Virus record (IMG/VR): IMGVR_UViG_3300017917_001123
Span: 267,571-331,570 of that record
Strand: one strand, 5' to 3'
DNA: 64,000 nucleotides
Shown: positions 1 to 64,000 of the stretch, piece after piece
Position numbering within the stretch: position 1 is the stretch's first letter
How the letters are laid out: the number at the start of each line of letters is the position of its first letter
Made by a program: the position numbers and the translations under genes
Notes under the pieces: model-generated
What the model was told of the DNA's origin: nothing
What the model saw: only the letters and a program-made list of their open reading frames with translations
Database searches by the model: none

Positions 1-39
1 TAATACCTTTGATCATATAATTAATTATCGTAAAAAATT

Positions 40-744
40 ATGACACAAACTAAGTTTGAATATTACTACAATAACGTCCCTGGTCACGGATTGTGTCGTA
101 ACAACCTTGTCTATACAAGTCTAATCTCAGCTGACAAGAAAACATTCTGCCAACACTATGTTAATGATCCTGTGTATCACATGGGACAGAATACAGTAGA
201 TCCTGCGCTAATGAATGACAAATGGGCTCGAGAGCTATGTTGGCTTAATCATATGGCAACGTGGTATCCTGACCTTGTTCCTGAGATACAAGACATTGAC
301 TTATTAAACAAGAAGATTTATTTGCGTGTTGACGGGGTTGACTTCTGGGAACGTGCTGGATGTCTGACAGAAAACTTTGATAATGTTCTTCCTGACTGGC
401 AGGAACAAATGCTTAACATTATCAAAGTACATCACAACGAAGGCATGTTTAAGTACAGCATGCATCCTAGCAGTTACTTTGTTGTAGACGGCAAACTTAA
501 GAGCATTAATTATTTCTTCACATACAGCAAAGATGAAGGTCCTATTAAAATATCAGATCATCAGAGTCATCTAAGCGAGATACGACAAGCAGATCTGCGT
601 AAGAAAGTCGAAGCACTGGGCATGGAGTGGGATGCTGTTACTCCATTGAAAGACTTAGAGTACTTGTGCTGGGAAAGTTTTAGAACAAACTATCCAAACG
701 AGTTTGTAAAAAAGGTACACAATCTATGTACGACATACTTGTAA
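40..744 (+). CDS. hypothetical protein, possibly degenerate kinase-like fold
   Basis: 234-aa ORF; KYSMHPSSYFVVDGKLKSINYFF loosely parallels a kinase catalytic loop/DFG region; fold call is weak. Confidence 0.55.
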   Translation: MTQTKFEYYYNNVPGHGLCRNNLVYTSLISADKKTFCQHYVNDPVYHMGQNTVDPALMNDKWARELCWLNHMATWYPDLVPEIQDIDLLNKKIYLRVDGVDFWERAGCLTENFDNVLPDWQEQMLNIIKVHHNEGMFKYSMHPSSYFVVDGKLKSINYFFTYSKDEGPIKISDHQSHLSEIRQADLRKKVEALGMEWDAVTPLKDLEYLCWESFRTNYPNEFVKKVHNLCTTYL

Positions 745-1466
745 ACGAATCTGATAAGTTCCACAACGATTACAACCAATGGCGTGTTAATCGTGTGCGT
801 AAGATGGAACAGGTGCTAGGCAAGGAATGGTTTAAGGGCAAGCGTGTACTAGAGCTTGCCTGCGGACAAGGAAACATTAGCGCATATCTAAAAAGCCTAG
901 GAGCAGACGTAACCGCTAGCGATGCTAGGGCGCAACATTTAATACATGTTGAAAGCACGTACAATATTGATACGTTGCTTATTGATCAGGACAAGCCTTG
1001 GACATTAGATGAACACTACGATTTGATTGTACACTTTGGTGTATTATATCATTTAAAGAACTGGAAGCAGGATTTGTCCTGTGCTCTTAAACACACAGAC
1101 ATGATGTTCTTAGAAAGTGTCGTAGCAGATACAGACGATGCGTACTTTGAACATCAGCTCGCTGAAGCAGAAGAAGGCGGACAGAATGCTTTTCATGGTG
1201 TCGGTACTGTTATGAGTGCGAGTAATGTAGAGCGTGTAATAGAAGAACTGGGTTACGAGTGGATTAGGTTTGATGATCCTGATCTAAACTTACCTAATAG
1301 AAGATTGTATCAATACGATTGGACCGTTAGTAACAACATCGATGGGTACGAGTCCGCAACATCGTTTGAAGACAAGCCATTATACGGCGGCCGCCGACTG
1401 TGGCTTATTAAGAAATCTTTCTCCAACGATCGGCTAGGGCATATGAGCCTTGGTGTACGTGCATAG
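726..1466 (+). CDS. class I SAM-dependent methyltransferase
   Basis: motif I VLELACGQG, VTASDAR, FGVLYHL. Confidence 0.85.
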   Translation: MYDILVNESDKFHNDYNQWRVNRVRKMEQVLGKEWFKGKRVLELACGQGNISAYLKSLGADVTASDARAQHLIHVESTYNIDTLLIDQDKPWTLDEHYDLIVHFGVLYHLKNWKQDLSCALKHTDMMFLESVVADTDDAYFEHQLAEAEEGGQNAFHGVGTVMSASNVERVIEELGYEWIRFDDPDLNLPNRRLYQYDWTVSNNIDGYESATSFEDKPLYGGRRLWLIKKSFSNDRLGHMSLGVRA

Positions 1467-2022
1467 ATATCGCCATACGTCCGCCGTCGACAGGTTGTTC
1501 TTCTACTTCGTGCCACAAGAATCCGGGCCATGCTAATAAGTCACCTTCTTCTGGTTGTATAGTAACTAGCTTTTGTCTATACGGAGCCATTCCTGTTTGC
1601 CCTTCAAAAGGATTGTAGAAAGTAATTGCGCTACTGCCTGCGGGCATTTTGTGATAGTAAGTCATTACCATCTCAGTCGACCCGTGTGCGTGTCCGCCTA
1701 GCTTAGACCCTTTAAAGAACTGATTAATCCAACTGCGCTCTATAGCAATATCGCAGTCTTCGTAGCCAATTTCTCTCCACAGATCTTTCATGACGCTTTC
1801 GGCCCATTTGCGAAAAGGATAAACACTAGGTAAGTTCATGATGTCGTTAAACTGACGAATGGTAGTGCTGTATTCGCCCTTAGCAGTATCAATTTTTCTA
1901 TCCTCTGGTACATTGTTGAGGATATCGTTGATCTCTTTATCAAATGCTTCGCCTAGTAAATGACGATCCTGCCATTTGGTTTTGGCAATGATGACAGGAA
2001 AAACATTTTGTGCTATAATCAT
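1408..2022 (-). CDS. 2OG-Fe(II) oxygenase-like protein (TIGR02466-type)
   Basis: WINQ..GGHAHG, YYH, WPGFLWHEV, ISM pattern. Confidence 0.75.
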   Translation of the reverse strand: MIIAQNVFPVIIAKTKWQDRHLLGEAFDKEINDILNNVPEDRKIDTAKGEYSTTIRQFNDIMNLPSVYPFRKWAESVMKDLWREIGYEDCDIAIERSWINQFFKGSKLGGHAHGSTEMVMTYYHKMPAGSSAITFYNPFEGQTGMAPYRQKLVTIQPEEGDLLAWPGFLWHEVEEQPVDGGRMAISMHVHQGSYALADRWRKIS

Positions 2023-2040
2023 GATGTAAATACTTAGCTT

Positions 2041-2592
2041 ATGACATACACCATTAAACCCTATTCCGATGACTTAGACCTAACAGAGTTTTACCAAGAA
2101 GCAGAGCGTCGTGGTTTTGTCAATAATGCTAACAAGAAGATGCTAGTTGATAGCATTTCAAAAGAGCGAGAGTGGTGCGTGTGGGTTCTTTACTACAACG
2201 ATAAAGCCGTAGGCACAGTAGGCGCACACACTCTAGATATGTTTCCAAACGCTGTCCGTATTTGTGTAAGGACTTGTGCATTTACTGATATGTTGCCTAC
2301 TCCTAGTCTTCGTACTCGAGTAGGCATCACAAGTCATCAGCACGTTACAGCACAGTTCTTTATGCCTATTTGTATCGAATGGGCAGGTAACAGAGATATG
2401 TATATTACCAGTCATGATAGTGATGTAGGAACACAGCGATTAGTTCATACTATCTGGGGACCTACATTAGAGATGACTGGTGTGTTGTCCAACGCGGGTG
2501 CTTATGATTATAGAGGACACAGACAAACGTTCTGGAAACTAAACAAGGATGTATTCCTTGAGCAGTTAAACAAGGAACCTAGATGGAAATAA
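2041..2592 (+). CDS. hypothetical protein, possible GNAT-like fold
   Basis: 183-aa ORF after TAAATA; VLYYNDKAVGTVG strand pattern. Confidence 0.55.
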   Translation: MTYTIKPYSDDLDLTEFYQEAERRGFVNNANKKMLVDSISKEREWCVWVLYYNDKAVGTVGAHTLDMFPNAVRICVRTCAFTDMLPTPSLRTRVGITSHQHVTAQFFMPICIEWAGNRDMYITSHDSDVGTQRLVHTIWGPTLEMTGVLSNAGAYDYRGHRQTFWKLNKDVFLEQLNKEPRWK

Positions 2593-3551
2593 GAATTCCT
2601 CTTAATACGATTACAAAGTTTGGTCAGCAGACAATGTTAGATCGCCCTTTATTCAATGTAAGTTGGATACTAGGGCGATTCTGTAATTACAAGTGTTCTT
2701 ACTGCTGGCCTTATGCTAGATCAGACAAGTTAGACTTTTTGCCTATAGAAACTTATACTAAAGTTATAGACGAAATAAAGCGGCAAGCCAGGGCGAACGG
2801 CTTCACAGAGTTTCACTGGAGTTTTAGTGGAGGCGAACCTACAGCTTTTAAACAGTTGCCAGAAATCTTTAAACACATTGAACGCGATCTTGTAAGTCCT
2901 TATCAGAGTGTTCATATGACTACTAATCTAAGCCCGGGAAGCAATTGGTGGAGAAACTGGTGCTTAATTACAAGTCCTTTACAGCGTAGAAGTATTACTG
3001 CCAGTTACCACGAAGAGTTTGCTAAAGAGCAAGAGTTTGGTGATAAGTGTCTACAGCTAATGTATGAAAGTGTTTTTGTAACAGTTAACCAAGTAATGGT
3101 TCCTGAGCGTTTCTATGAGCTGTATGAACGTTGTGCTAGACTGCGTCAGCGTGGTATCAACGTAACTCTAAAGCCACAGACAAATCCTACAGCTACAGCC
3201 GTTGTTGACGGATACACTGAAGATATGATTGCTATAATGAAGAAAGATTTTCAACAGCAGGCAAACGGAGAACAGCTACATCAAATACGACTAACTGACG
3301 GAAACAATACCTATTTTATTGATCAAGCAGAACGGTTTAATGCTTTAGGATTCAACAAGTTTAAAGGATGGAATTGCGTTGCGGGTTATCAAAGTGTTGT
3401 AATTAGAGGACAAGAAGTTAAACGTAGTCATAGTTGTCACGAAGATTCTTTAGGCACGGTTGATAATTTTACTTTGTTTAAAGAATTAAAGCCCTGTATA
3501 ACTGAGTCTTGTATGAGCTCTGCGGACAGTAAGTTACCTAAGACTAAATAG
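2583..3551 (+). CDS. radical SAM protein
   Basis: CNYKCSYC (CxxxCxxC), FSGGEPT, TTNLS; ends TAG followed at once by TAA. Confidence 0.9.
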   Translation: MEIRIPLNTITKFGQQTMLDRPLFNVSWILGRFCNYKCSYCWPYARSDKLDFLPIETYTKVIDEIKRQARANGFTEFHWSFSGGEPTAFKQLPEIFKHIERDLVSPYQSVHMTTNLSPGSNWWRNWCLITSPLQRRSITASYHEEFAKEQEFGDKCLQLMYESVFVTVNQVMVPERFYELYERCARLRQRGINVTLKPQTNPTATAVVDGYTEDMIAIMKKDFQQQANGEQLHQIRLTDGNNTYFIDQAERFNALGFNKFKGWNCVAGYQSVVIRGQEVKRSHSCHEDSLGTVDNFTLFKELKPCITESCMSSADSKLPKTK

Positions 3552-3576
3552 TAAAAAGAAACGGTTATTCTGTCCT

Positions 3577-4299
3577 ATGATCAATACACTACGAGAAAAA
3601 ATACTGAGCTGGACCCCTGAGTTAGCAAATTCTATGTACAATAACGTACCTAGAGTAAGTGATCTCGGAGGCATGATCTACGAAAAAACAGACAATGGTT
3701 GGTTTCTTTACTCAGTAGAAAAAGCCGCATACTACGACTTAAATGGAGAAAGTTTTATTCTAGAACAGAATTCTCCAGAAATAGAAGAATCTTTAAACGT
3801 ACAAAAAACCTATTCTGATTATGCTGACGTACATAATCTTGTTAAGATAGAAAAGCCTGTAGAAATACAACAAGTTAATATCTACGGAAGAACGTACATT
3901 TATTACAAAATGGTAAGACCGTATAATACTCACGGAATACCACAGCTTAATATGATTTACGTCCCTGAAGATCAAAAAGCCTCCGCAGTTCTTGAGCTTT
4001 CAAAAATAAACTTTAAGAAAATGGATGAGCTGTTTCAGTTAATCGATGCTTGTAACGGAACATTGTATCCTAAAGAGCTTAACACTGAAAATCTACATTA
4101 TGATCCGGCAACTGACAATTACTTTTGGGCGGGTGATTTACTATTTGTTAAACCAAGACAAGAGTCAATTGATGCTCATGTATTAATGATTCCTAATTTA
4201 AGTTATTATGTAACTAAGGTAGTAGGAAAACAGGTAGATCTACAGAGCGCAATTACTAACTACGTGAATACAGAATGTTCAATACTTCAACTTCCTTAA
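3577..4299 (+). CDS. hypothetical protein
   Basis: 240-aa ORF after TAAATA at 3545-3550. Confidence 0.7.
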   Translation: MINTLREKILSWTPELANSMYNNVPRVSDLGGMIYEKTDNGWFLYSVEKAAYYDLNGESFILEQNSPEIEESLNVQKTYSDYADVHNLVKIEKPVEIQQVNIYGRTYIYYKMVRPYNTHGIPQLNMIYVPEDQKASAVLELSKINFKKMDELFQLIDACNGTLYPKELNTENLHYDPATDNYFWAGDLLFVKPRQESIDAHVLMIPNLSYYVTKVVGKQVDLQSAITNYVNTECSILQLP

Positions 4300-5060
4300 T
4301 CAGTTATAGAATTAAGTCTAGCAATGGTTCAGTTCTTTTTGAAGGACTAGTACCTTACGGACTACTGCCATTTGTTCAAAAAGCATTTCTTACAAATCAA
4401 GATAGATTAATGGAGTTTGAAGTAGCAACAACATCTCACGTAATTTCTAGAAACTTTTCAGACTTACCGTCAAACACTCAATACGATACAACCAATCCAG
4501 CACACATTTCAAACAGAATGTATCAGGATTTGATTACAAGCAAAGAATTAACACGCATTGCCTCTTTGAATAATGCGGCATTTGAAACTTGGCAAGCACA
4601 GTTAGATGCTGAGAGAGTTCAACAAGAACAAAACGCACTCAATGAAGTAGCCACTCAGGCACAGACATTATACGAGCAGTCCTTATTAAATCAACAACAG
4701 ATTAGTGAAGAATATGCTCAACATCTAAGAGACGAAGCATACAGATTAGACATGCTCCGTGCTCAAACTGTTACACAGATAGCAGTTGATCCTACAACCA
4801 GCGTCAGTGCTCTAATGAGCGAAGTTGGACATAACTCGGATGTACAGCGACAAATTGCCGCGTGTATGCGAGCAAACAAAGAAATTACTAAACTAGTTCT
4901 AGCTAGCACATCAACATTGTGGAATACCAGCTACGAAATTATGGATGTTGTTGCTATACAAGCGGCAACGGATAACGAAATTGCTGATCAATTAGTTGGT
5001 AAGATTCCAGAAACAAGTCTTTTATATCAAAGCCTACAACGTCTCGGTATTCTTAGTTAA
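4275..5060 (+). CDS. hypothetical protein with Gln/Glu-rich coiled coil
   Basis: 261-aa ORF overlapping the upstream gene. Confidence 0.7.
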   Translation: MFNTSTSLISYRIKSSNGSVLFEGLVPYGLLPFVQKAFLTNQDRLMEFEVATTSHVISRNFSDLPSNTQYDTTNPAHISNRMYQDLITSKELTRIASLNNAAFETWQAQLDAERVQQEQNALNEVATQAQTLYEQSLLNQQQISEEYAQHLRDEAYRLDMLRAQTVTQIAVDPTTSVSALMSEVGHNSDVQRQIAACMRANKEITKLVLASTSTLWNTSYEIMDVVAIQAATDNEIADQLVGKIPETSLLYQSLQRLGILS

Positions 5061-6528
5061 AGACTTTGACACCGTAGGTATTTTCCCATTCTCTAGAATC
5101 CTCTTCGTTGTTAACCATAGGCTTGCCTTTGATGTTAAGGCTTGTGTTTAACAGTACAGGACACCCTGTAGTTTTATACCACATAACTAGTAGGGCATGA
5201 AACTCAGGATTCATTTCTTTCGTGACAGTTTGTACACGACTAGTCCCGTCAGCATGGACGATAGCAGGAAATAGCTCAGGATTCCGGCAACGAGCGACCA
5301 TTTGCATATAAGGACTGCTACCACTAGGGATATCAAAGTAATAGTGAGCCAGCTCAGCCAAAACTGCCGGCGCAAAAGGTCTGAATTCTTGTCGTTGTTT
5401 AATTCCATTTACTTTATCCTTCATCTCTAAACTTCTAGGGTCGGCTAATAGACTTCTATTACCCAATGCTCTTGGTCCAAACTCTGCTGGCCCTCTTGCT
5501 ACTCCACAAATGCCTCTGGTCATTAAGAAATGTAATATCTTAGCGTTGTTATGTTTTGTTGGGATGTTGTATCCCAAGTATGGTGTGTAGTCGATACGTT
5601 GTTTTGTTTTTGCCAATACACTACCAATTGCGCTTCCGCTATCGCCCGGAGCAGGCATAATCCAAACGTTATCAAAATACTTGTAGGCAATAGGATTTGC
5701 TGAACAGTTCAAAGCACAGCCGCCCATAAAGACTAAATTCTTGCTAGGAACACATTGTCTAGCATACTGTAACACACGTTCGAATAGTAGTTCATATACT
5801 GCCTGCGTTGCTGCCGCAATATCAAACATATCCTGCTCTGTAGTCAAATCAGGACGCCAGTCTTTACAACCTTTGTGAAAATTTCTTTTAAATGAGACTA
5901 GTCCATTAGTTTCACTAAACGGAAAATGAATAAAATCATTTAACATTGTTGTGAATAACCTCTTAGGATCACCATATGCGGCCATGCCCATGAGAATGTA
6001 CTCTTCCTCGTTGGGCTTCAATCCACACCGTTGTGTCATTGCGCTATACCACAAGCCGATACTTTCTGGATACTCTAAACTGAATACCTTTGTAAGCTCG
6101 TCATCCTTGCCCTGCCAAATAGACAGCGTATCATATTCTCCGATGGCATCGATAACTAGAACGCAGGCTTCATCAAACTTGCTAGTGTAGTAGCCTGCTG
6201 CCGCATGGCTATAATGATGTGCTACATATTCTATTGCTGTAGGAAATATGCGTTTTGATACATATTTCTTTACATTGTTTTCTCCCCACATCCATCCTTG
6301 ACCTGCTTCTAGTTGACGCATAGTTTTAAGGAACGGACGTTCGTACCAAACAACTTTGTCTGGCGTGAGTCCTCTGTTATGTAGGTAGTAAGTTAAGTCA
6401 GAGTCCAAATCTGGATCGTTTTTAATTCCAGACCACCGCTCTGTTTCTGTGGCAAATACTAGCCGATCGTTATCAAATACCGCAACTGCGGCATTGTGAC
6501 TGTTAGCTGATATTCCCCAAGTAATCAT
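5053..6528 (-). CDS. carbamoyltransferase (NodU/CmcH family)
   Basis: HHYSHAA, GGCALN, PAPGDSG, EFGPRALGNRS, LLNTSLN motifs. Confidence 0.93.
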   Translation of the reverse strand: MITWGISANSHNAAVAVFDNDRLVFATETERWSGIKNDPDLDSDLTYYLHNRGLTPDKVVWYERPFLKTMRQLEAGQGWMWGENNVKKYVSKRIFPTAIEYVAHHYSHAAAGYYTSKFDEACVLVIDAIGEYDTLSIWQGKDDELTKVFSLEYPESIGLWYSAMTQRCGLKPNEEEYILMGMAAYGDPKRLFTTMLNDFIHFPFSETNGLVSFKRNFHKGCKDWRPDLTTEQDMFDIAAATQAVYELLFERVLQYARQCVPSKNLVFMGGCALNCSANPIAYKYFDNVWIMPAPGDSGSAIGSVLAKTKQRIDYTPYLGYNIPTKHNNAKILHFLMTRGICGVARGPAEFGPRALGNRSLLADPRSLEMKDKVNGIKQRQEFRPFAPAVLAELAHYYFDIPSGSSPYMQMVARCRNPELFPAIVHADGTSRVQTVTKEMNPEFHALLVMWYKTTGCPVLLNTSLNIKGKPMVNNEEDSREWENTYGVKVFN

Positions 6529-6626
6529 TTGTAAATGTAAGGATCCATTTTACGCAGTTTCTTTATTTGCTGTCTGCGTTTATACCATCTATACGGTGTT
6601 AGCAACCAATCAAGTATTCTTTTCAT
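6525..6626 (-). CDS. 33-aa basic small protein
   Basis: MKRILDWLLTPYRWYKRRQQIKKLRKMDPYIYK; fills the gap, TGA overlaps the carbamoyltransferase ATG (ATGA); not in ORF track. Confidence 0.65.
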   Translation of the reverse strand: MKRILDWLLTPYRWYKRRQQIKKLRKMDPYIYK

Positions 6627-7290
6627 ATTGTTCTCTTAACCAATTATAATTATTAATCAACAACAGGGCTTCTGGGTTATCTTGATTGTACTCTCCGTAG
6701 GACCTTCCTGCTAGTGCGCCACGAATAGCGTCGTGTCCAAATGGTTTGTCCTCTCCTACAGAGCACCATACCTTAAGACGTATAGAAGTTTCCGTGTCTA
6801 CTTGATTGTTAATTGTTTTGCTGGCTAGCTTACAACATTCTCTAAACCCGCTACGCCATGCGCTAAATGCGTCTGTGTTAAATGCTGTGTTGTTACTAAC
6901 TTCGGGCATAGCATTAAACCTAGTACCGATGCTAGTTGTCATGTCGGGCTTGCTAGTATCCATCTCCAGTGTTTGCTTTTTTGGTAAAAGTTTAACACCG
7001 CCGTATCCATATTCTAGTCCGTTAACAGGATTACGACTGCGCCATACATGAACAGCATCGTAGTCCCATTCGGGTGCCTGATAGCTAAAGTCAAAGCTGT
7101 CTAATACATCAGCGTCGCCGTCGATTACCCAAAACATTTCTGTAAACGATTTCTTTGCGGCGGCAAGGTGTGCGTTATGAATACCTTCTACATCCTTAAC
7201 CCGCTTTAATAAAGGAAAGCGACTCTTTAGCTTTTTGTAGTTTTCTTCAGCATTTGGTTCTCCATAGCTGATAAAGATCATATCATACAT
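6610..7290 (-). CDS. glycosyltransferase-like protein (GT-A fold)
   Basis: FISYGEPNAE, WVIDGD (DxD), AWRSGFRE; paralog of 9814..10689. Confidence 0.7.
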   Translation of the reverse strand: MYDMIFISYGEPNAEENYKKLKSRFPLLKRVKDVEGIHNAHLAAAKKSFTEMFWVIDGDADVLDSFDFSYQAPEWDYDAVHVWRSRNPVNGLEYGYGGVKLLPKKQTLEMDTSKPDMTTSIGTRFNAMPEVSNNTAFNTDAFSAWRSGFRECCKLASKTINNQVDTETSIRLKVWCSVGEDKPFGHDAIRGALAGRSYGEYNQDNPEALLLINNYNWLREQYEKNT

Positions 7291-8476
7291 TAAAGTAGGC
7301 CTTATAGTGTTCTTCTAACTCAATCATTGCTTTGTGCTTTTTAATCGTTGTTAGATTTTCATAGTTGTGTTTTAAAATTGGTTTGATTGATTCTAACCAG
7401 CTTGCTTTGTCTTCTATGGCTTTTAGTTTTTGTAGACTATTGATAATAGCATCTAGTCTTTGCTCTGTAGGCAATGTGTCGTAGCTTTCGTCTATAAATC
7501 CGTCAAACGTTTTATATCCTAAATCTCGCAACCTCTTCAAACTTCCCCGGCCACCCACAACAATAAACGGCTGTAGACAAGCAATAGGTTTAAAAATCTT
7601 TTCACTACAAAATGTAGATAACTCGTAGTCAGCAAACTGCGGCTCTGTTACAATGCTAACCCATGACTGTGCGTACAGATTTGGTAACACTCTTCCAATG
7701 TACACAGGATCTGGTTCTACATTGTTCGGCTTGCCATCAATTAACATAGGCAAATACTTGCGTCCTTGTTCTAGCAAACTTTGACTTGGCCAATCATTAG
7801 TTAATGGATGTATATGATGACCGTAGTCGTTCATACTAACAATACCGTCATCAAGTAAGCCCGCTTCTAATAACTTTAAGAAGAACCAGCTTCTATGTGA
7901 ACGTGGCCTCTTGTTTAAGCAATCATATAGTTTAGTCTTTGTATTAGCAGACACAACGGGCATTGGTCTAGAACGAGCATACCACATAAGGTCTGGTTCA
8001 AAGTGCTCAAATGTAATAACCTTCATAGGCTTTACATTGTGTGTGCTAACATATATCGAATACTGCTCCGGTGCCTGTGCGTTGCCTGTTATGTATATAA
8101 CTGCCTGCGGGGTAACACTATGGTTAGCTAACTCTTGATGAAACCAATCCCATAACTGAGGTGTCTGATAACCTTCAAGTGATTGATCGATACACAACAT
8201 TGCCCGCCCTTCCTGTAGGTCTAGCAAGTTCTGCTTAGGCAAATGGTTTAGAATACTGTCTCTAGCCCAGTCGTGCGGATGATGGTTAACACCTGTGCCA
8301 ATAATGTAATGATCTGCGCTTCCTGTGATAATGCTTATGTGATTGTCTTGATTAAAGTGATTAATCATTCTATCTAGCATAGGAGGTGTGGTAAATCGTT
8401 TGATACCAGATCCTGCCCTGTCTGTACAAGCAATAAAGTTTTCTCTAGCAGATATATTTTCAAACGCTACACGCAC
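7283..8476 (-). CDS. hypothetical protein, probably glycan-related
   Basis: CLNKRPRSHR, SEKIFKPI, GYKTFDGFIDESYD motifs; position in the glycosylation cluster. Confidence 0.6.
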   Translation of the reverse strand: MRVAFENISARENFIACTDRAGSGIKRFTTPPMLDRMINHFNQDNHISIITGSADHYIIGTGVNHHPHDWARDSILNHLPKQNLLDLQEGRAMLCIDQSLEGYQTPQLWDWFHQELANHSVTPQAVIYITGNAQAPEQYSIYVSTHNVKPMKVITFEHFEPDLMWYARSRPMPVVSANTKTKLYDCLNKRPRSHRSWFFLKLLEAGLLDDGIVSMNDYGHHIHPLTNDWPSQSLLEQGRKYLPMLIDGKPNNVEPDPVYIGRVLPNLYAQSWVSIVTEPQFADYELSTFCSEKIFKPIACLQPFIVVGGRGSLKRLRDLGYKTFDGFIDESYDTLPTEQRLDAIINSLQKLKAIEDKASWLESIKPILKHNYENLTTIKKHKAMIELEEHYKAYFNV

Positions 8477-9821
8477 GATAAAACTCCGCTAGGTGTGGGA
8501 AAGTTGTAGTAAAGTTTGTACCACGTCTGCGGTCATGTTCTTTAAACCATTCGTAGAAGTCTTTACGTCCCTCTGTTAACTTGTCCTCTGGATAGTGGGT
8601 AGTTTCCATATAGTCTACTACACGTCTAAACTTTTCGTACTCTAATTCGCTAAACTTTCCTCTAGTCAGTCCCTTCATATGATTCTTAATGAATTCTAAA
8701 TGGCTGTACATGTAAGGCATAAACTCCTCTTTTGGTAGTATGTTCATGTCGTACTGTAAAGGTTCTTTGAGATAGGGTGTGTCAAATCGAATACGCTGAT
8801 ACTGTGTTTGGAATATCTTGTTATACTTCTTACGCCATTCTAGGATCTTTTCTAACAAGCTAGTAAAGCTAGTAACTGCTAGAATGTTAAATGTGATCAT
8901 AAAGGTAATGGGCAAGTTTGTCTTGGTAAGGTATATATCTAAGTTCTTTTCCCAAACTGTTAAGTCTAGTCCTGTGCGAGCATACTCCGCAGGCTTACCC
9001 CACGTGTCGATACTAGTAAACAGTTTAAACTTTTTAATCTTACCTTCTTTGAGCAACTTGTTAACACGTTCTGTTAATCGTTCTACTAGGATAGGCTTTA
9101 CACCTAAGTTACTGTTTAAATTAAGTTCTAAATTAGGTTTAGGATTGTTGTCTAACTCGTCAAACAAACGCCACGTGCTTTTTTGTAGCAAAGGTTCGCC
9201 GCCTGTGATGCGTAAGATGTTTAGTGTCTTACTAACTTCGGGCCACCATTGCCACCATGCGTTAACATACGGGTTATTATCTTCTTCATAGACTTGGAAC
9301 CAATCGACATCGTTTCTATGATTCTTAACCATACTATAAGGGCCGTGATCTCTAATCTCTTTGTAGTAGGCAGAACTATGCTTTGGATGGCAGTAACCGC
9401 ATTTGAAGTTGCACTCGTTTCCAAAACTTATTTCAATGTATTCTGGATTTACGTTAGCCATTGGTGCGTTTTTAATTTCTGCAAAACGCTCGGGTGTATA
9501 GATACTAGCATTTCTTTCGTATCTATCGCTAATGTAGTCTGGACCCATTGCTTCGATGTTCCAGCAATATTGGCAACCACTTGGCTTTTCTCCCTGTAGC
9601 ATAGCGTAACGCTCATCACGCTTTTGATTTGTGTTGTGTAATGCGCTAGGATTAATAGCTAATTCCAACAAAGGAACTACATGCGGTCTTGGATGATAGC
9701 AACTATGTGTCTGCCCTGTTTGTAAGTAGATAGTTGTGTGATGCCACTTAGCCATACAAAATGTAGGGCTAATTTCATTCATTATAGGAATAATCTTTTT
9801 AATGCGATCTACGTCAGACAC
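8460..9821 (-). CDS. radical SAM protein with extra Cys-rich N-terminal segment
   Basis: CNFKCGYC, ITGGEPLL, NSNL; N-terminal FCMAKW..HSCYH..CQYCW. Confidence 0.9.
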   Translation of the reverse strand: MSDVDRIKKIIPIMNEISPTFCMAKWHHTTIYLQTGQTHSCYHPRPHVVPLLELAINPSALHNTNQKRDERYAMLQGEKPSGCQYCWNIEAMGPDYISDRYERNASIYTPERFAEIKNAPMANVNPEYIEISFGNECNFKCGYCHPKHSSAYYKEIRDHGPYSMVKNHRNDVDWFQVYEEDNNPYVNAWWQWWPEVSKTLNILRITGGEPLLQKSTWRLFDELDNNPKPNLELNLNSNLGVKPILVERLTERVNKLLKEGKIKKFKLFTSIDTWGKPAEYARTGLDLTVWEKNLDIYLTKTNLPITFMITFNILAVTSFTSLLEKILEWRKKYNKIFQTQYQRIRFDTPYLKEPLQYDMNILPKEEFMPYMYSHLEFIKNHMKGLTRGKFSELEYEKFRRVVDYMETTHYPEDKLTEGRKDFYEWFKEHDRRRGTNFTTTFPHLAEFYRACSV

Positions 9822-10689
9822 GATTTAACCTATAAAATTCGTCAAACGTATGAACTACGTACCCACTAACATCAGCGTCAAGAACAGGAACATCGATAAA
9901 GTTTATCGACTGTGCTTTAAACTTTTTAATCAAATCGTCTGCGCCAAATCGTTCAATTGCTTTAAACATGGTAGTTAGTGTTTCGAAGTCGCGGACGTTA
10001 GTAACATCCCAGTCTGTACACATTGTTAGATAAACACCTTGCCATGCTCCGGCAATAGCCCATAGACCGTTTTCTACGTGTGCGCCAAGGGTAAGCCATT
10101 GCTTTAATCTATGTAGGTTCTCCCACCAAATAACTTCTTTGGCAGGTTTGCCCTGTTCTACTCTAACGCCTTTGTCTAAACACATCTTAACACCTTCGCG
10201 AAACCCTGCTCGCCATGCTTGAAGCGGTGTTGTGTTTATAATAGTATCGCTGTATGAAACTGTGAGTGGATAGTACCCTGCTTCCCAACAGAAGTCTACT
10301 TGGCCTTTGTCTTCTTCTGCGGCTTCGTGTGTTTTCATGTTAAGCACAAAGTCCTTGCGCCAAACTTTAAGACTGCCGTTTCCGTAGCGTAGTCCGTTAA
10401 TACAGTTACGTCCTGGCCAATTGAACGCCTGTGCGTTTGGATATTGGTCTAAGTCTAATTGTAAATCCCAAAACTTAGGATTAACAATGTTGTCAGCATC
10501 AACGGTAACAAACCATTCTGTATTGCTTAGGTTAGCAGCCGCCTTGTGGCAAGCATCACTGCCCTTAACACCGTGAACACGTTCGACCCACGGCGCATCC
10601 TGTAACAGTTTAGCATAGTTCATTTCTGCGTTAGGTTCATCGTACGAGATAAACACACAGTCTAATTCATTAATTTTTAGCAACGACAT
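9814..10689 (-). CDS. glycosyltransferase-like protein (GT-A fold)
   Basis: FISYDEPNAE, VTVDAD, AWRAGFRE; start set at MSLLKINELD rather than the ORF-track 10767. Confidence 0.7.
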   Translation of the reverse strand: MSLLKINELDCVFISYDEPNAEMNYAKLLQDAPWVERVHGVKGSDACHKAAANLSNTEWFVTVDADNIVNPKFWDLQLDLDQYPNAQAFNWPGRNCINGLRYGNGSLKVWRKDFVLNMKTHEAAEEDKGQVDFCWEAGYYPLTVSYSDTIINTTPLQAWRAGFREGVKMCLDKGVRVEQGKPAKEVIWWENLHRLKQWLTLGAHVENGLWAIAGAWQGVYLTMCTDWDVTNVRDFETLTTMFKAIERFGADDLIKKFKAQSINFIDVPVLDADVSGYVVHTFDEFYRLNRV

Positions 10690-11233
10690 AAACAGAAATA
10701 TCCTTAGGACCTTGATAAGGTAACGACATAGTTCCTTTTGTAATAAAAGGTTCAAGAGTAATCTCAAAGCTATCGTATATAGCGAATGGATTACCTTTGC
10801 GAGTTACATATAGATTGTACACTTTATCTTTAACTAAAGTCAATCGGTCGATGTTCTCTTGATTGGTAATTGTATCAAAGTAATTAGGATCGTAAATTAA
10901 GGTTAAACCTTTATCAGTTGCTTCGGTAATAATTCTTGCGCTGGCAATGAAATTTTCAAAACTACGTAATGCTCTAACAACTTCGTCTTCTGTGTTCAAG
11001 ACGATCTGACTCTCAAAAATTTCTTTTCGTCTAAATCCTACAATGTTACTATCAACTATTAACGGATAGTATTCGCTAGGTATTTTCTTTAAGGTAAAGA
11101 ACGGTTCCAATAGACTGAAATCGTCTACTGGTAAGACTGTATATCCTTCTGCCTCTTCAAATTCAAACCCGATGCCCTTGATAACTAGCGTATCGGATTC
11201 AAACTTTACATAACGTCTTTGTACTTGTTCCAT
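10670..11233 (-). CDS. hypothetical protein
   Basis: 187-aa ORF in an overlapping minus-strand operon. Confidence 0.7.
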   Translation of the reverse strand: MEQVQRRYVKFESDTLVIKGIGFEFEEAEGYTVLPVDDFSLLEPFFTLKKIPSEYYPLIVDSNIVGFRRKEIFESQIVLNTEDEVVRALRSFENFIASARIITEATDKGLTLIYDPNYFDTITNQENIDRLTLVKDKVYNLYVTRKGNPFAIYDSFEITLEPFITKGTMSLPYQGPKDISVYVVAKN

Positions 11234-12069
11234 ACTAATGACTCTAATGTGTTGATGAAGTTATCTGTAATAAGATCCTTCTTTGTGTAATGTAGGATAT
11301 CGGACTGAGCGTATGGCCCAATCTTTATATTTAGGTCCCCGTCATAGTAAAACGGAATACGTTCTGTCCATTCGTAGTCTGTTGCGCCAAGCCCTTGACT
11401 TCTGCCCTTCATGTGTGTAAAGCGAGGAAATGGTACAGCAGGATTACTCATATCTTCTACCATATCTAACATCTTAGCAGTTAGCGCACAGGCTTCGTCT
11501 GTTGGGATGCTGTCAAACTTGTAATCCTCTAATTGTTCTTTCCACAGCTCTGGATAATCAGTTAGTGCTTCTAGTACACGAAAAAACTTTGTAGTTTCTC
11601 TACTTTGTTTGAAGTATAACCAGCCACTGTAGAAGTCTGGCAATTTGTTTTGATCAACGACATATCTGTAATAACGATCTGTCATTGTTTCTCCTCTGAA
11701 CGTCATAGGGCGGGTAGCAACATACAAGTCGTGTTTTCTAACAAACGGAAGCCAATGACTAACATCGCTTAGGAACAGCAGGTCGCTATCTAAGAATATA
11801 GTTTCTTTATAAGGCGTGTGCTCATAGGCTCTGCTTCTGGCATTCATTCCTTTAGGGCCATCGTAATTAATGACGGTATCAAATACCCATTTTAGTTTTA
11901 AGTTTTGAACAACCTTTGGAGTAGTTGTTGCGATGCTTACAGAATTAAATCCCTGCGGTTGTGTTAGTTTAATTGTTAGCGCAGTAGCATAGGCTAATCT
12001 AAGATAGTCTGTAGTCTGCGTGTTGTTGGCTATCATAAAGTAGCCTAGGTTAAACTCTTTTGAAATCAT
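11206..12069 (-). CDS. glycosyltransferase-like protein (GT8-like)
   Basis: TPYKETIFLDSDLL (DxD); paralog of 12066..12866. Confidence 0.7.
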   Translation of the reverse strand: MISKEFNLGYFMIANNTQTTDYLRLAYATALTIKLTQPQGFNSVSIATTTPKVVQNLKLKWVFDTVINYDGPKGMNARSRAYEHTPYKETIFLDSDLLFLSDVSHWLPFVRKHDLYVATRPMTFRGETMTDRYYRYVVDQNKLPDFYSGWLYFKQSRETTKFFRVLEALTDYPELWKEQLEDYKFDSIPTDEACALTAKMLDMVEDMSNPAVPFPRFTHMKGRSQGLGATDYEWTERIPFYYDGDLNIKIGPYAQSDILHYTKKDLITDNFINTLESLVWNKYKDVM

Positions 12070-12866
12070 TTGACTAACTCCATGAGCTTTGGTAACTTAT
12101 CTAGCAAGTCGAATTTATTCATGTAGTGTATGTCTTGCCCTTGCGTTTTAACAAGCGTTTCTCCACACATTAGGACTGTCAGTGTTTGATCTTTAACCTG
12201 TAGAATCTCATCTTTGTCTGTAAAGATTATAGGACTTGGTAAGGCAGTATAAAACTTATCAAGACCAAACCCGCCCATAGTATGACAAGCAACACTAAAT
12301 GCGTAATCGTTTCTAAATCTTCTTGTATCGAACTTATAGAGTGCGCCGTAGTAACTCCAGTTTTCTCTAACATGGTCAACAAGTTCAAACAGGGCTTTAA
12401 CTTCAGGTGTCTTGTTAAAAATAATGTTTGTAGCCCAGAGCATAGGAATACTAGCAGGGTCTAGCATTAGTGCGCCTAGTGAATTGCCCAGCATGTCGTT
12501 CATACCTTCGCAAATCATAAAGTCTCTATCTGCTTCTAAGTAAGGCTTCAAGCAACTGCTTTGAACTAAGAAATCGCTGTCAATCACTAGTGTTCTGTCA
12601 TAAGGGCTTAGTTCGTATGCCGAACTTCTGTTGGTGTTCTTAAACGAAATGGTCTTACCGGCAAGTGTTCTAGTATTGTCTGTTTCCACAGTAGTAACAA
12701 TCAGTCCATCAAATACGCCCACATCTGTTGCGTCCAAGGTCTTGCTGTCTGTAACAAGCGTGACAGGAATGTTAAGATGTTTCTTAACAAGGCCTGCGGC
12801 TAAAACAGCTTGAGGGCCGTATGCTATGTCGCCATCAAAGGCGAAAATGACGCACCCTGTTGTCAT
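12066..12866 (-). CDS. glycosyltransferase-like protein (GT8-like)
   Basis: SPYDRTLVIDSDFL (DxD), RFRNDYAFS. Confidence 0.7.
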   Translation of the reverse strand: MTTGCVIFAFDGDIAYGPQAVLAAGLVKKHLNIPVTLVTDSKTLDATDVGVFDGLIVTTVETDNTRTLAGKTISFKNTNRSSAYELSPYDRTLVIDSDFLVQSSCLKPYLEADRDFMICEGMNDMLGNSLGALMLDPASIPMLWATNIIFNKTPEVKALFELVDHVRENWSYYGALYKFDTRRFRNDYAFSVACHTMGGFGLDKFYTALPSPIIFTDKDEILQVKDQTLTVLMCGETLVKTQGQDIHYMNKFDLLDKLPKLMELVK

Positions 12867-13204
12867 AGGTCCACCAGTTTGGCTGCGGTTCGTTTTTGTT
12901 TGATTTGACTGTAGTCTGTCATGTATCTGTTTGTTACTTCAAAATACACACCTACAATCTTGTTGAAGAAATCCTGTAGGTTTTCAATTTCTACAGGATA
13001 TTCGTTGTCGTCTAAGATAACGGCAGATTCATAATCTTTAATTGAACTGATAAAACCAATCAGTTCTCTGCCTACAGTGAAAATGCCTCCGTTGTGTGCG
13101 ATAACAAGTTCAGCAAGTGCTTTGTCTTTTAAGCGTTGTCTTTCTATTCCTAGTGTCTGTCTATAGTTTGCGTGTTCGATTGCTTGTTTAAGCCGATCAT
13201 CCAT
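12863..13204 (-). CDS. hypothetical protein, possible fibre-assembly chaperone
   Basis: 113-aa ORF downstream of two structural-looking genes; function is inference. Confidence 0.6.
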   Translation of the reverse strand: MDDRLKQAIEHANYRQTLGIERQRLKDKALAELVIAHNGGIFTVGRELIGFISSIKDYESAVILDDNEYPVEIENLQDFFNKIVGVYFEVTNRYMTDYSQIKQKRTAAKLVDL

Positions 13205-13213
13205 GTGTGCCTC

Positions 13214-14095
13214 TTAGTAGTTGTTTGGTTTTGTCTGTGAATAAGGATAGTAGATTGCTACGTTATGATATATGTTACCATTAACATAGTCCGGACCGCC
13301 TGCGATGCCCGGGTGATCATCGACATAATACACGGTCATAGTAATAGCAGTTCTTTGTTTAACGTCTGTGTTATTATGCCACAGATATATTTGTACATAG
13401 TTTGCTGTATAAGGACTTTCTGGACTATAAATTCTAAATGCTTCGTTAGCGCCTGTGTTTGATGTTCCATAAACACCACCTGATCCCCAGCTGTTGTAGA
13501 ATGTTCCGCCCCAGGCTGCGCCCGATTGGAACATCCCCGTACGAGTCAGAACAATAGTTCCCATGTTTGCTAGCAAGTTTGACCATGTTGCGTTTTGGCT
13601 AGTGCCGTCGCCCCCTGATCGACTTCCTGTAAATTGTAGTCTGCCACCGCCATTCCAGAAACCCCTGTATGCGGCATTGTCTGCCCAAGTAACTGACACA
13701 GATCCTAATGGAGTTAATACTCCGTTCCATGCTCCGCCATACCCATATGACGGGCCAGCAACATAAGCTAGCTGACCTGTACTGATAGCACCCCTATTAG
13801 AGTAAGCAGTATCAACACGAGCAGAGATTGTTGACAAATCAGTTGAAGTAATAATCGCCGTATCGGCTCTTGTTGTAAGGTCTGAGTTAGCACCTGTTTG
13901 TAATAGGTATGCTTTGTTAACGTCGGCTCTTAGATTGTTCCATTGAACACCGGTAATTTTTTCATTATCGGCTACCGTTGCCGCAGAGTAAGTTGTGTTA
14001 TAGCCAAGATCGTTAGTAGTACCATCTGGTGTGCTTAACACACTACGCATTTTAAGAATAACTGGGTTCCAGTCTTCGTTTTGAATGATTGCCAT
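13214..14095 (-). CDS. putative virion structural protein
   Basis: G/T/S/N-rich beta protein; paralogous to 14100..14999. Confidence 0.6.
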   Translation of the reverse strand: MAIIQNEDWNPVILKMRSVLSTPDGTTNDLGYNTTYSAATVADNEKITGVQWNNLRADVNKAYLLQTGANSDLTTRADTAIITSTDLSTISARVDTAYSNRGAISTGQLAYVAGPSYGYGGAWNGVLTPLGSVSVTWADNAAYRGFWNGGGRLQFTGSRSGGDGTSQNATWSNLLANMGTIVLTRTGMFQSGAAWGGTFYNSWGSGGVYGTSNTGANEAFRIYSPESPYTANYVQIYLWHNNTDVKQRTAITMTVYYVDDHPGIAGGPDYVNGNIYHNVAIYYPYSQTKPNNY

Positions 14096-14099
14096 AATT

Positions 14100-14999
14100 T
14101 TATCCTAATGTAGATCCTAGCTGTGTAGCTGTTGGTGTTTTATTATACGAGTAATATGTGTTAACAGAAAAACCTAATGTGCCGTCGACTAGGTCTGGAC
14201 CTTGCCCTGTTGCTACGTGTGGGTCTAGTAATACATATTCGATCTCAAAACCTGTTGCAGTAAGAACATTATTACCGCCATATGGTCTAATATAAATGGT
14301 AAAGCTATTAGAAGTGTAGTTTGCGTCACTGGCAAGTATTCTAAAAGCAATACCAGCGTTTACACCAGTTTGTCCATTCTGTAACAAATTATATAGCCCG
14401 CCGTTTGGAAAACTACCGTTACGTGATTGATTTTGTTGAATGGCAGAGTTACCACTGAATACTAAAATTCCAATAGCCTGGAAGATATTAGTCCAGGAAG
14501 AAGTTTGACTTGAACCACTACCTCCTGTCATTGATCCGCCAATGGTAATAAATCCGCCTAAGTTAGCCCACCCACGAAACTCTGCGTTTGATCCCCAATC
14601 GAATCTTACTTTATATTTGTGCTCGGTCTTCCATGTGGAACCGTTAACATAATTATCTGATGTTGTAATTTGTAATTTTCCAACACCGGCAGTAGTTCTG
14701 CTAGCATAGGCAATGTCAACTTTTGCTGATACTTCTGTTAAGTCGTCTGTTTCGATTAACTGACTTCTGTTGTAGATAGCTAGTCCAGTAGACAATCCTG
14801 TTTGATGTTCAATTGCTAGGTTAACGTCTTGAATTACTAGGTTAAGGTCTTGTCCAACAACTTTGGCGCCTTGGACGGCAGGCAAACTAGCAACAGCTAG
14901 GTTGTATCCGAGGTCGAACACCGTGCCGCTAGGTGATCCGATAATTGATGCTATTTTGTTCTGTACTAAATTGAACGCTTCGTCCGTTACTTTTGCCAT
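14100..14999 (-). CDS. putative virion structural protein
   Basis: shares DLGYN, W..(L)GG, W.N(L/I)...(M/I)G motifs with 13214..14095. Confidence 0.6.
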   Translation of the reverse strand: MAKVTDEAFNLVQNKIASIIGSPSGTVFDLGYNLAVASLPAVQGAKVVGQDLNLVIQDVNLAIEHQTGLSTGLAIYNRSQLIETDDLTEVSAKVDIAYASRTTAGVGKLQITTSDNYVNGSTWKTEHKYKVRFDWGSNAEFRGWANLGGFITIGGSMTGGSGSSQTSSWTNIFQAIGILVFSGNSAIQQNQSRNGSFPNGGLYNLLQNGQTGVNAGIAFRILASDANYTSNSFTIYIRPYGGNNVLTATGFEIEYVLLDPHVATGQGPDLVDGTLGFSVNTYYSYNKTPTATQLGSTLG

Positions 15000-15010
15000 C
15001 AGTTGCTCCG

Positions 15011-15331
15011 TTATACCCTAAACGACTCGCCGCATCCGCAACGATCTCTTTCATTAGGGTTCTTAAATTCAAATCCTTCGTTTAGCCCGTTCCTTACATA
15101 ATCAACAGTTAGGCCATCTACATAAACATGGCTTTTGGGATCAACAAAAATGCTGAATCCGGTTTTTTCAAACACTAAATCGGAACTGTCGGGCTCGTCT
15201 ACATATTCTAACACATAAGCTAGCCCTGAACAGCCAGTAGTTTTAACGCCTATCCGAATGCCCATTCCTTTCCCTCTCTTTTGTAGGTTTAACAAGAATT
15301 TATTGTAGGCTTCAGTTGTTAAGTTGACCAT
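15011..15331 (-). CDS. iscA: A-type Fe-S carrier IscA (HesB family)
   Basis: [24 protein letters not shown]. Confidence 0.93.
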
Positions 15332-15343
15332 AAAGTGTTAAAA

Positions 15344-15364
15344 TAAATATTATACGCATATTTA
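15344..15364. promoter_or_regulatory. face-to-face overlapping TAAATA late-promoter motifs for the divergent iscA and iscU
   Basis: TAAATA on + at 15344-15349; TATTTA at 15359-15364 (TAAATA on -). Confidence 0.55.
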
Positions 15365-15397
15365 GCGAGTAAAGCAACGGCTTAAAAGGAGTCTGAT

Positions 15398-15796
15398 ATG
15401 GCATACAGCGAAAAGGTAATTGATCATTATGAAAACCCCAGAAATGTGGGTAGTTTTGATAAGTCTGATACTTCCGTTGGTACTGGTATGGTTGGTGCAC
15501 CTGCTTGCGGCGATGTTATGAAATTACAAATAAAGGTGGACGATGCTACAGGTATTATTACAGATGCGAAATTTAAAACGTATGGCTGTGGATCGGCTAT
15601 CGCAAGTTCGAGCCTTGTCACAGAGTGGGTCAAAGGAAAAACTCTTGACGAAGCCGGAGCAATCAAAAACAGCCAAATTGCCGAAGAATTAGCCCTTCCC
15701 CCGGTAAAGATTCACTGTTCAATTCTAGCAGAAGATGCTATCAAAGCCGCAGTAGCGGACTACAAGGAAAAACATGGAAGCAATAACAGTAACTGA
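15398..15796 (+). CDS. iscU: Fe-S scaffold IscU
   Basis: [46 protein letters not shown]. Confidence 0.96.
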
Positions 15797-16100
15797 TGCG
15801 GCTTATGACAAGATAATTGACGTACTTGCCGAAGAAAACAATCCTAATATTGCTCTTAGGGTATTTGTTCAGGGCGGCGGCTGTTCGGGCTTCCAATATG
15901 GTTTTACCCTAGACGAAGAACAAAACGAAGACGACTTTGTTATTGAAGGCAAAGTTAAGATTTTAGTTGACTCGATGAGCTACCAGTACCTTGTAGGTGC
16001 TACTATAGATTACAAAGATGAAATCTACGGTAGCCAATTTACTATTAAAAATCCCAACGCCCAATCAACTTGTGGCTGTGGCTCTAGTTTTTCCGTTTAA
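15774..16100 (+). CDS. erpA: A-type Fe-S carrier, ErpA-like
   Basis: [31 protein letters not shown]. Confidence 0.88.
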
Positions 16101-16108
16101 GGATATTA

Positions 16109-17359
16109 ATGAAGATAGCTATACTAGGTGTAGGTTCAGCAGGTTCTATTTCAATTGCCCAACTTTGTGCTCATGTTCCTAAAGGTTGTAAAGTAGTCAG
16201 CATACACGATCCATCAATTCCTATGTTTCAAATAGGCGAAAGTACAAATGCTAATATGGTATCTGTTCTTGAGCAAGCATGTCACTTTAGTTTCACTGAA
16301 GATCTTCCAGCAATGGAAAGTACAATCAAATTCGGTAATAAGTTTATGAAGTGGCGTGACCGAGATTGGTTCAACCCTTTGCTCGATGGTGGCATCGGAA
16401 TACATTTCAACAACTTTAAATTAAAAGAATTTGTAATCAGTCGAGTTAAAAAACATTGGCCTGATAAATTTGAAATGATAGAGGGAAACGTTTCTAATTT
16501 AGTGAACCATGGAACGTATGCCGACGTTGTAGTTGACGGACAGACCCATAGGTTTGATTGGGTAATTGATACACGAGGAACACCAACCAACTGGAGCGAA
16601 TACGAAATTGTAGACGGCATTTCGATTAATAGCGGAATTATTCATACAGTAAACGAGCCAGGAAACTTTCAATATACAGAACATCTAGCAACAGCAAATG
16701 GCTGGATGTTCGGAGTACCACTAACATCTCGTCATACTCACGGTTATCTCTTTAATGATAAAATTACTTCTAAAGAAGAAGCCATTGAAGATATGAAAAA
16801 ATATTTTGGCACAGACGATATTGGCCGTAAGAATGCTCCGGTACACTATCAATTTAAGAGTTACTTTGCTAAAAAAGTTCTAGAAGGTAGAGTCTTAAAG
16901 AACGGCAACAGGGCTAACTTCTTTGAACCAATTAGCGCCAGTGGAATATTCTACTATATCTATACAAACTATCTTCTAATTGATTTGTTTAAGAAAAGAC
17001 ACAACGAAGATGAACTAAATCAAAAATTTAGAGATTTCGGAAATCAGTTGGCAGATCTTATTTGTTTCTTTTATCACGGCGGAAGTACTTACGATACACC
17101 ATTTTGGAAATATGCCAAAGAAAACGCAAGACAGCGACTTTTTAGAAGTCCGTTTTTTAGAAAAGCGTTAATTGACTGTTTTGTCAAGGGCGAAGCAGGG
17201 TTACCACATTATGCTGACCCGTGGATCTTTAGTGGATATCATCTTCATTTAATCGATAAAAAGTTTGGATATAATTACTTCACAGATCCTGTAAAAAATC
17301 GGCAAGCAGTAGCAGAAATTGATGCCAACTTAAAGTCTCAAGGAAAAATAATATTATGA
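16109..17359 (+). CDS. FAD-dependent oxidoreductase, tryptophan-halogenase-like
   Basis: ILGVGSAG, IGEST, WMFGVPL, FFEPISASG. Confidence 0.8.
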   Translation: MKIAILGVGSAGSISIAQLCAHVPKGCKVVSIHDPSIPMFQIGESTNANMVSVLEQACHFSFTEDLPAMESTIKFGNKFMKWRDRDWFNPLLDGGIGIHFNNFKLKEFVISRVKKHWPDKFEMIEGNVSNLVNHGTYADVVVDGQTHRFDWVIDTRGTPTNWSEYEIVDGISINSGIIHTVNEPGNFQYTEHLATANGWMFGVPLTSRHTHGYLFNDKITSKEEAIEDMKKYFGTDDIGRKNAPVHYQFKSYFAKKVLEGRVLKNGNRANFFEPISASGIFYYIYTNYLLIDLFKKRHNEDELNQKFRDFGNQLADLICFFYHGGSTYDTPFWKYAKENARQRLFRSPFFRKALIDCFVKGEAGLPHYADPWIFSGYHLHLIDKKFGYNYFTDPVKNRQAVAEIDANLKSQGKIIL

Positions 17360-18075
17360 TTGAATATAGATCGCCGACAACTGTAAAAGATTCTCTACCC
17401 CAAACAGAACAACGTACCGAATGGATGGATGGTTGGTTTAAAATTCGTAAGCTCGACTTGAACATGGATGCTCTAAGACACGAATGTCTAGGAGTTCAAA
17501 AAATGGTCAAGGAACGTTACGGAGACCAAGACGGAATGAATTACTATGAGAATAAGACAACAAACTTATTTGGCAAGTACAACATTTTTATGTTTAGTTC
17601 TTTTTCTCTACATACATTGTACTCTGAGATAGTTAAGACTTGGAACATGGTCAAACCCGATGATCAAAAATATTATCTACAAAGTTGGTTAAATGTCTAT
17701 GACCAGAGCAAAAGTATTGGCTGGCACTATCATTGGACAGAAAAGTATCTTGCTTGGCATGGATTTTTCTGTGTTGATGTCGACGTGAGTAAAACAACTT
17801 ACGCATTACAGCCACCACACTTTCAGCGTAGCAAGTCAATTCCTTACGGAACTTACAACGGTCGAGAAATCCTTGAATACAACGATGAGTACGAACTAAT
17901 CGATGTAGTAGGACAAGACGGTCTCTTAATTATGAGCCCTAGCGCAGGAGATAGCCACAGAAATATTCCGTGGAAGATTGCGGAACGTCCTCGAATTACT
18001 ATTGCGTTTGATATTGTGCCAGGTCAACATATTTTTAATGAAGACTGGGAGAATCACTGGATACCTCTAGTATGA
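17356..18075 (+). CDS. putative 2OG-Fe(II) oxygenase
   Basis: WLNVY..GWHYH, HGFFCV, SHR..RITIAFD. Confidence 0.7.
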   Translation: MIEYRSPTTVKDSLPQTEQRTEWMDGWFKIRKLDLNMDALRHECLGVQKMVKERYGDQDGMNYYENKTTNLFGKYNIFMFSSFSLHTLYSEIVKTWNMVKPDDQKYYLQSWLNVYDQSKSIGWHYHWTEKYLAWHGFFCVDVDVSKTTYALQPPHFQRSKSIPYGTYNGREILEYNDEYELIDVVGQDGLLIMSPSAGDSHRNIPWKIAERPRITIAFDIVPGQHIFNEDWENHWIPLV

Positions 18076-18326
18076 GCTTATATAAACAACTACACATTGA
18101 CACAATTAAGTTAGGAGCCCGTGCCCAAACTGAACACGATTTTGGAGAGGAGGGAGCCATTCTTATTCCAAATGGAAAATCCAAAATATTTGTACATTGG
18201 ATGACCGACAAAGGCAATATTCGTTCAACTTGGACTATGACTTATGCGTCCAAAATAAAAGGAAAAGTTCGTTTAATTAACGGTTTGGACAATGAACTTT
18301 CAATTCAAGTCTTGACAGACTGGTAA
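18072..18326 (+). CDS. hypothetical protein
   Basis: 84-aa ORF, ATGA-coupled. Confidence 0.6.
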   Translation: MSLYKQLHIDTIKLGARAQTEHDFGEEGAILIPNGKSKIFVHWMTDKGNIRSTWTMTYASKIKGKVRLINGLDNELSIQVLTDW

Positions 18327-18340
18327 ATCTTTGCTATAAT
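18312..18340 (+). promoter_or_regulatory. sigma70 promoter for DNA ligase
   Basis: TTGACA-17 nt-TATAAT, exact consensus. Confidence 0.85.
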
Positions 18341-18369
18341 ATACATATAGACACTGAAAAAGGATCCAA

Positions 18370-19659
18370 ATGTATCAGATTATTCAAGAGCTTGAAGCAG
18401 ACAATAGTCGCCTTGCTAAAGAAGCAATCATTGAACGTGAAAAAGATAATGCTGAATTGTTTGAGGGCTTTGAACTTGCCCTAAGTCCATACATTACTTT
18501 TGGTGTTAAGAAAGTCCCTACACACGGTGGTCCAGACGGGCAAGGACTTCCTTGGGACGCATTTAAAGAACTTTGTCATCTTCTTAGCACTCGTCAGCTA
18601 ACTGGCGACGATGCTCGTTCTGCTATTGAACTAGCCCTTGGCGCAAGCACTAAAGCTCAATGGAATGATTGGTACCGTCGAATTCTTATTAAAGACCTCC
18701 GTTGCGGCGTTAGCGAAAAAACTGTAAATAAAGTTAAGAAAAACGCTGTACCAGTGTTTGAATGTATGCTGGCACACGACGGAGCCAATCATGAGAAGAA
18801 AATTAACGGTCTACGACTCCTCGAACCAAAGTTGGACGGTGTACGATGCCTCACAATCGTCGACTATGAATCTCGAACCGTGGTTCAGTACACACGAAAT
18901 GGCAAAGTATTGGAAAACTTTAGCCACATTACAGATAGCCTTCTTGCTAACATCGATGATATTGGTCGATCATATGTTCTTGACGGAGAAGTCGTTAGTC
19001 ATAGCTTCCAAGACTTGATGAAGCAGGTACATCGCAAAGACGATGTAAAAGCACAAGACGCTCGGCTGATGCTGTTTGACATTTTGCCTCTTAGCGAGTT
19101 TAAGAAAGGCAAGAGCATCATGGGCCAAAAGCGCCGTAGCAATCTACTCAAAACCCTCAAACCCATCTTTGACAAGTGCGGTAGCATCGATGTTATTCCG
19201 CAAATTGAAGTCGACCTCGACAGCTATGTGGGAGAACTTCAATTCAAAGAATTTAACAAACAAGCAATCGAAGACGGCTTCGAAGGCATTATGATCAAGG
19301 TGCCAGATGCGGCATATGAATGTAAGCGAAGCACTAGCTGGCTCAAAATTAAACCCTTTATCGAAGTGTCGCTAACTGTAGTTGGCATTGAAGAGGGTAC
19401 TGGTAAAAACGAAGGCCGACTTGGCGCATTAATCTGTGAGGGTGTAGATGACGGAAAAACTATCTCTGTCAATGTTGGATCGGGCTTTACTGACGACCAA
19501 CGTTCTGAATTCTGGTCCGATCAAGGATCTTTGGTTGGTCAAGTCGTGGAGATCCGCGCTGATGCGGCGACTCGGAGCCAAGATAGCGAGGATGTGTGGT
19601 CGCTACGTTTTCCTCGTTTTCTCCGATTCCGAGGTTTCAAAGCAGGTGAAAAAATTTAA
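18370..19659 (+). CDS. ATP-dependent DNA ligase
   Basis: EPKLDGVR (KxDG), LDGE, EGIMIK, WLKIKP, GSGF, LRFPRF. Confidence 0.96.
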   Translation: MYQIIQELEADNSRLAKEAIIEREKDNAELFEGFELALSPYITFGVKKVPTHGGPDGQGLPWDAFKELCHLLSTRQLTGDDARSAIELALGASTKAQWNDWYRRILIKDLRCGVSEKTVNKVKKNAVPVFECMLAHDGANHEKKINGLRLLEPKLDGVRCLTIVDYESRTVVQYTRNGKVLENFSHITDSLLANIDDIGRSYVLDGEVVSHSFQDLMKQVHRKDDVKAQDARLMLFDILPLSEFKKGKSIMGQKRRSNLLKTLKPIFDKCGSIDVIPQIEVDLDSYVGELQFKEFNKQAIEDGFEGIMIKVPDAAYECKRSTSWLKIKPFIEVSLTVVGIEEGTGKNEGRLGALICEGVDDGKTISVNVGSGFTDDQRSEFWSDQGSLVGQVVEIRADAATRSQDSEDVWSLRFPRFLRFRGFKAGEKI

Positions 19660-19660
19660 G

Positions 19661-19921
19661 ATGGAAAAATCAGCAGTTAAAGACTTACTATTTGGGGGCA
19701 TCAATGAGTTGATGCGTGACCGAAGATACTACTATCACAGTTCGGTAGGATCGGGTTACAGTTATTGGACTGATGAAGGCAAGGAAGCCCTTATTGAGTA
19801 TATGAATGTAATGGGCTGGAAACTAAAGGAAGCCGAAGAGGCCGACTTGAATAAGCGTTCGAAGGATATGGTAATGAACGCATTAAAGGGAAAGAATCTT
19901 GACGGAAGTAAGAGTTCTTGA
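19661..19921 (+). CDS. hypothetical protein
   Basis: MEKSAVKDLL..., 86 aa; start just after the ligase stop (ORF-track start 19448 lies inside the ligase). Confidence 0.65.
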   Translation: MEKSAVKDLLFGGINELMRDRRYYYHSSVGSGYSYWTDEGKEALIEYMNVMGWKLKEAEEADLNKRSKDMVMNALKGKNLDGSKSS

Positions 19922-20507
19922 TAATGTAGTACCTGTAGAAATACAGGATAAGGTGCTGGACATGGTTCAGCACCATCGCTTCAATTGGCATTTCGCACCT
20001 AGTAATGTCTATGAAGACGATGAAAATCGTGGCCAGACTTTTCTGGACAATCAAACTGTAGATTCTTATCAGTTTTATCATTTGTTTCTACAGACTCAAA
20101 TGGGTTACAACGAGCCTTTCTATCAAAATTTTAGGCCGTTAATTCAAGAGATACAAAAGTCGTTTGATCTACAAAGCCGAAATGTCTTGCGTGTTAAAGC
20201 AAATATGCTGACTAACAACAGACGTTTCTATCCACTGGCGTATAATCCTGCCCATGTGGATAATGAAGAAGAACATTGGGTAGTTGTTTACTATGTTAAC
20301 GATTCGGATGGGGATACAGTAATTTTCAATGAAACTTACGGTTCTTCGTTTGATAAACTTACCGAACAGGCAAGAGTTTCGCCTAAGAAAGGCAGAGCTG
20401 TATGCTTTCCGGGTAAGTATTTTCACGCTAGTTCAAATCCTATCAATTCGGAGTGGAGATGCGTGTTTAACATTAACCTGTCGATGACAGGGCCCATTGT
20501 TCTATAA
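19899..20507 (+). CDS. 2OG-Fe(II) oxygenase
   Basis: PAHVD (HxD), YYVNDSDGDT, YFHASS..R; TTG start. Confidence 0.8.
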   Translation: MTEVRVLDNVVPVEIQDKVLDMVQHHRFNWHFAPSNVYEDDENRGQTFLDNQTVDSYQFYHLFLQTQMGYNEPFYQNFRPLIQEIQKSFDLQSRNVLRVKANMLTNNRRFYPLAYNPAHVDNEEEHWVVVYYVNDSDGDTVIFNETYGSSFDKLTEQARVSPKKGRAVCFPGKYFHASSNPINSEWRCVFNINLSMTGPIVL

Positions 20508-20523
20508 GGAGATGTAACTCAAA

Positions 20524-20739
20524 GTGGCAAAAGACGATTGTATCGTAATGTTCGGTACTGTTGAAGAAGTACTACCCAACGCAATGTTTCGCGTTAAGCT
20601 CGAAAGCGGACAATATGTTCTAGGACATATCTCTGGTAAGATGCGTCAAAACAGAATTCAAATTCTACTAGGTGATAATGTCAAAATTGAAATGAGTCCA
20701 TATGATTTGTCTAAGGGACGAATAGTTTATAGACAATGA
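20524..20739 (+). CDS. infA: translation initiation factor IF-1
   Basis: [38 protein letters not shown]; AGGAGA SD, GTG start. Confidence 0.96.
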
Positions 20740-21536
20740 TCCCTATCATTACAGGTTCTGACGGTTATATAGGAACCAACCTATCCCAGCTATTCAATAA
20801 GCACAATAGATCTTTTGTTGGGCTTGATCGCAAATCAGGTCCAGATCTCCTGAGTGCCGAGGGCAAGGATCTTTTTGAGGAATGTGCTAGTACAGCGGAT
20901 GTAGTTATACATCTTGCGGCTCGTCCTCGAATTCCTCCTAGCTGGGTAGATACTACTGCTTATATTCGTGATAACATTGAGCTAACAGAATATGTTGCTC
21001 GAATATGCGCCGAACAAGGCTGTCATTTAATATTTGCTAGTTCTAGCTCTGTTTACGGGAACGGAACAGGTCCTCTGAATCCCTATGCTTGGACTAAAAA
21101 AGCCGGAGAGGACATTATTCGTATCTACGGCGAAAAAGGACTAAGTTACACAATTTGTCGCTTGTTTACTACCTTTGGCAATAACGGACCCTTGGTTTTA
21201 GATAAGTGGCTCAAGCAAAGCCTAGCCGGAGAACCTATAACACTCTACGGCGATGGCACACAAAGTAGAGATTTTATTCATGTAGAGGATGTAGCAGATG
21301 CTCTTTACTCTGCTTATCTTGCCAAATTAGACAAAGAAACGCTAGATGTAGGCACAGGCAAAGCCCACAAACTACAGGATATTGCGGACTGGTACGGGAA
21401 CGAAATTATTCGTGGTCCTGCTCAAGAGGGCTATGCTCACAGCACTCAAGCGAAAGCCCAGCGAACAATGGAATTGCTCAACTGGGCTCCTAAACGTCCA
21501 GTAATTAGTTGGATCCGTTCTGGCCTAGATATGTAG
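20736..21536 (+). CDS. NAD-dependent epimerase/dehydratase
   Basis: [22 protein letters not shown] (YxxxK), RDFIHVED. Confidence 0.92.
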
Positions 21537-22038
21537 CCCAACTTGGGTGCGCCATGTGAAATGGCAACTTCTTACGTTGTTCAATAAGTTCCCAATAAGT
21601 AGGCTTATAAGGCTTCTTCTTAGGCACGATTTTCTTGTTGTTACCCTTGTTTGCGTTACATGGAGAACAGGCAGTCGTTGCGTTTTCAAAGGTAGACTTA
21701 CCACCGTGCGATGTTGGAACCACGTGGTCTAGGGTAGCAGTCTTTTTATTGACTTCGGTACCGCAGTACTGGCATTTAAATCCGTCGCGAAGAAATACGT
21801 TCTGCTTAGAGTAGCGAACGCCTGTTTTCGGCTTCATGTATTCTTTTACCATAATAACAGCCGGTACAGGAGTAGACCAGCGAGCTGATCTAACGACCCA
21901 GTCGTCGTGCCATTCCAATACAATAGCTTTGTCCAAAACCATGTATCGAATAGCTTCCTGCCATGTAATTACACTCAACGGAAGCATTGAAACTGGGCTT
22001 CCGTCTGTGTTTAAAACTAAAACGTCTGACATAATCAC
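21505..22038 (-). CDS. HNH endonuclease
   Basis: RDGFKCQYCG, TLDHVVP, GGKSTFEN, CSPCNANKGN. Confidence 0.92.
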   Translation of the reverse strand: MIMSDVLVLNTDGSPVSMLPLSVITWQEAIRYMVLDKAIVLEWHDDWVVRSARWSTPVPAVIMVKEYMKPKTGVRYSKQNVFLRDGFKCQYCGTEVNKKTATLDHVVPTSHGGKSTFENATTACSPCNANKGNNKKIVPKKKPYKPTYWELIEQRKKLPFHMAHPSWATYLGQNGSN

Positions 22039-22120
22039 ATATTTAGTGGGGGTTAAAACAGCTTTTAGTATAACAGATCACAATGGTTTAATCAAGAGCT
22101 CTAGGCAATAAATACGCAGT

Positions 22121-22387
22121 ATGAGCCGCCAAAAATCACTATTACAAGAATATACCGCCGATCCAAAAGCTATAAAAGAAGCACGTTCTGAGCCCTTTCC
22201 AGAGCCAGTAATCGACCGCAGTTTGAGCTTTTTACGTGCTATTGTGCTAGATTTACCCATCCAAACGGGTAGTGTAGTAGAAAGTACACAAGAATATACC
22301 GAAATGGAACGAGCAATTATGGAAGGTGGACACAGTTTAGAAGAAGAACAAATGGCAATGCTTAAAAAATTAGCAGGATTAAAATAA
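22121..22387 (+). CDS. hypothetical protein
   Basis: 88 aa after TAAATA (22109-22114); C-terminal LKKLAGLK. Confidence 0.7.
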   Translation: MSRQKSLLQEYTADPKAIKEARSEPFPEPVIDRSLSFLRAIVLDLPIQTGSVVESTQEYTEMERAIMEGGHSLEEEQMAMLKKLAGLK

Positions 22388-24145
22388 ATGACAACAGCGA
22401 CAATTCTTTTTATTAACACAGGAACATCTGCTAATAAGGGCGACGGTGATAGTCTACGCCTAGCATTTCACAAAGTAAACAAAAACTTTGAGCTTTTAGG
22501 TGTTACTACAGGTTTCGACACAAATGCTGTCAAAGATACAGTTTCGGAAATTTTAACTCAAGGAACACACTACGGTATTTCATATCTGTACAACACAGCA
22601 ACAAACGTAATTATTTCTAGTTTAACTACAGCAACAACTGATCGTTTAGGCGGTGTTAAACCGGGATCGGGAATTTCTATTACCGCAGACGGTACAATTT
22701 CTGCGGCTACTGCTTATGTGCTACCTATTGCTACAGCAAACCAATTAGGCGGTGTGCGTGTAGGTAATGGCCTAGCAATTGATCAATTTGGTGTGCTTTC
22801 AAATGACGGCGTTACAGCATTCCGTCCTAATGTAAGTCAACCATTTAGAACAGGTAATATTACATTACAATCAACAGACATTAGTTTTGCCCTAGGATTT
22901 ACTCCTCTTAACGCAAACCTAAAAGGCGCCCTAAACGGCGTAGCAGAATTAGACGGTACAGGTAAGGTTCCGTTAAGTCAAATGAACGAGGCAGTTCTTG
23001 GAGGATTGAACTTCCAAGGAACATGGAACGCAAGTTCAAACAATCCACAGATACAAAGCGGAGTTGGTACTAAAGGTTACTACTATAAAGTCAGTGTAGC
23101 AGGTACTACTAGCATTGACGGGATTGGTATTTGGAACGTTGGTGACTTAATTCTTTATAATGGTACTGCTTGGCTAAAGATTGACGGTACTACAACAGAA
23201 GTTTTATCTGTTGCAGGCCGTACAGGCGACGTTGTACTTTCTTTTACAGACATCAACGGAAATATCGATCGTTCTGCGTTCAGCGCAACAAGTACAGCAA
23301 CTAACCTAGCACTGGGCACAGTTAAGTTAGGTACAGGTCTAGTAGGTGCGGTAGACGGAACAGTTAGTGTATCTGAAGCACTACTTGGAAGTACATTACC
23401 TGCCACAACATCTACACTTGGAGTTATTAAAGTTGGAGATGGTTTATTAATTACTCCAGACGGTACATTAAGTGCTGTTGTTGGTAGTTCTGGAAACATT
23501 ACTTTCCAAGGCAACGAAATTAGAACTATTGAATTAGATACTGATCTAGTTCTTCGTCCGACCAGTAACGTAGTAAGATTCTATACAACATTGTTACATA
23601 TGGGCGGTAATAACAACTTGTTGTTAAGAACTAACCAATTTTTAAATGCAGGTCTAGCAACAGATTCAACAAACTTCAGCTTACGTATTGTAGGTGATAG
23701 TAACGTAGGTACTACATTATTTGATGCTGGTATCTACAATAGCCCAATTGCAACCACTGGTTGGTCAAGTAAGATGCTGTTAACAAAGAATGGTAACTTA
23801 ACAGTTGCTGGTACGTTGCGTGTTAACGGTGTGGGCGGAATTACATTTGCGGACGGATCAACTCAAACAACCGCAGCCGCATTAACTACAGCAACAACTA
23901 CAGCAGTCGGTGGTATTGTTGTAGGCAATGGTTTGACAATAGATGGTGCTGGTGTTCTTAGCGTTGTGTTAGGAACAACAGGCGGACAGATTACGGACGT
24001 AAGCGCAACAAGAGGTACTATTACTTCTGGAACAGAACCAGGTGATCCAGGTATGGTATCTTATGACGGTTCTTATCTATATCTATGTATTGCTACAAAT
24101 ACATGGGCAAGGATCGCAATCGTTGACGTTCCAGGACAATGGTAA
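22388..24145 (+). CDS. tail-fibre-like virion protein
   Basis: T/G-rich; five AT..LG.(V/I)..G.GL.I..DG.(L/I)S repeats; C-terminal YLYLCIATNTWARI. Confidence 0.75.
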   Translation: MTTATILFINTGTSANKGDGDSLRLAFHKVNKNFELLGVTTGFDTNAVKDTVSEILTQGTHYGISYLYNTATNVIISSLTTATTDRLGGVKPGSGISITADGTISAATAYVLPIATANQLGGVRVGNGLAIDQFGVLSNDGVTAFRPNVSQPFRTGNITLQSTDISFALGFTPLNANLKGALNGVAELDGTGKVPLSQMNEAVLGGLNFQGTWNASSNNPQIQSGVGTKGYYYKVSVAGTTSIDGIGIWNVGDLILYNGTAWLKIDGTTTEVLSVAGRTGDVVLSFTDINGNIDRSAFSATSTATNLALGTVKLGTGLVGAVDGTVSVSEALLGSTLPATTSTLGVIKVGDGLLITPDGTLSAVVGSSGNITFQGNEIRTIELDTDLVLRPTSNVVRFYTTLLHMGGNNNLLLRTNQFLNAGLATDSTNFSLRIVGDSNVGTTLFDAGIYNSPIATTGWSSKMLLTKNGNLTVAGTLRVNGVGGITFADGSTQTTAAALTTATTTAVGGIVVGNGLTIDGAGVLSVVLGTTGGQITDVSATRGTITSGTEPGDPGMVSYDGSYLYLCIATNTWARIAIVDVPGQW

Positions 24146-24165
24146 AAACTTTTTAGGATAGATAT

Positions 24166-27100
24166 ATGGGTATTAAGATTTCACAACTGCCAACACTGAC
24201 TCTTGGAAACATCAGAGATGCTAACCAATTGCCAGTAGTTGATACTACAACACTAGGTACTAAAAAAGTTACCATCGGTGACATTAAAACCTATGCGACA
24301 CAGGGATTAAGTGCGCTGGCGTTTTCTGGAAGCTACGCAGATCTAGTTAACGTTCCAACAACGTTTCCAATTCCTACAGCTAGCCCAACAACGTTGGGTG
24401 GTATACGTGTTGGTGGATTTTTAAATATTGACCAAAACGGTGTTCTAAGCGCAGACCCTGGCTTCTATAACATCAACGTAGGTAACGTACAGATTAACTC
24501 TGCCAATGGCGCATTAAACGTTATTGCTGGTAATAACGTAACTATTGACGCAGACGATCTAACTAACACAATTATTATCAACAGCTCCGGTGGCAGCGGC
24601 GGTGGCTCTGGCAACGTAGGAAAAGCAAACACAGGAACATTAGCAGTTTACTTTAATACTAATACCGTAACAGGTACAAACATTACAATCGAAGGCGGAA
24701 GTATTACTACTGACGGAGTAGTAACAGCCGCAGGCTTTGTTGGCGAAAGACTTACCGCAACTAGCATTGTTACTACAGTAGGCGATTTAATACTAGCACC
24801 AAGCGCAAACGTTTCTGTAACAGGAAAACGTATCGTTAACTTATCAACACCAGTTGGTTCAAACGATGCGGCAACCAAAGCCTACGTAGATGCTCAGACA
24901 AGTCGTGCGTTTGGTAAAGTTTCTGTTCCAGGACAGGGACTAGTATCAGCAACTTCTGGTACAGATACATTAAACTTTGCCGCAGGTAATAACGTTACGC
25001 TTTCGACTAACCCTGCTACAAAGACAGTTACTATCGCAGTTAACAATACACTATCTTTTGCTCTATTACCTGCTACAACAAGTAGTATCGGTGGTGTTAT
25101 CATTGGCTCAGGATTGTCAATTGACCAAAACGGTGTAGTAACTGCTTCGGCTCAAGCTCTTACAACCGCAACAACAAGTACGCTCGGCGGAATCATTATC
25201 GGTGATGGACTATCAATTGACGGCAATGGAAGATTAAGTTCAGCCGCTCAGTTTGTTCTTAATACTGCGTCTTCAACAGTTGTTGGTGGTGTTAAGATTG
25301 GTTTTGGTTTACAAATTGATAGTCAAGGTACTATTAGCGTACCAACACAAGTTTTAACAACAGCAACTAAATTCTTATTAGGTGGTGTTAAGATTGGTAA
25401 CTCGATTGCTGCCGCGGTAGACGGAACAATTGATGTTAACGTAGGTCAACTAACTCCAGCAACTACATCTTCCTTAGGAGTTGTAAAACCGGGTTACGGT
25501 CTAAGTGTAAGACCAGATGGATCACTAGACTTAGGAGTCGACGGTAACTTTACTATCACAGGTAACCTAAGCGTTGCTGGTGTAATTAGTGCCACAAACA
25601 TTTTTACAACAGGCACAGCAGTTACTATTATTAGTAGTGCTAATGATCTTCAATTACGTGCGGCAGGCCAAGTAATTACAAATACAACATTGTATGTAAA
25701 CACTAGTACACCTGCTACTTCTACATCAACTGGTGCTTTACAAGTGTGGGGCGGAATTGGCGTAGGTAAGAATATTATTACAGGTGAACCAAGTATTATT
25801 GATGGCGTTTATATCAGCGGTTCTCGTACAGCCGGAGGTGTTTACAACATTGCTTTAGGTTCAGGTGCGTTGGGATCTAACGCAGGCGCATCTTATCTAA
25901 CAGCAGTCGGTTATAATGCTCTTCAATTAGCAAACGTAAGTGAAAACTCTGCGTTCGGGTATAATGCTGGTAATTCTTTAACTAACGGCAGCAAGAATAC
26001 ATTCATCGGACAAGCCGCCGGTTCTGGACTGGCAAGCGGAACATTTAACTCTGTATTAGGCCATCAGTCTTATACTGGTCAAGGTGCTAGTTCGTACAAT
26101 ACTATTTTAGGTAGCAATATCAATGCTAACGCTAACCAAGTACAAAGTTACAATACATTTATTGGTTATAATATTGCTAACATTACAAACCGTCCTGGTT
26201 CGTATAACATCGCAATCGGTGGTAACAACCTACAGGCAACAACTGGCACAAGTAACATTGTAATTGGATACGGTGCTGGAAGCGGATTAACAACAGCCAG
26301 CAACCAAGTTATCATTGGTGGATACAACGGAACGGCTATTGCTACACAAACAGGCTACATTAGTCTTGCTGACGGAATAGGTAATCTTCGTGCTCAGTGG
26401 GATAACAAAGGACAGGTTACATTCTTTAATACAGCAACATTCTTTGCCACACAGAATGCTACTAACTCTACAAACAGCGGCGCATTAATTGTTGCTGGTG
26501 GTGCTGGTATTGGACAGGATTTATATGTTGGCGGAACAATTTACTCACAAGGTTCTCCAGTAATTACACAGGCGTATCTTGGTACTCCAATTAGTACAAT
26601 CACAGCAGGTACTGATACTAAAGTAGTTACAGCAGGTAGCGCAGTTACAATTTGGAATACATCGACTCTACAATCTATTACGTCAAGAGGAAACACTACT
26701 TCTAACCCAATTAGAATTACAAGTCAAGCATCAACAACTGGTACTAGTACAGGTGCCTTAATCCTTGACGGCGGACTAGGACTAGCAGGAAGTATCCAAG
26801 CAGGTGGTACTATTAACGCAGGTGCTGACAGTACCGCAAGTTCGATTGCTGAAACTGTTGGTTTATTTGATCGTGGCCGTCGTGTAATGACACAGGCAAT
26901 TTTAACTGGCGACCTAGGAATCGAAGTAACATCAAGTAGCAATACTGCTACTGTAATGGCCTATAACATCAAGAACACTGGTGTAAGATTTATTACTCCG
27001 GGCGATGGCCTTGCTATGTTAGTAAACGGAACAAGTGCGGTTGCTAATGGTACTGGCTCTGTTACACTTTCTGTTACTGCGGGCCTTGAACAAGTTTCTG

Positions 27101-28041
27101 TAAACGGTAATACAACAGCATTCCCGATTAAAGTTCTAAGTACAGGATCTGTTTCAACAAGTTCCAACTCTGGTGCTCTTGTTGTTGCGGGCGGTATGGG
27201 TGTAACTGGTGCTGTTAATATTTCTGGTAGTTTAACTTTAAACGGCGCGGCAATTACAACATCTACTGTGTTTAACGGTGGAACAATTACCGGAGCATTG
27301 TTTGTTAATAATGCTACTGCTAGTACAACTCCGACAACTGGTGCGTTACGTGTAGCAGGCGGAGCAGGTATTCAAGGAGATGTTAACGTAGGTGGAAGTA
27401 TCTTCATCAACGGTGTTCAGTTATCAACAAGTACAATCTTTAACGGCGGTACTATTACTGGAGCATTAACAGTTAATAATGCCACTGATGCTACTTCAAC
27501 CGGAACTGGTGCTATTATTACTACAGGTGGCGTAGGTATTGGTAAGAACTTGTACGTCGGCGGAAGTATTTTTGAAGTAAACGTTGCGTCAGGAACTACA
27601 TCGTTGGTTGGCAATGGACCTTCATTTAGTGCCTATAGGTCGACCACCCAGGCAGTTGCCTCCGGAGCAACACCAGTTAAGATTACTTACAACACAGAAG
27701 AATTTGATACAGATGGCGCATACGACAACGTTTCAAATTTCCGCTTCCAACCTGTAGTTGCTGGATATTATAGAGTTAGTGCGTCAATACAGCAAGGCGG
27801 TACAAGTGCTACTGGCTATTCAGCAATATCAATTTACAAAAACGGTTCGGCATTTAAACACGGTAATCGCTTGCCAAACAACGCTAACTCGGTTGTTGTA
27901 CAAGTGACTGCTCTAATTCAAATGAACGGCACTACTGATTACTTAGAAATCTTTTACGCACAAACAACTGGCGCAAGTATGACTATTGCGGCAAGCCAGC
28001 AATACAATTATTTCCAAGCAGAATTTGTAAGAGGTCTGTAA
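24166..28041 (+). CDS. long tail-fibre/adhesin-like protein with C-terminal C1q-like domain
   Basis: 1291 aa; six LGG repeats, six GAL..GG.GI repeats; C-terminal FSAY..FDT..FQP.VAGYY. Confidence 0.8.
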   Translation: MGIKISQLPTLTLGNIRDANQLPVVDTTTLGTKKVTIGDIKTYATQGLSALAFSGSYADLVNVPTTFPIPTASPTTLGGIRVGGFLNIDQNGVLSADPGFYNINVGNVQINSANGALNVIAGNNVTIDADDLTNTIIINSSGGSGGGSGNVGKANTGTLAVYFNTNTVTGTNITIEGGSITTDGVVTAAGFVGERLTATSIVTTVGDLILAPSANVSVTGKRIVNLSTPVGSNDAATKAYVDAQTSRAFGKVSVPGQGLVSATSGTDTLNFAAGNNVTLSTNPATKTVTIAVNNTLSFALLPATTSSIGGVIIGSGLSIDQNGVVTASAQALTTATTSTLGGIIIGDGLSIDGNGRLSSAAQFVLNTASSTVVGGVKIGFGLQIDSQGTISVPTQVLTTATKFLLGGVKIGNSIAAAVDGTIDVNVGQLTPATTSSLGVVKPGYGLSVRPDGSLDLGVDGNFTITGNLSVAGVISATNIFTTGTAVTIISSANDLQLRAAGQVITNTTLYVNTSTPATSTSTGALQVWGGIGVGKNIITGEPSIIDGVYISGSRTAGGVYNIALGSGALGSNAGASYLTAVGYNALQLANVSENSAFGYNAGNSLTNGSKNTFIGQAAGSGLASGTFNSVLGHQSYTGQGASSYNTILGSNINANANQVQSYNTFIGYNIANITNRPGSYNIAIGGNNLQATTGTSNIVIGYGAGSGLTTASNQVIIGGYNGTAIATQTGYISLADGIGNLRAQWDNKGQVTFFNTATFFATQNATNSTNSGALIVAGGAGIGQDLYVGGTIYSQGSPVITQAYLGTPISTITAGTDTKVVTAGSAVTIWNTSTLQSITSRGNTTSNPIRITSQASTTGTSTGALILDGGLGLAGSIQAGGTINAGADSTASSIAETVGLFDRGRRVMTQAILTGDLGIEVTSSSNTATVMAYNIKNTGVRFITPGDGLAMLVNGTSAVANGTGSVTLSVTAGLEQVSVNGNTTAFPIKVLSTGSVSTSSNSGALVVAGGMGVTGAVNISGSLTLNGAAITTSTVFNGGTITGALFVNNATASTTPTTGALRVAGGAGIQGDVNVGGSIFINGVQLSTSTIFNGGTITGALTVNNATDATSTGTGAIITTGGVGIGKNLYVGGSIFEVNVASGTTSLVGNGPSFSAYRSTTQAVASGATPVKITYNTEEFDTDGAYDNVSNFRFQPVVAGYYRVSASIQQGGTSATGYSAISIYKNGSAFKHGNRLPNNANSVVVQVTALIQMNGTTDYLEIFYAQTTGASMTIAASQQYNYFQAEFVRGL

Positions 28042-28042
28042 T

Positions 28043-29611
28043 ATGAAGTATAGATATTACGTAGTTGTAAATGATCCGCAGTTTAAGGCTGCGGTTCATA
28101 CAGAATTAGTCAGTGACAGAGGAACAGAATTTGTCCCTTCAAGAAGAGTATCGGCAGACAATCCAATGCGCCATAGCGAGTATAATGGTTGTTATATGTT
28201 AACTCCTGAAGAAGCTCAACAACTACAAAACGACTCTAGAGTAAATGCTGTAGAGCGTGTTCCTGAAGATATTGGGATCAGTTTAAAACCACTGTCTGTT
28301 ATGACAGCACAATATAATAAGACAACCGCTATAGCAAACACTCACAGAAATTGGGGGTTAGTTAGATCTTCTAGCAGAGCAGAGCCTTACGGTGCGGCAA
28401 CTAATTTAACTACTTTCAATTACAACCTAGATGGAACAGGAGTAGACATTGTTATTATGGATAGTGGTGTTTTAAAATACCATCCAGAAATGGCAAAACG
28501 TTCAGATGGTACTGGCGGAACACGATATGTAGACATTAACTGGAGTCAGTTTGGTATCATAGCAAATAACGGTTCAGGTAGCTGGCAAGGGGATATTGAC
28601 GGTCACGGAAGTCACTGTGCCGGCATTGCCGCAGGTATCACCTGCGGATGGGCCAAAGGCGCACAAGTCTATGGATTTAATATTTTAGATCCTAACAATG
28701 CTACAACCTACGTTAGTCCGTTGCTGGCCTTCCAAACAGTACGTGCTTGGCATAATGCCAAACCTATTGATCCTAATACAGGTTATAAACGCCCGACTGT
28801 TGTTTCAATGAGTTTTGGTTACGAACTGACCTACACTGACATGGTTACAACAACATGGCGCGGCACAACATACAATACAACTGGCCCGGCAAGCGCATAC
28901 GGTCAAGTTAGTGCCGATGGTAGTGCTCCTCTAGCAGATAGCGACTTGTCAACACACGGATATCGATCACCTTCCTTAGAAGCAGAAATACAAAGCTGTA
29001 TTGATGCTGGCATTATTATGATTGGTGCGGCAGGTAATCAAGCAATAAAAGTAGATGTTCCAGGAGGAATCGACTACGATAACTACTATACCGACTCGTT
29101 TGGCGATCGTTGGTATTATCATAGAGGTACAACTCCTAGCGCAACATCAAATGTCGTTTGCGTAGGATCAATTAGCTATTCAACTCCAGAACATAAAGTA
29201 AGTTATTCAAATACTGGGCCTAGAGTTGATGTGTTTGCTCCGGGACTTGCTATTGCTAGTGCCTACATTAATCAAACAGAGGGAGGCAATCCTGCGGTCA
29301 TAGATCCACGCAGTACAGCAAGCACCTCATCTGTTACAACATCGTTCTACTTACAAAAGATTGGCGGCACGAGTATGGCATGTCCACAGGTTGCTGGAGT
29401 TGTTGCTTGCTTGTTACAAAGTCGTCCTTGGTACACACAGTGGCAAGTATCGCAATGGGTTAAAGAAAATGCCACAACGGGGTTATTAGACGAAACTTTT
29501 TACGGCGGAGCAGGCTATACACAATACGGCGGACTACAGGGGGCAGGGAATAGAATTTTATTCCAGCCATTTAATGATCCGAATCCTTGGTCAATAACAA
29601 GCAACTCTTAA
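28043..29611 (+). CDS. subtilisin-like S8 serine peptidase
   Basis: catalytic triad motifs IVIMDSG, GHGSHCAG, GGTSMACPQVAG; AAGN oxyanion. Confidence 0.93.
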   Translation: MKYRYYVVVNDPQFKAAVHTELVSDRGTEFVPSRRVSADNPMRHSEYNGCYMLTPEEAQQLQNDSRVNAVERVPEDIGISLKPLSVMTAQYNKTTAIANTHRNWGLVRSSSRAEPYGAATNLTTFNYNLDGTGVDIVIMDSGVLKYHPEMAKRSDGTGGTRYVDINWSQFGIIANNGSGSWQGDIDGHGSHCAGIAAGITCGWAKGAQVYGFNILDPNNATTYVSPLLAFQTVRAWHNAKPIDPNTGYKRPTVVSMSFGYELTYTDMVTTTWRGTTYNTTGPASAYGQVSADGSAPLADSDLSTHGYRSPSLEAEIQSCIDAGIIMIGAAGNQAIKVDVPGGIDYDNYYTDSFGDRWYYHRGTTPSATSNVVCVGSISYSTPEHKVSYSNTGPRVDVFAPGLAIASAYINQTEGGNPAVIDPRSTASTSSVTTSFYLQKIGGTSMACPQVAGVVACLLQSRPWYTQWQVSQWVKENATTGLLDETFYGGAGYTQYGGLQGAGNRILFQPFNDPNPWSITSNS

Positions 29612-29623
29612 TTTGGAAAAAAT

Positions 29624-32374
29624 ATGTCAGCAATTAAATTTAGTCAATTAAAACTTTTAACAAACCCAACAGGTGAAATATTTTTTCCTGTAGTTTATAA
29701 TGGAACAAACTGGAAACTAACTTTAGATTCGATAAAAGGATCGTTCGCTCCATCATGGACTGATCTTCAGAACAAACCTGTGTTCCATGAAACAGCAATC
29801 AGTGGAGATTATACAAGACTAAACAACTTACCTGCTATTCCTTCTAATACAAGCCAACTAACTAACGGCGCAGGATTTATCACCACAGCTAGTCTAACAT
29901 GGAACAATATCACTGGGAAGCCTAATTTATTCAGCGGCGTGTATAATGACCTAAGTGGCAAACCTAATTTATTCAGCGGTAGCTATAACGATTTAACGGA
30001 CAAGCCTCAGTTGTTTGACGGCAATTACAATTCATTATCGAACAGACCTGAGATACCATCAAACACTAATCAACTAGCCAACGGTGCTGGATTTATTACA
30101 ACTGCTAGCATCACATGGGAATCTCTACAAAGTAGTGTTCCTCTAGCAATGGTTGCCAAAACCGGTAGTTATACTGACTTAGGAAATAAACCAGATCAAG
30201 CATTAAACACTAATAGCAATGTTACTTTCTCTAGTATAACATTCCCAGATGCTAGTGTACAATCGACGGCGTTTATTCCGTTAACTTTTATTACTCCCGA
30301 TGACATCTCATTATCGGGCATTACAACAATCGCACTTACTGGTACTGGAGTAACTGCTTCTGCAGTAGGCAATGCTATTACACTAGATATATCAGGTGGC
30401 GGCAGTGGAAATGTAGGAGACTTTACATTTGTAGGTGGAACAGCAAGTCTTCCTCTAGGAAGCACAATGACTCTTCAAACCTACCAAAACGGTGGAAACA
30501 GAGAGTCTGTGTTAACATTGGCTCCTATTGGAGATTCTGCTCTTGATGTCGGTGGAGGATTAAGAGTAAGAACTGCCTACGGTACAGGTTTTGAAAAGTC
30601 TTGGACATTTAATACAGATGGTAGTATAACATTTCCAGATGCTACATTACAATCAACCGCGTTTGTCGGTACCGGCAATATCCAATTTAGAAATGATACA
30701 TTAAACAATCTTAATGGTGTTATCATTACTAATGCTGATCAAACCACTACTGCTACTGCTCAGATAAGTGTTCCTGCCAATGGCTCTGGAAGTATACTAA
30801 TCACTAATAATAACACCAGTTGGGGATTTGAAAGTAACGGCAATCTATCACTCCCAGGAGATTTAACATTACCTACCGGATGGAGGATTTCATCTAATCA
30901 AATCAACACAGGACTCGGAACCACAGTAACTTCTATTTCATTGATTACAGAGAGTCTATCTGTGGACCGTCGTTTAGAAATATATTCTGAAAGTAATCGA
31001 CTACATTTAGATTCACACAACCCAACTACTGAATTATACATAGGTGATAATTCACAGTTTATCGCTTTGCAACAAAGTGGCGAGATATTTGTCAGTGCTA
31101 CTGGTGGCTTAAGCCTTCATGGTGGCGGGGCAAACAGTCTCGCAAGAGTTGTTATACCCGACCAAGAAGATGCACCGTTTACACCTCTTTATGTAATAAA
31201 CACAGGAACTCCTGGAGTTATAATACAAGCTGGCGCAACTCCGCGGAATTGGCAGTTCCGTGGTAGCGACGGTGGGTTAGTATTCCCAGACAATACCGTT
31301 CAGACTACTGCTTGGTTAGGTACCGCGGACGTAGTTAGAAATGTCACCAGCCTTGGTGGCACGGTCAGTATTCAAACAGCCAGTCAGCAGGGTGATCCTG
31401 ATAAAACTTGGTTGTTTAAGCACGATGGCGCCGGTGCATTAGTTCTAACAGATGGTAGTACCATTAGAGCAAAACACGGATTTAACATTTTAGCCACTGC
31501 GCCAGAATTTGTTAACTTCACGAGCATAAGAAACTTTGATTCTCTGTCATTCCTTGATCTCACTAACATCGTAATAATAAATCCAACAGCTAGTATTTTA
31601 GCCGCCATTGATCCCTCAACTTCCACCTGCGTAGCAGTAACCGGCACTACAGTCAGACTTATGCTTGATAACGGTGTTGTACAAAACTACCAGTTGACAT
31701 CAACATTTGTTGGCGAAGAAAATAATCCGTTTTATGGGTTACCAGTATGGACAGCTACTATTCCTAACAGCGGTATTGCATCAACTTCAATCAAAGAAGT
31801 TAGTTTTGGATACTCTGCCAACTGGAGGTTTGATACAGCCGGCCGCATAACTTTCCCCGATGGTACAACATCAACTGGTGCTACTATATTTGCTAATTCT
31901 TCTAGTTATAAGATTCAAACAATATCGTTTGCCGGCAGTCCTAGCAATTTAGTTTCTACATATGAATTTGGTGTAGCTAGTATAACTATCCCCGGAAATG
32001 GAATAATTTACAATGAAGGCCAATCAGGATATTGGGCACTTGATGGTGTTAACGGAGAGTTTTCATTCCCTAACAATTCAAGAATTAGTTACGGTTTAAA
32101 TAATGCTGGACTAACTGAAGACGACTTAAAAATTCAAGCCATTAACACAGGTAATGTAGTTGTATCCGCCAACGGAGCTGACTGGATATTCGGAACCGAC
32201 GGCAGTCTAACACTCCCAGACTCTACTGTACAAACTACCGCATGGACTACAACATCTAACTATACTCCCGCAACACCCAGTGACTGGTCAGGAACACCTC
32301 CTACTACCATAGCAGAAGCATTAGATAGGTTAGCCGCAAGGATTAAATTAATTGACGGCGGCATCGGAGCATAA
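29624..32374 (+). CDS. tail-fibre-like virion protein
   Basis: F.G.YNDL..KP 11-aa repeats and recurrent W.F..DG...FPD.T.Q.TA modules. Confidence 0.75.
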   Translation: MSAIKFSQLKLLTNPTGEIFFPVVYNGTNWKLTLDSIKGSFAPSWTDLQNKPVFHETAISGDYTRLNNLPAIPSNTSQLTNGAGFITTASLTWNNITGKPNLFSGVYNDLSGKPNLFSGSYNDLTDKPQLFDGNYNSLSNRPEIPSNTNQLANGAGFITTASITWESLQSSVPLAMVAKTGSYTDLGNKPDQALNTNSNVTFSSITFPDASVQSTAFIPLTFITPDDISLSGITTIALTGTGVTASAVGNAITLDISGGGSGNVGDFTFVGGTASLPLGSTMTLQTYQNGGNRESVLTLAPIGDSALDVGGGLRVRTAYGTGFEKSWTFNTDGSITFPDATLQSTAFVGTGNIQFRNDTLNNLNGVIITNADQTTTATAQISVPANGSGSILITNNNTSWGFESNGNLSLPGDLTLPTGWRISSNQINTGLGTTVTSISLITESLSVDRRLEIYSESNRLHLDSHNPTTELYIGDNSQFIALQQSGEIFVSATGGLSLHGGGANSLARVVIPDQEDAPFTPLYVINTGTPGVIIQAGATPRNWQFRGSDGGLVFPDNTVQTTAWLGTADVVRNVTSLGGTVSIQTASQQGDPDKTWLFKHDGAGALVLTDGSTIRAKHGFNILATAPEFVNFTSIRNFDSLSFLDLTNIVIINPTASILAAIDPSTSTCVAVTGTTVRLMLDNGVVQNYQLTSTFVGEENNPFYGLPVWTATIPNSGIASTSIKEVSFGYSANWRFDTAGRITFPDGTTSTGATIFANSSSYKIQTISFAGSPSNLVSTYEFGVASITIPGNGIIYNEGQSGYWALDGVNGEFSFPNNSRISYGLNNAGLTEDDLKIQAINTGNVVVSANGADWIFGTDGSLTLPDSTVQTTAWTTTSNYTPATPSDWSGTPPTTIAEALDRLAARIKLIDGGIGA
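29921..29970 (+). repeat. 33-nt-period coding direct repeat
   Basis: CCTAATTTATTCAGCGG at 29921 and 29954 (KPNLFSG). Confidence 0.8.
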
Positions 32375-32388
32375 GGTTAAATATAACT

Positions 32389-32733
32389 ATGAGAGCAACT
32401 GACCTAATCCGAAGCGTACTTTGCGTGATCGACCAAATTGAACAAAAAGAACAACAAGCAGAAATTCCAGCGTCGGCTACTATTTCTGTAAGTGTTCCAC
32501 CAGAAGAAGTTCACCAAGCTGATGTAGTAGAGCCAGGGTTTAAGCAGATCTTTGATTTGCTTTCCGGACGTAGACACGGTCAGTATGCCAATAGCCCAAC
32601 CGAAACAGTAGCAGGTATTGATTCAGTAACCAAAGACGCCGGAGCAGAAGGTTGGAACGGAACAAAGCATCCAGCAGATTTACGTGTAAAGGATCCTTCA
32701 ATGTATCCTAACTCACAATTAGGGAGTCAATAA
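32389..32733 (+). CDS. hypothetical protein, putative head-internal
   Basis: starts MRATDLI after TAAATA (32378-32383). Confidence 0.65.
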   Translation: MRATDLIRSVLCVIDQIEQKEQQAEIPASATISVSVPPEEVHQADVVEPGFKQIFDLLSGRRHGQYANSPTETVAGIDSVTKDAGAEGWNGTKHPADLRVKDPSMYPNSQLGSQ

Positions 32734-32960
32734 TGTCTTTAAACGGAATAAGCACACTACCTACAAAACGCGAGCGCCAAGATGCTAAACTAGCACAGGC
32801 GGCATTAGATCGTGCGGCAGATGGCAATCCTCGTTCTACTCTTAACGCAACTCAATTACCTACAAGATATAAAGTAGGCGACAACGATACAGCAGATGTT
32901 GTTGATAATCCTAACGTTGGAGGCCTAGTACAAGGCAGACCCTGGACAACCGGAGATTAA
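32733..32960 (+). CDS. hypothetical protein
   Basis: 75 aa; TAATG-coupled. Confidence 0.7.
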   Translation: MSLNGISTLPTKRERQDAKLAQAALDRAADGNPRSTLNATQLPTRYKVGDNDTADVVDNPNVGGLVQGRPWTTGD

Positions 32961-32963
32961 TCA

Positions 32964-34586
32964 ATGACGGTTGACCGCTATCAAAATAGTACCAGCTACG
33001 AACACCCACAGGAGAGCAATCTTCTAAACGTTCATAAGGCTATGGAGTACGACCTTGGCGGTAAGCCAATGCTTCGTGTTGCAGCTAAATTGTCGGGCCC
33101 GAGTATTGCTGGACAAGTATCAGCGTTCGGTGAGCCATTAGCAATCTCACCAACTGCAGTTATACAGTTAGATGGTATTTACGGTACTACCAATGATGTT
33201 ATACAAACATACACTAACGGCACCGGTTCAAGCGCAGGATCAGTAGATGGTATGTTCAGAGTACATTCAGGAACTAGCCAAGGTGGATATGGTGTGCTTC
33301 GTAGCAAACGCTTTGTTCGCTATCGTCCAGGACAGGGTATTCAATGTCGTATGACTGCTGGGTTTACCACAGGTGTAGCAGGTAGCAGTCAGTTTGCTGG
33401 ACTTGCTAACCAAGAGAACCGTGTAGGCTTTGGCTACGATGGCACACGCTTTGGTGTTGTTCGCTCAACAGGCGGCAAGGCTGTAATATTAACTATGGTT
33501 ATTAACACAGCACCCGACGCACCGCAGACTGCTACTATTACTCTAAACGGTGTTGCCTATACTGTAGCACTGACAGCAGGTACGGCCGCACACGCAGTCA
33601 CTGAAATGGTTAATCGTGTAGGTGGGTATGGAACTTGGCTGACACAACAAACAGACGGTGCTATGCTATGGCTAGGGCCAGTAGGCGTTGCCAACGGAGC
33701 ATTTAATTTTACCAGCACAGGTAATGCCACAGCTACGTTTACGGTTGTACAGGCAGGTGTTAACCAAACCCACAACTGGACCTATCAAGAAGAATGGAAT
33801 GTGGACAAGTTAGACGGCAGTGGCGCTATTGACACTAATCCTAGTGGTATGCTGTTAGACACAACTAAACTTAATGTTTATCAAGTTAGTATGCGATGGC
33901 TAGGAGCAGGTGTAATCAGTTATGCTATAGAAGACGAACTATCTGGCACATTAGTCTATGTTCATAGAGAACATTATGTAAACCAACATACTACAACACA
34001 TACCGCTAATCCAAGTTTTAAAGTTCAGTACAATGCCGTTAATACAACCAATACTACAGACATACAGGTCTACGGCGGCAGTATGTATGCGGCAATTGAA
34101 GGTACTATTCACTTAAACGAACTTACACGTTCTGCTTCGACTAGCAAAACAGGATTGGTAAAAGATGTTATTCATCATATGATGACCATTAAGAACTCTG
34201 TGGTCACTAACGGGCTTGCTGGTGCTAACAACGGAAACTATGTGCTCAACACCAAAGAAGCTATCGTTAAAAGTCTAAGCGTATCCTGTCAAAGTACAGA
34301 CCCTGTAGAAGTTTATCTGTACTTTGAACCAGCTGGATTTTCTGGCGCACACGAATACTATGCCATTCCACGTTGTAATGAAGTTAAGAGTACAGTAACA
34401 GGTACATTTAACGGCACTTCAGATACACCTATATATACAGGCTTCTGCGGCATCAACGGGACTATCAACGTTGATCTAAGCCAGTACCGTATTACTATAC
34501 CTCCAGGCAGTTGGCTAAGTATTGCGGTAAAGAGTACTAACTCAATCAGCCCTTGTATCGCTGCCTTGACTTGGAGTGAAGATTAA
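32964..34586 (+). CDS. putative virion structural protein
   Basis: 540-aa beta-rich ORF in the late cluster. Confidence 0.65.
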   Translation: MTVDRYQNSTSYEHPQESNLLNVHKAMEYDLGGKPMLRVAAKLSGPSIAGQVSAFGEPLAISPTAVIQLDGIYGTTNDVIQTYTNGTGSSAGSVDGMFRVHSGTSQGGYGVLRSKRFVRYRPGQGIQCRMTAGFTTGVAGSSQFAGLANQENRVGFGYDGTRFGVVRSTGGKAVILTMVINTAPDAPQTATITLNGVAYTVALTAGTAAHAVTEMVNRVGGYGTWLTQQTDGAMLWLGPVGVANGAFNFTSTGNATATFTVVQAGVNQTHNWTYQEEWNVDKLDGSGAIDTNPSGMLLDTTKLNVYQVSMRWLGAGVISYAIEDELSGTLVYVHREHYVNQHTTTHTANPSFKVQYNAVNTTNTTDIQVYGGSMYAAIEGTIHLNELTRSASTSKTGLVKDVIHHMMTIKNSVVTNGLAGANNGNYVLNTKEAIVKSLSVSCQSTDPVEVYLYFEPAGFSGAHEYYAIPRCNEVKSTVTGTFNGTSDTPIYTGFCGINGTINVDLSQYRITIPPGSWLSIAVKSTNSISPCIAALTWSED

Positions 34587-34599
34587 GATAAGTACTATT

Positions 34600-34923
34600 A
34601 TGAAAATACAGCAAATTTTTGAAGCACCTATTGCCGCTACAGACGATCCTAATAATCCTATGATTTATGGACATGAAAAAGCTAATCCAATGGACCTAAA
34701 GGGTCGCATTGTACAAGCTCGCGGACAATTAAAAGAATTAGCTCAGTTAGCAGAAACAAATGATCTAGCTAGCTGGCAACGTATTTGTCAATTAGCCAAG
34801 GGCGGAATGTTTATGGGCCTAGAGCAGAACTTAGAACAAATTCGTCATGGTATAGAAGAACTAAGTAAAAAGAGAGCCAAAGGCGGTGTTCAAAGCCGCG
34901 GCATAGATAAAAACATAGGATAA
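34600..34923 (+). CDS. hypothetical protein, putative head-internal
   Basis: start MKIQQIFEA chosen over the ORF-track 34576. Confidence 0.65.
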   Translation: MKIQQIFEAPIAATDDPNNPMIYGHEKANPMDLKGRIVQARGQLKELAQLAETNDLASWQRICQLAKGGMFMGLEQNLEQIRHGIEELSKKRAKGGVQSRGIDKNIG

Positions 34924-34925
34924 AA

Positions 34926-35360
34926 ATGAAAAAATTATTAGCATTATTATTGTTAGTTCCAACACTAGCATTAGCACAAAAGACACCACAGGGTGTTACG
35001 TATGACGCACAAATTCTAAGGGTAAATGACGGCGATACTGTAGTAATCAGTGCGCCGTTTCTTCCTAAACCCCTTAAGCCAGAACTTGCTGTTCGAGTTT
35101 ACGGAGTTGACACACCTGAAAAAGGATTTAGAGCACAATGCCCAAGCGAAGACCAACGTGGACAAGCTGCCACTGCCTTTACCAAAAACGCAGTTGCTAC
35201 TACCCAAAAGCATCAGGTTACGCTCTATGGATGGGATAAGTTCGGCGGTCGTGTTTTGGGAGACGTCATTCTAAATGGTGTTAGCCTACGTGCTGAATTG
35301 ATTAAAAACGGCTTTGCTCGTGAATACTACGGTGAGGCAAAACAAAGCTGGTGTCAGTAA
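34926..35360 (+). CDS. thermonuclease (SNase-like) with signal peptide
   Basis: NDGDT, VRVYGVDTPE, DKFGGRVLG; hydrophobic N-terminus. Confidence 0.9.
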   Translation: MKKLLALLLLVPTLALAQKTPQGVTYDAQILRVNDGDTVVISAPFLPKPLKPELAVRVYGVDTPEKGFRAQCPSEDQRGQAATAFTKNAVATTQKHQVTLYGWDKFGGRVLGDVILNGVSLRAELIKNGFAREYYGEAKQSWCQ

Positions 35361-35446
35361 TGAATCCAGATAATCCTAACGATTACCCAGTTTACCCGGA
35401 GGATGATGGTTATGACCGTCCGAGAAACCCTTACAGCCCTGTATAA
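35360..35446 (+). CDS. 28-aa Pro/Asp/Tyr-rich small protein
   Basis: MNPDNPNDYPVYPEDDGYDRPRNPYSPV; TAATG-coupled; not in ORF track. Confidence 0.4.
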   Translation: MNPDNPNDYPVYPEDDGYDRPRNPYSPV

Positions 35447-35573
35447 AAATATTATTATGGGCTTTGCCATGTATGGTATTAGTATGAGTCTAGCCTATGG
35501 TGGCTATGTAGGTCAAGATTACAACGACTTATGTGACCCTAGATATTGCTGTCCTCCAAAAGACATTAACTGA
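35412..35573 (+). CDS. 53-aa small protein
   Basis: GGAGGA SD at 35398-35403; MTVRETLTALYKNIIMGFAMYGISMSLAYGG..CDPRYCCPPKDIN. Confidence 0.55.
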   Translation: MTVRETLTALYKNIIMGFAMYGISMSLAYGGYVGQDYNDLCDPRYCCPPKDIN

Positions 35574-35580
35574 TTATAAG

Positions 35581-35670
35581 AACATACCCTAGGACCGTTT
35601 GGGGTTATGTGGCCGGCTGCTGGCCTGGGACTGAAAGATTCGCTACCTAGTAGGTTCCTAAAGTGAGCAC
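35581..35670 (+). ncRNA. candidate structured non-coding RNA (unassigned)
   Basis: non-coding GC-rich island with several hairpins and a possible long-range pairing; family not recognised; strand assumed. Confidence 0.4.
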
Positions 35671-35679
35671 ATATTCAAG

Positions 35680-35710
35680 AGAACGCCCCAATTAAGGGGC
35701 GTTCTGCTTT
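35680..35710. terminator. hairpin terminator between convergent units
   Basis: AGAACGCCCC-AATTAA-GGGGCGTTCT, perfect 10-bp stem. Confidence 0.75.
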
Positions 35711-35776
35711 ACGGATTAAAGTATAGTAAACTAATACGGGCTATGCCCCGATAATATATTATTTTTGTAAAGCAAA

Positions 35777-36046
35777 TTACTTCTTAGCGCCAGTGTTAAC
35801 AAAGGCATACATCTTTTCAGCTGTCTCTAGAACTTTATCAAGTCCTGGAAACTCTGGCATTTCTACCTTGCTAACGATTTGACCAGTCTTCTCATCACGT
35901 TGAGCAGTCATTTCCCAACCGGCAAATTTAACTTGAAAGTCTTGCTGAACAAGTTCTTTAGCCATTGCTAAGATGTCTGTACGGATTTCGTAACCGTTTT
36001 TATTGAACTTTACTTCTGGTAGTTTTGGTGTATTGAATTCTGACAT
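35777..36046 (-). CDS. hypothetical protein
   Basis: 89 aa; ACATACACACAGGAGAA leader. Confidence 0.75.
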   Translation of the reverse strand: MSEFNTPKLPEVKFNKNGYEIRTDILAMAKELVQQDFQVKFAGWEMTAQRDEKTGQIVSKVEMPEFPGLDKVLETAEKMYAFVNTGAKK

Positions 36047-36076
36047 AATTTTTCTCCTGTGTGTATGTCTTACTGC

Positions 36077-36280
36077 TTATTTGGCCACTGCGTTTTTAAA
36101 AAACTTAATGACCGCATCATTAAGTGCGGAATTGCCCTTAACAATACTCTTGGCAAACTCACGTTGTGCTTCTACGTAAGCTAGCATCCCGTTTTTCAGC
36201 GGCTCGTTGGTTACAAATGTATTAACAAACTGTGCCTTGGCATTCTGAATGCCGTCAATGAAAAAATCTGGTGTAAACAT
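36077..36280 (-). CDS. hypothetical helical protein
   Basis: 67 aa; identical leader motif. Confidence 0.7.
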   Translation of the reverse strand: MFTPDFFIDGIQNAKAQFVNTFVTNEPLKNGMLAYVEAQREFAKSIVKGNSALNDAVIKFFKNAVAK

Positions 36281-36344
36281 TTTTATTCTCCTGTGTGTAT
36301 GTTTAACAATGCGTTGAACATTGTACTATTATATATCTTTTTAT

Positions 36345-36917
36345 TTAAAATGTCAAAGGAAACCTGAGCATTTGAGCAAATTTTCTCTGAGCCTTACCTA
36401 AGTGATCAATCTTAGCAAGGCTATCGCTAACCGCTTCTCTCCATACACTAACCGGAGTTGGGGCAGGAATTGCTATCTCAGCACTAGCATCGCCGTGCTC
36501 TGACTTAACTAAAATACCGTGCTTACGTGCCAGGCTTTTAATCTTATCGTTGCTACCCAAGCAGACCATACAACCTGTTTTGATACTGTGGTTTTGACAA
36601 TACTCAATGGTACGAGCCATTAGGGCATCGCCCATACCTTGTCCTTGGCATTCTTTTAAAACACTAAAAGCTAGCTCAGCAGGATCATCTTCTAAACTGA
36701 TGTGACCGATACCTACAATTTCAAGGTCATCATTTTCGATCGCAAAGATAATGTGCTTGTCCGAGTTATCGCGCCACTTGTTACAAAGATCGATAATCTG
36801 TTCATTTCGAATGTGGTATCCAAAACGCATATATCGACTTTCTTCATCCAGACTAAGCAGATGTAGTTTGTATCTGTGATACTCGGGCTTTTCTAACTTG
36901 TAGATGGTATGTACCAT
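36345..36917 (-). CDS. GNAT acetyltransferase
   Basis: SRYMRFG, ELAFSVLKECQGQGMG (acetyl-CoA motif). Confidence 0.88.
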   Translation of the reverse strand: MVHTIYKLEKPEYHRYKLHLLSLDEESRYMRFGYHIRNEQIIDLCNKWRDNSDKHIIFAIENDDLEIVGIGHISLEDDPAELAFSVLKECQGQGMGDALMARTIEYCQNHSIKTGCMVCLGSNDKIKSLARKHGILVKSEHGDASAEIAIPAPTPVSVWREAVSDSLAKIDHLGKAQRKFAQMLRFPLTF

Positions 36918-37043
36918 TTACTTTCCTTCCATTACCGCTCTAGCTTCGTCGTATTTGCGGGCTCTAGCTAATTCTGCCGCATACTTAGCACGGCCAATTG
37001 AGCAAAGAAAATCCCAAATAAATTTAATTGTTGTTTTGAACAT
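36918..37043 (-). CDS. 41-aa small protein
   Basis: MFKTTIKFIWDFLCSIGRAKYAAELARARKYDEARAVMEGK; AGGAGA SD; not in ORF track. Confidence 0.65.
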   Translation of the reverse strand: MFKTTIKFIWDFLCSIGRAKYAAELARARKYDEARAVMEGK

Positions 37044-37204
37044 TGTGTGTTCTCCTTGTGTGTATGTAGCTACTCATGGTTTCTACTGAGTATTTAGCAC
37101 ATTATATGTTGCGGCCGCATAAAACACAAGTTTGCGTTTTGCCAAACAAGATGTTATTATAGTTGAAGTTAGCCGCTAAATACCAAGTAGAAAAAGGAAA
37201 TGAC

Positions 37205-37513
37205 GTGAAACGCCATACTCGAAGCTTACTAGAAGAACTTAACGATATTGCTGTCCGTAAGGACGCAGAAAGCGTTATCGAAAGTAGAGCACAGCACATT
37301 ATTGACTCAGCAATTAACCTTCTCCACCTTATACGTGAGAATTTTGATCCAGAACAAGCATACGAACTAGAGCGCCGTTTCCTTAATTCAATCAAGGGTG
37401 CTGACCCTGCTAAATTTACACGCGGTATTCGCAAGTTCCGCGATGCTAAACACTCCGATAGTCCGCTACATTCTATCGAAGAAACTGCTAAATCTGACGA
37501 AGATAGCGTCTAA
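37205..37513 (+). CDS. hypothetical protein
   Basis: GTG start MKRHTRSLLEEL; promoter-like TTGCGT-17-TATTAT at 37132-37160. Confidence 0.7.
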   Translation: MKRHTRSLLEELNDIAVRKDAESVIESRAQHIIDSAINLLHLIRENFDPEQAYELERRFLNSIKGADPAKFTRGIRKFRDAKHSDSPLHSIEETAKSDEDSV

Positions 37514-37611
37514 AATTCCCCCATTTGACACGGTTTTTCCTTAACTGGATAAATATTGTTACCAATGCTTCAGAGTAGAAGCGTTAGACATATCGAGTTA
37601 AGGAGAAAATT

Positions 37612-38055
37612 ATGTCAGCAGGAATTACAAGAGTAAATGGTAAGGCCGAAATCGGTGCTTCCCTAAATGTTACAGGTGAAAAGAGCTTTTTCATCGGTGG
37701 TTATCAGCCACTATTTGTTACTATCCAAACAGTAACAGCAACTTACGACTTCACAACAAACTACGGTAACGTAAACAGCGAATTCGAACAAGTCATCCGT
37801 GCTTGCGAAACAGTTGGTACAGTAGTTGGTTATGGTAAGCCAGCAAATGCTAACTCTAGCTCAACAATGGTTGTTATCTATGATGCAGGTTCTGTAAACC
37901 AAGGTGACGGCGCAGGTGGTCAAGCTGGTGCTACAACTGGTTTTGGTGCTCTAAAGTCTGCTTTAGCAGCCGCAGGTGGTGTTACAGCTAGCGATTTCGC
38001 AGTTACAACATACACAGGCTTCTTAGGTGCCGCTTTAGCTAACAACGCATCTTAA
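37612..38055 (+). CDS. putative abundant virion protein (head decoration-like)
   Basis: A/G/T-rich 147 aa; TAAATA at 37550, strong AAGGAGA SD, own terminator. Confidence 0.6.
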   Translation: MSAGITRVNGKAEIGASLNVTGEKSFFIGGYQPLFVTIQTVTATYDFTTNYGNVNSEFEQVIRACETVGTVVGYGKPANANSSSTMVVIYDAGSVNQGDGAGGQAGATTGFGALKSALAAAGGVTASDFAVTTYTGFLGAALANNAS

Positions 38056-38074
38056 TCTAATCTAAATTAGATAC

Positions 38075-38107
38075 AAGGGCATCTTTTTTAAGGTGCCCTT
38101 TTTCTTT
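38075..38107 (+). terminator. intrinsic terminator
   Basis: AAGGGCATC/GGTGCCCTT stem followed by TTTCTTT. Confidence 0.75.
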
Positions 38108-38138
38108 GGCTTAAATATCAGACAAGAATTGAGCCACA

Positions 38139-38555
38139 ATGCAGAGAATCAAAATAGAAACTTTAATAGATGTTACATGTTCTAGCGCCAAGCGACCTGG
38201 ACAAGGTGATGCTACAGAAATGAACCAGTATAGAAACTATACAACATTGTTACAGGCTATTGGTCTACGAGCCAACGTTTCGTTTGAAGATCCTCCAACA
38301 TGCTCTGTTCAGAAATTAAACGGAAAGAAGTTTGGTACTGAATACGATGGGAAAAGTCACGCTGTTTGGACATTTGAATTTACTACCGATCGTGACGATG
38401 TTTACAATGATGGTAACGGGGAGTTATCTCTGTTAAAAGAAGATCTACACAATGTCCCAGTGGTAAGAAACTTAAAAGAAACAATAAATACAGACAAGAG
38501 CGTATTTGACCTTAAATCAGTCAAATATAGAAACACTATTGTTTCTTTAGATTAA
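38139..38555 (+). CDS. hypothetical protein
   Basis: 138 aa after TAAATA (38112-38117). Confidence 0.7.
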   Translation: MQRIKIETLIDVTCSSAKRPGQGDATEMNQYRNYTTLLQAIGLRANVSFEDPPTCSVQKLNGKKFGTEYDGKSHAVWTFEFTTDRDDVYNDGNGELSLLKEDLHNVPVVRNLKETINTDKSVFDLKSVKYRNTIVSLD

Positions 38556-38567
38556 TGGAGCAAGGTA

Positions 38568-38807
38568 ATGTCCTTACAACCAACAGATATTGAAAAAGAA
38601 AATCTAGAAAGCCACGTTGAACTATGTGCTTTACGTTATGGTGAACTAGAGCGTCGCCTTAGTTCTATTGAAGACAAAGTCGGCAAATTAGCAGAAGCTA
38701 TTCAAGAAAGCCGTACTAGCATGACAAAGGTATTAATTGCCACAGCTGGTACAGTAGTAGCAGGAGTACTTTCTACTCTTGTAGTTTTATTAACAAAGTC
38801 ACTATAA
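38568..38807 (+). CDS. coiled-coil protein with C-terminal membrane segment
   Basis: LERRLSSIEDKVGKLAE followed by VLIATAGTVVAGVLSTLVVLL. Confidence 0.7.
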   Translation: MSLQPTDIEKENLESHVELCALRYGELERRLSSIEDKVGKLAEAIQESRTSMTKVLIATAGTVVAGVLSTLVVLLTKSL

Positions 38808-38808
38808 A

Positions 38809-39231
38809 ATGCGTATCCAAGACTTACTTTCAGAAACCGCTCCAGGAACTATGGGCGTCGGAAATACAATCAAAACAGGTATGGGTTTTAATGCCGGCGC
38901 AGGAACAGGAGCAGTTTTAAAGACAATGGCGTTAAAAGGCCTAGGTCTTGGAAATACAGCTAACGCATACGCACAGCAAAAAGGTGCTATTGGCGACACA
39001 ACTAATCTCGCTAAACAGACACCCCAACAACTAGCACAAAATCTTGCTCTGAAGCCTGGATCTACAGTAGACTTAGGCAACGGACAAAAAGGTCAAATTA
39101 AAGCAATCGATCAAACTGGTGTTAAATTTGCCGACGGCACAATCTGGGGAAGTGAAAAATTAGCTACCCTGGCACAGCAACGTCAAGCACTTCAAACACT
39201 AAGTCAGCAAGGCCAACCGAAGGTTCAGTAA
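38809..39231 (+). CDS. hypothetical protein, putative head-internal
   Basis: starts MRIQDLLSE. Confidence 0.65.
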   Translation: MRIQDLLSETAPGTMGVGNTIKTGMGFNAGAGTGAVLKTMALKGLGLGNTANAYAQQKGAIGDTTNLAKQTPQQLAQNLALKPGSTVDLGNGQKGQIKAIDQTGVKFADGTIWGSEKLATLAQQRQALQTLSQQGQPKVQ

Positions 39232-39232
39232 T

Positions 39233-39451
39233 ATGAGAATTCATCATTTGCTAGATCAGCCTTCTATTATCTTAACAAATGAAGAAAAAGAATTCATTGA
39301 CGCAATGGGCAATGAAATTAGATTGAACGCACTTAAAGAGCGCGAGCAAGTTTTAGCTCGTAACCTTGTCCGTAAGGGCGTTTATACAATAAGTAAAACA
39401 AACGAAACACTTCATTTAAGCCATGCCGAAAGTCCAAAAAGATTTAGTTGA
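39233..39451 (+). CDS. hypothetical protein
   Basis: 72 aa, starts MRIHHLLDQ. Confidence 0.65.
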   Translation: MRIHHLLDQPSIILTNEEKEFIDAMGNEIRLNALKEREQVLARNLVRKGVYTISKTNETLHLSHAESPKRFS

Positions 39452-39884
39452 ACGAGTTAACACCATAGCAGAACACGTTAAAGATGATCTGCGTAAAAAA
39501 GGTGTTATTGTTCCTGTCAAACAAAAAGACGGTTCCGTACACTTTGACGATTACATAATGGTCAAAGAGTCCGACGGATACCACATCTATAAAAAGAAAC
39601 TACATATTGCCGGCCCAATAAATTTGCCGCAAACTGCTATCGTTATTGCTAACGGACTAGCACTTGGTAGATTAGTAGATGACAAACTAATAGAACAAGA
39701 TCGCTGGTATGGATTTAAGCTATTTGATGAAGAAGTTTACACAAAGTCAGCAAATAACAGTCTAAAAAGCAAAAACTACGACAAAGCCGACTTCTGTTTT
39801 ACACGGGCTAGTATTGCTAAACAGCAAAAAGAGACTCATAAACGAGATATTATGAGTCACTTCAACCGTATCAAACTAGCTTAA
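39423..39884 (+). CDS. hypothetical protein
   Basis: 153-aa ORF in the operon. Confidence 0.7.
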   Translation: MPKVQKDLVERVNTIAEHVKDDLRKKGVIVPVKQKDGSVHFDDYIMVKESDGYHIYKKKLHIAGPINLPQTAIVIANGLALGRLVDDKLIEQDRWYGFKLFDEEVYTKSANNSLKSKNYDKADFCFTRASIAKQQKETHKRDIMSHFNRIKLA

Positions 39885-39888
39885 CGGA

Positions 39889-39896
39889 TATAAATA
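39889..39896 (+). promoter_or_regulatory. T4-type late promoter
   Basis: exact TATAAATA 28 nt before the ATG at 39925. Confidence 0.65.
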
Positions 39897-39924
39897 ACAT
39901 TACTATTGATTTAGGGAAACCTTT

Positions 39925-41424
39925 ATGAGAACGAACGATTTTACAGCACCTATCACAAGCAAACAATTGAACGAAAACATGTTCAAGAAATTCGGAGTTA
40001 AGATAAACTTCGAAAAATACGACCGCGAGCAACTAGAAAACTATCGCAATCTGCTACGTACAAAGTTACACCAGACAGAGCTTTCTAGCAATTTTAACGC
40101 TCTTTTAAGCAACGAGTCATACCAAAAAGATAAGCACATGATGGATCTTTTAACTGCTCGTATTAAAGAGATGCTCGGCGAAGCTAAATTACCAATGAAA
40201 ACCGTTAACGGTAAGAAAGTTCCAGCATTTGCAGCAGATGGCAAGGGCAAGAACGATATTGCTAAGAACAAGAAAACTAAAGAAGGTCTTGATCCAGTTG
40301 GCAAAGAAGATGATGACGTTAACAACGATGGTAAGAAAGACAAGAGTGATTCCTATTTGAAAAATCGTCGTGCGGCAGTTGCTAAGGCAGTTGCTAAGAA
40401 AGGTTCTGTTAAAGAAGGCAAAGCACATGCTTATGAAATGGCACACCGCTATGCTATGGAATACGCAAAAGCAGTTAAAGAAGGCAACCTAGATTACGCA
40501 ATCGAAATGCGTGATGCTTGTGAAAGCTGGGGTGGAAAGATTAGCCACGGTGCTATGGGCGAAGCATTCCACACTCATATGGGATTAAACAATGGCCAGG
40601 CTTACAAGTGCGATGAAGGCGCAGTTGGTATGGGCGTTGGCGGACTAGCAGGCGGAACATTAGGTAAAGCCGGAGGAGCCGCATTAGGTACAACAGTCGG
40701 CGGTCCAATTGGTGGGGTTATTGGCGCAGTTGCCGGCGATATCGCAGGAACAGCATTAGGCGCTAAAGCCGGAGACAAGTTAACTGGTGAGTCAGTTGGA
40801 GAAGGCCTAAAAGGCGGTCAGAAAAAACTTGATAAGAATAAGAACGGCAAGTTAGACGCAAAAGACATGGCAATGCTACGTGCTAGTAAGGACAAAAAAA
40901 TGAAAAAAGTTAAAGAAGGTATTACAGAATCAATCGCACGTTATATTGCTGAAGACGAAGAAGGCAAGGCAAAATCAATTACAGCCGGTCTTGATATGGT
41001 CAACGACTTTACAAGCTGGATGCAACGTATTGCTACATACCAAACAAAGTCAATGATTGAATTAAGCGATCAGATTCGCGCTCACTTTGGTGACGCAGAA
41101 GCTCAACGCTTCAAAGAAGAAACTTATGCGGCTTTAGAAGCATCTCTAAATGCTCTAACACAAAGTCGTGAGCAACTAAGCAATTCTGTTGCTGTTCTAG
41201 CAGGCGAAGCTCCAGCTGAAGAGCCAATGGGAAGCGAGCCAGCAATGGACGCAGGTATGGACGCAGACATGGGCGGCGATATGGCAGGCGCTGAAGAAAT
41301 GCCTCCAGTAGAAGACGAGTTTGGTGCCGCAGACGCTGCCGCCGGCGGTCCAGAAACAACAGGCCGCATTAAACGTGAGAGCATTGAGCGTGGTAATCGC
41401 TTAATGAAAATCTTAGGAGCATAA
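39925..41424 (+). CDS. putative head core/internal protein with two EF-hand-like loops and a glycine zipper
   Basis: DVNNDGKKDKSD, DKNKNGKLDAKD, GxxxG repeats, acidic Met-rich tail. Confidence 0.65.
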   Translation: MRTNDFTAPITSKQLNENMFKKFGVKINFEKYDREQLENYRNLLRTKLHQTELSSNFNALLSNESYQKDKHMMDLLTARIKEMLGEAKLPMKTVNGKKVPAFAADGKGKNDIAKNKKTKEGLDPVGKEDDDVNNDGKKDKSDSYLKNRRAAVAKAVAKKGSVKEGKAHAYEMAHRYAMEYAKAVKEGNLDYAIEMRDACESWGGKISHGAMGEAFHTHMGLNNGQAYKCDEGAVGMGVGGLAGGTLGKAGGAALGTTVGGPIGGVIGAVAGDIAGTALGAKAGDKLTGESVGEGLKGGQKKLDKNKNGKLDAKDMAMLRASKDKKMKKVKEGITESIARYIAEDEEGKAKSITAGLDMVNDFTSWMQRIATYQTKSMIELSDQIRAHFGDAEAQRFKEETYAALEASLNALTQSREQLSNSVAVLAGEAPAEEPMGSEPAMDAGMDADMGGDMAGAEEMPPVEDEFGAADAAAGGPETTGRIKRESIERGNRLMKILGA

Positions 41425-41772
41425 ATGAGACTGTTTGAGTTTGCCAATCAAGCGGCAGACGATGTTGAAACAGTTTTAAGAAATTTACTTGGGCAGGCTG
41501 ATACAAATCAACAAACTGCCCAAGTTGATTACCAAACACTCAGCAATCTGCTCAATCCCCTAGGCTACGGCGAAATGGATTACGATGCTTTTAAAGCATT
41601 ACATGATGCCGACCCTGACAAATTTAAAGACGTTGTAGCTAACTTTGACAGCGAAGGCGTTACATTAAAAACCAAAGCAGAAACCCCAGCACAAAAACTT
41701 ACGCCAAGTACATCCAGCGGTAAATCCGTTGATCAAATGGCACACAACGTAGTTTCCAAAGAGTTGTCCTAA
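41425..41772 (+). CDS. hypothetical protein, putative head-internal
   Basis: starts MRLFEF. Confidence 0.65.
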   Translation: MRLFEFANQAADDVETVLRNLLGQADTNQQTAQVDYQTLSNLLNPLGYGEMDYDAFKALHDADPDKFKDVVANFDSEGVTLKTKAETPAQKLTPSTSSGKSVDQMAHNVVSKELS

Positions 41773-41801
41773 CACTAATTAGATGTTATAATTAGTGTTA
41801 T

Positions 41802-42533
41802 ATGACTACAACTATAATTAACCCACCTCCATTCGTTGAGCGTTTTCAATATAAAAACTGTAAACAAATCAACGACCCTGTAACTGGTAAGAGAGTATAT
41901 GCCACACCAGACGGGGAAACACTTCCAAGCGTAACAACAATCCTTAGTGCTACTAAAGACATGACCCACCTGAATGAGTGGAAAAAGCGTGTCGGTGAAG
42001 ATAACGCTAAACGCATTACGCAAGAAGCCGCAGGCATAGGCACAGCAATGCATAATAATCTAGAAAGATTTATTGCTGGACTAGATCGTATGCCGGGCAA
42101 TAATCATGTTCACCAACATGCCCATAAGATGGCTGATCAGATTATTGAGAATGGGTTAAAGTTTGTAGACGAGGTATGGGCAATCGAGCAGAGTTTATAT
42201 TTCCCTGGGTTGTATTCAGGAACCACAGACATAGTCGGTGTGTACAAGGGCAAGCCTGCGGTAATGGATTACAAACAAACTAACAAGCCTAAGAAAGAAG
42301 AGTGGATTGAAGATTATAAGATGCAGTTGATGGCTTATATTCTAGCACATAACGAAGTCTATGGCACAGACATTCGAGAAGGACATGTTTTTATGTGTTC
42401 AAGAGAATTCCAATATCAACACTTTGAGCTTCGTACAGAAGATTTCAACAAGTATCAAGATTTATGGTTAAGCAAAGTTGAAGAGTTTTACACAACTGGC
42501 TTAATGGGTATGAAACAATTACTAACACAATGA
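41802..42533 (+). CDS. PD-(D/E)XK exonuclease
   Basis: PSVTTIL, GTAMH, E..L, GTTD, MDYKQT; promoter-like TTGTCC-17-TATAAT at 41764-41792. Confidence 0.88.
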   Translation: MTTTIINPPPFVERFQYKNCKQINDPVTGKRVYATPDGETLPSVTTILSATKDMTHLNEWKKRVGEDNAKRITQEAAGIGTAMHNNLERFIAGLDRMPGNNHVHQHAHKMADQIIENGLKFVDEVWAIEQSLYFPGLYSGTTDIVGVYKGKPAVMDYKQTNKPKKEEWIEDYKMQLMAYILAHNEVYGTDIREGHVFMCSREFQYQHFELRTEDFNKYQDLWLSKVEEFYTTGLMGMKQLLTQ

Positions 42534-42982
42534 ACGAACAACAGTTAAAAGAATTAGCAAAAGCACTGGCTCCGTACATTAGCCAAGAGTTGTTAAGTCA
42601 GCCCTCTGTTTGGGGAGATCCAAACAGACTACATCTAGGCAACGATGTACATGTAATTAACACTTTCTTTAACTTGTCCTGCGGACATGTTTATATTGGT
42701 GACCATAGCTTTTTTGGAAACCACTGTTCCCTTCTAACAGGAACACACCCTATTGATCGTAAAAACAAGGCAAGACATCATCATCCAGACTCCGGAAACG
42801 ATATTGTAATCGGACAAGGTGTGTGGATTGCTAGCCATGCGGTAGTCATCGGTCCTTGTAAAATTGGTGACCACGCTGTGATTGCGTCGGGGTCTGTGTT
42901 ACTTCCGGGTGAATATGAAGGCGGGTATCTTTATGCTGGATTACCTGCTGTAGCAAAACGCAAAATAGATTTTAAGGACTAA
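42530..42982 (+). CDS. hexapeptide-repeat (LbH) acyltransferase
   Basis: IGDHSFFG, IVIGQGVWIAS, IGDHAVIASGSV, AGLPAV. Confidence 0.9.
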   Translation: MNEQQLKELAKALAPYISQELLSQPSVWGDPNRLHLGNDVHVINTFFNLSCGHVYIGDHSFFGNHCSLLTGTHPIDRKNKARHHHPDSGNDIVIGQGVWIASHAVVIGPCKIGDHAVIASGSVLLPGEYEGGYLYAGLPAVAKRKIDFKD

Positions 42983-42983
42983 T

Positions 42984-43568
42984 ATGAATTTAACACTTCA
43001 AGAAATGCTGAATAAAACTAATCAGCGTCAAATTACTTTTCAGCTAATGCTTGATCATCTTAGAAGGACTAACAATCCTCTTATCATCGAAACAGGGTGT
43101 GCTAGAGCAGAACGTCATGGCTTTGACGGCGATGGATATAGCACATTGATCTTTGATAAGTTTGTAAATGAACACGGCGGAGAATTACGCACAGTTGATA
43201 TTAGTCCTGAAAGTGTAGCATGGGGTAAATCTCAAACCAGTTCCAAAGCACAGTTTTTCTGCGAAGATAGTGTCAGTTTTCTATGGAAATTGAACAAAGA
43301 ATTGGCTGAATCTGGTCGTTATATTGACCTATTGTACTTAGACAGTTTTGACTTTGAACCAAGCAATCCGCATCCTAGCTCTTTCCACCATGTAAAAGAA
43401 TTAACTGCTATCTTTAGTCGTTTGCGTCCCGGTACTATGATTGCTGTAGATGATAACTTTGGCAATGCTGAAAATCGTACAGGCAAAGGCAAATACGTTG
43501 AAGAATTCATGAAAAACATTGGTGTTCCGTTAGTTTACGATGGGTATCAATTGCTGTGGGTGCTTTAA
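42984..43568 (+). CDS. class I SAM-dependent methyltransferase
   Basis: IIETGC, TVDI, EDSVSFL, LLYLDS, IAVDD. Confidence 0.8.
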   Translation: MNLTLQEMLNKTNQRQITFQLMLDHLRRTNNPLIIETGCARAERHGFDGDGYSTLIFDKFVNEHGGELRTVDISPESVAWGKSQTSSKAQFFCEDSVSFLWKLNKELAESGRYIDLLYLDSFDFEPSNPHPSSFHHVKELTAIFSRLRPGTMIAVDDNFGNAENRTGKGKYVEEFMKNIGVPLVYDGYQLLWVL

Positions 43569-43609
43569 GGTAAAAGCTAGATAAATATCCTTGTTAAGAG
43601 GATATTTTC

Positions 43610-45238
43610 ATGGCTGTATTACAGATCTCCAAAATTCAGGTCCGAAGAGGACAAAAATCACAAGCAGGTATTCCTACTCTGTCCGCGGGCGAATTTGCCT
43701 GGGCAGTTGATGCTCAGGAACTGTACATTGGTAACGGTTCTGTTGGTGAAGGTGCTCCGTTTGTTGGAAACACTCGTCTTTTAACTGAATTGGATGCTAG
43801 TAACATTTTTAAACTAGCAGGTACATACGGTTACGAAGGCAACACTAGTGCTACTGTTATCACAGGCCCGGATGCTAATAGTCCTATTTCAAGAACACTA
43901 CAAGACAAGTTAGATGATTTTGTATCTCTAGCAGATTTTGGGGCAGTAGGTGATGGTGTTACAAATGACACAAGTGCTTTACAACGTGCTATTGATCAGA
44001 TCTACTTAAATTCAGACAAGTCAATTCCTTTAGCTAGAAAAAGACTACGTTTCCCAGCAGGCACATACTTAATTACAGGAACAATTTATATTCCTAGTTA
44101 TGCTACATTAGAAGGCGACGGAATTGATAGAACAATTATCAAACAATCTACAACAGCAACCGCTATTTTTCAAACAGTAGACTTTACTTCTACTCCTAGT
44201 TCAAAGGTATTGTTTCCATCGATTCAAAGCACTACACAACCTAGAAATATCAATGTTTCTGGAATGACACTACAATACGATCAAGCATCAAAACAAGGCA
44301 GTGGCGCATTAATTAATGTAGACTGTGCGACTGACATGACTGTTGAAAAATGTAAGTTTCTAGGACTTGCTTCTAGTCCAGAAAATGATCTTCAAGAATC
44401 TATTCAAATTAGAGGACAAGGCGCAACTACCACAGACAGATTAAAGATCAAAGACTGTGTGTTTAAAAATATTGCCTTAGGTGTTGTTAGCGACTACGAT
44501 GTAACTAACATTGAAATCAGCGACAATAAGTTCATGAACATGGGCCTTAGTATCAAGTTTGCTGAAAACTTGTTAGGAGTAAGTCCTAGCATCTCTGGAC
44601 CAACTAAGGTTGATATTTTAAACAATTACTTCAGTGACATCTTCTCTAGCGCAATTTTTAGTGGCAGTAATACCTCAGGAGTTCCTCTAAACATTCTAAG
44701 TCAAGGAAACAGATTTTATAATTGCGGTAACGAATTAGACCTAAGCCAAGAAGAAAATCAAAAGTATCCTGTTATAATTTTCTTAGGAGAAGGTTGCCGT
44801 TCAATTGATGATCAATTTGGACGATCAGAAGCAAATATCTCCGGCGTTGTTGGCCTATACAATCCAGAAATTCTTGGTCATGTAGCCGACTTCCAACCGT
44901 TAGCAGTTCGTTCTATTGATTTGCCTGTTCAATCTTTTCCAACAACTATTGCTGTTGTTCCAATGGTAACGACAACAGATGTTAGACTAACATTAGACTA
45001 TGTTGCTAGACAACCTAGTTTAAATGTTGCTAGAGTTGGACAAGTACAAGTAATGACTAACGTAACAACCGCAACATGGGTTGAAAGTTTCCAGTACACT
45101 GGATCTACAAACCTAACTGGAGACCTACGTTTTACAGCAAGTTTAAATACTGCTACACAGCTTCTAACAGTTGAGGTTCTTAACCCAACAGGAAGCGTTG
45201 ACACTAATTTAACTTACAAATATAACTTGTTGTTCTAA
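43610..45238 (+). CDS. tailspike-like protein (Mtd_N-like N-terminus, beta-helix body)
   Basis: IQVRRG..LSAGEFAW..ELYIGNG; DFGAVGDGVTNDTSALQRAID; FPAGTY. Confidence 0.82.
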   Translation: MAVLQISKIQVRRGQKSQAGIPTLSAGEFAWAVDAQELYIGNGSVGEGAPFVGNTRLLTELDASNIFKLAGTYGYEGNTSATVITGPDANSPISRTLQDKLDDFVSLADFGAVGDGVTNDTSALQRAIDQIYLNSDKSIPLARKRLRFPAGTYLITGTIYIPSYATLEGDGIDRTIIKQSTTATAIFQTVDFTSTPSSKVLFPSIQSTTQPRNINVSGMTLQYDQASKQGSGALINVDCATDMTVEKCKFLGLASSPENDLQESIQIRGQGATTTDRLKIKDCVFKNIALGVVSDYDVTNIEISDNKFMNMGLSIKFAENLLGVSPSISGPTKVDILNNYFSDIFSSAIFSGSNTSGVPLNILSQGNRFYNCGNELDLSQEENQKYPVIIFLGEGCRSIDDQFGRSEANISGVVGLYNPEILGHVADFQPLAVRSIDLPVQSFPTTIAVVPMVTTTDVRLTLDYVARQPSLNVARVGQVQVMTNVTTATWVESFQYTGSTNLTGDLRFTASLNTATQLLTVEVLNPTGSVDTNLTYKYNLLF

Positions 45239-45672
45239 TGTTTAAAACTGAAACGGACCAGCGTCTACATCTCTGGTTTGAATTTAGATCTAATCTAGAA
45301 GTCAGCGAAACTCCTTTACAGGATTTAATAGACTTTTGGAATCCTGCTCCTCGCATTCCACACAACCATCTCATCGATCCTTACTTTGATAGGGATTGGC
45401 CTACACCTTGGGAAATTATCGAACGCAACAAATATGATGATTTTACACTCACGTTGATGATGGGTTGGACACTACTAATGACCAAACGGTTTGAAAAAAG
45501 CCAAATGGAAATTAGAACTATAGTTGACGACCGTTCAAAACGAATGTATAATGTTCTATGCGTAGATAATAAATGGGCACTCAATTTCAACGACCTAGAA
45601 CCGGTTTTACTAAGTTCTGTACCGAGTTTATACAGAGTAGAAAATATTGTGCCTCTAAAACGCCCAAGGTAA
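45238..45672 (+). CDS. hypothetical protein
   Basis: 144 aa; TAATG-coupled. Confidence 0.7.
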   Translation: MFKTETDQRLHLWFEFRSNLEVSETPLQDLIDFWNPAPRIPHNHLIDPYFDRDWPTPWEIIERNKYDDFTLTLMMGWTLLMTKRFEKSQMEIRTIVDDRSKRMYNVLCVDNKWALNFNDLEPVLLSSVPSLYRVENIVPLKRPR

Positions 45673-45699
45673 ATATCAATTCCAACAAAAAGATTTCTC

Positions 45700-45721
45700 G
45701 CCAAAGGTCCGTGCCTTTGGC
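45700..45721. promoter_or_regulatory. hairpin in the nrdA leader
   Basis: GCCAAAGG-TCCGTG-CCTTTGGC, 8-bp stem downstream of TAAATA (45670). Confidence 0.45.
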
Positions 45722-45747
45722 CATTATAATAATAAGATAGGTGAAGC

Positions 45748-48102
45748 ATGATCACAGTTGTTAAACGCAGTGGAGAAAAAGTACCACTAGACATTAGCAA
45801 AATACAGAGACAGGTAGCATACGGGTGTAAGGGGATAGATGGAGTTAGTCCATCGATGATTGAGATCAAAGCCCAGATCGAATTACACGACGGAATGTCA
45901 ACAGAGACCATCGACGAGCTGTTGTTAAAGGCCATGGTTAACCTGATTGACGAAACAGAAAATCCAGAAATCAATCACACAAATTATCAATATGTAGCAG
46001 GCCGTCAAAAGGTTAGTATGCTACGTAAAGAAGTCTATGGCAAATATACGCCACCACCTCTCTACGAGATTGTTAAAAGAAACGTAGAACTAGGAATGTA
46101 CACACCAGAACTATTAGACTGGTACACAAAAGAAGAATGGGATATTATTGATCTTTTCATTGATCATGCTAAAGATGAAAATTACACCTATGCGGCTATT
46201 GCTCAACTAGCAGAAAAATATCTAGTACAAAATAGGGCAACAGGCAAGATATACGAAACTCCACAGGTGCGTTATGCTGTAGCTGCCGCTACTGCTTTCC
46301 ATAACGAACCAAAAGATAAAAGATTAAAATATGTTAAAGAATATTACGAGTGTGCATCTGATGGTCACTTTACTTTGGCTACTCCTGTACTTGCTGGCCT
46401 CGGTACTCCTACCAAGCAGTTCAGTAGTTGTGTTCTTATTAGTTCTGACGATACACTTGACTCTATTTTTGCCGCAGGCGAAATGATGGCCAAGTATGCT
46501 AGCAAACGTGCTGGCATTGGCTTAGAGATTGGTCGTATTCGCCCACTAGGTGCTCCTATTCGTAACGGAGAGATCAAACATACCGGTCTAATTCCATTTA
46601 TGAAAAAATGGTTTGCTGACTTGCGTAGCTGTTCACAGGGCGGTATTCGTAACGCATCATGTACAGTTACATTTCCTATCTGGCACGCTCAGTTCGAAGA
46701 CCTAATCGTTCTAAAGAATAATCAGGGAACAGAAGAAACTCGTGTTCGTCAGATGGACTACTCAGTTGTAGTTAATGCCATGTTCTGGCGCCGTTATAAG
46801 AATGGCGAAAACATTACATTGTTTGACCCAAGTGAAGTACCGGACTTATACGAAGCATTTTACCGTAGCACAAGCGAGTTTGAGAAGTTATACTTACAGT
46901 ATGAACAAGACAAGACAAAGAAGAAAAAAGTCCTTACGGCCAACCAAGTGTTTAAGGACGGCATACTTAAAGAGCGTACGGATACTGGAAGAATCTACCT
47001 TGTCTTCATCGACAACGTCATCAACCAAGGCCCGTTCGATACAACTGTTGACCCGATATATCAATCAAATCTCTGCCAAGAAATTCTCTTGCCCACAAGA
47101 CCTTTTCAACGCATTGAAGACCCGACGGGGAGAATTGCTCTTTGCACTCTTGGCTCAATCAACTGGGGAAGTTTCAGAAACCCACAAGAGATGAGAAAGG
47201 CTTGCCGTGTACTTGTACGTAGTCTAAGTAACTTATTAAATTACCAAGACTTCTTAAGTATTCAGAGTAAGTTAGCCAACGAAGACTTTGAACCACTAGG
47301 TGTTGGAATTACCAATTTAGCATACTGGCATGCCAAGAGACATTTCAAATATGGTGAAGCAGAATCACTAGCAGAAGTTAAGCGTTGGATGGAACATCAG
47401 GCATATTTCTTAACAGAGATGTCAGTGGAACTTGCCCAAGAACGCGGCGCATGTAAGCGTAGCGAATTTACCTATTATGGCAAAGGTGTGTTTCCTTGGG
47501 AACGCCGTGCTAAGGGTGTAAATGAACTAACGGATTTTACCCCAAGCACAAACCTAGATTGGGAAGGACTACGTGCTAGATTAAAACAGTATGGTATCCG
47601 TAACGCTACACTAATGGCAGTTGCTCCTGTTGAGTCCAGTTCAGTTGTACTTAACAGTACTAACGGCATTGAAATGCCGATGGAAATGATTTCAGTAAAA
47701 GAATCTAAAGCAGGATCATTTGTACAGGTTGTACCAGAATACCGTCGTCTAAAGAATCGCTATCAGTTAATGTGGGATCAAACAAACTGCGAAGATTACT
47801 TAAAGACTGCCGCGGTATTAGCCGTATATATCGACCAAAGTTTATCTACCAATACATTCTATAATCCAGCACATTTCCCAGGCGGAAAGGTTCCGGGTAC
47901 TTTGGTTGCCAAGAACTTAATGTTGGCTTACAAATGGGGCCTAAAGACTATATACTATAGTTTAATTAATAAGGTAGGAGCAAAGGTTAGTGTTACGGGC
48001 ACTAATACACAAACTAACGGCGCCCACGATGTTCCTGCGTTAGCCGGTGAACCTATTACAGTATATGAAGATGACGCAGACTGCGAGGCATGTAAACTAT
48101 GA
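45748..48102 (+). CDS. nrdA: class Ia ribonucleotide reductase alpha subunit with ATP cone
   Basis: VVKRSG ATP-cone start, ATPVL, SSC, NLCQEI, APVESSS, KTIYY. Confidence 0.97.
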   Translation: MITVVKRSGEKVPLDISKIQRQVAYGCKGIDGVSPSMIEIKAQIELHDGMSTETIDELLLKAMVNLIDETENPEINHTNYQYVAGRQKVSMLRKEVYGKYTPPPLYEIVKRNVELGMYTPELLDWYTKEEWDIIDLFIDHAKDENYTYAAIAQLAEKYLVQNRATGKIYETPQVRYAVAAATAFHNEPKDKRLKYVKEYYECASDGHFTLATPVLAGLGTPTKQFSSCVLISSDDTLDSIFAAGEMMAKYASKRAGIGLEIGRIRPLGAPIRNGEIKHTGLIPFMKKWFADLRSCSQGGIRNASCTVTFPIWHAQFEDLIVLKNNQGTEETRVRQMDYSVVVNAMFWRRYKNGENITLFDPSEVPDLYEAFYRSTSEFEKLYLQYEQDKTKKKKVLTANQVFKDGILKERTDTGRIYLVFIDNVINQGPFDTTVDPIYQSNLCQEILLPTRPFQRIEDPTGRIALCTLGSINWGSFRNPQEMRKACRVLVRSLSNLLNYQDFLSIQSKLANEDFEPLGVGITNLAYWHAKRHFKYGEAESLAEVKRWMEHQAYFLTEMSVELAQERGACKRSEFTYYGKGVFPWERRAKGVNELTDFTPSTNLDWEGLRARLKQYGIRNATLMAVAPVESSSVVLNSTNGIEMPMEMISVKESKAGSFVQVVPEYRRLKNRYQLMWDQTNCEDYLKTAAVLAVYIDQSLSTNTFYNPAHFPGGKVPGTLVAKNLMLAYKWGLKTIYYSLINKVGAKVSVTGTNTQTNGAHDVPALAGEPITVYEDDADCEACKL

Positions 48103-49199
48103 GTAAACAACAATACGATTTTTCTAAACCAACAAACTATCTAAAGCGCCATATGTTTCTGGATCCAGCAGGTCCTGTTACAGTCCAGCGTTTTGAAGAA
48201 GTTAAGTATCCTAAAGTCCAAAAGTACGAAGAATTAGCACGTGGCTTCTTTTGGGTTCCAGAAGAAATTAGTCTTACCAAAGATAAAATTGATCACAAGG
48301 AAGCCAGTGAAGCGGTAAAACATATCTTTACCAGCAACCTATTGCGTCAAACAGCCCTTGACTCAATTCAAGGCCGAGCACCGTTCCAGGTATTTGGTCC
48401 TGTGACAAGTATTCCAGAACTTGAAGCTCTAGCATTAACTTGGAGTTTCTTTGAAACATCGATTCACAGTAAGAGCTACAGTCATATCATTCGTAACGTC
48501 TACGGTGTACCAAAAGAAGAATTTAACAAGATTCATGACACACAAGAAATTGTGGGAATGGCAAGTCACGTTGGCAAGTATTACGAAGATTTACACATTC
48601 TAAACATTCGTAAAGAATTAGGCGAGACAATTCCTCTCAAGGAACATAAGAAGGCAATTTGGTTAGCCCTACATGCTTCTTATGCCCTAGAAGCTCTACG
48701 CTTCATGGTATCCTTTGCTACAAGCCTAGCAATGGTAGAAAATAAAATCTATATCGGTAATGGTAATATCATTAGTCTTATTCTTCAAGACGAATTATTA
48801 CACACCGAGTGGACAGCCTGGCTAATTAACAATGTAACTAAAGACGATCCTGACTTTGTACCAATTGCGGAAGAATGTAAGGATGAAGTCTACGCAATGT
48901 ATTTGGATGTTATCCGTGAAGAAAAAGAATGGGCAGATTACCTATTCAAGAAAGGCGTTGTTATTGGCCTTAACGCTAACATCTTAAAAGACTTTGTAGA
49001 CTACACAGCTTACACTCGTCTAAAAGAAGTCGGTATCAAGTATCTTGAGGATCATCCGAAGACTACACCTATTCCGTGGTTTAATAAGCACGTGAATATT
49101 AATAAAAAACAAACGGCATTACAGGAAAATGAAAGTACTAACTATGTTATCGGTGTTATGAGTGACGCAGTTAGTTACGAAGAACTTCCTGATCTATAA
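48099..49199 (+). CDS. nrdB: class Ia ribonucleotide reductase beta subunit
   Basis: FWVPEEI, LDSIQ, ETSIHSKSY, EALRF, QDELLH, QENESTNY. Confidence 0.97.
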   Translation: MSKQQYDFSKPTNYLKRHMFLDPAGPVTVQRFEEVKYPKVQKYEELARGFFWVPEEISLTKDKIDHKEASEAVKHIFTSNLLRQTALDSIQGRAPFQVFGPVTSIPELEALALTWSFFETSIHSKSYSHIIRNVYGVPKEEFNKIHDTQEIVGMASHVGKYYEDLHILNIRKELGETIPLKEHKKAIWLALHASYALEALRFMVSFATSLAMVENKIYIGNGNIISLILQDELLHTEWTAWLINNVTKDDPDFVPIAEECKDEVYAMYLDVIREEKEWADYLFKKGVVIGLNANILKDFVDYTAYTRLKEVGIKYLEDHPKTTPIPWFNKHVNINKKQTALQENESTNYVIGVMSDAVSYEELPDL

Positions 49200-49217
49200 T
49201 AAAAAGAAGGTAGCGAA

Positions 49218-49439
49218 ATGAAAGCGATTGTATGGTCAAAGTATAACTGCCCCTATTGCGAGCAGGCAAAGTCCCTTTTAAAAATGAAGGGCATCGAATT
49301 CGAGGAGCGAAAAATCGGAGACGGCTACACTAAGGAGGACTTGTTGGAAGCAGTTCCAACAGCTCGAACCGTACCCCAAATCTTTTTAGATGAGGAGTTA
49401 GTAGGTGGCTTCGACGATCTTAAACGCAAACTCGGCTAA
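49218..49439 (+). CDS. glutaredoxin
   Basis: CPYC, TVPQIF, VGGF. Confidence 0.95.
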   Translation: MKAIVWSKYNCPYCEQAKSLLKMKGIEFEERKIGDGYTKEDLLEAVPTARTVPQIFLDEELVGGFDDLKRKLG

Positions 49440-49818
49440 TGTAACTGCCGGCGGTCAAGGAGGTTCTAATTCAGGTGGAAATGTTTACATCTGGAATAAT
49501 ACAGGAACTTACTCTACTGGCAGTATAACAGTTCCGTCGTCATATTATGTGTCTGGCACAAATGGAGCGTCTTGGTCCACTATTACAACCAGCAACGCAC
49601 AGTCTCAACTGACTGTAACAGGCGATGCCGAAATTGAAGGATCACTTAAAGTGGGCGGCAAAGATATTGCTAAAAGTTTAGAAGCAATAGAAAAACGTCT
49701 TGCTATACTTGTTCCTGATCCAGAGAAGTTAGAACACTTCGAAGCTCTAAAAAAAGCCTATAACCATTACAAAATGTTAGAAGCACTTTGTGAATTACCA
49801 ACAGAAAAGAAAGAATAA
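49405..49818 (+). CDS. hypothetical protein
   Basis: S/T/G-rich N-terminus, helical C-terminus; start uncertain. Confidence 0.6.
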   Translation: MASTILNANSANVTAGGQGGSNSGGNVYIWNNTGTYSTGSITVPSSYYVSGTNGASWSTITTSNAQSQLTVTGDAEIEGSLKVGGKDIAKSLEAIEKRLAILVPDPEKLEHFEALKKAYNHYKMLEALCELPTEKKE

Positions 49819-49820
49819 TT

Positions 49821-50522
49821 ATGGATGTTAAACTTGTTTCCTACAGTCAACCAACTGGAGAATTTAAAAACATGGGTCTCGAAGATGCGCAGGATCTCAT
49901 CGCGTATTGTGCCCGTGTGTCAAACCCAGCTAACCAATTCAACAACGAGACAGCAGAAAAGCTCATCAAGTATCTCGTTAAACACGCACACTGGAGCCCA
50001 CTCGAAATGGTGTCAGCCTGCTGTGAAATCACAACCACACGTGACATTGCCCGACAGATTCTACGTCACAGAAGTTTCAGCTTCCAAGAGTTCTCCCAGC
50101 GATATGCTGATCCTACAGCAGAGCTTGACGAAGCGTTTGTTATACGTGAGGCAAGACTCCAGGACACAAAGAATCGACAGAACAGCATAGAAATTCCTAT
50201 GAACAGTCCTGAGAATCGTATGTTAGCCTACGAATGGGAACGTGCTCAGAAACGTGTGCTACACGCAGTTAAAGATTCATATCGTTGGGCTATCGAAAAC
50301 GGTATTGCTAAAGAACAGGCTCGTGCCGTCCTTCCAGAGGGACTAACAATTAGTCGTATGTATATGAACGGAACACTTCGTAGTTGGATTCACTTTATTC
50401 AATTGCGTAGTGGCAACGGCACACAAAAAGAGCACATGGAAGTTGCTCGTGCTTGCGCCAAAGTAATCGCAGAAATCTTCCCAATGGCACAGGACTATGT
50501 CGAACCTAGCCAAGGGGCGTAA
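49821..50522 (+). CDS. thyX: FAD-dependent thymidylate synthase
   Basis: RHRSFSFQEFSQRY motif, HWSPLE, ARAVLP. Confidence 0.96.
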   Translation: MDVKLVSYSQPTGEFKNMGLEDAQDLIAYCARVSNPANQFNNETAEKLIKYLVKHAHWSPLEMVSACCEITTTRDIARQILRHRSFSFQEFSQRYADPTAELDEAFVIREARLQDTKNRQNSIEIPMNSPENRMLAYEWERAQKRVLHAVKDSYRWAIENGIAKEQARAVLPEGLTISRMYMNGTLRSWIHFIQLRSGNGTQKEHMEVARACAKVIAEIFPMAQDYVEPSQGA

Positions 50523-50964
50523 TAGCTACGATTCGACCTCCACTGGAGGTCTTATTGCGTTTTTTAATAAAAACGTAACTCCTTATGCGACTGAGGCAGG
50601 CGGACCTAAGTTTGACCTAGTTCCGGTTACAAAACAAAAAGACATAATGCTAAACAATGCTAGGCATTTTGCTAGGCAAGAATATAATCGCATTATGGAA
50701 CTAGTTGCTGTATTAGAAAAACAAGCACAGGATATTAAACGAAGGTTGGACATTACAGATGCTGTCCATGCCGCAGAGTATCAATTTCAACTATCAGTGG
50801 GTCATGCTTATTGGTTAGTTTGGGATAAACGTAAGGAAAAAACTTTGCTGGTTCATATGGGTCCGACTGAATGGACTACAGGTGTTCCGGTAGATTATGA
50901 TTATATAACACAAGTTCGGTTCCTTGGAGACCATACTTGGGAAGAAATTACAGAAGAGGAATAA
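50497..50964 (+). CDS. hypothetical protein (DUF2452-like pattern)
   Basis: acidic C-terminal DHTWEEI; family call from recollection only. Confidence 0.6.
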   Translation: MSNLAKGRNSYDSTSTGGLIAFFNKNVTPYATEAGGPKFDLVPVTKQKDIMLNNARHFARQEYNRIMELVAVLEKQAQDIKRRLDITDAVHAAEYQFQLSVGHAYWLVWDKRKEKTLLVHMGPTEWTTGVPVDYDYITQVRFLGDHTWEEITEEE

Positions 50965-50965
50965 T

Positions 50966-51256
50966 ATGTTAATTAGTAAACCATACACAGTAGGTGATGT
51001 AGTAAGTATTAAGTTAGTCAATGGTGACGAGCTTATCGCAAAACTTGAAGCAGATGACACTGATACAATCACTGTTAGTCGTCCGCTAGCAATTACAATG
51101 AGTGCTCAAGGCATGGGTTTAATTCCTTGGGTATTTTTAGGCGAAGACGGCAAAATTACTTTGCGTAAAAAACATACATTCTTTGTTGTTACAAGTAAGA
51201 AAGAAGCCGCACAGCAATACATAGAAGGAACCACTGGTATTGCTCTAGTTAAATAA
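50966..51256 (+). CDS. small beta-barrel (Sm-like?) protein
   Basis: start MLISKPY; VSIKLVNGDELIAKL pattern. Confidence 0.6.
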   Translation: MLISKPYTVGDVVSIKLVNGDELIAKLEADDTDTITVSRPLAITMSAQGMGLIPWVFLGEDGKITLRKKHTFFVVTSKKEAAQQYIEGTTGIALVK

Positions 51257-51260
51257 CAGT

Positions 51261-52301
51261 ATGGCACAACAGCATATATTGATCCCCGGAACGCTGACGT
51301 TCGATTTAACAGCCCCGTTTACACAACAGGGGATCTATAATGCTATCCGTACTGCCTATGCTCCTAGCCCTGAATATACAGTTGTCAGTGTAGCAGTTCC
51401 GTTTGTTTACATTAACTGCTTAGATGTTGGCGTTATTGACCCAGTAGGAATGTTCAAAGATGCGGCCCTTAAGTTATACAACTATCTGATGCAATACTAC
51501 ATACAACCAATATGGAATGCTCTGTATTCGTTGTACGAAGCATTAAAAGGATTCGGGCTAGCAATTTTAGATATAACTATTCCTATCCTCGGTTTAACTC
51601 TAGCAGATTTATTTGACCCTAACCTTTTTGAAAAGATTAAATTAAAAGTCTTAGAATGGTATTATTCAGCAAAAGACAAGCTGATTGAACTATTAAACTT
51701 TTTAGGAATCAAGTGGCCTATTACATTTAATGTTTCTTCTCCACAGTTTGAAATTGACTATATCATTAATGCTATTCTTAATAGCCTTTGGAGTTTTATC
51801 TTAAGATTAGTAAAGCAGGTAATCGCATTAATCAAACAAGGGTTAAGATTATGGGAACTAGCAACACAGCAAGGTAGAATTGTTTGGAGCCAAATCTGGG
51901 ATAATCTAGTAGACAGTATATTAGGGGCTATTCTAGGTTTCTTAACAAACGTACCCACCATTCAAGAAATCTGGGATGCTCTAGTTGCCTTTGCTAAAAG
52001 TGTGTACAATAAGGCTGTGGTTACTATTGAAGAAATTTTAGCAGTAATCAAGGATTTTAAATTCTTTGGGTTAAAACCATTTGACTGGGACCTTCCTTGG
52101 AATCTTAAGGTAAACTTTCCAGAAGTTGATCTAATGCGTATGCTAAACTCAATGCTAGTTTGGTTTAAAAATTTCTTATTTTCCATCATCAAACAATTTG
52201 TAGATGCCATAGCAGATATTCTAAACTATTTTGGAATTAATTTGGCAAACTTATTAACCATAAACATACCAATTACGTTCTGTGCGGTAAAAAACGAATA
52301 A
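51261..52301 (+). CDS. hypothetical amphipathic protein
   Basis: 346 aa hydrophobic/helical, after TAAATA (51250). Confidence 0.7.
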   Translation: MAQQHILIPGTLTFDLTAPFTQQGIYNAIRTAYAPSPEYTVVSVAVPFVYINCLDVGVIDPVGMFKDAALKLYNYLMQYYIQPIWNALYSLYEALKGFGLAILDITIPILGLTLADLFDPNLFEKIKLKVLEWYYSAKDKLIELLNFLGIKWPITFNVSSPQFEIDYIINAILNSLWSFILRLVKQVIALIKQGLRLWELATQQGRIVWSQIWDNLVDSILGAILGFLTNVPTIQEIWDALVAFAKSVYNKAVVTIEEILAVIKDFKFFGLKPFDWDLPWNLKVNFPEVDLMRMLNSMLVWFKNFLFSIIKQFVDAIADILNYFGINLANLLTINIPITFCAVKNE

Positions 52302-52363
52302 GTAATATTATCCGTTGAGCGTACTTGCGTAGCGAGTTTAGTAGTGGTTTGGCGAGGGCTTTC

Positions 52364-52392
52364 TTGACGGGCTCGTCAACTTGTTTTATAAT
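52364..52392 (+). promoter_or_regulatory. sigma70 promoter for the microprotein/tmRNA unit
   Basis: TTGACG-17 nt-TATAAT; -35 is within the inverted repeat TTGACG-GGCT-CGTCAA. Confidence 0.8.
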
Positions 52393-52417
52393 ATATAAAC
52401 TTTGAAAGGACTACATC

Positions 52418-52489
52418 ATGGCATATAGAGCTAAAAATGGTAGCGTAAAGGCAGCGGCACGTAGAGCATTACGTCGTCGACAGAAATAA
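52418..52489 (+). CDS. 23-aa highly basic microprotein
   Basis: GAAAGGA SD; MAYRAKNGSVKAAARRALRRRQK; not in ORF track. Confidence 0.65.
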   Translation: MAYRAKNGSVKAAARRALRRRQK

Positions 52490-52569
52490 TTTTATTGCTG
52501 TATGAAGCAAACCCAAAAGGGTTCTGGACGCGGGTTCGACTCCCGCCAGGTCCACCAAAAGAGGATTGT

Positions 52570-52644
52570 ATGAACGAAGAAGTAACTAAATGGATGCTGG
52601 GCGTGGGCCTAGTTCTTTTAATGTTCTTTTTAGTCCTTTTTTGA
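52570..52644 (+). CDS. 24-aa membrane microprotein inside the tmRNA intervening sequence
   Basis: GAGGA SD at 52561-52565; MNEEVTKWMLGVGLVLLMFFLVLF-TGA. Confidence 0.55.
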   Translation: MNEEVTKWMLGVGLVLLMFFLVLF

Positions 52645-52734
52645 TGGGCCTGTACTGGATTTCGACAGGGTCAAGAGTAGGCGAGTGGACAGCACGGTAG
52701 GCGATGACCGTAAATCAAGCAAAACAAAATAGAC

Positions 52735-52767
52735 GCAAACGATGAAGTTTACGCATTGGCGGCCTAA
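52735..52767 (+). other. tmRNA tag reading frame (A)ANDEVYALAA
   Basis: AAAATAGAC-GCA resume context; C-terminal LAA degron; TAATAA stop. Confidence 0.92.
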
Positions 52768-52811
52768 TAACGGCTTCCTAGGGTAGGAAATACCTCGTAA
52801 CAGAAAATACC

Positions 52812-52838
52812 AAAAGGCTCTTCGGAGCCTTTTTCTTT
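52812..52838 (+). terminator. intrinsic terminator after tmRNA
   Basis: AAAAGGCTC-TTCG-GAGCCTTTT followed by a T tract. Confidence 0.9.
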
Positions 52839-52853
52839 GAGTCAAAAAATGTC

Positions 52854-52882
52854 TTGACTCTTCAGTGAAAACACTATATAAT
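52854..52882 (+). promoter_or_regulatory. sigma70 promoter for the outer-membrane protein gene
   Basis: TTGACT-17 nt-TATAAT. Confidence 0.75.
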
Positions 52883-52959
52883 ATTCTAAGCTGTGTTGTT
52901 TATCTAAGTGTTACACATAACGAAATGGCACACAGTTAATACATAAAGGAAATTTAAAA

Positions 52960-53424
52960 ATGAGAAAATTCGCAATCGCATCAATCTTGGCTTTGGCCGC
53001 AGTTTCAGCTTCGGCTGTAGAACTTGGCGTTACCGCAACACGTGGTGACACCACAGGTGATACTCGCAACTACGCAGGTGTTACCCTTGGTCAAAGTTTT
53101 GGCAAGCTAAATGCAACTGCTGGCTTTGAGCGTTCAACTGTTGGCGCACAGGGCAATCAGAACCGCTGGAGCTTGGTTGGTGGATACGACATTGCCAAGG
53201 TTGGTCCAGTTACTTTTACTCCTAAACTTGGTTATGCTTACTTAGACAATCAGACTCCGGGTGTTGCCAGCGGCAATGCTTATACAGTTGGTCTAGGCGC
53301 ATCATACGCTCTCACTAAGCAAGTTAGCCTTACCGCAGACTATGCTTATCAAAAGGCCTTTGAAACAAAGGTTGAGCAGTTTGATGGCAACCGAGTTACA
53401 TTGGGTGCTAAGTACCGCTTCTAA
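52960..53424 (+). CDS. small outer-membrane beta-barrel protein (OmpA-TM/OmpX-like)
   Basis: Sec signal MRKFAIASILALAAVSASA, alternating beta pattern, C-terminal YRF. Confidence 0.88.
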   Translation: MRKFAIASILALAAVSASAVELGVTATRGDTTGDTRNYAGVTLGQSFGKLNATAGFERSTVGAQGNQNRWSLVGGYDIAKVGPVTFTPKLGYAYLDNQTPGVASGNAYTVGLGASYALTKQVSLTADYAYQKAFETKVEQFDGNRVTLGAKYRF

Positions 53425-53441
53425 TTTTTAAATTAGATATC

Positions 53442-53467
53442 AAAGGGGGCTTAGGCCCCCTTTTTAT
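53442..53467 (+). terminator. intrinsic terminator
   Basis: AAAGGGGGC-TTAG-GCCCCCTTT followed by TT. Confidence 0.88.
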
Positions 53468-53479
53468 TAGGAACAAGTT

Positions 53480-53725
53480 ATGGGCAATCAAACAGACTAC
53501 TTTAATAAAATTGGATACAAGCCTACCTACTTCATTGGGGATAGAGTTTTCGGCCACTGGAATAAAATTCCCTTTGTTGGAACTGTTGGCAACGATACAC
53601 TTATTAATCACGAAGAAGGACCTAGAATCAGCGTCCATGTAGATCTGCCAATTAAATACAAGGACACTATAAAGAGTGTTATAATTGTAAAACACAAAGA
53701 CATTAAACTATTAAAGGAGATTTAA
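53480..53725 (+). CDS. hypothetical protein (small SH3-like?)
   Basis: 81 aa; IGDRVFGHW..FVGTV. Confidence 0.7.
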   Translation: MGNQTDYFNKIGYKPTYFIGDRVFGHWNKIPFVGTVGNDTLINHEEGPRISVHVDLPIKYKDTIKSVIIVKHKDIKLLKEI

Positions 53726-53726
53726 A

Positions 53727-54302
53727 ATGTCGTAGATTGAATATGCGTGTAAAGATATTGTTTTCCACTTTAACAAAAAGCACTTGGAAGACCAGACCAT
53801 TCCCATGTGGGTCTTAAAATTTCATGGCGAAACCCTGTATGTAAATCACGTTGATTGTAGTGTTCCCTGGAGCACAAAAGAGACGCCCGATAACAGCCAT
53901 ACTAAAGGTAGCATCAAAGTTAAAGACGTATTGTTACGTGTTGACAACGAAAACTGTGCTACAATTTCCCAACTAACTCTAATTGACAAGTATAGACTTC
54001 GTAACCAGAAGCTAGGCATCACACGAATTATGTTTAGTCCTGGTACTGCTTTTCACAAGGCTTTACAGAATAACGAATTTAAACATAGTCCGTTTAAGAC
54101 TATTCGTGGCGCCTGTGCTAGTACGTTTATTATCTGTGATCTTTTAAACAAAGCAGATGTAACCATGGCAGGACTGAAGTACACAAGTCAGTTTAGAATT
54201 GTCAAACCAAACGAGGGCTACTTCCAACAGTACGACGAAATCAAAGGGGATAACATTCCTGTAGATTATGGACACCCAAGTACTCCTTACGAGTACAGCT
54301 AA
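53727..54302 (+). CDS. hypothetical protein with an in-frame TAG at codon 3 (read-through candidate or pseudogene)
   Basis: AAGGAGA SD, ATG TCG TAG ATT GAA TAT GCG TGT.. continuing in frame into the ORF-track 53784..54302; 191 aa if read through. Confidence 0.65.
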
Positions 54303-54318
54303 GGTTGTAAATACTCTC

Positions 54319-55074
54319 ATGGACTTTGAGAGAGTATTTTGTTTTGGTTGTAGTTGGACCCATTATCGTTGGCCAACTTGGGCAGACATGTGCCGATACG
54401 GAACGGACAAACCAGTTTATAATTGGGGACTCCGTGGTATCGGCAATGTTGGCATTTTACATAGAATGTTAGAAGCTGATCTTAAACATCAGTTCACAGA
54501 CCGAGACCTGATACTAGTTCAATGGACAACATGGACACGAGAAGATAGGTACTTTGATAAGTGGCAAGCAGGCGGCGCAGTTTTTAATAATAATTTCTAC
54601 GACAAAGCCTTTGTTAACAAGTACTGGAGTTGGAACAACGACATAATAAAAAATGCCACAGCAATTATTACAGCAAATCGCATGTTCAAAATTGCCTATC
54701 AATATACGTTCCATCCGTTTCCTGTAAGCCCGGATTTTGACTATACAGACTCTTTAACAAAACAAGAAATTCTATCCTTTTATAGAACAAATCTTCCTGC
54801 GGTGCCTGTATTTCCGCAGAACCTAAACACAGACTTTGGCAAGAATTGTTTAGACGGACACGCAGATATTAACGCACATCTAAAGTTCTTTGATCAAAAC
54901 ATAAAACCCTTGGGCTTTGACCTAAAGGACAACCATCTAAGACTAGCAGTCCTACACGATTCTATCTCGCAACAGCTAGACAAAAAACAATCGCATAATC
55001 AACAATGGGCAGTTATCAAAGAGCTTGTTCACAAGTTTGATAAAACCATTGACGGTCCTACTCTAGGATTCTAA
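54319..55074 (+). CDS. SGNH-hydrolase-like hypothetical protein
   Basis: FGCSWT..WPTWAD, NWGLRGIGN; start after TAAATA (54308). Confidence 0.6.
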   Translation: MDFERVFCFGCSWTHYRWPTWADMCRYGTDKPVYNWGLRGIGNVGILHRMLEADLKHQFTDRDLILVQWTTWTREDRYFDKWQAGGAVFNNNFYDKAFVNKYWSWNNDIIKNATAIITANRMFKIAYQYTFHPFPVSPDFDYTDSLTKQEILSFYRTNLPAVPVFPQNLNTDFGKNCLDGHADINAHLKFFDQNIKPLGFDLKDNHLRLAVLHDSISQQLDKKQSHNQQWAVIKELVHKFDKTIDGPTLGF

Positions 55075-55088
55075 TTTCTCCAAAACGC

Positions 55089-55117
55089 TTGCTTTTCGCC
55101 CAGTTTTCGCCTATTAT
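55089..55117 (+). promoter_or_regulatory. putative sigma70 promoter
   Basis: TTGCTT-17 nt-TATTAT. Confidence 0.5.
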
Positions 55118-55181
55118 TAATTCATAGAGCATAAGTAAAAGTATATGATTGCTCTAAGTTAATGCTCTAAGGAAAGGAAAG

Positions 55182-55538
55182 ATGGCTGAGATTTTTAAAT
55201 GCTTAAACTGCGGGAGAGAAAACCCTGTTAAAGGCGCAAATTATTCAAACAAGTATTGTAATAATCATTGCCAGCAACAGCATAGAAAGAAACTCCTAAA
55301 CGAAAAGCGTATTCAAGAATGGAAGTCAGGATGCGGGCTTTATGTATGGAAGGAAGTTCCGGATTACATTAAAGAACACCTTATCCAAGAGCGTGGGCAT
55401 CAATGTGAAGTATGCGGTATTACAGAGTGGCAGGGCAATCCGGCTCCGCTAACTGTAACGCAGAAAGACCGAGATGCTTATAACAACAAAGAAGATAACT
55501 TAGAAGTCATCTGTTATAATTGCTTATCGCAAAAATAA
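55182..55538 (+). CDS. HNH-fold zinc protein lacking catalytic histidines
   Basis: CLNC, YCNNHC, CEVCG, LTVTQKD..NNKEDNL..CYNCL. Confidence 0.7.
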   Translation: MAEIFKCLNCGRENPVKGANYSNKYCNNHCQQQHRKKLLNEKRIQEWKSGCGLYVWKEVPDYIKEHLIQERGHQCEVCGITEWQGNPAPLTVTQKDRDAYNNKEDNLEVICYNCLSQK

Positions 55539-55565
55539 TTTCATTTCACACAAGGAGAAACACAA

Positions 55566-56105
55566 ATGAAAACCGTTGGACAAAAATTAGATCCGTTTAT
55601 CGTAACTGGTGTTAAGCCAGGTCAACCTGAAGATGCTTTCTTCGACATCACCGAGGAATCATTCCCAGGTAAGTGGAAAGTAATCGTTTACTATCCAAAG
55701 GACTTTACATTCGTTTGCCCAACTGAAATTGTTGCCTACGATAAGTTGGCACAGGATTTCGCAGACCGCGACGCTGTATTGCTAACTGGTTCAACAGACA
55801 ACGAGTTCTGTAAGGTAGCTTGGCAGAAGGCACACCCAGATCTACAAAAGATCACTCACACTCAGTTCGCTGATACACAGCGTGGTGAGAACAGCCTAAT
55901 CGAGCAACTAGGTGTATTCTATGCTCCAGCAGGTGCGGCTCTTCGTGCTACATTCATTGTTGATCCTAACAACGAAATCCAGCACGTTACAGTCAACAAC
56001 TTGAACGTTGGTCGTAGCCCAGAGGAAACACTTCGTGTTCTTGATGCGCTACAAACTGGCGAGCTTTGCGCTTGTAACCGTGCTGTAGGCGGCGAAACAC
56101 TTTAA
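55566..56105 (+). CDS. ahpC: 2-Cys peroxiredoxin
   Basis: YPKDFTFVCPTE, LRATFIVDP, GRSPEE, GELCACN. Confidence 0.96.
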   Translation: MKTVGQKLDPFIVTGVKPGQPEDAFFDITEESFPGKWKVIVYYPKDFTFVCPTEIVAYDKLAQDFADRDAVLLTGSTDNEFCKVAWQKAHPDLQKITHTQFADTQRGENSLIEQLGVFYAPAGAALRATFIVDPNNEIQHVTVNNLNVGRSPEETLRVLDALQTGELCACNRAVGGETL

Positions 56106-56114
56106 GGGAATACA

Positions 56115-56243
56115 ATGACCGGTAAAGAATTTGAACGTAAGATAAGACAATATCATTACCGTCTCGAGTTGCTACGCACAGTAGCACCGGTCATTATCAT
56201 TACCTTACAATGTATCATCTTATATAAGATTTTTTGGGGGTAG
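56115..56243 (+). CDS. 42-aa protein with C-terminal membrane segment
   Basis: MTGKEFERKIRQYHYRLELLRTVAPVIIITLQCIILYKIFWG; TAG stop; not in ORF track. Confidence 0.55.
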   Translation: MTGKEFERKIRQYHYRLELLRTVAPVIIITLQCIILYKIFWG

Positions 56244-56247
56244 TATT

Positions 56248-56319
56248 ATGAGTTTTCAAGAACAATTTGCTTACTTAAAAAGATGGCATTGCCCATCTTG
56301 TAACACACAAGGAAAATAA
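56248..56319 (+). CDS. 23-aa CxxC microprotein
   Basis: MSFQEQFAYLKRWHCPSCNTQGK; stop 1 nt before the ahpD ATG. Confidence 0.35.
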   Translation: MSFQEQFAYLKRWHCPSCNTQGK

Positions 56320-56320
56320 A

Positions 56321-56827
56321 ATGGCTTTTATTGAATCAATTAAACAAGCCTTGCCAGAGTACGCAAAGGATACCAAACTTAACTTGGATGCTGTCCTTTT
56401 GCGTAGCACATTGGATGCCGATGTGGCTATGGGCTGTGCGGTTGCCGCATTGGCCGCAACTGGCAATGGAAAGGTACTCGCAGTAATGTTGGCAGATGCT
56501 CCGGTACATGCCGAATCTGCGATGTGTGCCGCAAGCATTATGGCACAGAACAATGTATGGTATCCATATGTTGAAATGGCAGATGATGAGCAACTCAAAG
56601 GCTTGCCAGCACAGTTACGCATGAACGCAATCGCAAGTCATGGCGGAACTACAAAGGCAAACTTTGAAGCATTTAGTTTGGCGGCTAGTATTGTTGGCAA
56701 ATGTCATTTCTGTGTTAAGGCACACTATGACACATTGAAGCAAGAAGGCTACACAGTAGAACAGCTTCGTGACATTGGCCGTATTGCTAGTGTTATGAAC
56801 GCAGTAGCCAAAGTTTTAAACAGTTAA
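56321..56827 (+). CDS. ahpD: alkyl hydroperoxide reductase D
   Basis: YAKDTKLNL, MAQNNVWY, SIVGKCHFCVKAH (CxxC..H). Confidence 0.93.
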   Translation: MAFIESIKQALPEYAKDTKLNLDAVLLRSTLDADVAMGCAVAALAATGNGKVLAVMLADAPVHAESAMCAASIMAQNNVWYPYVEMADDEQLKGLPAQLRMNAIASHGGTTKANFEAFSLAASIVGKCHFCVKAHYDTLKQEGYTVEQLRDIGRIASVMNAVAKVLNS

Positions 56828-56831
56828 TCCA

Positions 56832-56860
56832 AAAGCCCTGTTTCCAGGGCTTTCCCTCCT
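56832..56860 (+). terminator. hairpin terminator
   Basis: AAAGCCCTG-TTTC-CAGGGCTTT. Confidence 0.7.
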
Positions 56861-56898
56861 TTCTTCCAAAATTTTGGTAAATTCTTTGCCAAAAGTGG

Positions 56899-56927
56899 TT
56901 GACCTTTTACCACTTTGACCTTATAAT
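56899..56927 (+). promoter_or_regulatory. sigma70 promoter for rIIA/rIIB
   Basis: TTGACC-17 nt-TATAAT. Confidence 0.8.
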
Positions 56928-56970
56928 ATATACATACAGTTAGATAACAGACACACAGAAAGGGTCTAAA

Positions 56971-59148
56971 ATGCAACTTTTGAACGCTGTCCAAAACGAA
57001 GCTATTTTGAGCAACGTTGGCGAAATTGGTGAGTTTCGTATCCGCAACTCTGCCAAAGCCTTTAACATCTTGTCCAGCGGTTTGTACGCAAACAAGATTA
57101 AGGCAATCGTTCGCGAATTGAGCTGTAACGCAGTTGACTCGCATACTGCCGCTGGTAAGTCAGACGTTCCGTTTGATGTTCATCTTCCTTCACAATTCGA
57201 ACCTTGGTTTGCTATTCGCGACTACGGTACTGGACTAAGCCATGAACAAGTTACTAACATCTATACGACTTATTTTGAGTCCACTAAGACTGCTTCAAAT
57301 GATTTCATTGGTGCTTTGGGTCTTGGCTCTAAGTCTCCTTTCAGCTACACTGACAATTTCACCGTAACCGCTATCCAAAACGGTCGCAAGGGTATCTACT
57401 CTGCTTTCATTAACGAAGCAGGTGTGCCTAGCATCGCATTGATGATGGAAGAAGCTACAGACGAAGCTAACGGTGTTGAAGTTAAGTTCTCTGTGAACGA
57501 ACGCTGGGACTTTGACAAGTTCCGCCAAGAAGCTCGTTCAGTCTACAAGTGGTTCAAGCAACAGCCCAATGTTATCGGTGTCAGCGACTTCAAGATCGAA
57601 GAAGTTGACTACGAAGACATGAACATTGTTCCTGGAGTTCACAGCCGTCAGCGCGGTTACGGCCATTCGGTTGCCGTTATGGGTAATATTGCTTACCCTA
57701 TCGAAATTCCTAACGCTGACCAAAGCCTCGGTGCTCTGCGTAAACTGTTGAGCTGTGGTCTTGTTATGGAGTTCAAAATTGGTGAACTGGACTTCCAAGC
57801 AAGCCGCGAAGGTTTGAGCTACATTCCTCAGACCATCGCTAGCATTAAGGCTAAGTTGGAAGAACTGAACGGTGCTTTGGCCGGAAAGTTGGCTGAAGAA
57901 GCAGATGCTATTACTAACCAGTGGGAAAAGGCTTTGTTCCTGTCCACTCGTGCTGATAAGGATCTGTGGTCTGCGGCTACTCGTAAGTACATCGCTGACA
58001 CTAAGTTTGAGCTGATCGAAGATCGTTCTGGCTATCTGCGTACTAAGGCATTTGGTCTTAAGACTGAAGATCTCCAAAAGGACTACAACATTATCCTTCG
58101 TGGCTTTAGCAAAGGTCGCGGATCTGTTACTTGTTCTAACATGACTGCTGGTCGTGAATACGACTATCACAAAAAGGACGCTAACGGTCATTCGCTGTCT
58201 TGGACTGAGTGGCGCATGAGCATCAGCAACGGTGTTCAGTTTGTTGTAAACGATACCAAAGTTGGTGCTACCGAACGTGCTAAGAACCACTGGCGCAAGT
58301 GTAAGCAGGACGACCTGCCGCACCAAAGCCATGTGTATGTTGTCGAGCCGTTTGACCGCACTAAGCCGATGAAGACCAAGGAGTTTTTTGAGTTGATCAA
58401 GAATCCTCCGGAGTGCCAAATCCGTTTGGCAAGCTCGCTGATTGAGAAGGAACGTGCCCAAGGTACTAGCCTGAAGAACGTTACTATCCTTAAGCTGGCT
58501 CCTCGTGGCTACGGCGGTTACTATCGTGAACGTGAAATGGTTTGGAAGGACGCAGGTAAGGCTGATCAGTTTGATCAGACCAAAACTTACTACTACATTC
58601 CGTTGAGCGGTTTCGAAATGAACAGTTCTTGTGGTTACACTTCTGGTAAAGAATTGTGGACTGAACTCAAAGAAAGTAAGATGGGTGTTTGCCCAGAAAC
58701 TATCTACGGTGTTCGCAAGTCGGACATTGAGTTTATCCGTACACAAGCTAACTGGGTTAATTTGGAAAAGCATATCAAGGAAACTTTGGAAAAAGTAACC
58801 GAACAAGATATGGTGAAATTTGCTGTTAGCCTACTTGACAATTCCAATGTTGCCAAGTACAATAGTAGCATTGTAAACGGTATTTCAAACCCGAATAGCC
58901 CTTACGTGGTCTTTGTGAATAAACTCAAGGACGTCCAAGCAGAGAGCTTTAACGAACATTACGTCAAGCGTCTGTTTAGTCGTTTCAAGATTCAAGCGCA
59001 CGACCCGTCTGCTATCGCTGAGAAGTTCCGTAAGGAATGTAACGATGTTATCAGTCGTTATCCGTTGATCGACTACGTGCCTAGTAGTAAAGCTACCCAA
59101 GCCCTGGTTGATTACATTAATATGGTTGACACACAGAAAGGTGTTTAA
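56971..59148 (+). CDS. rIIA: rIIA-like protein (N-terminal GHKL/HSP90-like ATPase)
   Basis: RELSCNAVDS, IRDYGTG, GALGLGSKSPFSY, G.EV; directly upstream of an rIIB-like gene. Confidence 0.85.
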   Translation: MQLLNAVQNEAILSNVGEIGEFRIRNSAKAFNILSSGLYANKIKAIVRELSCNAVDSHTAAGKSDVPFDVHLPSQFEPWFAIRDYGTGLSHEQVTNIYTTYFESTKTASNDFIGALGLGSKSPFSYTDNFTVTAIQNGRKGIYSAFINEAGVPSIALMMEEATDEANGVEVKFSVNERWDFDKFRQEARSVYKWFKQQPNVIGVSDFKIEEVDYEDMNIVPGVHSRQRGYGHSVAVMGNIAYPIEIPNADQSLGALRKLLSCGLVMEFKIGELDFQASREGLSYIPQTIASIKAKLEELNGALAGKLAEEADAITNQWEKALFLSTRADKDLWSAATRKYIADTKFELIEDRSGYLRTKAFGLKTEDLQKDYNIILRGFSKGRGSVTCSNMTAGREYDYHKKDANGHSLSWTEWRMSISNGVQFVVNDTKVGATERAKNHWRKCKQDDLPHQSHVYVVEPFDRTKPMKTKEFFELIKNPPECQIRLASSLIEKERAQGTSLKNVTILKLAPRGYGGYYREREMVWKDAGKADQFDQTKTYYYIPLSGFEMNSSCGYTSGKELWTELKESKMGVCPETIYGVRKSDIEFIRTQANWVNLEKHIKETLEKVTEQDMVKFAVSLLDNSNVAKYNSSIVNGISNPNSPYVVFVNKLKDVQAESFNEHYVKRLFSRFKIQAHDPSAIAEKFRKECNDVISRYPLIDYVPSSKATQALVDYINMVDTQKGV

Positions 59149-59149
59149 A

Positions 59150-59917
59150 ATGAGCTATCCGTTTTTGATTCAAGGTAAGAACATTGTTGTCGTTATCGGC
59201 AATAACAGTCATACCATCAGTTCTACTCATATCAGCTATGAGAAGATCAAAGAGGCTATTAAGGCCAACGATTGGGATACTGTAAAGGATCTCATTGAGC
59301 CTCGTAAGGTTGTGCTGAACTACGGTGCTGGTAACATCGCTATCCAAGGTGATAAGATGTTCTGGAAGGGCACCGAGTTCCATAACACTTTGGCCGCCCG
59401 CATTGTTGAGATGTACCAAGAAGGCTTCCCGATTGAGCCAATGGTTAACTTCATGGAAAACTTGATGACTAACCCTAGTAAGCGAGCCGTCGATGAACTG
59501 TACAAGTTCCTCGAAAAGGGTAACCTGCCGATTACTTCGGACGGTCACTTCCTGGCTTACAAGAAAGTCCGTGAAGACTATTTGGACTGCCACAGTGGTA
59601 CTATGGACAATAGTGTCGGTAAGATTGTCGAAATGGAACGTAACCAAGTCGATGACGACAAGAATAACACTTGTTCTACCGGTCTCCACTTCTGTAGCAA
59701 GGAGTACTTGAACCACTTTGGTGGAGCTCGTACTATGATCCTTAAGATCAACCCTCGCGATGTAGTTTCTATTCCTAGCGACTACAATGCAACCAAGGGT
59801 CGTGCTTGCCGCTACGAAGTGGTTGGCGAAGTTGGTGTTTCGGTTGAAGAAGCAGAAGCGGCATTCACTGCTCCTGTCCAAGACTGGAATGTCAATAACC
59901 CGAGTGACATGGAATGA
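59150..59917 (+). CDS. rIIB: rIIB-like protein
   Basis: DGHFLAYKKV, CSTGLHFCS, KINPRDVVSIPSDY..KGRACRYEV; start MSYPFL. Confidence 0.87.
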   Translation: MSYPFLIQGKNIVVVIGNNSHTISSTHISYEKIKEAIKANDWDTVKDLIEPRKVVLNYGAGNIAIQGDKMFWKGTEFHNTLAARIVEMYQEGFPIEPMVNFMENLMTNPSKRAVDELYKFLEKGNLPITSDGHFLAYKKVREDYLDCHSGTMDNSVGKIVEMERNQVDDDKNNTCSTGLHFCSKEYLNHFGGARTMILKINPRDVVSIPSDYNATKGRACRYEVVGEVGVSVEEAEAAFTAPVQDWNVNNPSDME

Positions 59918-60090
59918 TTAAGATCATTCTTGCGTTTCTGATTGCCTTTGGTATCTGCTTTTTGGGTATCAAAGGCTTCAGAAATTTAACCGGAAAAGAC
60001 CGTTGGGCATTGACAAAACTCCTTGCCTACAGTACAATATGTTCATTGCTAGCAATAGCAATACTTGTTTTAATCGTCATTCTTTTTTAA
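59914..60090 (+). CDS. 58-aa two-helix membrane protein
   Basis: MIKIILAFLIAFGICFLGIKGFRNLTGKDRWALTKLLAYSTICSLLAIAILVLIVILF; ATGA-coupled; not in ORF track. Confidence 0.7.
   Translation: MIKIILAFLIAFGICFLGIKGFRNLTGKDRWALTKLLAYSTICSLLAIAILVLIVILF
60010..60038 (+). promoter_or_regulatory. possible internal sigma70 promoter
   Basis: TTGACA-17 nt-TACAAT, but inside a small ORF. Confidence 0.4.
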
Positions 60091-60101
60091 GGAAATTTAC
60101 A

Positions 60102-60896
60102 ATGAAGCGTTCCGCAATTTTGGGTATTTTGGGTTTGGCTATTTTGGCTACGGGTTGTACCCGAATCGAAACCGGTGAGGTTGGTGTGCGAGTGGGCTTT
60201 GACAAACAAGTCCAACCTGGCGAACTGTTGCCCGGTAGTTTCAATCAAGTTATCATCGGTGATGTGCTTACATTCCCAATCAAGGACGTTAACGTCAAAT
60301 TGGAAGACATGACTCCGGTTGCTAAAGATAATAGTACAATGAAAGACCTTGATGCTGTGGTTATCTACAACATCAATCAAGCGCAGGTTGCTGAACTGTA
60401 CAGTCAAAAGAGTCAAGCGTTTCACGCTAAACACCAAGGCGATATCTACTTGATGTACAACTACATTGTTCAAACTGCTCGTAATGCGATCTACAAAGAA
60501 GCACGTAAGTATGAAGCATTGGACATGGCGGACAATCGACAGGCAATGGAACAAGCAATTAAAGAACAAATCCAAAAGTCGTTGGCTGAAGAAAAGCTCG
60601 ACGGTAGTTTGGTTGTTAGTCAAGTTTTGATTCGTAACATTGTGCCTGCTGATTCTGTAGTTGAAAGTGCCAACGCTCTTGTTCGTGCTAAGAACGAGTA
60701 CAAGCAGAAGGAAGTTGAAGTGGCCACTGCTAAGAAAGAAGCAGAACGTATGGCCGCACTGGCTAACAACTCTGCTAGTTCGATTGCCTTTATGAACGCA
60801 CAGGCCGCACTTAATATCTCCGAAGGTATTAAGAACGGTAAGGTACAGACTATTGTTGTACCGAGCAACATGACTGGTTTGATGATTAACAAGTAA
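60102..60896 (+). CDS. SPFH/band-7 (prohibitin-like) lipoprotein
   Basis: lipobox-like LATGC, IETGEVGV, coiled-coil tail; start MKRSAIL. Confidence 0.88.
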   Translation: MKRSAILGILGLAILATGCTRIETGEVGVRVGFDKQVQPGELLPGSFNQVIIGDVLTFPIKDVNVKLEDMTPVAKDNSTMKDLDAVVIYNINQAQVAELYSQKSQAFHAKHQGDIYLMYNYIVQTARNAIYKEARKYEALDMADNRQAMEQAIKEQIQKSLAEEKLDGSLVVSQVLIRNIVPADSVVESANALVRAKNEYKQKEVEVATAKKEAERMAALANNSASSIAFMNAQAALNISEGIKNGKVQTIVVPSNMTGLMINK

Positions 60897-60901
60897 TCAG
60901 G

Positions 60902-60926
60902 ATAGGGCAGGCAACTGCCCTATTTT
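60902..60926 (+). terminator. intrinsic terminator
   Basis: ATAGGGCAG-GCAA-CTGCCCTAT-TTT. Confidence 0.8.
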
Positions 60927-60930
60927 CAAA

Positions 60931-61191
60931 ATGAAACAGCGTGGATTTACCCTCATCGAAATGCTAATTGCTGTAGTCTTTGCCCTGTGCTTGATTACAT
61001 TCATCGCAAATGCTGTCAATGGATTCAGCAACGGTGGCAATATTAGTTTTGGAATCAACGGCATGACCGAAAGCCGTTGTATCGAAGGCTACAAGTTTAT
61101 CGTTGGACAAGAAGGACAGGCCCGTCAAATCCTCGATGAGTTTGGCAAAGGTGTACGCTGTCAGACTAATCCAACTCCGGGCAAGCTATGA
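60931..61191 (+). CDS. type IV pilin-like protein
   Basis: class III signal KQRG-FTLIEMLIAVV with E5. Confidence 0.8.
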   Translation: MKQRGFTLIEMLIAVVFALCLITFIANAVNGFSNGGNISFGINGMTESRCIEGYKFIVGQEGQARQILDEFGKGVRCQTNPTPGKL

Positions 61192-61664
61192 AGTTTTTTG
61201 ATAGATCAGGAGCACATTGGTTATTCTGGGCAGGAGTGGTATATCTTGTCGTTGGACTAACTGATATCTTCTTATTCAACAAATTTTTTAGTGAATGGAT
61301 ACATGTAGTTTGGATTCTTGTAATTAGTGCGCCTTTTTGGTTTCCTCCCTTAGGGCGTTGGCTTAATTTGGATGTAACCTGGGATCAAAAAATGTTTAAC
61401 TTCTTTAAAGGCAAAAAGCCTAGTAATGTTGTTCCTTTTCCTGAACCTAAATCGGTGCCTAAAATGCCAGAAGTACACACACCTCCTGCTCCAGAACCTG
61501 ACAAAGCTGGAAAGACTTATTACCAACTTGGTCTCACTGATAACAACCGTGTATGCTTTACAATGGGCTACACTCAAATCACGATGAATCGAGCAGGTGT
61601 CCAACAAATGATTAACCAACTTGAGTTCTATCAAAGCCAGCTCTACGATGAAAGCGAAGAGTAA
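61188..61664 (+). CDS. membrane-anchored hypothetical protein
   Basis: two N-terminal hydrophobic helices, Pro-rich linker. Confidence 0.7.
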   Translation: MKFFDRSGAHWLFWAGVVYLVVGLTDIFLFNKFFSEWIHVVWILVISAPFWFPPLGRWLNLDVTWDQKMFNFFKGKKPSNVVPFPEPKSVPKMPEVHTPPAPEPDKAGKTYYQLGLTDNNRVCFTMGYTQITMNRAGVQQMINQLEFYQSQLYDESEE

Positions 61665-61885
61665 TGAATCGGCACTACTGTATCAGAGAAACAGACAGCG
61701 GTTCTGAACCTTGCGATATCCTTTTGGACCACGGACTTAAAAGTCCAGACTTCCGAACTTATGTTATTCGTAAGGAAGATTTGTTTCCTTGGAAGATCGC
61801 ACACGAGCTAAACAATGCTTATCAAGCAGGTCGAGCAGATGCTATGCGTGAACTAAGAGACTTCATCGGGATTAAGAGTAATTAA
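61664..61885 (+). CDS. hypothetical protein
   Basis: 73 aa; TAATG-coupled. Confidence 0.7.
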   Translation: MNRHYCIRETDSGSEPCDILLDHGLKSPDFRTYVIRKEDLFPWKIAHELNNAYQAGRADAMRELRDFIGIKSN

Positions 61886-62046
61886 TGGGGCTTTGGAATT
61901 TTGTAGTCGATATGTCTCAAGAAGGTCGTATAAACGAACTTCAAGAACGTGTTGAAAAGCTAGAAGAACAGAATCAAATTTTGTACGAATGGGTACAGTA
62001 CTTTAGAAAGAAAGAAGATGAGCAAAATAGCAACAAACTTCCTTGA
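61885..62046 (+). CDS. 53-aa coiled-coil protein
   Basis: MGLWNFVVDMSQEGRINELQERVEKLEEQ..; TAATG-coupled; not in ORF track. Confidence 0.6.
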   Translation: MGLWNFVVDMSQEGRINELQERVEKLEEQNQILYEWVQYFRKKEDEQNSNKLP

Positions 62047-62230
62047 CCCTATGCGTCTGCCCTGTGGCGGTACAGCATACTTTGACGAGTCTAGCGGTAT
62101 TAGTTATCGCTGTGAGGATTGCGGTGCTGTAGTTGGTAGTATCGGACAGCCTAGAAGCTGTGTAGAAGAAGCAAAGAAATACGAAGTCTGGGAATTACTG
62201 GGCGGAAAAGGTTGGGACTATTTTCAATAA
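62018..62230 (+). CDS. small Cys-containing (zinc-ribbon-like) protein
   Basis: LPCGG..YRCEDCG..C. Confidence 0.65.
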   Translation: MSKIATNFLDPMRLPCGGTAYFDESSGISYRCEDCGAVVGSIGQPRSCVEEAKKYEVWELLGGKGWDYFQ

Positions 62231-62305
62231 GCGTCTGTAGCTAAGTGGCATAGCAGGAGCCTCTAAAACTCTGAATCGCGGGTTCGATTCCCGCCAGACG
62301 CACCA
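62231..62305 (+). tRNA. tRNA with CUA anticodon (amber-suppressor-like)
   Basis: acceptor GCGTCTG/CAGACGC+ACCA; D arm GCTA/TAGC; anticodon arm GGAGC-CTCTAAA-ACTCT (CTA at 62263-62265, C31-A39 mismatch); T arm GCGGG-TTCGATT-CCCGC. Confidence 0.85.
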
Positions 62306-62317
62306 AATGTTAAAACC

Positions 62318-62500
62318 ATGATACCACATACACAATACGAACGCTTAATTCTCCTCGAAGAAATTGAACGAGGTGATAAAGTTGTAATTCCTACAAGTAT
62401 GGAACATGCTCGTTTCATGTTGCGGGTAGCACAGTTTTATATTGATCAACAACATCAAAACTTGATCGATACTATCAAAAACTCGGAAGGCAAACAATGA
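62318..62500 (+). CDS. hypothetical protein
   Basis: 60-aa ORF after the tRNA. Confidence 0.65.
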   Translation: MIPHTQYERLILLEEIERGDKVVIPTSMEHARFMLRVAQFYIDQQHQNLIDTIKNSEGKQ

Positions 62501-62598
62501 CAGATAACATGACTTTAAATATAATCTGTGCTTTTATTGTGGGAGTGCCGATGTTCTATGTTGCGTGGAGGATTTTAAAATTAATCGACCAGAAATGA
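62497..62598 (+). CDS. 33-aa membrane microprotein
   Basis: MTDNMTLNIICAFIVGVPMFYVAWRILKLIDQK; ATGA overlaps at both ends. Confidence 0.6.
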   Translation: MTDNMTLNIICAFIVGVPMFYVAWRILKLIDQK

Positions 62599-62843
62599 CT
62601 CCGGAAGAAGCTCGTGCCTTTATTAGAAAGGTAATGGGTCCTCCTAAGCGACAACTTGAAGGCAAAGAACGAGATCACGTTTGGTTATTGATTAAAATGT
62701 CAACACCTGTGCGTGAATCTAACAACCAACGTTTTTGGCACGAAGAATATCTTATCGGCGGACGTAGGTATGATGTAACCTATGGTGTTGAAGATAACCC
62801 TATTGTGGAGGTCTACGAAGATGAGACTGATGTTGGGAACTAA
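62595..62843 (+). CDS. hypothetical protein
   Basis: start MTPEEARAF, coupled to the upstream TGA. Confidence 0.65.
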   Translation: MTPEEARAFIRKVMGPPKRQLEGKERDHVWLLIKMSTPVRESNNQRFWHEEYLIGGRRYDVTYGVEDNPIVEVYEDETDVGN

Positions 62844-63135
62844 AGATCGTCCTAGTCTGCTAGTAGATGTCGAGCAAGAATACAGCCCAAATCATTTTGA
62901 ATTTTGGGTAGTCAACGGCGCCTGGAAAGGCACATATACAAACGGACACGTTACTGTTTGGCATTACACCCCGTGGAGTGAATTAGAGGAAACAGAAATC
63001 TTGTGTGACAATCAAGATCGTCTGCGTGGTGAATATCAAGAAGTGTTTAACAACTTTTGTGACCCCAACTATGTAGCACCAAAACCCAAGAAGTTTGAAT
63101 ATCCTGCTTGTTGGGACGATGACATTCCGTTTTAA
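62821..63135 (+). CDS. hypothetical protein
   Basis: start MRLMLGTKD; acidic C-terminal WDDDIPF. Confidence 0.65.
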   Translation: MRLMLGTKDRPSLLVDVEQEYSPNHFEFWVVNGAWKGTYTNGHVTVWHYTPWSELEETEILCDNQDRLRGEYQEVFNNFCDPNYVAPKPKKFEYPACWDDDIPF

Positions 63136-63136
63136 C

Positions 63137-63298
63137 ATGACACTCGAAGAAGCAATCAAAATTAAAGAAAGTTTAGAAGAACTCATTGCTGATCCTGAAA
63201 TTGATTTTGGACCTGCGTATGAGTTTACTAAAATTAGGCAGGCGGAAGCTCTAAAGATAATCCGAAGAGAAATTAAACGCCTAAAGGAAGAAAGATGA
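63137..63298 (+). CDS. hypothetical protein
   Basis: start MTLEEAIKIK. Confidence 0.6.
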   Translation: MTLEEAIKIKESLEELIADPEIDFGPAYEFTKIRQAEALKIIRREIKRLKEER

Positions 63299-63678
63299 GA
63301 AACCCATTAAGGAACGCTATGAGATCAGTAAAAGTAGAAAAGAACGAGTTGTTGGGCATTGTCCGTGACAACAAAAAGAAGCACGTTAAAGAGTTCGACG
63401 AAGCAGTTAAGGACTATAAAAAGGCCGCAATCAAAATTGCTAAGGAACATGTTGACCTAGCAAAGACTGGAGACCTAGATCAGATTGCTCGCATTAAGGC
63501 AATGCCGCAACGTCCTACTAGCTACGAAAAAGACTACGATCGTGCTATCCGTATGCTTGAACTAAGCGTAGAGGATACAATTGAACTAGAAGAAGACGTT
63601 TTTAATCAGTTAGTGTTAGACGAGTGGACTTGGAAGAATGCCTTTGTCGCAACTAGTGCCTTGTATAAAACACTCTGA
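63295..63678 (+). CDS. hypothetical protein
   Basis: 127-aa helical ORF. Confidence 0.7.
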   Translation: MRNPLRNAMRSVKVEKNELLGIVRDNKKKHVKEFDEAVKDYKKAAIKIAKEHVDLAKTGDLDQIARIKAMPQRPTSYEKDYDRAIRMLELSVEDTIELEEDVFNQLVLDEWTWKNAFVATSALYKTL

Positions 63679-63763
63679 TAAATAGAATTGCGGGGACGGT
63701 CCCCGCAACCAACACTCTTTAAATTACTAGGTACTTAGAGTGTGTACCGTAAAAGGAAGAAAA

Positions 63764-64000
63764 ATGATGTACAATCAAAAACTCGTTGCGAGTATAAAAG
63801 CTAACGGAAAAGTCCTTCGTGAATTCAAGGACACAGTCTATATCAACTTTGGATCTGAATACAGCATCCTACTCAAAAATCTCAATACTGTTCGAGCTGT
63901 CGTAAATGTGTTTATCGACGGAGAGAATGTCGTTCCTGGCGGATTGGTCATAGACCCGGGTCGGACTGTCGACTTAGAGCGTTGGATTAAAAACGGCAAT
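63764..64000 (+). CDS. hypothetical protein (truncated by window end)
   Basis: AAGGA SD; MMYNQKLVASIKANGKVLREFKDTVY.. open to 64000. Confidence 0.7.
   Translation, partial: MMYNQKLVASIKANGKVLREFKDTVYINFGSEYSILLKNLNTVRAVVNVFIDGENVVPGGLVIDPGRTVDLERWIKNGN

What the first reader, a model, noticed from the sequence alone, without database searches (positions are those of the whole stretch)
52558..52645. A membrane-peptide gene nested inside the intervening sequence of a two-piece tmRNA
Seen: the 88 nt between the CCA end (52557) and the mature 5' G (52646) is almost filled by GAGGA (52561-52565) plus a 75-nt ORF, MNEEVTKWMLGVGLVLLMFFLVLF. The ORF has 17 consecutive uncharged residues and its TGA ends 1 nt before the predicted RNase P site. 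The SD region (52558-52568) can pair with the ORF's own 3' end (52631-52641, 11 bp with 3 G-U). Known: the intervening segment of permuted tmRNAs is normally excised and treated as non-coding. Inference: the peptide's translation may be coupled to tmRNA maturation, with the SD hidden in the precursor and the excised piece acting as a mini-mRNA. Alternatively a small gene (toxin-like, holin-regulator-like or protease-adaptor-like) has colonised a site that is excised without cost. I do not know of a described case.
Basis: partly seen in the sequence, partly recalled or inferred. Interest (0 to 1): 0.88.

Follow-up and report, generated by a model that had tools for sequence, protein, structure and literature searches.

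The report
Small genes inside phage tmRNA spacer
The piece of RNA that is cut out when this jumbo phage's two-piece ribosome-rescue RNA (tmRNA) matures carries a real, conserved gene for a 24-residue membrane peptide, and the same spacer holds about 25 different small genes (including a thioredoxin) in related phages, so a segment treated as non-coding is in fact a swappable gene slot.

Summary
The window has a permuted, beta-type tmRNA. Its 88-nt intervening sequence (IVS, 52558-52645) holds GAGGA, a 75-nt ORF ending 1 nt before G+1, and an 11-bp stem pairing the Shine-Dalgarno (SD) region with the ORF's 3' end.

Comparison with 130 related viral and metagenomic loci (97 unique IVSs, 58 sequence clusters) shows two IVS classes that share the same covarying closing stem and the T[GA]AT linker:
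- 33 clusters are non-coding hairpins.
- 25 clusters carry an SD-led ORF that fills the IVS.

The window's peptide has homologues 79% and 50% identical in diverged tmRNAs. Substitutions are frame-specific (pN/pS 0.45, against 0.98 and 3.3 in the other frames). One IVS ORF is a bona fide thioredoxin.

Nearly identical tmRNAs (99.7%) carry unrelated cargo. The same small genes also occur just upstream of the acceptor piece in other phages.

Verdict: the ORF is an optional small accessory gene in a cassette-like slot and is not needed for tmRNA maturation. The SD-occluding stem is the ancestral IVS stem put to a second use. It probably restricts translation mostly to the co-transcriptional phase; this step is inferred.

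I found no published description. The peptide's function is unknown.

The parts
52364..52392 (+). sigma-70-type promoter of the tmRNA transcription unit (TTGACG, 17 nt, TATAAT)
   Evidence: Matches 11 of 12 consensus positions. The same promoter sequence lies in front of the tmRNA in relative L002 (alignment A2).
52418..52489 (+). Leader ORF ('slot 1') for a 23-aa basic peptide (MAYRAKNGSVKAAARRALRRRQK). It lies in a 94-nt insertion between the promoter and the acceptor piece.
   Evidence: ORF list. The insertion is absent from L002. Similar short basic ORFs end at the same position in L120, L097, L122, L004 and L115. Pairwise similarity is only weak (z 2-2.8).
52496..52557 (+). tmRNA acceptor piece: 3' half of the tRNA-like domain, with T-arm, 3' acceptor strand and encoded CCA
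   Evidence: Rfam tmRNA_permuted and beta_tmRNA alignments; ARAGORN.
52558..52645 (+). Intervening sequence (IVS) between the CCA end and G+1
   Evidence: The Rfam alignment leaves 72 unaligned bases here where the model has 13.
52558..52568 (+). 5' strand of the IVS closing stem; contains the Shine-Dalgarno GAGGA (52561-52565)
   Evidence: Folds. Family-wide covariation: 12 positions are 74-100% paired against 40-99% with shuffled partners, with 2-6 pair types each.
52570..52644 (+). Gene for the 24-aa single-pass membrane peptide MNEEVTKWMLGVGLVLLMFFLVLF (ATG to TGA)
   Evidence: Homologues in L152 (19 of 24 identical) and L155 (12 of 24). Frame-specific purifying selection. T at codon position 2 is 81%.
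52631..52641 (+). 3' strand of the IVS closing stem; also encodes the last residues of the peptide
52642..52645 (+). Conserved 4-nt linker TGAT before the RNase P site. Its TGA serves as the ORF's stop codon.
   Evidence: T[GA]AT precedes G+1 in nearly all coding and non-coding IVSs (TGAC in a few) and in cultured phages. The ORF stops here in 29 of 43 coding IVSs.
52646..52836 (+). tmRNA coding piece: 5' acceptor strand, tag reading frame 52735-52770 (ANDEVYALAA, two stops) and terminal hairpin
52812..52838 (+). Likely intrinsic terminator ending the unit: the tmRNA's terminal hairpin followed by a T run
   Evidence: Hairpin in the Rfam alignment. The terminator scan called these coordinates on the minus strand only; the T run on the plus strand is read.

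Best explanation
The ORF is a genuine small accessory gene lodged in the intervening sequence of a phage two-piece tmRNA gene. It encodes a 24-residue peptide with a short acidic N-terminus and a C-terminal transmembrane helix.

In this phage lineage the IVS acts as a cassette-like slot. A second slot lies just upstream of the acceptor piece. Both slots are flanked by highly conserved tmRNA sequence, which offers recombination anchors.

The purine-rich 5' strand of the ancestral IVS closing stem doubles as the Shine-Dalgarno sequence. The conserved TGAT leader before the RNase P site supplies the stop codon.

The gene rides on the tmRNA promoter. The peptide is optional for tmRNA maturation.

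Inferred, not shown:
- Ribosomes load mainly co-transcriptionally, before the 3' strand of the stem and the 5' acceptor strand are made.
- Once the long acceptor-plus-IVS helix forms, the SD is sequestered and the RNA is committed to RNase P and 3'-end processing. Translation would therefore be self-limited.
- The peptide inserts into the host inner membrane. Its role there is unknown.
For: Shown:
1. Anatomy and tmRNA identity.
2. Among 97 unique IVSs, 43 pass a strict rule (SD, a start codon, and an ORF covering at least 60% of the IVS). Shuffles give 6.6 +/- 2.3, maximum 13. At cluster level, 25 of 58 clusters are coding.
3. Homologues of the window's peptide occur in diverged tmRNAs with compensatory T-arm changes.
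4. In the 24-aa family pN/pS is 0.45 in frame, against 0.98 and 3.27 out of frame. Differences by codon position are 522:234:764. Other cargo families give 0.20-0.43; one two-member family gives 0.76.
5. T is 81% at codon position 2, against 22% and 32% at positions 1 and 3.
6. The L123 IVS ORF is a thioredoxin (PF00085, E 4e-21).
7. Mature tmRNAs 99.7% identical carry unrelated cargo. Others 97.6% identical carry cargo in one and a non-coding hairpin in the other.
8. Four IVS cargo genes have homologues just outside the IVS in other phages: three abut the acceptor piece and one lies further upstream (z 12-31).
9. The closing stem covaries in both classes. It is weaker and richer in G-U in coding IVSs: -7.3 against -12.2 kcal/mol, and 2.9 against 1.3 G-U pairs.

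Supporting the inferred timing: median cost of opening the ribosome-binding site is 3.4 kcal/mol in the nascent transcript, 8.9 in the precursor and 6.4 in the excised IVS. Precursor exceeds nascent in 41 of 42 coding IVSs.
Against: - There is no expression data of any kind: no transcript ends, no ribosome footprints, no peptide detection.
- All relatives are uncultured contigs. The three cultured phages checked that carry this tmRNA type have non-coding IVSs.
- pN/pS rests on short sequences and on pairs that are not phylogenetically independent.
- Part of the ORF (the last 4-5 codons) is constrained by the RNA stem, not by the protein.
- The peptide matches no known family, so its membrane role is unassigned.
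- The co-transcriptional, self-limited translation model rests only on thermodynamic predictions.
- Recombination as the swapping mechanism is inferred from the pattern, not observed.
Confidence: 0.72

Rival explanations
1. Cis-regulatory ORF. What matters is the act of translating the IVS, not the peptide. Ribosomes initiating 12 nt after the CCA and terminating 1 nt before G+1 would hold both acceptor strands open. That would time or gate folding and RNase P processing of the tmRNA.
For: - The SD lies in the closing stem, and the start and stop codons abut the two acceptor strands.
- The ribosome-binding site is strongly occluded in the folded precursor.
- The stop sits exactly at -4 to -2 in 29 of 43 coding IVSs.
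Against: - Near-identical tmRNAs manage with a non-coding hairpin or with unrelated cargo.
- Selection acts on amino acids and hydrophobicity.
- Cargo includes a full thioredoxin.
- The same genes work outside the IVS.
- The TGAT linker is also present in non-coding IVSs.
Confidence: 0.1
2. Toxin-like peptide. The peptide would be a type-I-toxin-like or hok/Ibs-like membrane-depolarising peptide used for host takeover, superinfection exclusion or lysis timing. A 5'-3' fold-back that hides the SD would keep it nearly silent.
For: - Size and composition: 24 aa with a 16-17 residue hydrophobic C-terminus.
- Long-range pairing of the SD with the 3' end of its own message. This resembles the hok mRNA fold-back (my own knowledge).
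- Small transmembrane peptides are enriched in both slots around the tmRNA.
Against: - No antisense RNA or promoter was looked for or found.
- There is no sequence similarity to any toxin family.
- The fold-back is inherited from non-coding IVSs and is not specific to this gene.
- Toxicity is untested.
Confidence: 0.12
3. Chance ORF. The IVS is non-coding and the ORF, SD and hydrophobic stretch are by-products of a U-rich structured spacer.
For: - The ORF is short.
- Part of it is constrained by the stem.
- Many homologous IVSs are non-coding.
Against: - 0 of 20000 shuffles reproduce the ORF, SD and uncharged run together.
- The peptide is conserved across 64-81% nucleotide identity, with synonymous changes in excess.
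- T enrichment is specific to codon position 2.
- IVS lengths and ORF content are bimodal.
Confidence: 0.04

Closest known systems
Two-piece (circularly permuted) tmRNA genes of Beta- and Alphaproteobacteria, Cyanobacteria and aquatic phages (Keiler 2000 and Sharkady & Williams 2004 as cited in PMC3978253; phage Melnitz, PMC9004378; tmRNA database, PMC11915505)
   Same: Acceptor piece with CCA lies upstream and the coding piece downstream. The IVS is removed by tRNA-processing enzymes. The best Rfam match is beta_tmRNA.
   Different: The IVS here is 88 nt where the Rfam model has about 30, and it encodes a protein. The 2025 database paper reports only a tRNA-Ala gene and a repetitive element inside permuted-gene IVSs, and no ORFs.
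ORF-bearing intervening sequences of 23S rRNA (S23p ORF in the Coxiella and Leptospira IVS; PMC4990558)
   Same: An ORF lies inside a stem-closed segment that is excised from a stable-RNA precursor without religation, leaving a fragmented functional RNA.
   Different: - Different host RNA and a different processing enzyme (RNase III there; RNase P and 3' trimming expected here).
- A single conserved ORF family there, said not to be synthesised in vivo. Here about 25 unrelated cargo families, each with a strong SD.
- No sequence similarity.
Homing-endonuclease ORFs in group I introns of tmRNA genes (PMC11915505)
   Same: A protein gene is nested in a removed segment of a tmRNA gene.
   Different: Those are self-splicing introns in the T-loop carrying selfish LAGLIDADG genes. 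Here there is no intron or ribozyme, the pieces are not religated, and the cargo is not an endonuclease.
Dual-function RNAs and type I toxin mRNAs (SgrS/SgrT, RNAIII/hld, hok, Ibs; my own knowledge)
   Same: A very small, often hydrophobic peptide is encoded in the transcript of a functional RNA. As in hok, the SD is sequestered by pairing with the 3' end of the message.
   Different: The ORF lies in the discarded part, not in the mature RNA. No antisense regulator is known. The fold-back predates the gene.
Phage morons and small ORFs interspersed in phage tRNA clusters (my own knowledge)
   Same: Optional small genes are inserted between conserved elements, exchanged between related phages and expressed from a neighbouring promoter.
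   Different: The insertion site lies inside a single RNA gene, between its two halves. The insert re-uses that gene's processing stem as its SD and the RNase P leader as its stop codon.

Membership tests
Two-piece (permuted) tmRNA, beta type | Permuted gene order: T-arm, 3' acceptor strand and CCA lie upstream of the 5' acceptor strand and the tag-coding region | tested here: met
   ARAGORN calls a permuted tmRNA. Rfam RF01850 scores 152.6 bits (gathering score 84) and RF04321 scores 132.8 bits (gathering score 47), both full length.
Two-piece (permuted) tmRNA, beta type | Alanine identity: a G3:U70 pair in a 7-bp acceptor stem, and an encoded CCA | tested here: met
   Read: GGGCCUG (52646-52652) pairs with CAGGUCC (52547-52553), with G3 opposite U. 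ACCA lies at 52554-52557.
Two-piece (permuted) tmRNA, beta type | Tag reading frame that resumes on Ala and ends in a hydrophobic ALAA-type degron | tested here: met
   ANDEVYALAA followed by two stop codons, 52735-52770. Related tags occur in more than 100 loci.
Two-piece (permuted) tmRNA, beta type | Precursor actually processed into two base-paired pieces; works with SmpB | not testable with these tools
   No RNA data. SmpB was not searched for.
Protein-coding gene (small membrane protein) | SD and start codon at working spacing, and conservation of the reading frame in relatives | tested here: met
   GAGGA lies 4 nt before the ATG. The start codon falls at IVS positions 12-15 in 37 of 43 coding IVSs. 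The frame is kept in 19 unique family members.
Protein-coding gene (small membrane protein) | Purifying selection at the amino-acid level | tested here: met
   pN/pS is 0.45 in frame, against 0.98 and 3.27 out of frame. Window against L152: pS 0.48, pN 0.17. The sequences are short and the pairs are not independent.
Protein-coding gene (small membrane protein) | Transmembrane segment | tested here: met
   Mean hydropathy is 2.7 over the last 17 residues, with a 17-residue uncharged run. G11, V15, F19 and L23 are invariant in the family. Membrane insertion itself is untested.
Type I toxin (hok/Ibs-like) | Cis- or trans-encoded antisense RNA antitoxin, and toxicity on overexpression | not tested
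   Only the SD fold-back and the peptide's size resemble this family. There is no family hit.
23S rRNA IVS protein (S23p) type element | Homology to the S23p / 23S rRNA-IVS protein family | tested here: not met
   The peptide has no Pfam hit even at E up to 1.
Group I intron with homing endonuclease in tmRNA | Intron ribozyme core in the T-loop and an endonuclease ORF | tested here: not met
   Rfam reports no intron family in the window. The IVS lies between the CCA and G+1, not in the T-loop. The cargo has no endonuclease domains.

The most novel reading that the evidence does not exclude
The position of the ORF's end makes the IVS message a built-in substrate or sensor for the tmRNA it travels with.

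After RNase P cleavage the stop codon lies 1 nt from the 3' end of the RNA. In 8 of 43 coding IVSs, including the 7-member Cys-rich family, there is no stop codon inside the IVS at all.

Peptide made from the processed RNA would therefore come from a non-stop or nearly non-stop message, and would be tagged by trans-translation and degraded. Only peptide made on the unprocessed, nascent precursor would escape. Peptide level would then report the balance between tmRNA processing, trans-translation capacity and translation during infection.
Probability: 0.1. Interest if true: 0.9.

Novelty: new variant of a known kind. Interest (0 to 1): 0.74.

Why it matters
- **Annotation.** The IVS of permuted tmRNA genes is annotated and modelled as non-coding. 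Here it is a recurrent home for real genes, so gene callers and RNA annotators will both mislabel these loci. The 24-aa ORF is too short for the usual gene-caller length cut-offs (my own knowledge), and a 49-aa ORF running from a TTG inside the tRNA-like domain is the one a gene caller would more likely report.
- **Dual-use sequence.** One stem strand serves as both processing helix and Shine-Dalgarno sequence. The RNase P leader supplies the stop codon. Unrelated proteins thereby share a C-terminal tail encoded by the stem (VSL in six cargo proteins, similar in others).
- **Gene-exchange site.** Conserved stable-RNA segments appear to serve as anchors for swapping small genes. This gives a defined place to find phage micro-proteins, most of them membrane peptides.
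- **A handle on open questions.** It offers a natural system for asking how translation and tRNA-type processing compete on one transcript, and why phages carry their own tmRNA.

Tried and rejected
- **Bacterial two-piece tmRNAs with the same tRNA-like domain.** The 32-mer scan of genome contigs found only 11 loci, in unrelated phyla. ARAGORN called a one-piece tmRNA in 10 and nothing in one.
- **Cultured relatives.** blastn of the locus against 50,697 phage records matched only the T-arm and acceptor region. tblastn with the peptide found nothing. The three Stenotrophomonas and Xanthomonas phages I fetched have the same IVS architecture but no ORF.
- **Protein database search with the peptide family alignment.** I did not substitute the artefactual 49-aa ORF that starts inside the tRNA-like domain.
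- **Family libraries for the peptide and the leader peptide.** No credible hit in Pfam, NCBIfam or PHROGs.
- **A tree of mature tmRNAs against IVS class.** The leaf listing showed coding and non-coding IVSs interleaved. I judged the tree too poorly resolved to count gain and loss events, and used near-identical pairs instead.
- **TAG recoding, considered because of the CUA-anticodon tRNA.** Treating TAG as sense does not extend open frames more than treating TGA or TAA as sense. Rejected for this window.
- **Two older tmRNA papers** (PMC516066, PMC16621) are not held in the library.

Full report
**1. The observation**

The window comes from a 331.6-kb IMG/VR contig. It carries tail and virion proteins, ribonucleotide reductase, ThyX and rIIA, so it is a jumbo phage.

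ARAGORN calls a permuted tmRNA at 52465-52858 with the tag ANDEVYALAA. Rfam matches beta_tmRNA at 152.6 bits and tmRNA_permuted at 132.8 bits, both full length.

- CCA at 52555-52557, then an 88-nt IVS.
- GAGGA at 52561-52565 and ATG at 52570.
- A 24-codon ORF whose TGA is at 52642-52644, followed by one T.
- G+1 at 52646, which starts an acceptor stem with a G3:U70 pair.

The stem 52558-52568 / 52631-52641 (11 bp, 3 G-U) is the outer helix of the predicted fold of the IVS (-24.8 kcal/mol, z -3.4). In the precursor it stacks on the acceptor stem.

In 20000 dinucleotide shuffles of the IVS:
- An ATG ORF of at least 24 codons appears in 0.9%.
- With an SD as well, 0.4%.
- With a 17-residue uncharged run as well, never.

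**2. Relatives**

ARAGORN calls nearly all of them permuted tmRNAs. A second probe across the ORF end and G+1 added viral and metagenomic loci.

In total 130 loci gave 97 unique IVSs in 58 sequence clusters. They fall into two classes:
- **Non-coding (33 clusters).** A hairpin of 53-126 nt.
- **Coding (25 clusters, 49 unique IVSs).** An AAGGAG-type motif sits right after the CCA, a start codon lies at IVS positions 12-15, and an ORF of 19-84 codons fills the IVS.

A strict rule (SD, start codon, ORF covering at least 60% of the IVS) is met by 43 unique IVSs. Shuffles give 6.6 +/- 2.3, with a maximum of 13.

**3. The ORFs are genes**

The window's peptide has close homologues in L152 (19 of 24 residues identical) and L155 (12 of 24). 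It has more distant ones in a family of 22-24-residue peptides with G11, V15, F19 and L23 invariant. These homologues sit in tmRNAs whose T-arms differ by compensatory changes, so they are not copies of one clone.

Codon-level evidence:
- In the 14 unique 24-codon sequences, pN/pS is 0.45 in frame, against 0.98 and 3.27 in the other two frames. Differences by codon position are 522:234:764.
- Window against L152: pS 0.48, pN 0.17.
- Four of five other cargo families give 0.20-0.43; the two-member L032/L053 family gives 0.76. A Cys-rich family gives 0.20 in frame, against 5.5 and 1.3 out of frame.
- T makes up 81% of codon position 2 in the hydrophobic part, but only 22% and 32% of positions 1 and 3. 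The hydrophobicity is therefore a property of the codons, not of a U-rich RNA.

One IVS ORF (L123, 84 aa) is a thioredoxin (PF00085, E 4e-21, 75 bits).

**4. The IVS is an exchangeable slot**

- Mature tmRNA sequences that are 99.7% identical (L019 and L030) carry unrelated ORFs. Sequences 97.6% identical (L135 and L121) carry a transmembrane ORF in one and a non-coding hairpin in the other.
- The window's nearest relative by flanking protein, L002, shares the promoter, acceptor piece, IVS ends and coding piece. Its IVS interior is unrelated. It also lacks a 94-nt insertion that in the window holds a 23-aa basic ORF between the promoter and the acceptor piece.
- This upstream position is a second slot. 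In 104 loci it is often occupied by a CspA-like gene, a 22-aa transmembrane peptide, or short basic peptides. All of these stop a few nucleotides before the acceptor piece.
- Four IVS cargo genes have clear homologues upstream of the tmRNA in other phages (z 12-31).

Recombination between the conserved tmRNA segments is the simplest explanation. This is inferred.

**5. The stem and the stop codon are inherited, then re-used**

The closing stem is present in both IVS classes.
- Native 5' and 3' ends pair at -10.0 kcal/mol on average, against -3.9 for mismatched partners.
- Eleven of its 12 positions are paired in 83-100% of IVSs and the twelfth in 74%, against 40-99% with shuffled partners, with 2-6 pair types per position.
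- The same stem and the 4-nt T[GA]AT linker occur in cultured Stenotrophomonas and Xanthomonas phages. Their permuted tmRNAs have non-coding IVSs.
- In coding IVSs the stem is weaker: -7.3 against -12.2 kcal/mol, with 2.9 G-U and 1.3 G-C pairs against 1.3 and 2.5.

The TGA of the linker ends the ORF in 29 of 43 cases. As a result several unrelated cargo proteins share a stem-encoded C-terminal tail (VSL in six, similar in others). In 8 of 43 cases no stop lies inside the IVS, and the frame runs 27-90 nt into the mature tmRNA.

**6. How it most likely works**

Shown: the gene is real, optional and cassette-like, and its SD is one strand of a conserved helix.

Inferred:
- The unit is transcribed from the promoter at 52364-52392 to the likely terminator hairpin at 52812-52838.
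- The predicted cost of opening the ribosome-binding site is 1.7-3.0 kcal/mol while the transcript is nascent, 12.6 in the folded precursor and 7.0 in the excised IVS.
- Across 42 coding IVSs the medians are 3.4, 8.9 and 6.4. The precursor value exceeds the nascent value in 41 of 42.
- A ribosome starting 12 nt after the CCA and stopping 1 nt before G+1 would cover both acceptor strands.

I therefore propose that translation occurs mainly co-transcriptionally. After that the acceptor-plus-IVS helix closes, hides the SD and commits the RNA to processing.

Excision lowers the barrier but does not remove it, because both strands of the stem lie in the IVS. The peptide is probably a single-pass inner-membrane micro-protein. 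Its function is unknown, and no family matches it.

**7. Comparison with what is known, and novelty**

Phage-borne two-piece tmRNAs are known (PMC9004378). The latest survey of 97,179 tmRNA sequences reports a tRNA-Ala gene and a repeat element inside permuted-gene IVSs, and homing-endonuclease genes in tmRNA group I introns. It reports no IVS protein genes (PMC11915505).

The nearest analogue is the ORF in the excised 23S rRNA IVS of Coxiella (PMC4990558). Five full-text searches and the papers I opened from them turned up no description of coding tmRNA IVSs. The two founding papers could not be read.

I rate this a new variant of a known kind. The element is an ORF-bearing excised spacer of a fragmented stable RNA. 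It differs by having many unrelated cargo genes and dual-use processing signals.

**8. Limits**

- All coding relatives are uncultured contigs, and there is no expression evidence.
- The codon statistics use short, related sequences.
- Bacterial two-piece IVSs could not be surveyed.
- The sample was drawn with two sequence probes. The second targeted the ORF's 3' end, which inflates the count for the transmembrane-peptide family. It does not affect the coding/non-coding split seen with the first probe.

Noticed in passing
window 52418-52489: A second small ORF lies in the tmRNA transcript. It encodes a 23-aa, very basic peptide with its own SD and sits in a 94-nt insertion between the promoter and the acceptor piece. 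Short basic ORFs of 21-33 aa end at the same spot in L120, L097, L122, L004 and L115.
   Followed up: partly
L002, L116, L117, L005, L019, L021, L087 (101-nt IVS); also L006: A Cys-rich 29-30-codon IVS ORF (CPxC...HKC) is under purifying selection (pN/pS 0.20) but has no stop codon inside the IVS. The frame runs 27-90 nt into the mature tmRNA, so the RNase P-cleaved message would be a non-stop mRNA. The conserved TGA lies in the -1 frame.
   Followed up: partly
L123:540-791 (minus strand): A complete 84-aa thioredoxin gene (PF00085, E 4e-21) fills the 268-nt IVS of a phage tmRNA. L105 carries two tandem ORFs in its IVS, each preceded by a copy of the AAGGAAGTTT motif.
   Followed up: partly
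many loci, e.g. L099, L011, L030, L111 (ORF ending 67-82 nt before the CCA end): A CspA-like cold-shock protein gene (67 aa) lies directly upstream of the tmRNA acceptor piece in many of these phages, with no obvious promoter between them where I looked. In at least 15 loci a 22-aa transmembrane peptide (MKAYQFIVAVLIVIFVLIHVFM type) occupies the same position.
   Followed up: partly
L033, L055, L059, L044, L057, L094, L017 (IVS interiors): Several non-coding IVSs contain T-arm-like minihelices (GGTTCGAnTCC motifs). These may be remnants of tRNA or tmRNA duplication.
   Followed up: no
window 62231-62305: A tRNA with a CUA anticodon (amber-suppressor type; ARAGORN labels it tRNA-Pyl; Rfam tRNA 65 bits). 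Treating TAG as sense does not extend open frames more than TGA or TAA does, so the window shows no sign of TAG recoding.
   Followed up: partly
window 52960-53424: A 154-aa protein with an apparent signal peptide and outer-membrane beta-barrel or porin-like domains (Porin_4, OMP_b-brl) lies directly downstream of the tmRNA, behind its own sigma-70-type promoter (52854-52882). ThyX and ribonucleotide reductase lie upstream, which recalls the thyX-ssrA neighbourhood described for phage Melnitz.
   Followed up: partly
window 52596-52613: A terminator-like G+C-rich hairpin followed by a T-rich run lies inside the IVS ORF. I did not test whether it is conserved in L152 and L155; it may be chance.
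   Followed up: no
L161 (Stenotrophomonas phage vB_Sm_QDWS359, locus 1193-1771, minus strand): The GenBank record annotates a hypothetical protein on the strand opposite a permuted tmRNA that is itself not annotated. Several related records (Moby, Mendera, IME-SM1, YB07) show no annotated feature under the matched part of the tmRNA.
   Followed up: no
many loci, e.g. L099, L011, L121: Some tmRNAs of this phage lineage encode unusually long tags of 22-31 residues (for example ANADTFDFSAMSFTGNTVSGKSKVALAA), where the window has a 10-residue tag.
   Followed up: no

What the first reader, a model, noticed from the sequence alone, without database searches (positions are those of the whole stretch)
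52490..52810. Phage-encoded circularly permuted (two-piece) tmRNA
Seen: the tRNA-like 3' half (T arm, CAGGTCC-ACCA) precedes the 5' half (GGGCCTG..GGATTTCGAC). The acceptor stem pairs 7/7 with G3-U70, the tag is ANDEVYALAA, and a terminator follows. Known: two-piece tmRNAs occur in Alphaproteobacteria, some marine cyanobacteria and some Betaproteobacteria; phage tmRNAs are known but are usually described as one-piece. No smpB is in this window, so host SmpB would be needed. Inference: it maintains or retunes ribosome rescue and ClpXP tagging during infection and may hint at host lineage.
Basis: partly seen in the sequence, partly recalled or inferred. Interest (0 to 1): 0.75.

Follow-up and report, generated by a model that had tools for sequence, protein, structure and literature searches.

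The report
Phage two-piece tmRNA carrying a mini-gene
A 331-kb pond phage really does encode a circularly permuted, two-piece tmRNA, which is a known kind of phage gene; the stretch cut out between its two halves is a small conserved gene for a 24-residue membrane-type peptide, which I found described in no paper.

Summary
ARAGORN calls a permuted tmRNA with tag ANDEVYALAA. Rfam beta_tmRNA scores 152.6 bits (cut-off 84) and tmRNA_permuted 132.8 (cut-off 47). The acceptor stem pairs 7/7 with G3·U70, and a promoter and a terminator hairpin flank the gene.

The window is the end of a 331,570-bp IMG/VR phage record from a pond. The record uses the standard code and has no SmpB anywhere.

Phage two-piece tmRNAs are already documented: 53 of 133 unique phage tmRNAs, including Stenotrophomonas phages and Xanthomonas jumbo phage XacN1. 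The gene itself is therefore a new member of a known kind, and a weak host marker.

The new part is the 88-nt intervening segment. It reads ACCA, Shine-Dalgarno, ATG, 24 codons, TGA, U, then G1 of the coding piece. The same layout occurs in 52 loci (51 beyond the window), giving 35 different hydrophobic peptides of 19-27 aa. Support for coding:
- Codon-phased variation, with 64% U at codon position 2.
- An invariant Gly that uses all four codons.
- A covarying stem that pairs the Shine-Dalgarno with the last codons.

The cassette swaps independently of the tmRNA body (r = 0.08). Translation and peptide function are untested. In three of four lake metatranscriptomes a relative's intervening segment is missing while both pieces are abundant.

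The parts
52364..52392 (+). Sigma-70-type promoter TTGACG-17-TATAAT, 11 of 12 consensus positions, likely start of the tmRNA precursor transcript
   Evidence: scan; sequence
52418..52489 (+). 23-codon basic ORF (MAYRAKNGSVKAAARRALRRRQK) with GAAAGGA upstream, lying in the leader between promoter and tmRNA; not conserved in relatives, status uncertain
   Evidence: upstream context differs in related loci; no Pfam match
52496..52557 (+). Acceptor piece: 5' strand of helix P2 (UGCUGU 52496-52501), T arm 52530-52546, acceptor 3' strand 52547-52553, ACCA 52554-52557; true 5' end unknown
   Evidence: Rfam alignments; covariation
52558..52645 (+). 88-nt intervening segment, expected to be removed from the mature RNA; its two ends form a 13-bp closing stem coaxial with the acceptor stem
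   Evidence: fold, -43.9 kcal/mol, z -5.99; covariation
52561..52565 (+). Shine-Dalgarno GAGGA of the mini-cistron, 4 nt before the ATG; paired with the last codons of the ORF in the folded precursor
52570..52644 (+). Mini-ORF, 24 codons plus TGA: MNEEVTKWMLGVGLVLLMFFLVLF; the stop ends 1 nt before G1 of the coding piece
52646..52840 (+). Coding piece: acceptor 5' strand 52646-52652, P2 3' strand (ACAGCA 52689-52694), tag frame, 3' helices and terminator
52735..52770 (+). Tag reading frame GCA..GCC TAA TAA = ANDEVYALAA plus two stops
   Evidence: same tag in relative L138
52812..52840 (+). Terminator-like hairpin AAAAGGCUC-UUCG-GAGCCUUUU followed by UCUUU
   Evidence: matched as the 3' hairpin of RF01850

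Best explanation
This is a working phage copy of a beta-type two-piece tmRNA gene that also serves as an expression slot for a small peptide.

Inferred pathway, from established tmRNA biology:
1. Host RNA polymerase starts at the consensus promoter (52364-52392) and stops at the hairpin near 52835.
2. The precursor folds so that the acceptor 3' strand pairs across 88 nt with the acceptor 5' strand.
3. Host RNase P cuts before G1 (52646), which has the favoured U at -1.
4. The intervening segment is trimmed back to ACCA (52557).
5. Two RNAs remain, held together by the acceptor stem and helix P2.
6. Host AlaRS charges the RNA through G3·U70.
7. Host SmpB and EF-Tu deliver it to stalled ribosomes.
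8. The tag ANDEVYALAA is added for ClpXP-type proteolysis.

The benefit to the phage is probably extra ribosome-rescue capacity while host mRNA is being destroyed.

The intervening segment is not a spacer. It is an exact mini-cistron (SD, ATG, 24 codons, TGA) for a peptide with an acidic head and a hydrophobic helix. I take this to be a small membrane peptide made only in a short time window. That window lasts from transcription of the SD until the last codons are transcribed, after which they pair with the SD and RNase P and 3' trimming destroy the message. Such tight limits are typical of toxic small membrane peptides. The slot is exchanged between phages as a cassette by recombination in the near-invariant flanks.

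Shown here: the gene anatomy, covariation, the coding signature and cassette exchange. Inferred: processing enzymes, charging, translation, and what the peptide does.
For: tmRNA identity
- ARAGORN calls tmRNA* with tag ANDEVYALAA. RF01850 scores 152.6 bits and RF04321 132.8 bits.
- The RNAalifold consensus of 33 related phage genes has 39 pairs, 19 with compensatory changes, in P2, the T arm, the acceptor stem and the closing stem.
- ARAGORN calls a permuted tmRNA in 163 of 164 related regions. 134 tags end in LAA.

Phage context and SmpB
- Phage context is shown.
- No SmpB is present in the record or in five other large phage records.

Expression in a relative
- In lake metatranscriptome contigs of relative L017 the coding piece reaches depth 8313 and the acceptor piece 100-415.
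- The intervening bins read 0 in three of four runs, and the upstream flank is at most 46.

Mini-cistron
- 12 of about 119 loci from a scan blind to the segment's content, and 52 loci in all, share the layout.
- The layout is ACCA, SD, ATG, 19-27 codons, TGA, U, then G1. There are 35 unique peptides.
- Column entropy by codon position is 0.96/0.48/1.22. pN/pS is 0.55 in frame against 0.76 and 1.37 out of frame, with 151 and 31 stops in the other frames.
- An invariant Gly is written GGT, GGC, GGA and GGG.
- U is 64% at codon position 2 against 24% and 35% at the others. Segments without an ORF have 30% T.

SD sequestration
- The fold gives -43.9 kcal/mol, z -5.99.
- Seven compensatory pairs support it. 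The first nucleotide of the segment covaries with the third base of the last codon (UA 27, AU 10).

Cassette behaviour
- Body and peptide identity correlate at r = 0.08.
- L126 and L197 have 98% identical bodies but unrelated peptides. L126 and L140 have identical peptides in bodies 69% alike.
- Strongly supported branches of the body tree force at least 17 gains or losses of the ORF.

Virus-specific
- At least 119 viral contigs match the long-segment pattern, against one contig among the genomes of 185,579 species. That contig is a mis-binned relative of this phage.
Against: - No RNA data exist for this phage. Only one pond DNA run holds it.
- The metatranscriptome evidence comes from a relative, from assembled contigs, and at 90% likeness. 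A hole in such data proves nothing, and conserved parts may come from other organisms.
- Zero steady-state signal over the intervening segment also means that a stable mini-mRNA is not seen.
- pN/pS of 0.55 is only moderately below 1. The last five codons are constrained by RNA pairing, so part of the conservation is not at the protein level.
- The start (AAGAG-like) and the end (TGAU) of the segment are also conserved in relatives without an ORF. SD and stop could therefore be exapted structural motifs.
- The second scan pattern forced the ending TTW-TGA-T, which biases the sample.
- No peptide matches any Pfam or PHROG family convincingly.
- The host is unknown, so compatibility with its SmpB and AlaRS is assumed.
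Confidence: 0.6

Rival explanations
1. The tmRNA is real, but the ORF in the intervening segment is not translated. It would be a by-product of RNA-level constraints: a closing hairpin whose 5' strand happens to look like an SD, a TGAU box that pairs with ACCA, and a U-rich filler.
For: - Relatives without an ORF keep the same AAGAG...CUCUU-UUGAU ends and a closing hairpin.
- The SD is buried in a 13-bp stem in the minimum-energy fold.
- The intervening segment is absent from three of four metatranscriptomes.
- There is no family match for the peptides.
Against: - An ATG at the right distance and an open frame running to the TGA occur in 52 loci. These fall into at least seven peptide groups with no evident sequence similarity.
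- Indels come in whole codons.
- Variation is codon-phased, and U enrichment is confined to position 2.
- The other two frames hold 151 and 31 stops.
- Segments without ORFs are not U-rich.
Confidence: 0.2
2. The ORF is translated, but only the act of translation matters. A ribosome running to the UGA, 1 nt before G1, opens the closing stem and covers the acceptor 5' strand. tmRNA maturation would then be coupled to how busy the ribosomes are, so that more free precursor folds when translation falters.
For: - The stop sits 1 nt from the RNase P site in all 52 loci, although the second scan pattern forced that ending; the 12 loci from the content-blind scan show it too.
- SD and last codons pair with each other, and ACCA pairs with UGAU, so ribosome position must change the fold.
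- Peptide sequence is very variable between groups.
Against: - Hydrophobic character is kept in all but one of the unrelated groups and is codon-phase specific, which points to selection on the product.
- Many closely related tmRNAs do without any ORF, so it is not needed for maturation.
- Cassettes move independently of the tmRNA body, as cargo would.
Confidence: 0.15
3. The phage tmRNA is a decoy or competitor that blocks or diverts host trans-translation rather than supplying it.
For: [quoted passage not shown] The phage brings no SmpB of its own.
Against: The gene keeps a complete canonical tag frame with an Ala resume codon, an ALAA end and double stops. G3·U70, P2 and the T arm are under compensatory selection. 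134 of 163 related tags end in LAA.
Confidence: 0.05

Closest known systems
Betaproteobacterial two-piece tmRNA (Rfam RF01850; Sharkady and Williams 2004, as cited in PMC9004378)
   Same: Permuted gene order, full-length match to the model at 152.6 bits, P2 and 3' hairpin architecture, and a 10-residue ANDE..ALAA-type tag.
   Different: It is encoded by a phage without SmpB. The intervening segment has about 72 nt where the model consensus has about 13 at that insertion point, and it holds an ORF. The promoter lies further upstream, with a small ORF in the leader.
Permuted tmRNAs of isolated phages: Stenotrophomonas phages Marzo, Mendera and Moby, Alcaligenes phage vB_Af_QDWS595, Xanthomonas phages BUDD and XacN1, and OM43 phage Melnitz
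   Same: They are phage-borne two-piece tmRNAs. Marzo and QDWS595 also pass the beta model (94.6 and 93.8 bits). All three examined keep a TGAT box before G1 and a closing hairpin.
   Different: The three isolates examined have no ORF in the intervening segment. BUDD reached only the general permuted model (77.5 bits). Melnitz is of the alpha type and carries a glutamine riboswitch instead. No isolate shares the cassette by nucleotide similarity.
Other cargo in tmRNA intervening sequences (tRNA-Ala gene; repetitive element) noted in the 2025 tmRNA database paper, PMC11915505
   Same: It shows that the intervening sequence of permuted tmRNA genes can carry extra elements.
   Different: Those are single cases of an RNA gene or a repeat. 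Here it is a protein-coding mini-cistron, recurrent in dozens of viral contigs.
Type I toxin small hydrophobic peptides (Ibs, ShoB, TisB, Hok), from my own knowledge
   Same: They are 19-30-residue peptides that are almost all one hydrophobic helix, and translation is held down by sequestering the SD in mRNA structure and by processing.
   Different: There is no sequence-family match. No antisense RNA was looked for. Toxicity is untested. The location inside an RNA gene is unlike any of them.

Membership tests
Two-piece (circularly permuted) tmRNA, beta type | Covariance-model score above the curated threshold | tested here: met
   RF01850 152.6 bits against 84; RF04321 132.8 against 47
Two-piece (circularly permuted) tmRNA, beta type | tRNA-like 3' half (T arm, acceptor 3' strand, ACCA) lies upstream of the 5' half | tested here: met
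   52530-52557 precedes 52646-52652; ARAGORN tmRNA*
Two-piece (circularly permuted) tmRNA, beta type | 7-bp acceptor stem with G3·U70 (AlaRS identity) | tested here: met
   7/7 pairs; G·U invariant in 37 sequences and positions 2-4 covary
Two-piece (circularly permuted) tmRNA, beta type | Helix P2 joining the two pieces, and the T arm, maintained by compensatory change | tested here: met
   19 of 39 consensus pairs have double changes
Two-piece (circularly permuted) tmRNA, beta type | Tag frame starting at an Ala resume codon and ending in a hydrophobic AA-type terminus plus stop | tested here: met
   GCA...GCC TAA TAA = ANDEVYALAA; 134 of 163 related tags end in LAA
Two-piece (circularly permuted) tmRNA, beta type | Pseudoknots flanking the tag frame | not tested
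   The tools used model nested pairs only; I did not trace pseudoknots by hand
Two-piece (circularly permuted) tmRNA, beta type | Precursor processed into two RNAs with loss of the intervening segment | tested here: inconclusive
   There is no RNA run for this phage. In relative L017 the intervening bins read 0 in three of four metatranscriptomes while both pieces are covered, but these are contigs and include other organisms
Two-piece (circularly permuted) tmRNA, beta type | Works with SmpB | not testable with these tools
   No SmpB in the phage record or in five other phage records; the host and its SmpB are unknown
Two-piece (circularly permuted) tmRNA, beta type | Alanylation and tagging activity | not testable with these tools
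   Needs biochemistry or genetics
Type I toxin-like small membrane peptide (for the mini-ORF) | Short peptide dominated by one hydrophobic helix | tested here: met
   The mean Kyte-Doolittle value of the last 15 residues over 35 peptides is 3.16
Type I toxin-like small membrane peptide (for the mini-ORF) | Sequence membership in a described toxin family | tested here: not met
   No Pfam match; best PHROG E-value 0.012, to a family of unknown function
Type I toxin-like small membrane peptide (for the mini-ORF) | Translation restrained by mRNA structure over the SD | tested here: met
   Closing stem with covariation
Type I toxin-like small membrane peptide (for the mini-ORF) | Antisense RNA antitoxin; toxicity on expression | not tested
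   No antisense promoter was sought specifically; toxicity needs an experiment

The most novel reading that the evidence does not exclude
The intervening segment of phage permuted tmRNA genes is a general, recombination-swappable expression slot. A strong RNA-gene promoter and the host's tRNA-processing enzymes define and then destroy a minimal mRNA for a small membrane peptide. The peptide would be made only in the brief interval before the tmRNA matures. Once RNase P and 3' trimming remove the stop codon, the remnant could even become a non-stop substrate for the very tmRNA it was cut from. That would be a new gene-within-an-RNA-gene architecture and a new way of timing expression.
Probability: 0.4. 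Interest if true: 0.8.

Novelty: new variant of a known kind. Interest (0 to 1): 0.6.

Why it matters
The tmRNA alone adds one more jumbo phage to a documented list. The mini-cistron would matter for three reasons if it holds up.

1. It would show that the 'junk' removed from two-piece tmRNA precursors can carry protein-coding cargo, which current annotation pipelines cannot see.
2. It would give a compact natural example of a peptide gene whose ribosome-binding site, last codons, stop codon and RNase P site are all interlocked with a tRNA-like fold.
3. It would offer a family of at least 35 very small membrane peptides from uncultivated freshwater phages, made early in infection, whose targets are unknown.

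It also shows that the type of tmRNA carried by a phage should not be used on its own to infer the host.

Tried and rejected
- Two IMG/VR scans were wasted on a pattern with one N too many. The error was found by testing on the window.
- Megablast of 20 kb of the window against isolated phages found nothing.
- Sensitive blastn of the tmRNA, and of two relatives' genes, against isolated phages matched only the T-arm region. No cultured phage with the cassette was found.
- The large protein search refuses queries under 40 aa, so the peptides could not be searched there.
- Pfam and PHROGs gave nothing usable for ten peptides.
- No RNA run holds the window's phage. I used a relative instead.
I therefore could not compare with bacterial beta-type genes or name a host.
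- The 2004 paper on the beta lineage is not held. Supplements of the 2025 database paper had no phage table.
- I considered stop-codon recoding because of the tRNA with anticodon CUA. I rejected it: ORFs of at least 100 aa cover 92% of the genome under the standard code.
- I suspected tRNA genes inside some intervening segments. ARAGORN showed that L043 is simply a tRNA cluster, a false pattern hit, and that L051 and L054 have none.
- The upstream 23-codon ORF is not conserved in relatives. I do not count it as part of the system.

Full report
**1. What is there**

The sequence at 52490-52840 reads, in order:
- the 5' strand of a long-range helix (UGCUGU, 52496-52501);
- a T arm (52530-52546);
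- the acceptor 3' strand CAGGTCC (52547-52553) and ACCA (52554-52557);
- 88 nt of intervening sequence (52558-52645);
- the acceptor 5' strand GGGCCTG (52646-52652), followed by TACTGGATTTCGAC;
- the partner of the first helix (ACAGCA, 52689-52694);
- a tag frame GCA...GCC TAA TAA (52735-52770);
- a terminal hairpin (52812-52833).

ARAGORN reports a permuted tmRNA with tag ANDEVYALAA. Rfam gives beta_tmRNA 152.6 bits against a gathering score of 84, over the whole model. The general tmRNA_permuted model gives 132.8 against 47. A TTGACG-17-TATAAT promoter sits at 52364-52392.

**2. Where it lies**

The window is the last 64 kb of a 331,570-bp IMG/VR viral record that CheckV rates 93% complete.
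- GC content is about 41%.
- It carries tail proteins, ribonucleotide reductase and RIIA.
- The whole record has seven tRNAs and this one tmRNA.
- It uses the standard code. ORFs of at least 100 aa cover 92% of it.
- It has no SmpB.
- Only one public run holds it, a pond metagenome, with no RNA.

**3. Is a phage two-piece tmRNA new? No.**

Buchholz et al. 2022 (PMC9004378) found 133 unique tmRNAs in 18,146 phage genomes, 53 of them two-piece by ARAGORN. Their Table S1 lists Stenotrophomonas phages Mendera and Moby, the 385-kb Xanthomonas phage XacN1 and others as permuted. The 2025 tmRNA database (PMC11915505) holds 79 phage sequences.

I confirmed three isolates directly:
- Marzo, annotated as tmRNA, scores 94.6 bits on the beta model.
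- Alcaligenes phage QDWS595, where the gene is unannotated, scores 93.8 bits on the beta model.
- Xanthomonas phage BUDD scores 77.5 bits on the general permuted model.

To my knowledge Stenotrophomonas and Xanthomonas carry standard one-piece tmRNAs. I did not test this here. If so, the phage's tmRNA type does not report the host's.

**4. Comparative support for function**

A scan of IMG/VR joined the T arm, ACCA, a 62-92-nt gap and the 5' half.
- ARAGORN calls a permuted tmRNA in 163 of 164 extracted regions. 134 tags end in LAA.
- RNAalifold on 33 of them predicts the tRNA-like domain with 39 pairs. 19 have compensatory double changes, in P2, the T arm and the acceptor stem.
- None of five large phage records with such genes has SmpB.
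- Only one of the five shares RIIA with this phage, at 58% identity. The gene is therefore spread over different phage lineages.

**5. Expression, in a relative only**

The gene of L017 was laid on contigs of four freshwater and lake metatranscriptomes.
- The coding piece reaches word depth 8313 in one run.
- The acceptor piece reaches 100-415.
- The upstream flank is at most 46.
- The bins over the intervening segment read 0 in three of the four runs.
- The fourth run has one precursor-like contig from a diverged relative.

This fits transcription and removal of the intervening segment. However, contigs at 90% likeness mix organisms, and a gap in them is not proof.

**6. The intervening segment is a mini-cistron**

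In the window it reads AAA-GAGGA-TTGT-ATG, then 23 more codons, TGA, T, then G1. The peptide is MNEEVTKWMLGVGLVLLMFFLVLF.
- Twelve loci of the first scan, which was blind to the content of the segment, have the same layout.
- A second scan for the segment's ends again hit the limit of 119 contigs.
- The same pattern found one contig among the genomes of 185,579 bacterial and archaeal species. That 7.6-kb contig carries homologues of two window genes, so it is a mis-binned phage fragment.
- In all, 52 loci, the window among them, give 35 different peptides of 19-27 residues in at least seven groups with no evident sequence similarity. Nearly all have a short polar head and a hydrophobic helix to the very end.

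**7. Is it coding?**

These figures come from the 25 unique sequences of the main group unless stated otherwise.
- Length differences are whole codons.
- Column entropy is 0.96, 0.48 and 1.22 for codon positions 1, 2 and 3.
- One Gly is invariant but uses all four codons.
- pN/pS is 0.55 in frame, against 0.76 and 1.37 in the other frames. Those frames contain 151 and 31 stops.
- Over all mini-ORFs, U makes up 64% of position 2 but 24% and 35% of positions 1 and 3. Intervening segments without an ORF have 30% T.

Hydrophobicity is therefore a property of the reading frame, not of the RNA. The signal is good but not overwhelming. The peptide is short, and its last five codons are also constrained by RNA pairing.

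**8. The interlock with the fold**

The window's precursor folds with the acceptor stem continuing into a 13-bp stem. In that stem the SD and spacer (52557-52569) pair with the last codons and the stop. The energy is -43.9 kcal/mol with z = -5.99.

Across 37 unique sequences this stem has compensatory changes.
- The first nucleotide after ACCA covaries with the third base of the last codon (U with TTA, A with TTT). This decides whether the peptide ends in Leu or Phe.
- ACCA pairs with the TGAT box before G1.

Isolates without an ORF keep the same AAGAG...CTCTT-TTGAT ends. The SD-like strand and the TGA were therefore probably structural first and were recruited later.

**9. The cassette moves**

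On a tree of the tmRNA bodies with the intervening segment left out, presence of the ORF needs at least 17 changes on well-supported branches. Identity of body and identity of peptide are uncorrelated, r = 0.08 over 496 pairs.
- Four pairs have bodies at least 95% identical but peptides under 40% identical (for example L126 and L197).
- Eight pairs have peptides at least 90% identical in bodies under 75% identical (L126 and L140 share an identical peptide at 69% body identity).

Recombination in the nearly invariant flanks is the simplest explanation. Independent movement argues that the peptide is cargo with a value of its own.

**10. Mechanism proposed, and its status**

Shown:
- the anatomy;
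- the covariation;
- the coding signature;
- cassette exchange;
- absence of SmpB.

Inferred from established tmRNA biology:
- RNase P cleavage at G1, aided by U at -1;
- 3' trimming to CCA;
- charging through G3·U70;
- use of host SmpB;
- ClpXP-type targeting by the ALAA end.

Inferred by me: the peptide is translated from the nascent precursor before the closing stem forms. Folding and processing then shut it off. This would keep a potentially membrane-active peptide at a low, early dose.

**11. Rivals**

The rivals are that the ORF is untranslated, that only the act of translation matters, and that the RNA is a decoy. The first two are live, and the experiments listed would separate them.

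**12. Literature**

Three full-text searches and two targeted readings found no description of an ORF in a tmRNA intervening sequence. The 2025 database paper mentions only a tRNA-Ala gene and a repeat there. The library is incomplete, so novelty is provisional.

**13. Verdict**

The tmRNA is real, and it is a new member of a known kind. The mini-cistron makes this locus, and dozens like it, a new variant worth a bench test.

Noticed in passing
window 62231-62305 (+): There is a tRNA with anticodon CUA (amber suppressor; ARAGORN labels it Pyl; Rfam tRNA 65.1 bits). The genome otherwise reads in the standard code: ORF coverage is 92%, and TAG ends 32 of 371 long ORFs.
   Followed up: partly
window 52854-53424 (+): A 154-aa outer-membrane beta-barrel protein (Pfam Porin_4 3e-9, OMP_b-brl 1.6e-7) has its own TTGACT-17-TATAAT promoter directly after the tmRNA. 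Homologues (36-63% identity) lie on the same strand in 24 of 154 related loci, and 21 of them start 177-348 nt after G1. The tmRNA-OMP pairing is therefore conserved, and it suggests a Gram-negative host.
   Followed up: partly
window 52418-52489 (+): A 23-codon, very basic ORF with a ribosome-binding site lies between the promoter and the tmRNA. It would be on the same transcript. It is not conserved in related loci and has no Pfam match.
   Followed up: partly
L017, L045, L111, L134, L174, L179, L186, L224 and others: Many related phage tmRNAs encode unusually long tags of 23-31 residues that still end in ALAA, for example ANADTFDFSAMSFTGNTVSGKSKVALAA. 34 of 163 tags are 20 residues or longer.
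   Followed up: no
L045 5756-6013 (-); same upstream sequence in L017, L042, L071: A cold-shock-protein-like gene (KWFNDAKGFGFI...DLFAHFS motifs, recognised by eye and not run against Pfam) ends just upstream of the tmRNA in several relatives.
   Followed up: no
L012, L056, L070, L075, L079, L103, L110 (87-nt segments); L028, L124, L137, L153, L159, L160 (86-nt segments): Other long intervening segments without ORFs recur nearly unchanged in many viral contigs. They may be structured RNAs or other cargo.
   Followed up: no
L003 541-917 (Alcaligenes phage vB_Af_QDWS595, OK149171.2): A permuted tmRNA (tag ANDNVYAAAA, beta_tmRNA 93.8 bits) and a neighbouring tRNA with anticodon UUA are not annotated in the public record.
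   Followed up: partly

Follow-up and report, generated by a model that had tools for sequence, protein, structure and literature searches.

A conserved amber codon at the start of a jumbo phage gene and its linked CUA-anticodon tRNA as a putative translational gate

Phages that read in-frame stop codons with the help of their own suppressor tRNAs are well known. In stop-codon-recoded phages (genetic code 15), such as crAss-like, Lak and Agate/Jade phages, including the "code change module" described for Jade phages, a phage-encoded CUA (or UCA) suppressor tRNA allows these codons to be read in a host that uses the standard code, and it has been proposed to regulate when certain genes are translated (bioRxiv 10.1101/2021.08.26.457843; PMC9523058). 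In those phages tens of genes carry many recoded stops, mostly late and lysis genes, and the sites alternate with sense codons. In contrast, the locus described here lies in a jumbo phage that, within the sequence analyzed, otherwise uses the standard code; only one gene (in other lineages one or two) carries a single stop codon, which is always TAG, always 2-9 codons after the ATG, and physically linked to a CUA-anticodon tRNA. We found no description of this module in the literature searched, where phage suppressor tRNAs have so far been discussed as tools for wholesale recoding.

The window, i.e., the whole stretch of DNA analyzed, comprises 64 kb (IMG/VR record IMGVR_UViG_3300017917_001123, positions 267,571 to 331,570) of a 331.6-kb contig. 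Its features are listed in Table 1.

Table 1. Features of the amber-containing gene and its surroundings (window coordinates)
Feature	Position	Strand	Description
Shine-Dalgarno (SD) sequence	53714-53720	+	AAGGAGA, 6 nt upstream of the ATG
Leader	53727-53732	+	ATG (53727-53729) plus one sense codon, TCG (53730-53732)
Amber codon	53733-53735	+	Conserved in-frame TAG, followed by ATT (A at the +4 position)
Gene body	53736-54302	+	188 codons plus TAA (54300-54302); predicted N-terminal beta-rich domain (about residues 1-80), ACT/RRM-like domain (about 94-171) and acidic tail ending PYEYS; function unknown
CUA-anticodon tRNA	62231-62305	+	Amber suppressor type; acceptor stem G1-C72, C2-G71, G3-C70; discriminator base A73; CCA encoded; anticodon loop CUCUAAA with a C31/A39 mismatch; found by ARAGORN and by the Rfam tRNA model (65.1 bits)
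tmRNA	52447-52858	+	Two-piece, betaproteobacterial type, tag ANDEVYALAA; ARAGORN, Rfam RF01850 at 152.6 bits and RF04321 at 132.8 bits; associated neighbour, not shown to be part of the gate
Upstream ORF	53480-53725	+	81 aa; its stop codon TAA (53723-53725) lies between the SD and the ATG, so that the SD lies inside its 3' end; context only

Conservation of the amber codon and its linkage to a CUA tRNA

The initial annotation had proposed, from the sequence alone, that the strong SD and the amber codon at position 3 mark a gene expressed only with the phage's own CUA tRNA, located 8.5 kb away, with a nonsense mutation or assembly error as the competing explanation. Inspection of the window confirmed the arrangement. 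The complete reading frame comprises 191 codons including the TAG and reads MS-(amber)-IEYACKDIVFHFNKKHLEDQTIPMW..., whereas the first canonical start after the TAG is a TTG at 53784, which has no SD. A Logan contig of the probable source run, representing an independent assembly, matches 53400-53818 with no differences. No variant at the TAG was listed in any of four runs, although dozens of related contigs with many other differences were mapped to the region; this comparison rests on contigs rather than raw reads. A search for near-identical DNA in deposited phages gave no match.

To assess whether the TAG is maintained, homologous loci were collected and compared. In the first scan it was present in all 72 loci, and in the pooled set it occupies exactly this site in 99 of 104 distinct full-length loci (56-100% protein identity). 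The other five have an ATG directly at that position and no leader, and no locus keeps the leader with a sense codon in place of TAG. The TAG also recurs in the N-domain-only homologs of locus L086 and of the complete cultured relative, Rhizobium phage RHph_I1_18. In 100 distinct loci the leader is ATG plus one codon (70 loci), two codons (15), three codons (12) or eight codons (2), with freely varying residues, and it appears to exist only to carry the TAG. An SD-like element at matching spacing before the leader ATG is present in the related loci. For homologs without TAG, scans with the proteins P0142 and P0129 found nothing in viral contigs, and other contigs were short.

Codons +1 to +23 after the TAG are conserved as protein with free third-position change, e.g., Val +9 is encoded by GTG, GTC, GTT or GTA, and they form a confident first beta-strand in the AlphaFold2 model (pLDDT 86.7). 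The codon following TAG is ATT in 86, ATC in 7, GTA in 4, ATA in 2 and ACT in 1 of the loci, and AAC in RHph_I1_18; the base after TAG is A in 96 and G in 4 of 100 loci. These codons cannot serve as a general restart codon, and the distance from the SD varies with leader length. The gene's own stop codon is never TAG (TAA 49, TGA 24). Notably, the initial annotation's suggestion to look at the residue that homologs carry at position 3 is misleading, since the Q that public databases show there is itself TAG, read by gene callers using an alternative code.

The pattern also exceeds chance. SD-ATG-(1 to 12 codons)-TAG-(120 or more open codons) occurs 72 times in the first 72 related loci, every case being this gene, while the same pattern with TGA occurs once and with TAA never. 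An unbiased census of ATG-(1 to 5 codons)-stop-(70 or more open codons) gave TAG clusters of 100 (this gene), 6 (PTH2-like genes, see below) and 4, the last with a Met at +3 that we take to be an ordinary start. The TGA and TAA controls gave only ordinary starts with a nearby Met.

Next, the linkage of the gene to tRNAs was examined. ARAGORN finds a CUA tRNA in 90 of 105 distinct loci, and it is the nearest tRNA in 86 of the 91 loci that hold any tRNA. Five apparent absences have an atypical CUA tRNA just upstream that Infernal finds, bringing the total to 95 of 105 loci, always on the gene's strand and including every locus with 10 kb on both sides. In the first 74 loci analyzed for distance, the tRNA lies 21 nt to 8.4 kb away, upstream in 64 and downstream in 5, with none found in 5. 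No protein-coding neighbour is nearly as constant; the upstream 81-aa ORF was found next to the gene in only 22 of 169 loci, and a tmRNA lies within 10 kb in 27 of 105 distinct loci. The tRNA family is under selection: it has 93 distinct sequences with compensatory stem changes, the acceptor stem reads GCG/CGC in 71 of the 93, and A73-CCA is encoded in 82. Comparison with the other 356 phage tRNAs gave no consistent closest type (Phe, Arg, Leu and Thr all appear), and since the acceptor stem is not like that of the phage Gln tRNAs, insertion of Gln is not implied. No conserved RNA structure surrounds the TAG, only a weak hairpin about 55 nt downstream, which makes a trans-acting decoder the simplest agent.

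Genetic code, protein domains and PTH2-like genes

To determine if the TAG reflects genome-wide recoding, ORF coverage was compared under different codes. In the window, coverage is 94.7% under the standard code and 95.2% with TAG read as sense, and TAG ends 3 of 68 long ORFs. Sixteen related loci showed no gain beyond that of the TGA-sense control. In the complete RHph_I1_18 genome, coverage is 93.6% against 94.5% (TGA-sense control 95.3%), 30 of 264 ORFs end in TAG, and of the two TAG pattern matches only this gene is conserved. A homology-anchored scan for internal TAGs in all frames of all loci was far too noisy, because conserved non-coding frames align. As only 64 kb of the 331.6-kb genome could be read, other TAG-containing genes elsewhere cannot be excluded.

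The protein has 1511 homologs, none with a Pfam or PHROG family. Searches of PDB sequences, the ESM Atlas and five fold libraries also gave no significant named match; the C-terminal domain resembles ACT/RRM folds only weakly (Z no higher than 5.6). Neither the protein nor its alignment matches PTH2 (PF01981) or any other Pfam profile. Interestingly, in other huge phages the same gate sits on a PTH2-like peptidyl-tRNA hydrolase gene, with TAG at codon 3-5 followed by Ile or Val. These genes have a CUA tRNA close by (54-70 nt upstream in loci L176-L178) and a homolog of the N-terminal domain of the window protein directly downstream; in one protein, P0174, the two are fused. A search of species-representative bacterial genomes gave a single hit on a 7.6-kb MAG contig, which carries no host information. 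Judged from the tmRNA type, the jumbo phages probably infect Betaproteobacteria, whereas RHph_I1_18 is a T4-like phage of an alphaproteobacterium. In the record of the latter the gene is missing, and in protein databases it is either truncated or carries an assumed Gln.

Interpretation and alternative explanations

Together, these comparisons strongly support, with a probability of about 0.8 and without any direct measurement of the protein product, programmed amber read-through by a dedicated phage suppressor tRNA. In this reading, translation starts at the SD-ATG and ribosomes reach UAG at codon 3, where the phage CUA tRNA competes with the host release factor RF1. If the tRNA wins, the full 191-residue protein is made; if RF1 wins, only a dipeptide is released, so that the amount of protein follows the level of amber suppression in the infected cell. 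That this tRNA is charged and does the decoding is inferred; the assembled contigs give no direct evidence of its expression or charging or of a read-through product, and RNA runs contained at most 4% of the sampled words. Two observations sit less easily with this reading. Three of the five homologs without TAG (loci L094, L099 and L116) still have an adjacent CUA tRNA, which indicates that the tRNA does not exist only for this codon; in L099 the gate sits on the PTH2-like gene just upstream. Moreover, these phages still use TAG as a real stop codon, and an efficient suppressor would extend those proteins.

The core idea of the initial annotation is thus supported, but two of its details need correction. 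It had considered an incipient TAG reassignment, whereas this is an old, stable arrangement limited to one or two genes in genomes that, as far as they could be read, otherwise use the standard code. A pure timing switch is doubtful, since in many relatives the tRNA lies 21-150 nt upstream of the gene, on the same strand and probably in one transcript.

The purpose of the gate is inferred only, from gene neighbourhood and one domain fusion. Considering the gate on PTH2-like genes, their adjacency to or fusion with N-terminal domain homologs, and the frequent phage tmRNA neighbours, we propose that the gate couples production of translation quality-control proteins to how much stop-codon read-through is going on, i.e., a feed-forward or feedback sensor rather than a simple clock. 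Suppressor tRNAs drive read-through that the tmRNA system has to handle (Ueda et al. 2002, as cited in PMC3985003). A further, unlikely but not excluded possibility is that the tRNA and the gated genes form a self-regulating unit, in which the gated proteins act on the suppressor tRNA, or on the damage that read-through causes (stalled ribosomes, dropped-off peptidyl-tRNA), and their own UAG lets the phage measure suppression strength and hold it at a set point. This would also explain why standard-code phages can afford to carry an amber suppressor at all.

Among the alternatives, all of them unlikely, a separate mini-ORF survives best. An SD, an ATG, one to a few codons and a stop is exactly the anatomy of a minigene of the lambda bar or leader type, and ATT, the commonest next codon, may serve as a rare bacterial start, as in infC; the main ORF would then be started afresh at or near this codon, and the tRNA would be linked for another reason. 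However, most of the other codons found at this position cannot initiate, the spacing from the SD to any restart codon is not kept, as leader length varies from 2 to 9 codons, and the stop is always TAG, which a plain mini-ORF would not require. The near-universal same-strand CUA tRNA would also be left unexplained.

Genome-wide reassignment of TAG to Gln (code 15) is about as improbable. The CUA tRNA, the rarity of TAG stops in the window and the Q assigned by alternative-code gene callers would fit it, but reading TAG as sense gains no coding coverage specific to TAG in the 64 kb read here, in 16 related loci or in the complete RHph_I1_18 genome, the TAG never alternates with CAG or any other sense codon at this site, and the acceptor stem differs from that of the phage Gln tRNAs. 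Equally doubtful is read-through by host machinery (a near-cognate tRNA or weak RF1 termination), with the phage tRNA serving other targets. The invariant 3' purine, mostly A, may favour read-through in E. coli, and homologs without TAG keep the tRNA. Still, spontaneous read-through of UAG in bacteria is usually very low, no stimulatory RNA structure is conserved, and the tight physical linkage with a cognate tRNA argues for that tRNA as the decoder.

A sequencing or assembly error or a recent nonsense mutation, with a pseudogene or a start at TTG 53784 or ATG 53805, would fit the ORF listing, which begins at the TTG, and database entries of 180, 181 and 165 aa, but it is refuted by the conserved TAG in loci from many samples, by the independent assembly, and by the 19 residues between the TAG and 53784, which are strongly conserved as protein and part of the folded domain of the model. 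Initiation at UAG by an initiator-like CUA tRNA was rejected, since the tRNA has a paired G1-C72 and lacks the run of three G-C pairs in the anticodon stem, both apparently elongator features, and an ATG at proper SD spacing is always present.

Comparison with described systems

The pyrrolysine system likewise reads UAG as sense with a CUA tRNA, and both ARAGORN and the GenBank record of RHph_I1_18 label the tRNA "tRNA-Pyl". This label follows from the anticodon alone. The tRNA has an ordinary cloverleaf with GG in the D-loop, a variable loop of 5-6 nt, a TTCGA T-loop and an anticodon stem of 5 pairs or fewer, in contrast to the very short D-loop without G18-G19, 3-nt variable loop and long anticodon stem that appear to typify tRNA-Pyl, and no pyl genes were seen among the few window ORFs scanned. 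Lambda bar minigenes share the strong SD, the ATG, the few codons and the stop, as well as a link to peptidyl-tRNA hydrolase biology. However, they appear to have no conserved in-frame ORF after the stop and to use other stop codons, while here the stop abuts a conserved coding sequence.

In the autoregulation of release factor 2 (prfB), an early in-frame UGA makes the output depend on the balance between termination and an alternative decoding event, and the gated product is itself a translation factor (PMC5009743). prfB escapes the stop by a +1 frameshift and senses its own product, whereas here the escape would be by a cognate suppressor tRNA; the self-regulating unit considered above would be a natural analogue of prfB autoregulation, built around a suppressor tRNA that typically has a shortened anticodon stem. 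The two-part logic, in which output needs both the mRNA and the suppressor tRNA, also recalls synthetic amber-codon AND gates, e.g., supD paired with an amber-containing T7 RNA polymerase. Those are engineered, and the module described here would be a natural, evolutionarily conserved counterpart.

Conservation of the amber codon and of the downstream frame

Inspection of the window, which is the last 64 kb of the 331,570-bp viral contig IMGVR_UViG_3300017917_001123, confirmed the sequence described in the initial annotation, i.e., an AAGGAGA motif followed by ATG-TCG-TAG and a frame that stays open as far as a TAA codon. The first canonical start after the TAG is a TTG without an SD. ARAGORN and Rfam both placed a tRNA with anticodon CUA on the same strand. 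An independent Logan assembly of the probable source run matched positions 53400-53818 exactly, and no variant at the TAG was listed in any of four runs, although many diverged relatives were placed on the region, with alignments breaking immediately upstream of the TAG.

Coordinates of the features in the window and in related loci (L numbers are our designations for the regions fetched around the gene and its homologs)
Sequence	Position	Strand	Feature
Window	3549-3554		TAG end of an ORF followed immediately by TAA (tandem stop)
Window	52364-52392		Near-consensus promoter-like site (TTGACG, 17 nt, TATAAT)
Window	52447-52858	+	Two-piece (permuted) tmRNA of the betaproteobacterial type, tag ANDEVYALAA
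Window	52854-52882		Promoter-like site (TTGACT, 17 nt, TATAAT)
Window	52960-53424	+	154-aa outer-membrane beta-barrel or porin-like gene
Window	about 53443-53468		GC-rich hairpin with a T-run
Window	53714-53720		AAGGAGA (SD)
Window	53727		ATG
Window	53730		TCG
Window	53733-53735		TAG
Window	53784		TTG, first canonical start after the TAG
Window	54300-54302		TAA ending the open frame
Window	55182-55538	+	HNH endonuclease ORF (PHROG hit)
Window	55566-56105	+	Peroxiredoxin-like ORF
Window	62231-62305	same as the gene	tRNA with anticodon CUA
MN988519.1 (RHph_I1_18)	11233-11005 (locus L168 3978-4225)	minus (record)	Unannotated N-domain gene with TAG
L099	9625-9999		PTH2-like gene with TAG
L011	4165-4236		Atypical CUA tRNA
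L052	9879-9950		Atypical CUA tRNA
L065	9749-9818		Atypical CUA tRNA
L118	9851-9922		Atypical CUA tRNA
L137	5311-5379		Atypical CUA tRNA

The 188-aa piece encoded after the TAG has 1511 close homologs and no Pfam or PHROG family. Public protein databases store this protein in three forms: 191-aa entries beginning MSQIEY, MAQIEY or MKQIEY; 180- or 181-aa entries beginning at an internal GTG or TTG; and 165-aa entries beginning at the Met of IPMW. The DNA behind three of the 191-aa entries reads ATG-AAA-TAG-ATT or ATG-TCA-TAG-ATT and does not translate to the stored protein under the standard code. The Q is therefore a TAG read by a gene caller using an alternative code, and all three forms are artefacts of gene calling.

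To assess the conservation of the TAG, the surroundings of the gene were retrieved from viral contigs. All 72 loci of the first scan have TAG directly before the conserved IEYACKD, and with later scans the pooled count reached 99 of 104 distinct full-length loci, at 56-100% identity to the window protein. The five exceptions have no leader at all, an ATG being located where the TAG would be, and no locus keeps the leader with a sense codon in place of TAG. The leader itself consists of ATG plus 1, 2, 3 or 8 codons of variable sequence. The pattern SD-ATG-(1 to 12 codons)-stop-(120 or more open codons) occurs 72 times with TAG in the first 72 loci, every case being this gene, whereas it occurs once with TGA and never with TAA.

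Comparison of the loci indicates that the sequence after the TAG is translated, and not from a restart. Codons +1 to +23 are conserved as amino acids while third positions vary freely, and they form the first strand of a confidently predicted domain (pLDDT 92 for residues 1-20). The codon after TAG is ATT in 86 loci, ATC in 7, GTA in 4, ATA in 2 and ACT in 1, and it is AAC in the Rhizobium phage RHph_I1_18; most of these cannot initiate translation, and the distance from the SD changes with leader length. The base after TAG is always a purine, A in 96 of 100 loci. No conserved RNA structure was found around the site. The gene's own terminator is TAA (49 loci) or TGA (24), never TAG.

The linked CUA tRNA and the genetic code

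ARAGORN identified a CUA tRNA in 90 of 105 distinct loci, always on the strand of the gene. Where a locus holds any tRNA, the CUA tRNA is the nearest one to the gene in 86 of 91 cases, even when arrays of 10-35 other tRNAs lie nearby. In the first 74 loci analyzed for distance, the tRNA lies 21 nt to 8.4 kb away, upstream in 64 and downstream in 5, with none found in 5; in the window it is 7.9 kb downstream. Five loci that seemed to lack it have an atypical CUA tRNA just upstream, which ARAGORN misses (in several cases because of an unusual D-arm) and the Infernal tRNA model detects at 34-47 bits; tRNA surveys will therefore undercount this family. The remaining absences are loci with short flanks. 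No protein-coding neighbor is comparably constant, the next most frequent being an ORF that looks like a peroxiredoxin (AhpC/TSA-like active-site motif FVCPTEI, seen by eye only), found in 48 of 169 loci. Notably, homologs of the gene that lack the TAG still have an adjacent CUA tRNA, about 130 nt upstream in L094 and L116, where its acceptor stem differs from the usual type, and 1.9 kb upstream in L099. The link between tRNA and protein is therefore not explained by the gate alone.

The tRNA family comprises 93 distinct sequences with many compensatory stem changes. The acceptor stem G1-C72, C2-G71, G3-C70 with A73 is present in most of them (GCG/CGC in 71 of 93), A73-CCA is encoded in 82, and the anticodon loop reads CUCUAAA or UUCUAAA. 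Only 18 of 93 have five standard pairs in the anticodon stem, against 353 of 430 other phage tRNAs from the same loci; the 31-39 pair is a mismatch in 63 of 93, mostly C/A, as in the tRNA of the window. Weakened anticodon stems have been tied to stop-codon reading (PMC13092985). The acceptor stem differs from that of the phage Gln tRNAs, and no other tRNA type is consistently closest, so the inserted amino acid is unknown.

Within the 64-kb window, the data do not indicate a recoded genome. Its 68 long ORFs end in TAA (51), TGA (14) or TAG (3), and ORF coverage is 94.7% under the standard code and 95.2% with TAG read as sense. Of the three TAG-terminated ORFs, one carries a tandem stop, and the other two would be extended by 16 and 31 codons if the TAG were read through. 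Related loci likewise show no gain specific to TAG. A cultured relative of the module exists in the T4-like Rhizobium phage RHph_I1_18 (MN988519.1), which has an unannotated gene reading MSEFM-TAG-NESCREVIFHFNK..., a homolog of the N-terminal domain only, with 76 residues after the TAG. The gene was probably missed because of the TAG. A tRNA(cta) of the same acceptor type, annotated as 'tRNA-Pyl', follows 11 nt after its stop codon. Across this complete 170,978-bp genome, coverage is 93.6% under the standard code and 94.5% with TAG as sense, while the TGA-sense control gives 95.3%, and thirty ORFs end in TAG. The pattern scan gave two TAG matches, about what the TGA (5) and TAA (1) controls give by chance; only the N-domain gene is a conserved homolog, and we judged the other match spurious.

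Amber codons in PTH2-like genes and predicted protein structure

The N-terminal domain (about residues 1-80) also occurs alone, as proteins of about 75-90 aa, and at the C-terminus of proteins of about 180 aa. One such protein (P0174) is a fusion with a PTH2 peptidyl-tRNA hydrolase domain (PF01981, E 1.6e-7), and in Sinorhizobium phage Phosso a PTH2 gene lies two genes upstream of the domain. In several huge low-GC phages, a PTH2-like ORF lies directly upstream of the N-domain gene. Interestingly, these PTH2-like genes carry the same device, with TAG at codon 3-5 followed by Ile or Val: MK-TAG-I in L099 and L176, MN-TAG-I in L088 and L177, MKN-TAG-I in L079, MTH-TAG-V in L078 and L178, MKDT-TAG-I in L087, MKR-TAG-I in L086 and MKQH-TAG-I in L179. 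A CUA tRNA lies 54-70 nt upstream in L176-L178 and nearby in most of the others, whereas none was found in L079 or in the short upstream flank of L179. In L099, the window-type gene has no TAG of its own and follows the gated PTH2-like gene directly.

To extend this analysis, an unbiased census of ATG-(1 to 5 codons)-stop-(70 or more open codons) was performed over all loci, with clustering by N-terminally anchored similarity. With TAG, it gave clusters of 100 (this gene) and 6 (PTH2-like), plus one of 4 with a Met at +3 that we take to be an ordinary start. With TGA or TAA, it gave only ordinary starts.

AlphaFold2 predicts a beta-rich N-terminal domain, an alpha/beta C-terminal domain and a disordered acidic tail ending in aromatic residues (pLDDT 86.7). 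The N-terminal domain resembles only small uncharacterized proteins, and the C-terminal domain resembles ACT/RRM-type folds at scores rated as common (Z no higher than 5.6). While the function remains unknown, the associations with PTH2, tmRNA (within 10 kb in 27 of 105 loci) and tRNA clusters point to translation quality control. The tmRNA of the window itself suggests a betaproteobacterial host. The porin-like gene that follows it (Pfam Porin_4 and OMP_b-brl), the N-terminus of which looks like a signal peptide, has a promoter-like site before it and a hairpin after it and looks like a moron-type insertion.

Proposed mechanism and relation to recoded phages

Together, the best-supported mechanism is programmed decoding of UAG by the linked phage tRNA in competition with RF1, where failure costs only a di- to nonapeptide; the comparative steps are shown, although decoding, charging and the protein product are inferred. 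The initial annotation had suggested a timing switch or an incipient TAG reassignment, but a pure timer is less attractive, because the tRNA and the gene are often adjacent on one strand. We favor a sensor that scales these proteins with the level of suppression, possibly closing a feedback loop. Suppressor tRNAs are known to create read-through that the tmRNA system must clear (Ueda et al. 2002, as cited in PMC3985003).

In the literature searched, which cannot prove novelty, we found no description of a standard-code phage with a dedicated suppressor tRNA and a single conserved N-terminal amber gate, of the gated PTH2-like genes, or of the weakened anticodon stems of these tRNAs. What has been described are recoded phages, their suppressor tRNAs and a "code change module" (bioRxiv 10.1101/2021.08.26.457843), as well as recoding and suppressor tRNAs in jumbo phages (PMC13037316).
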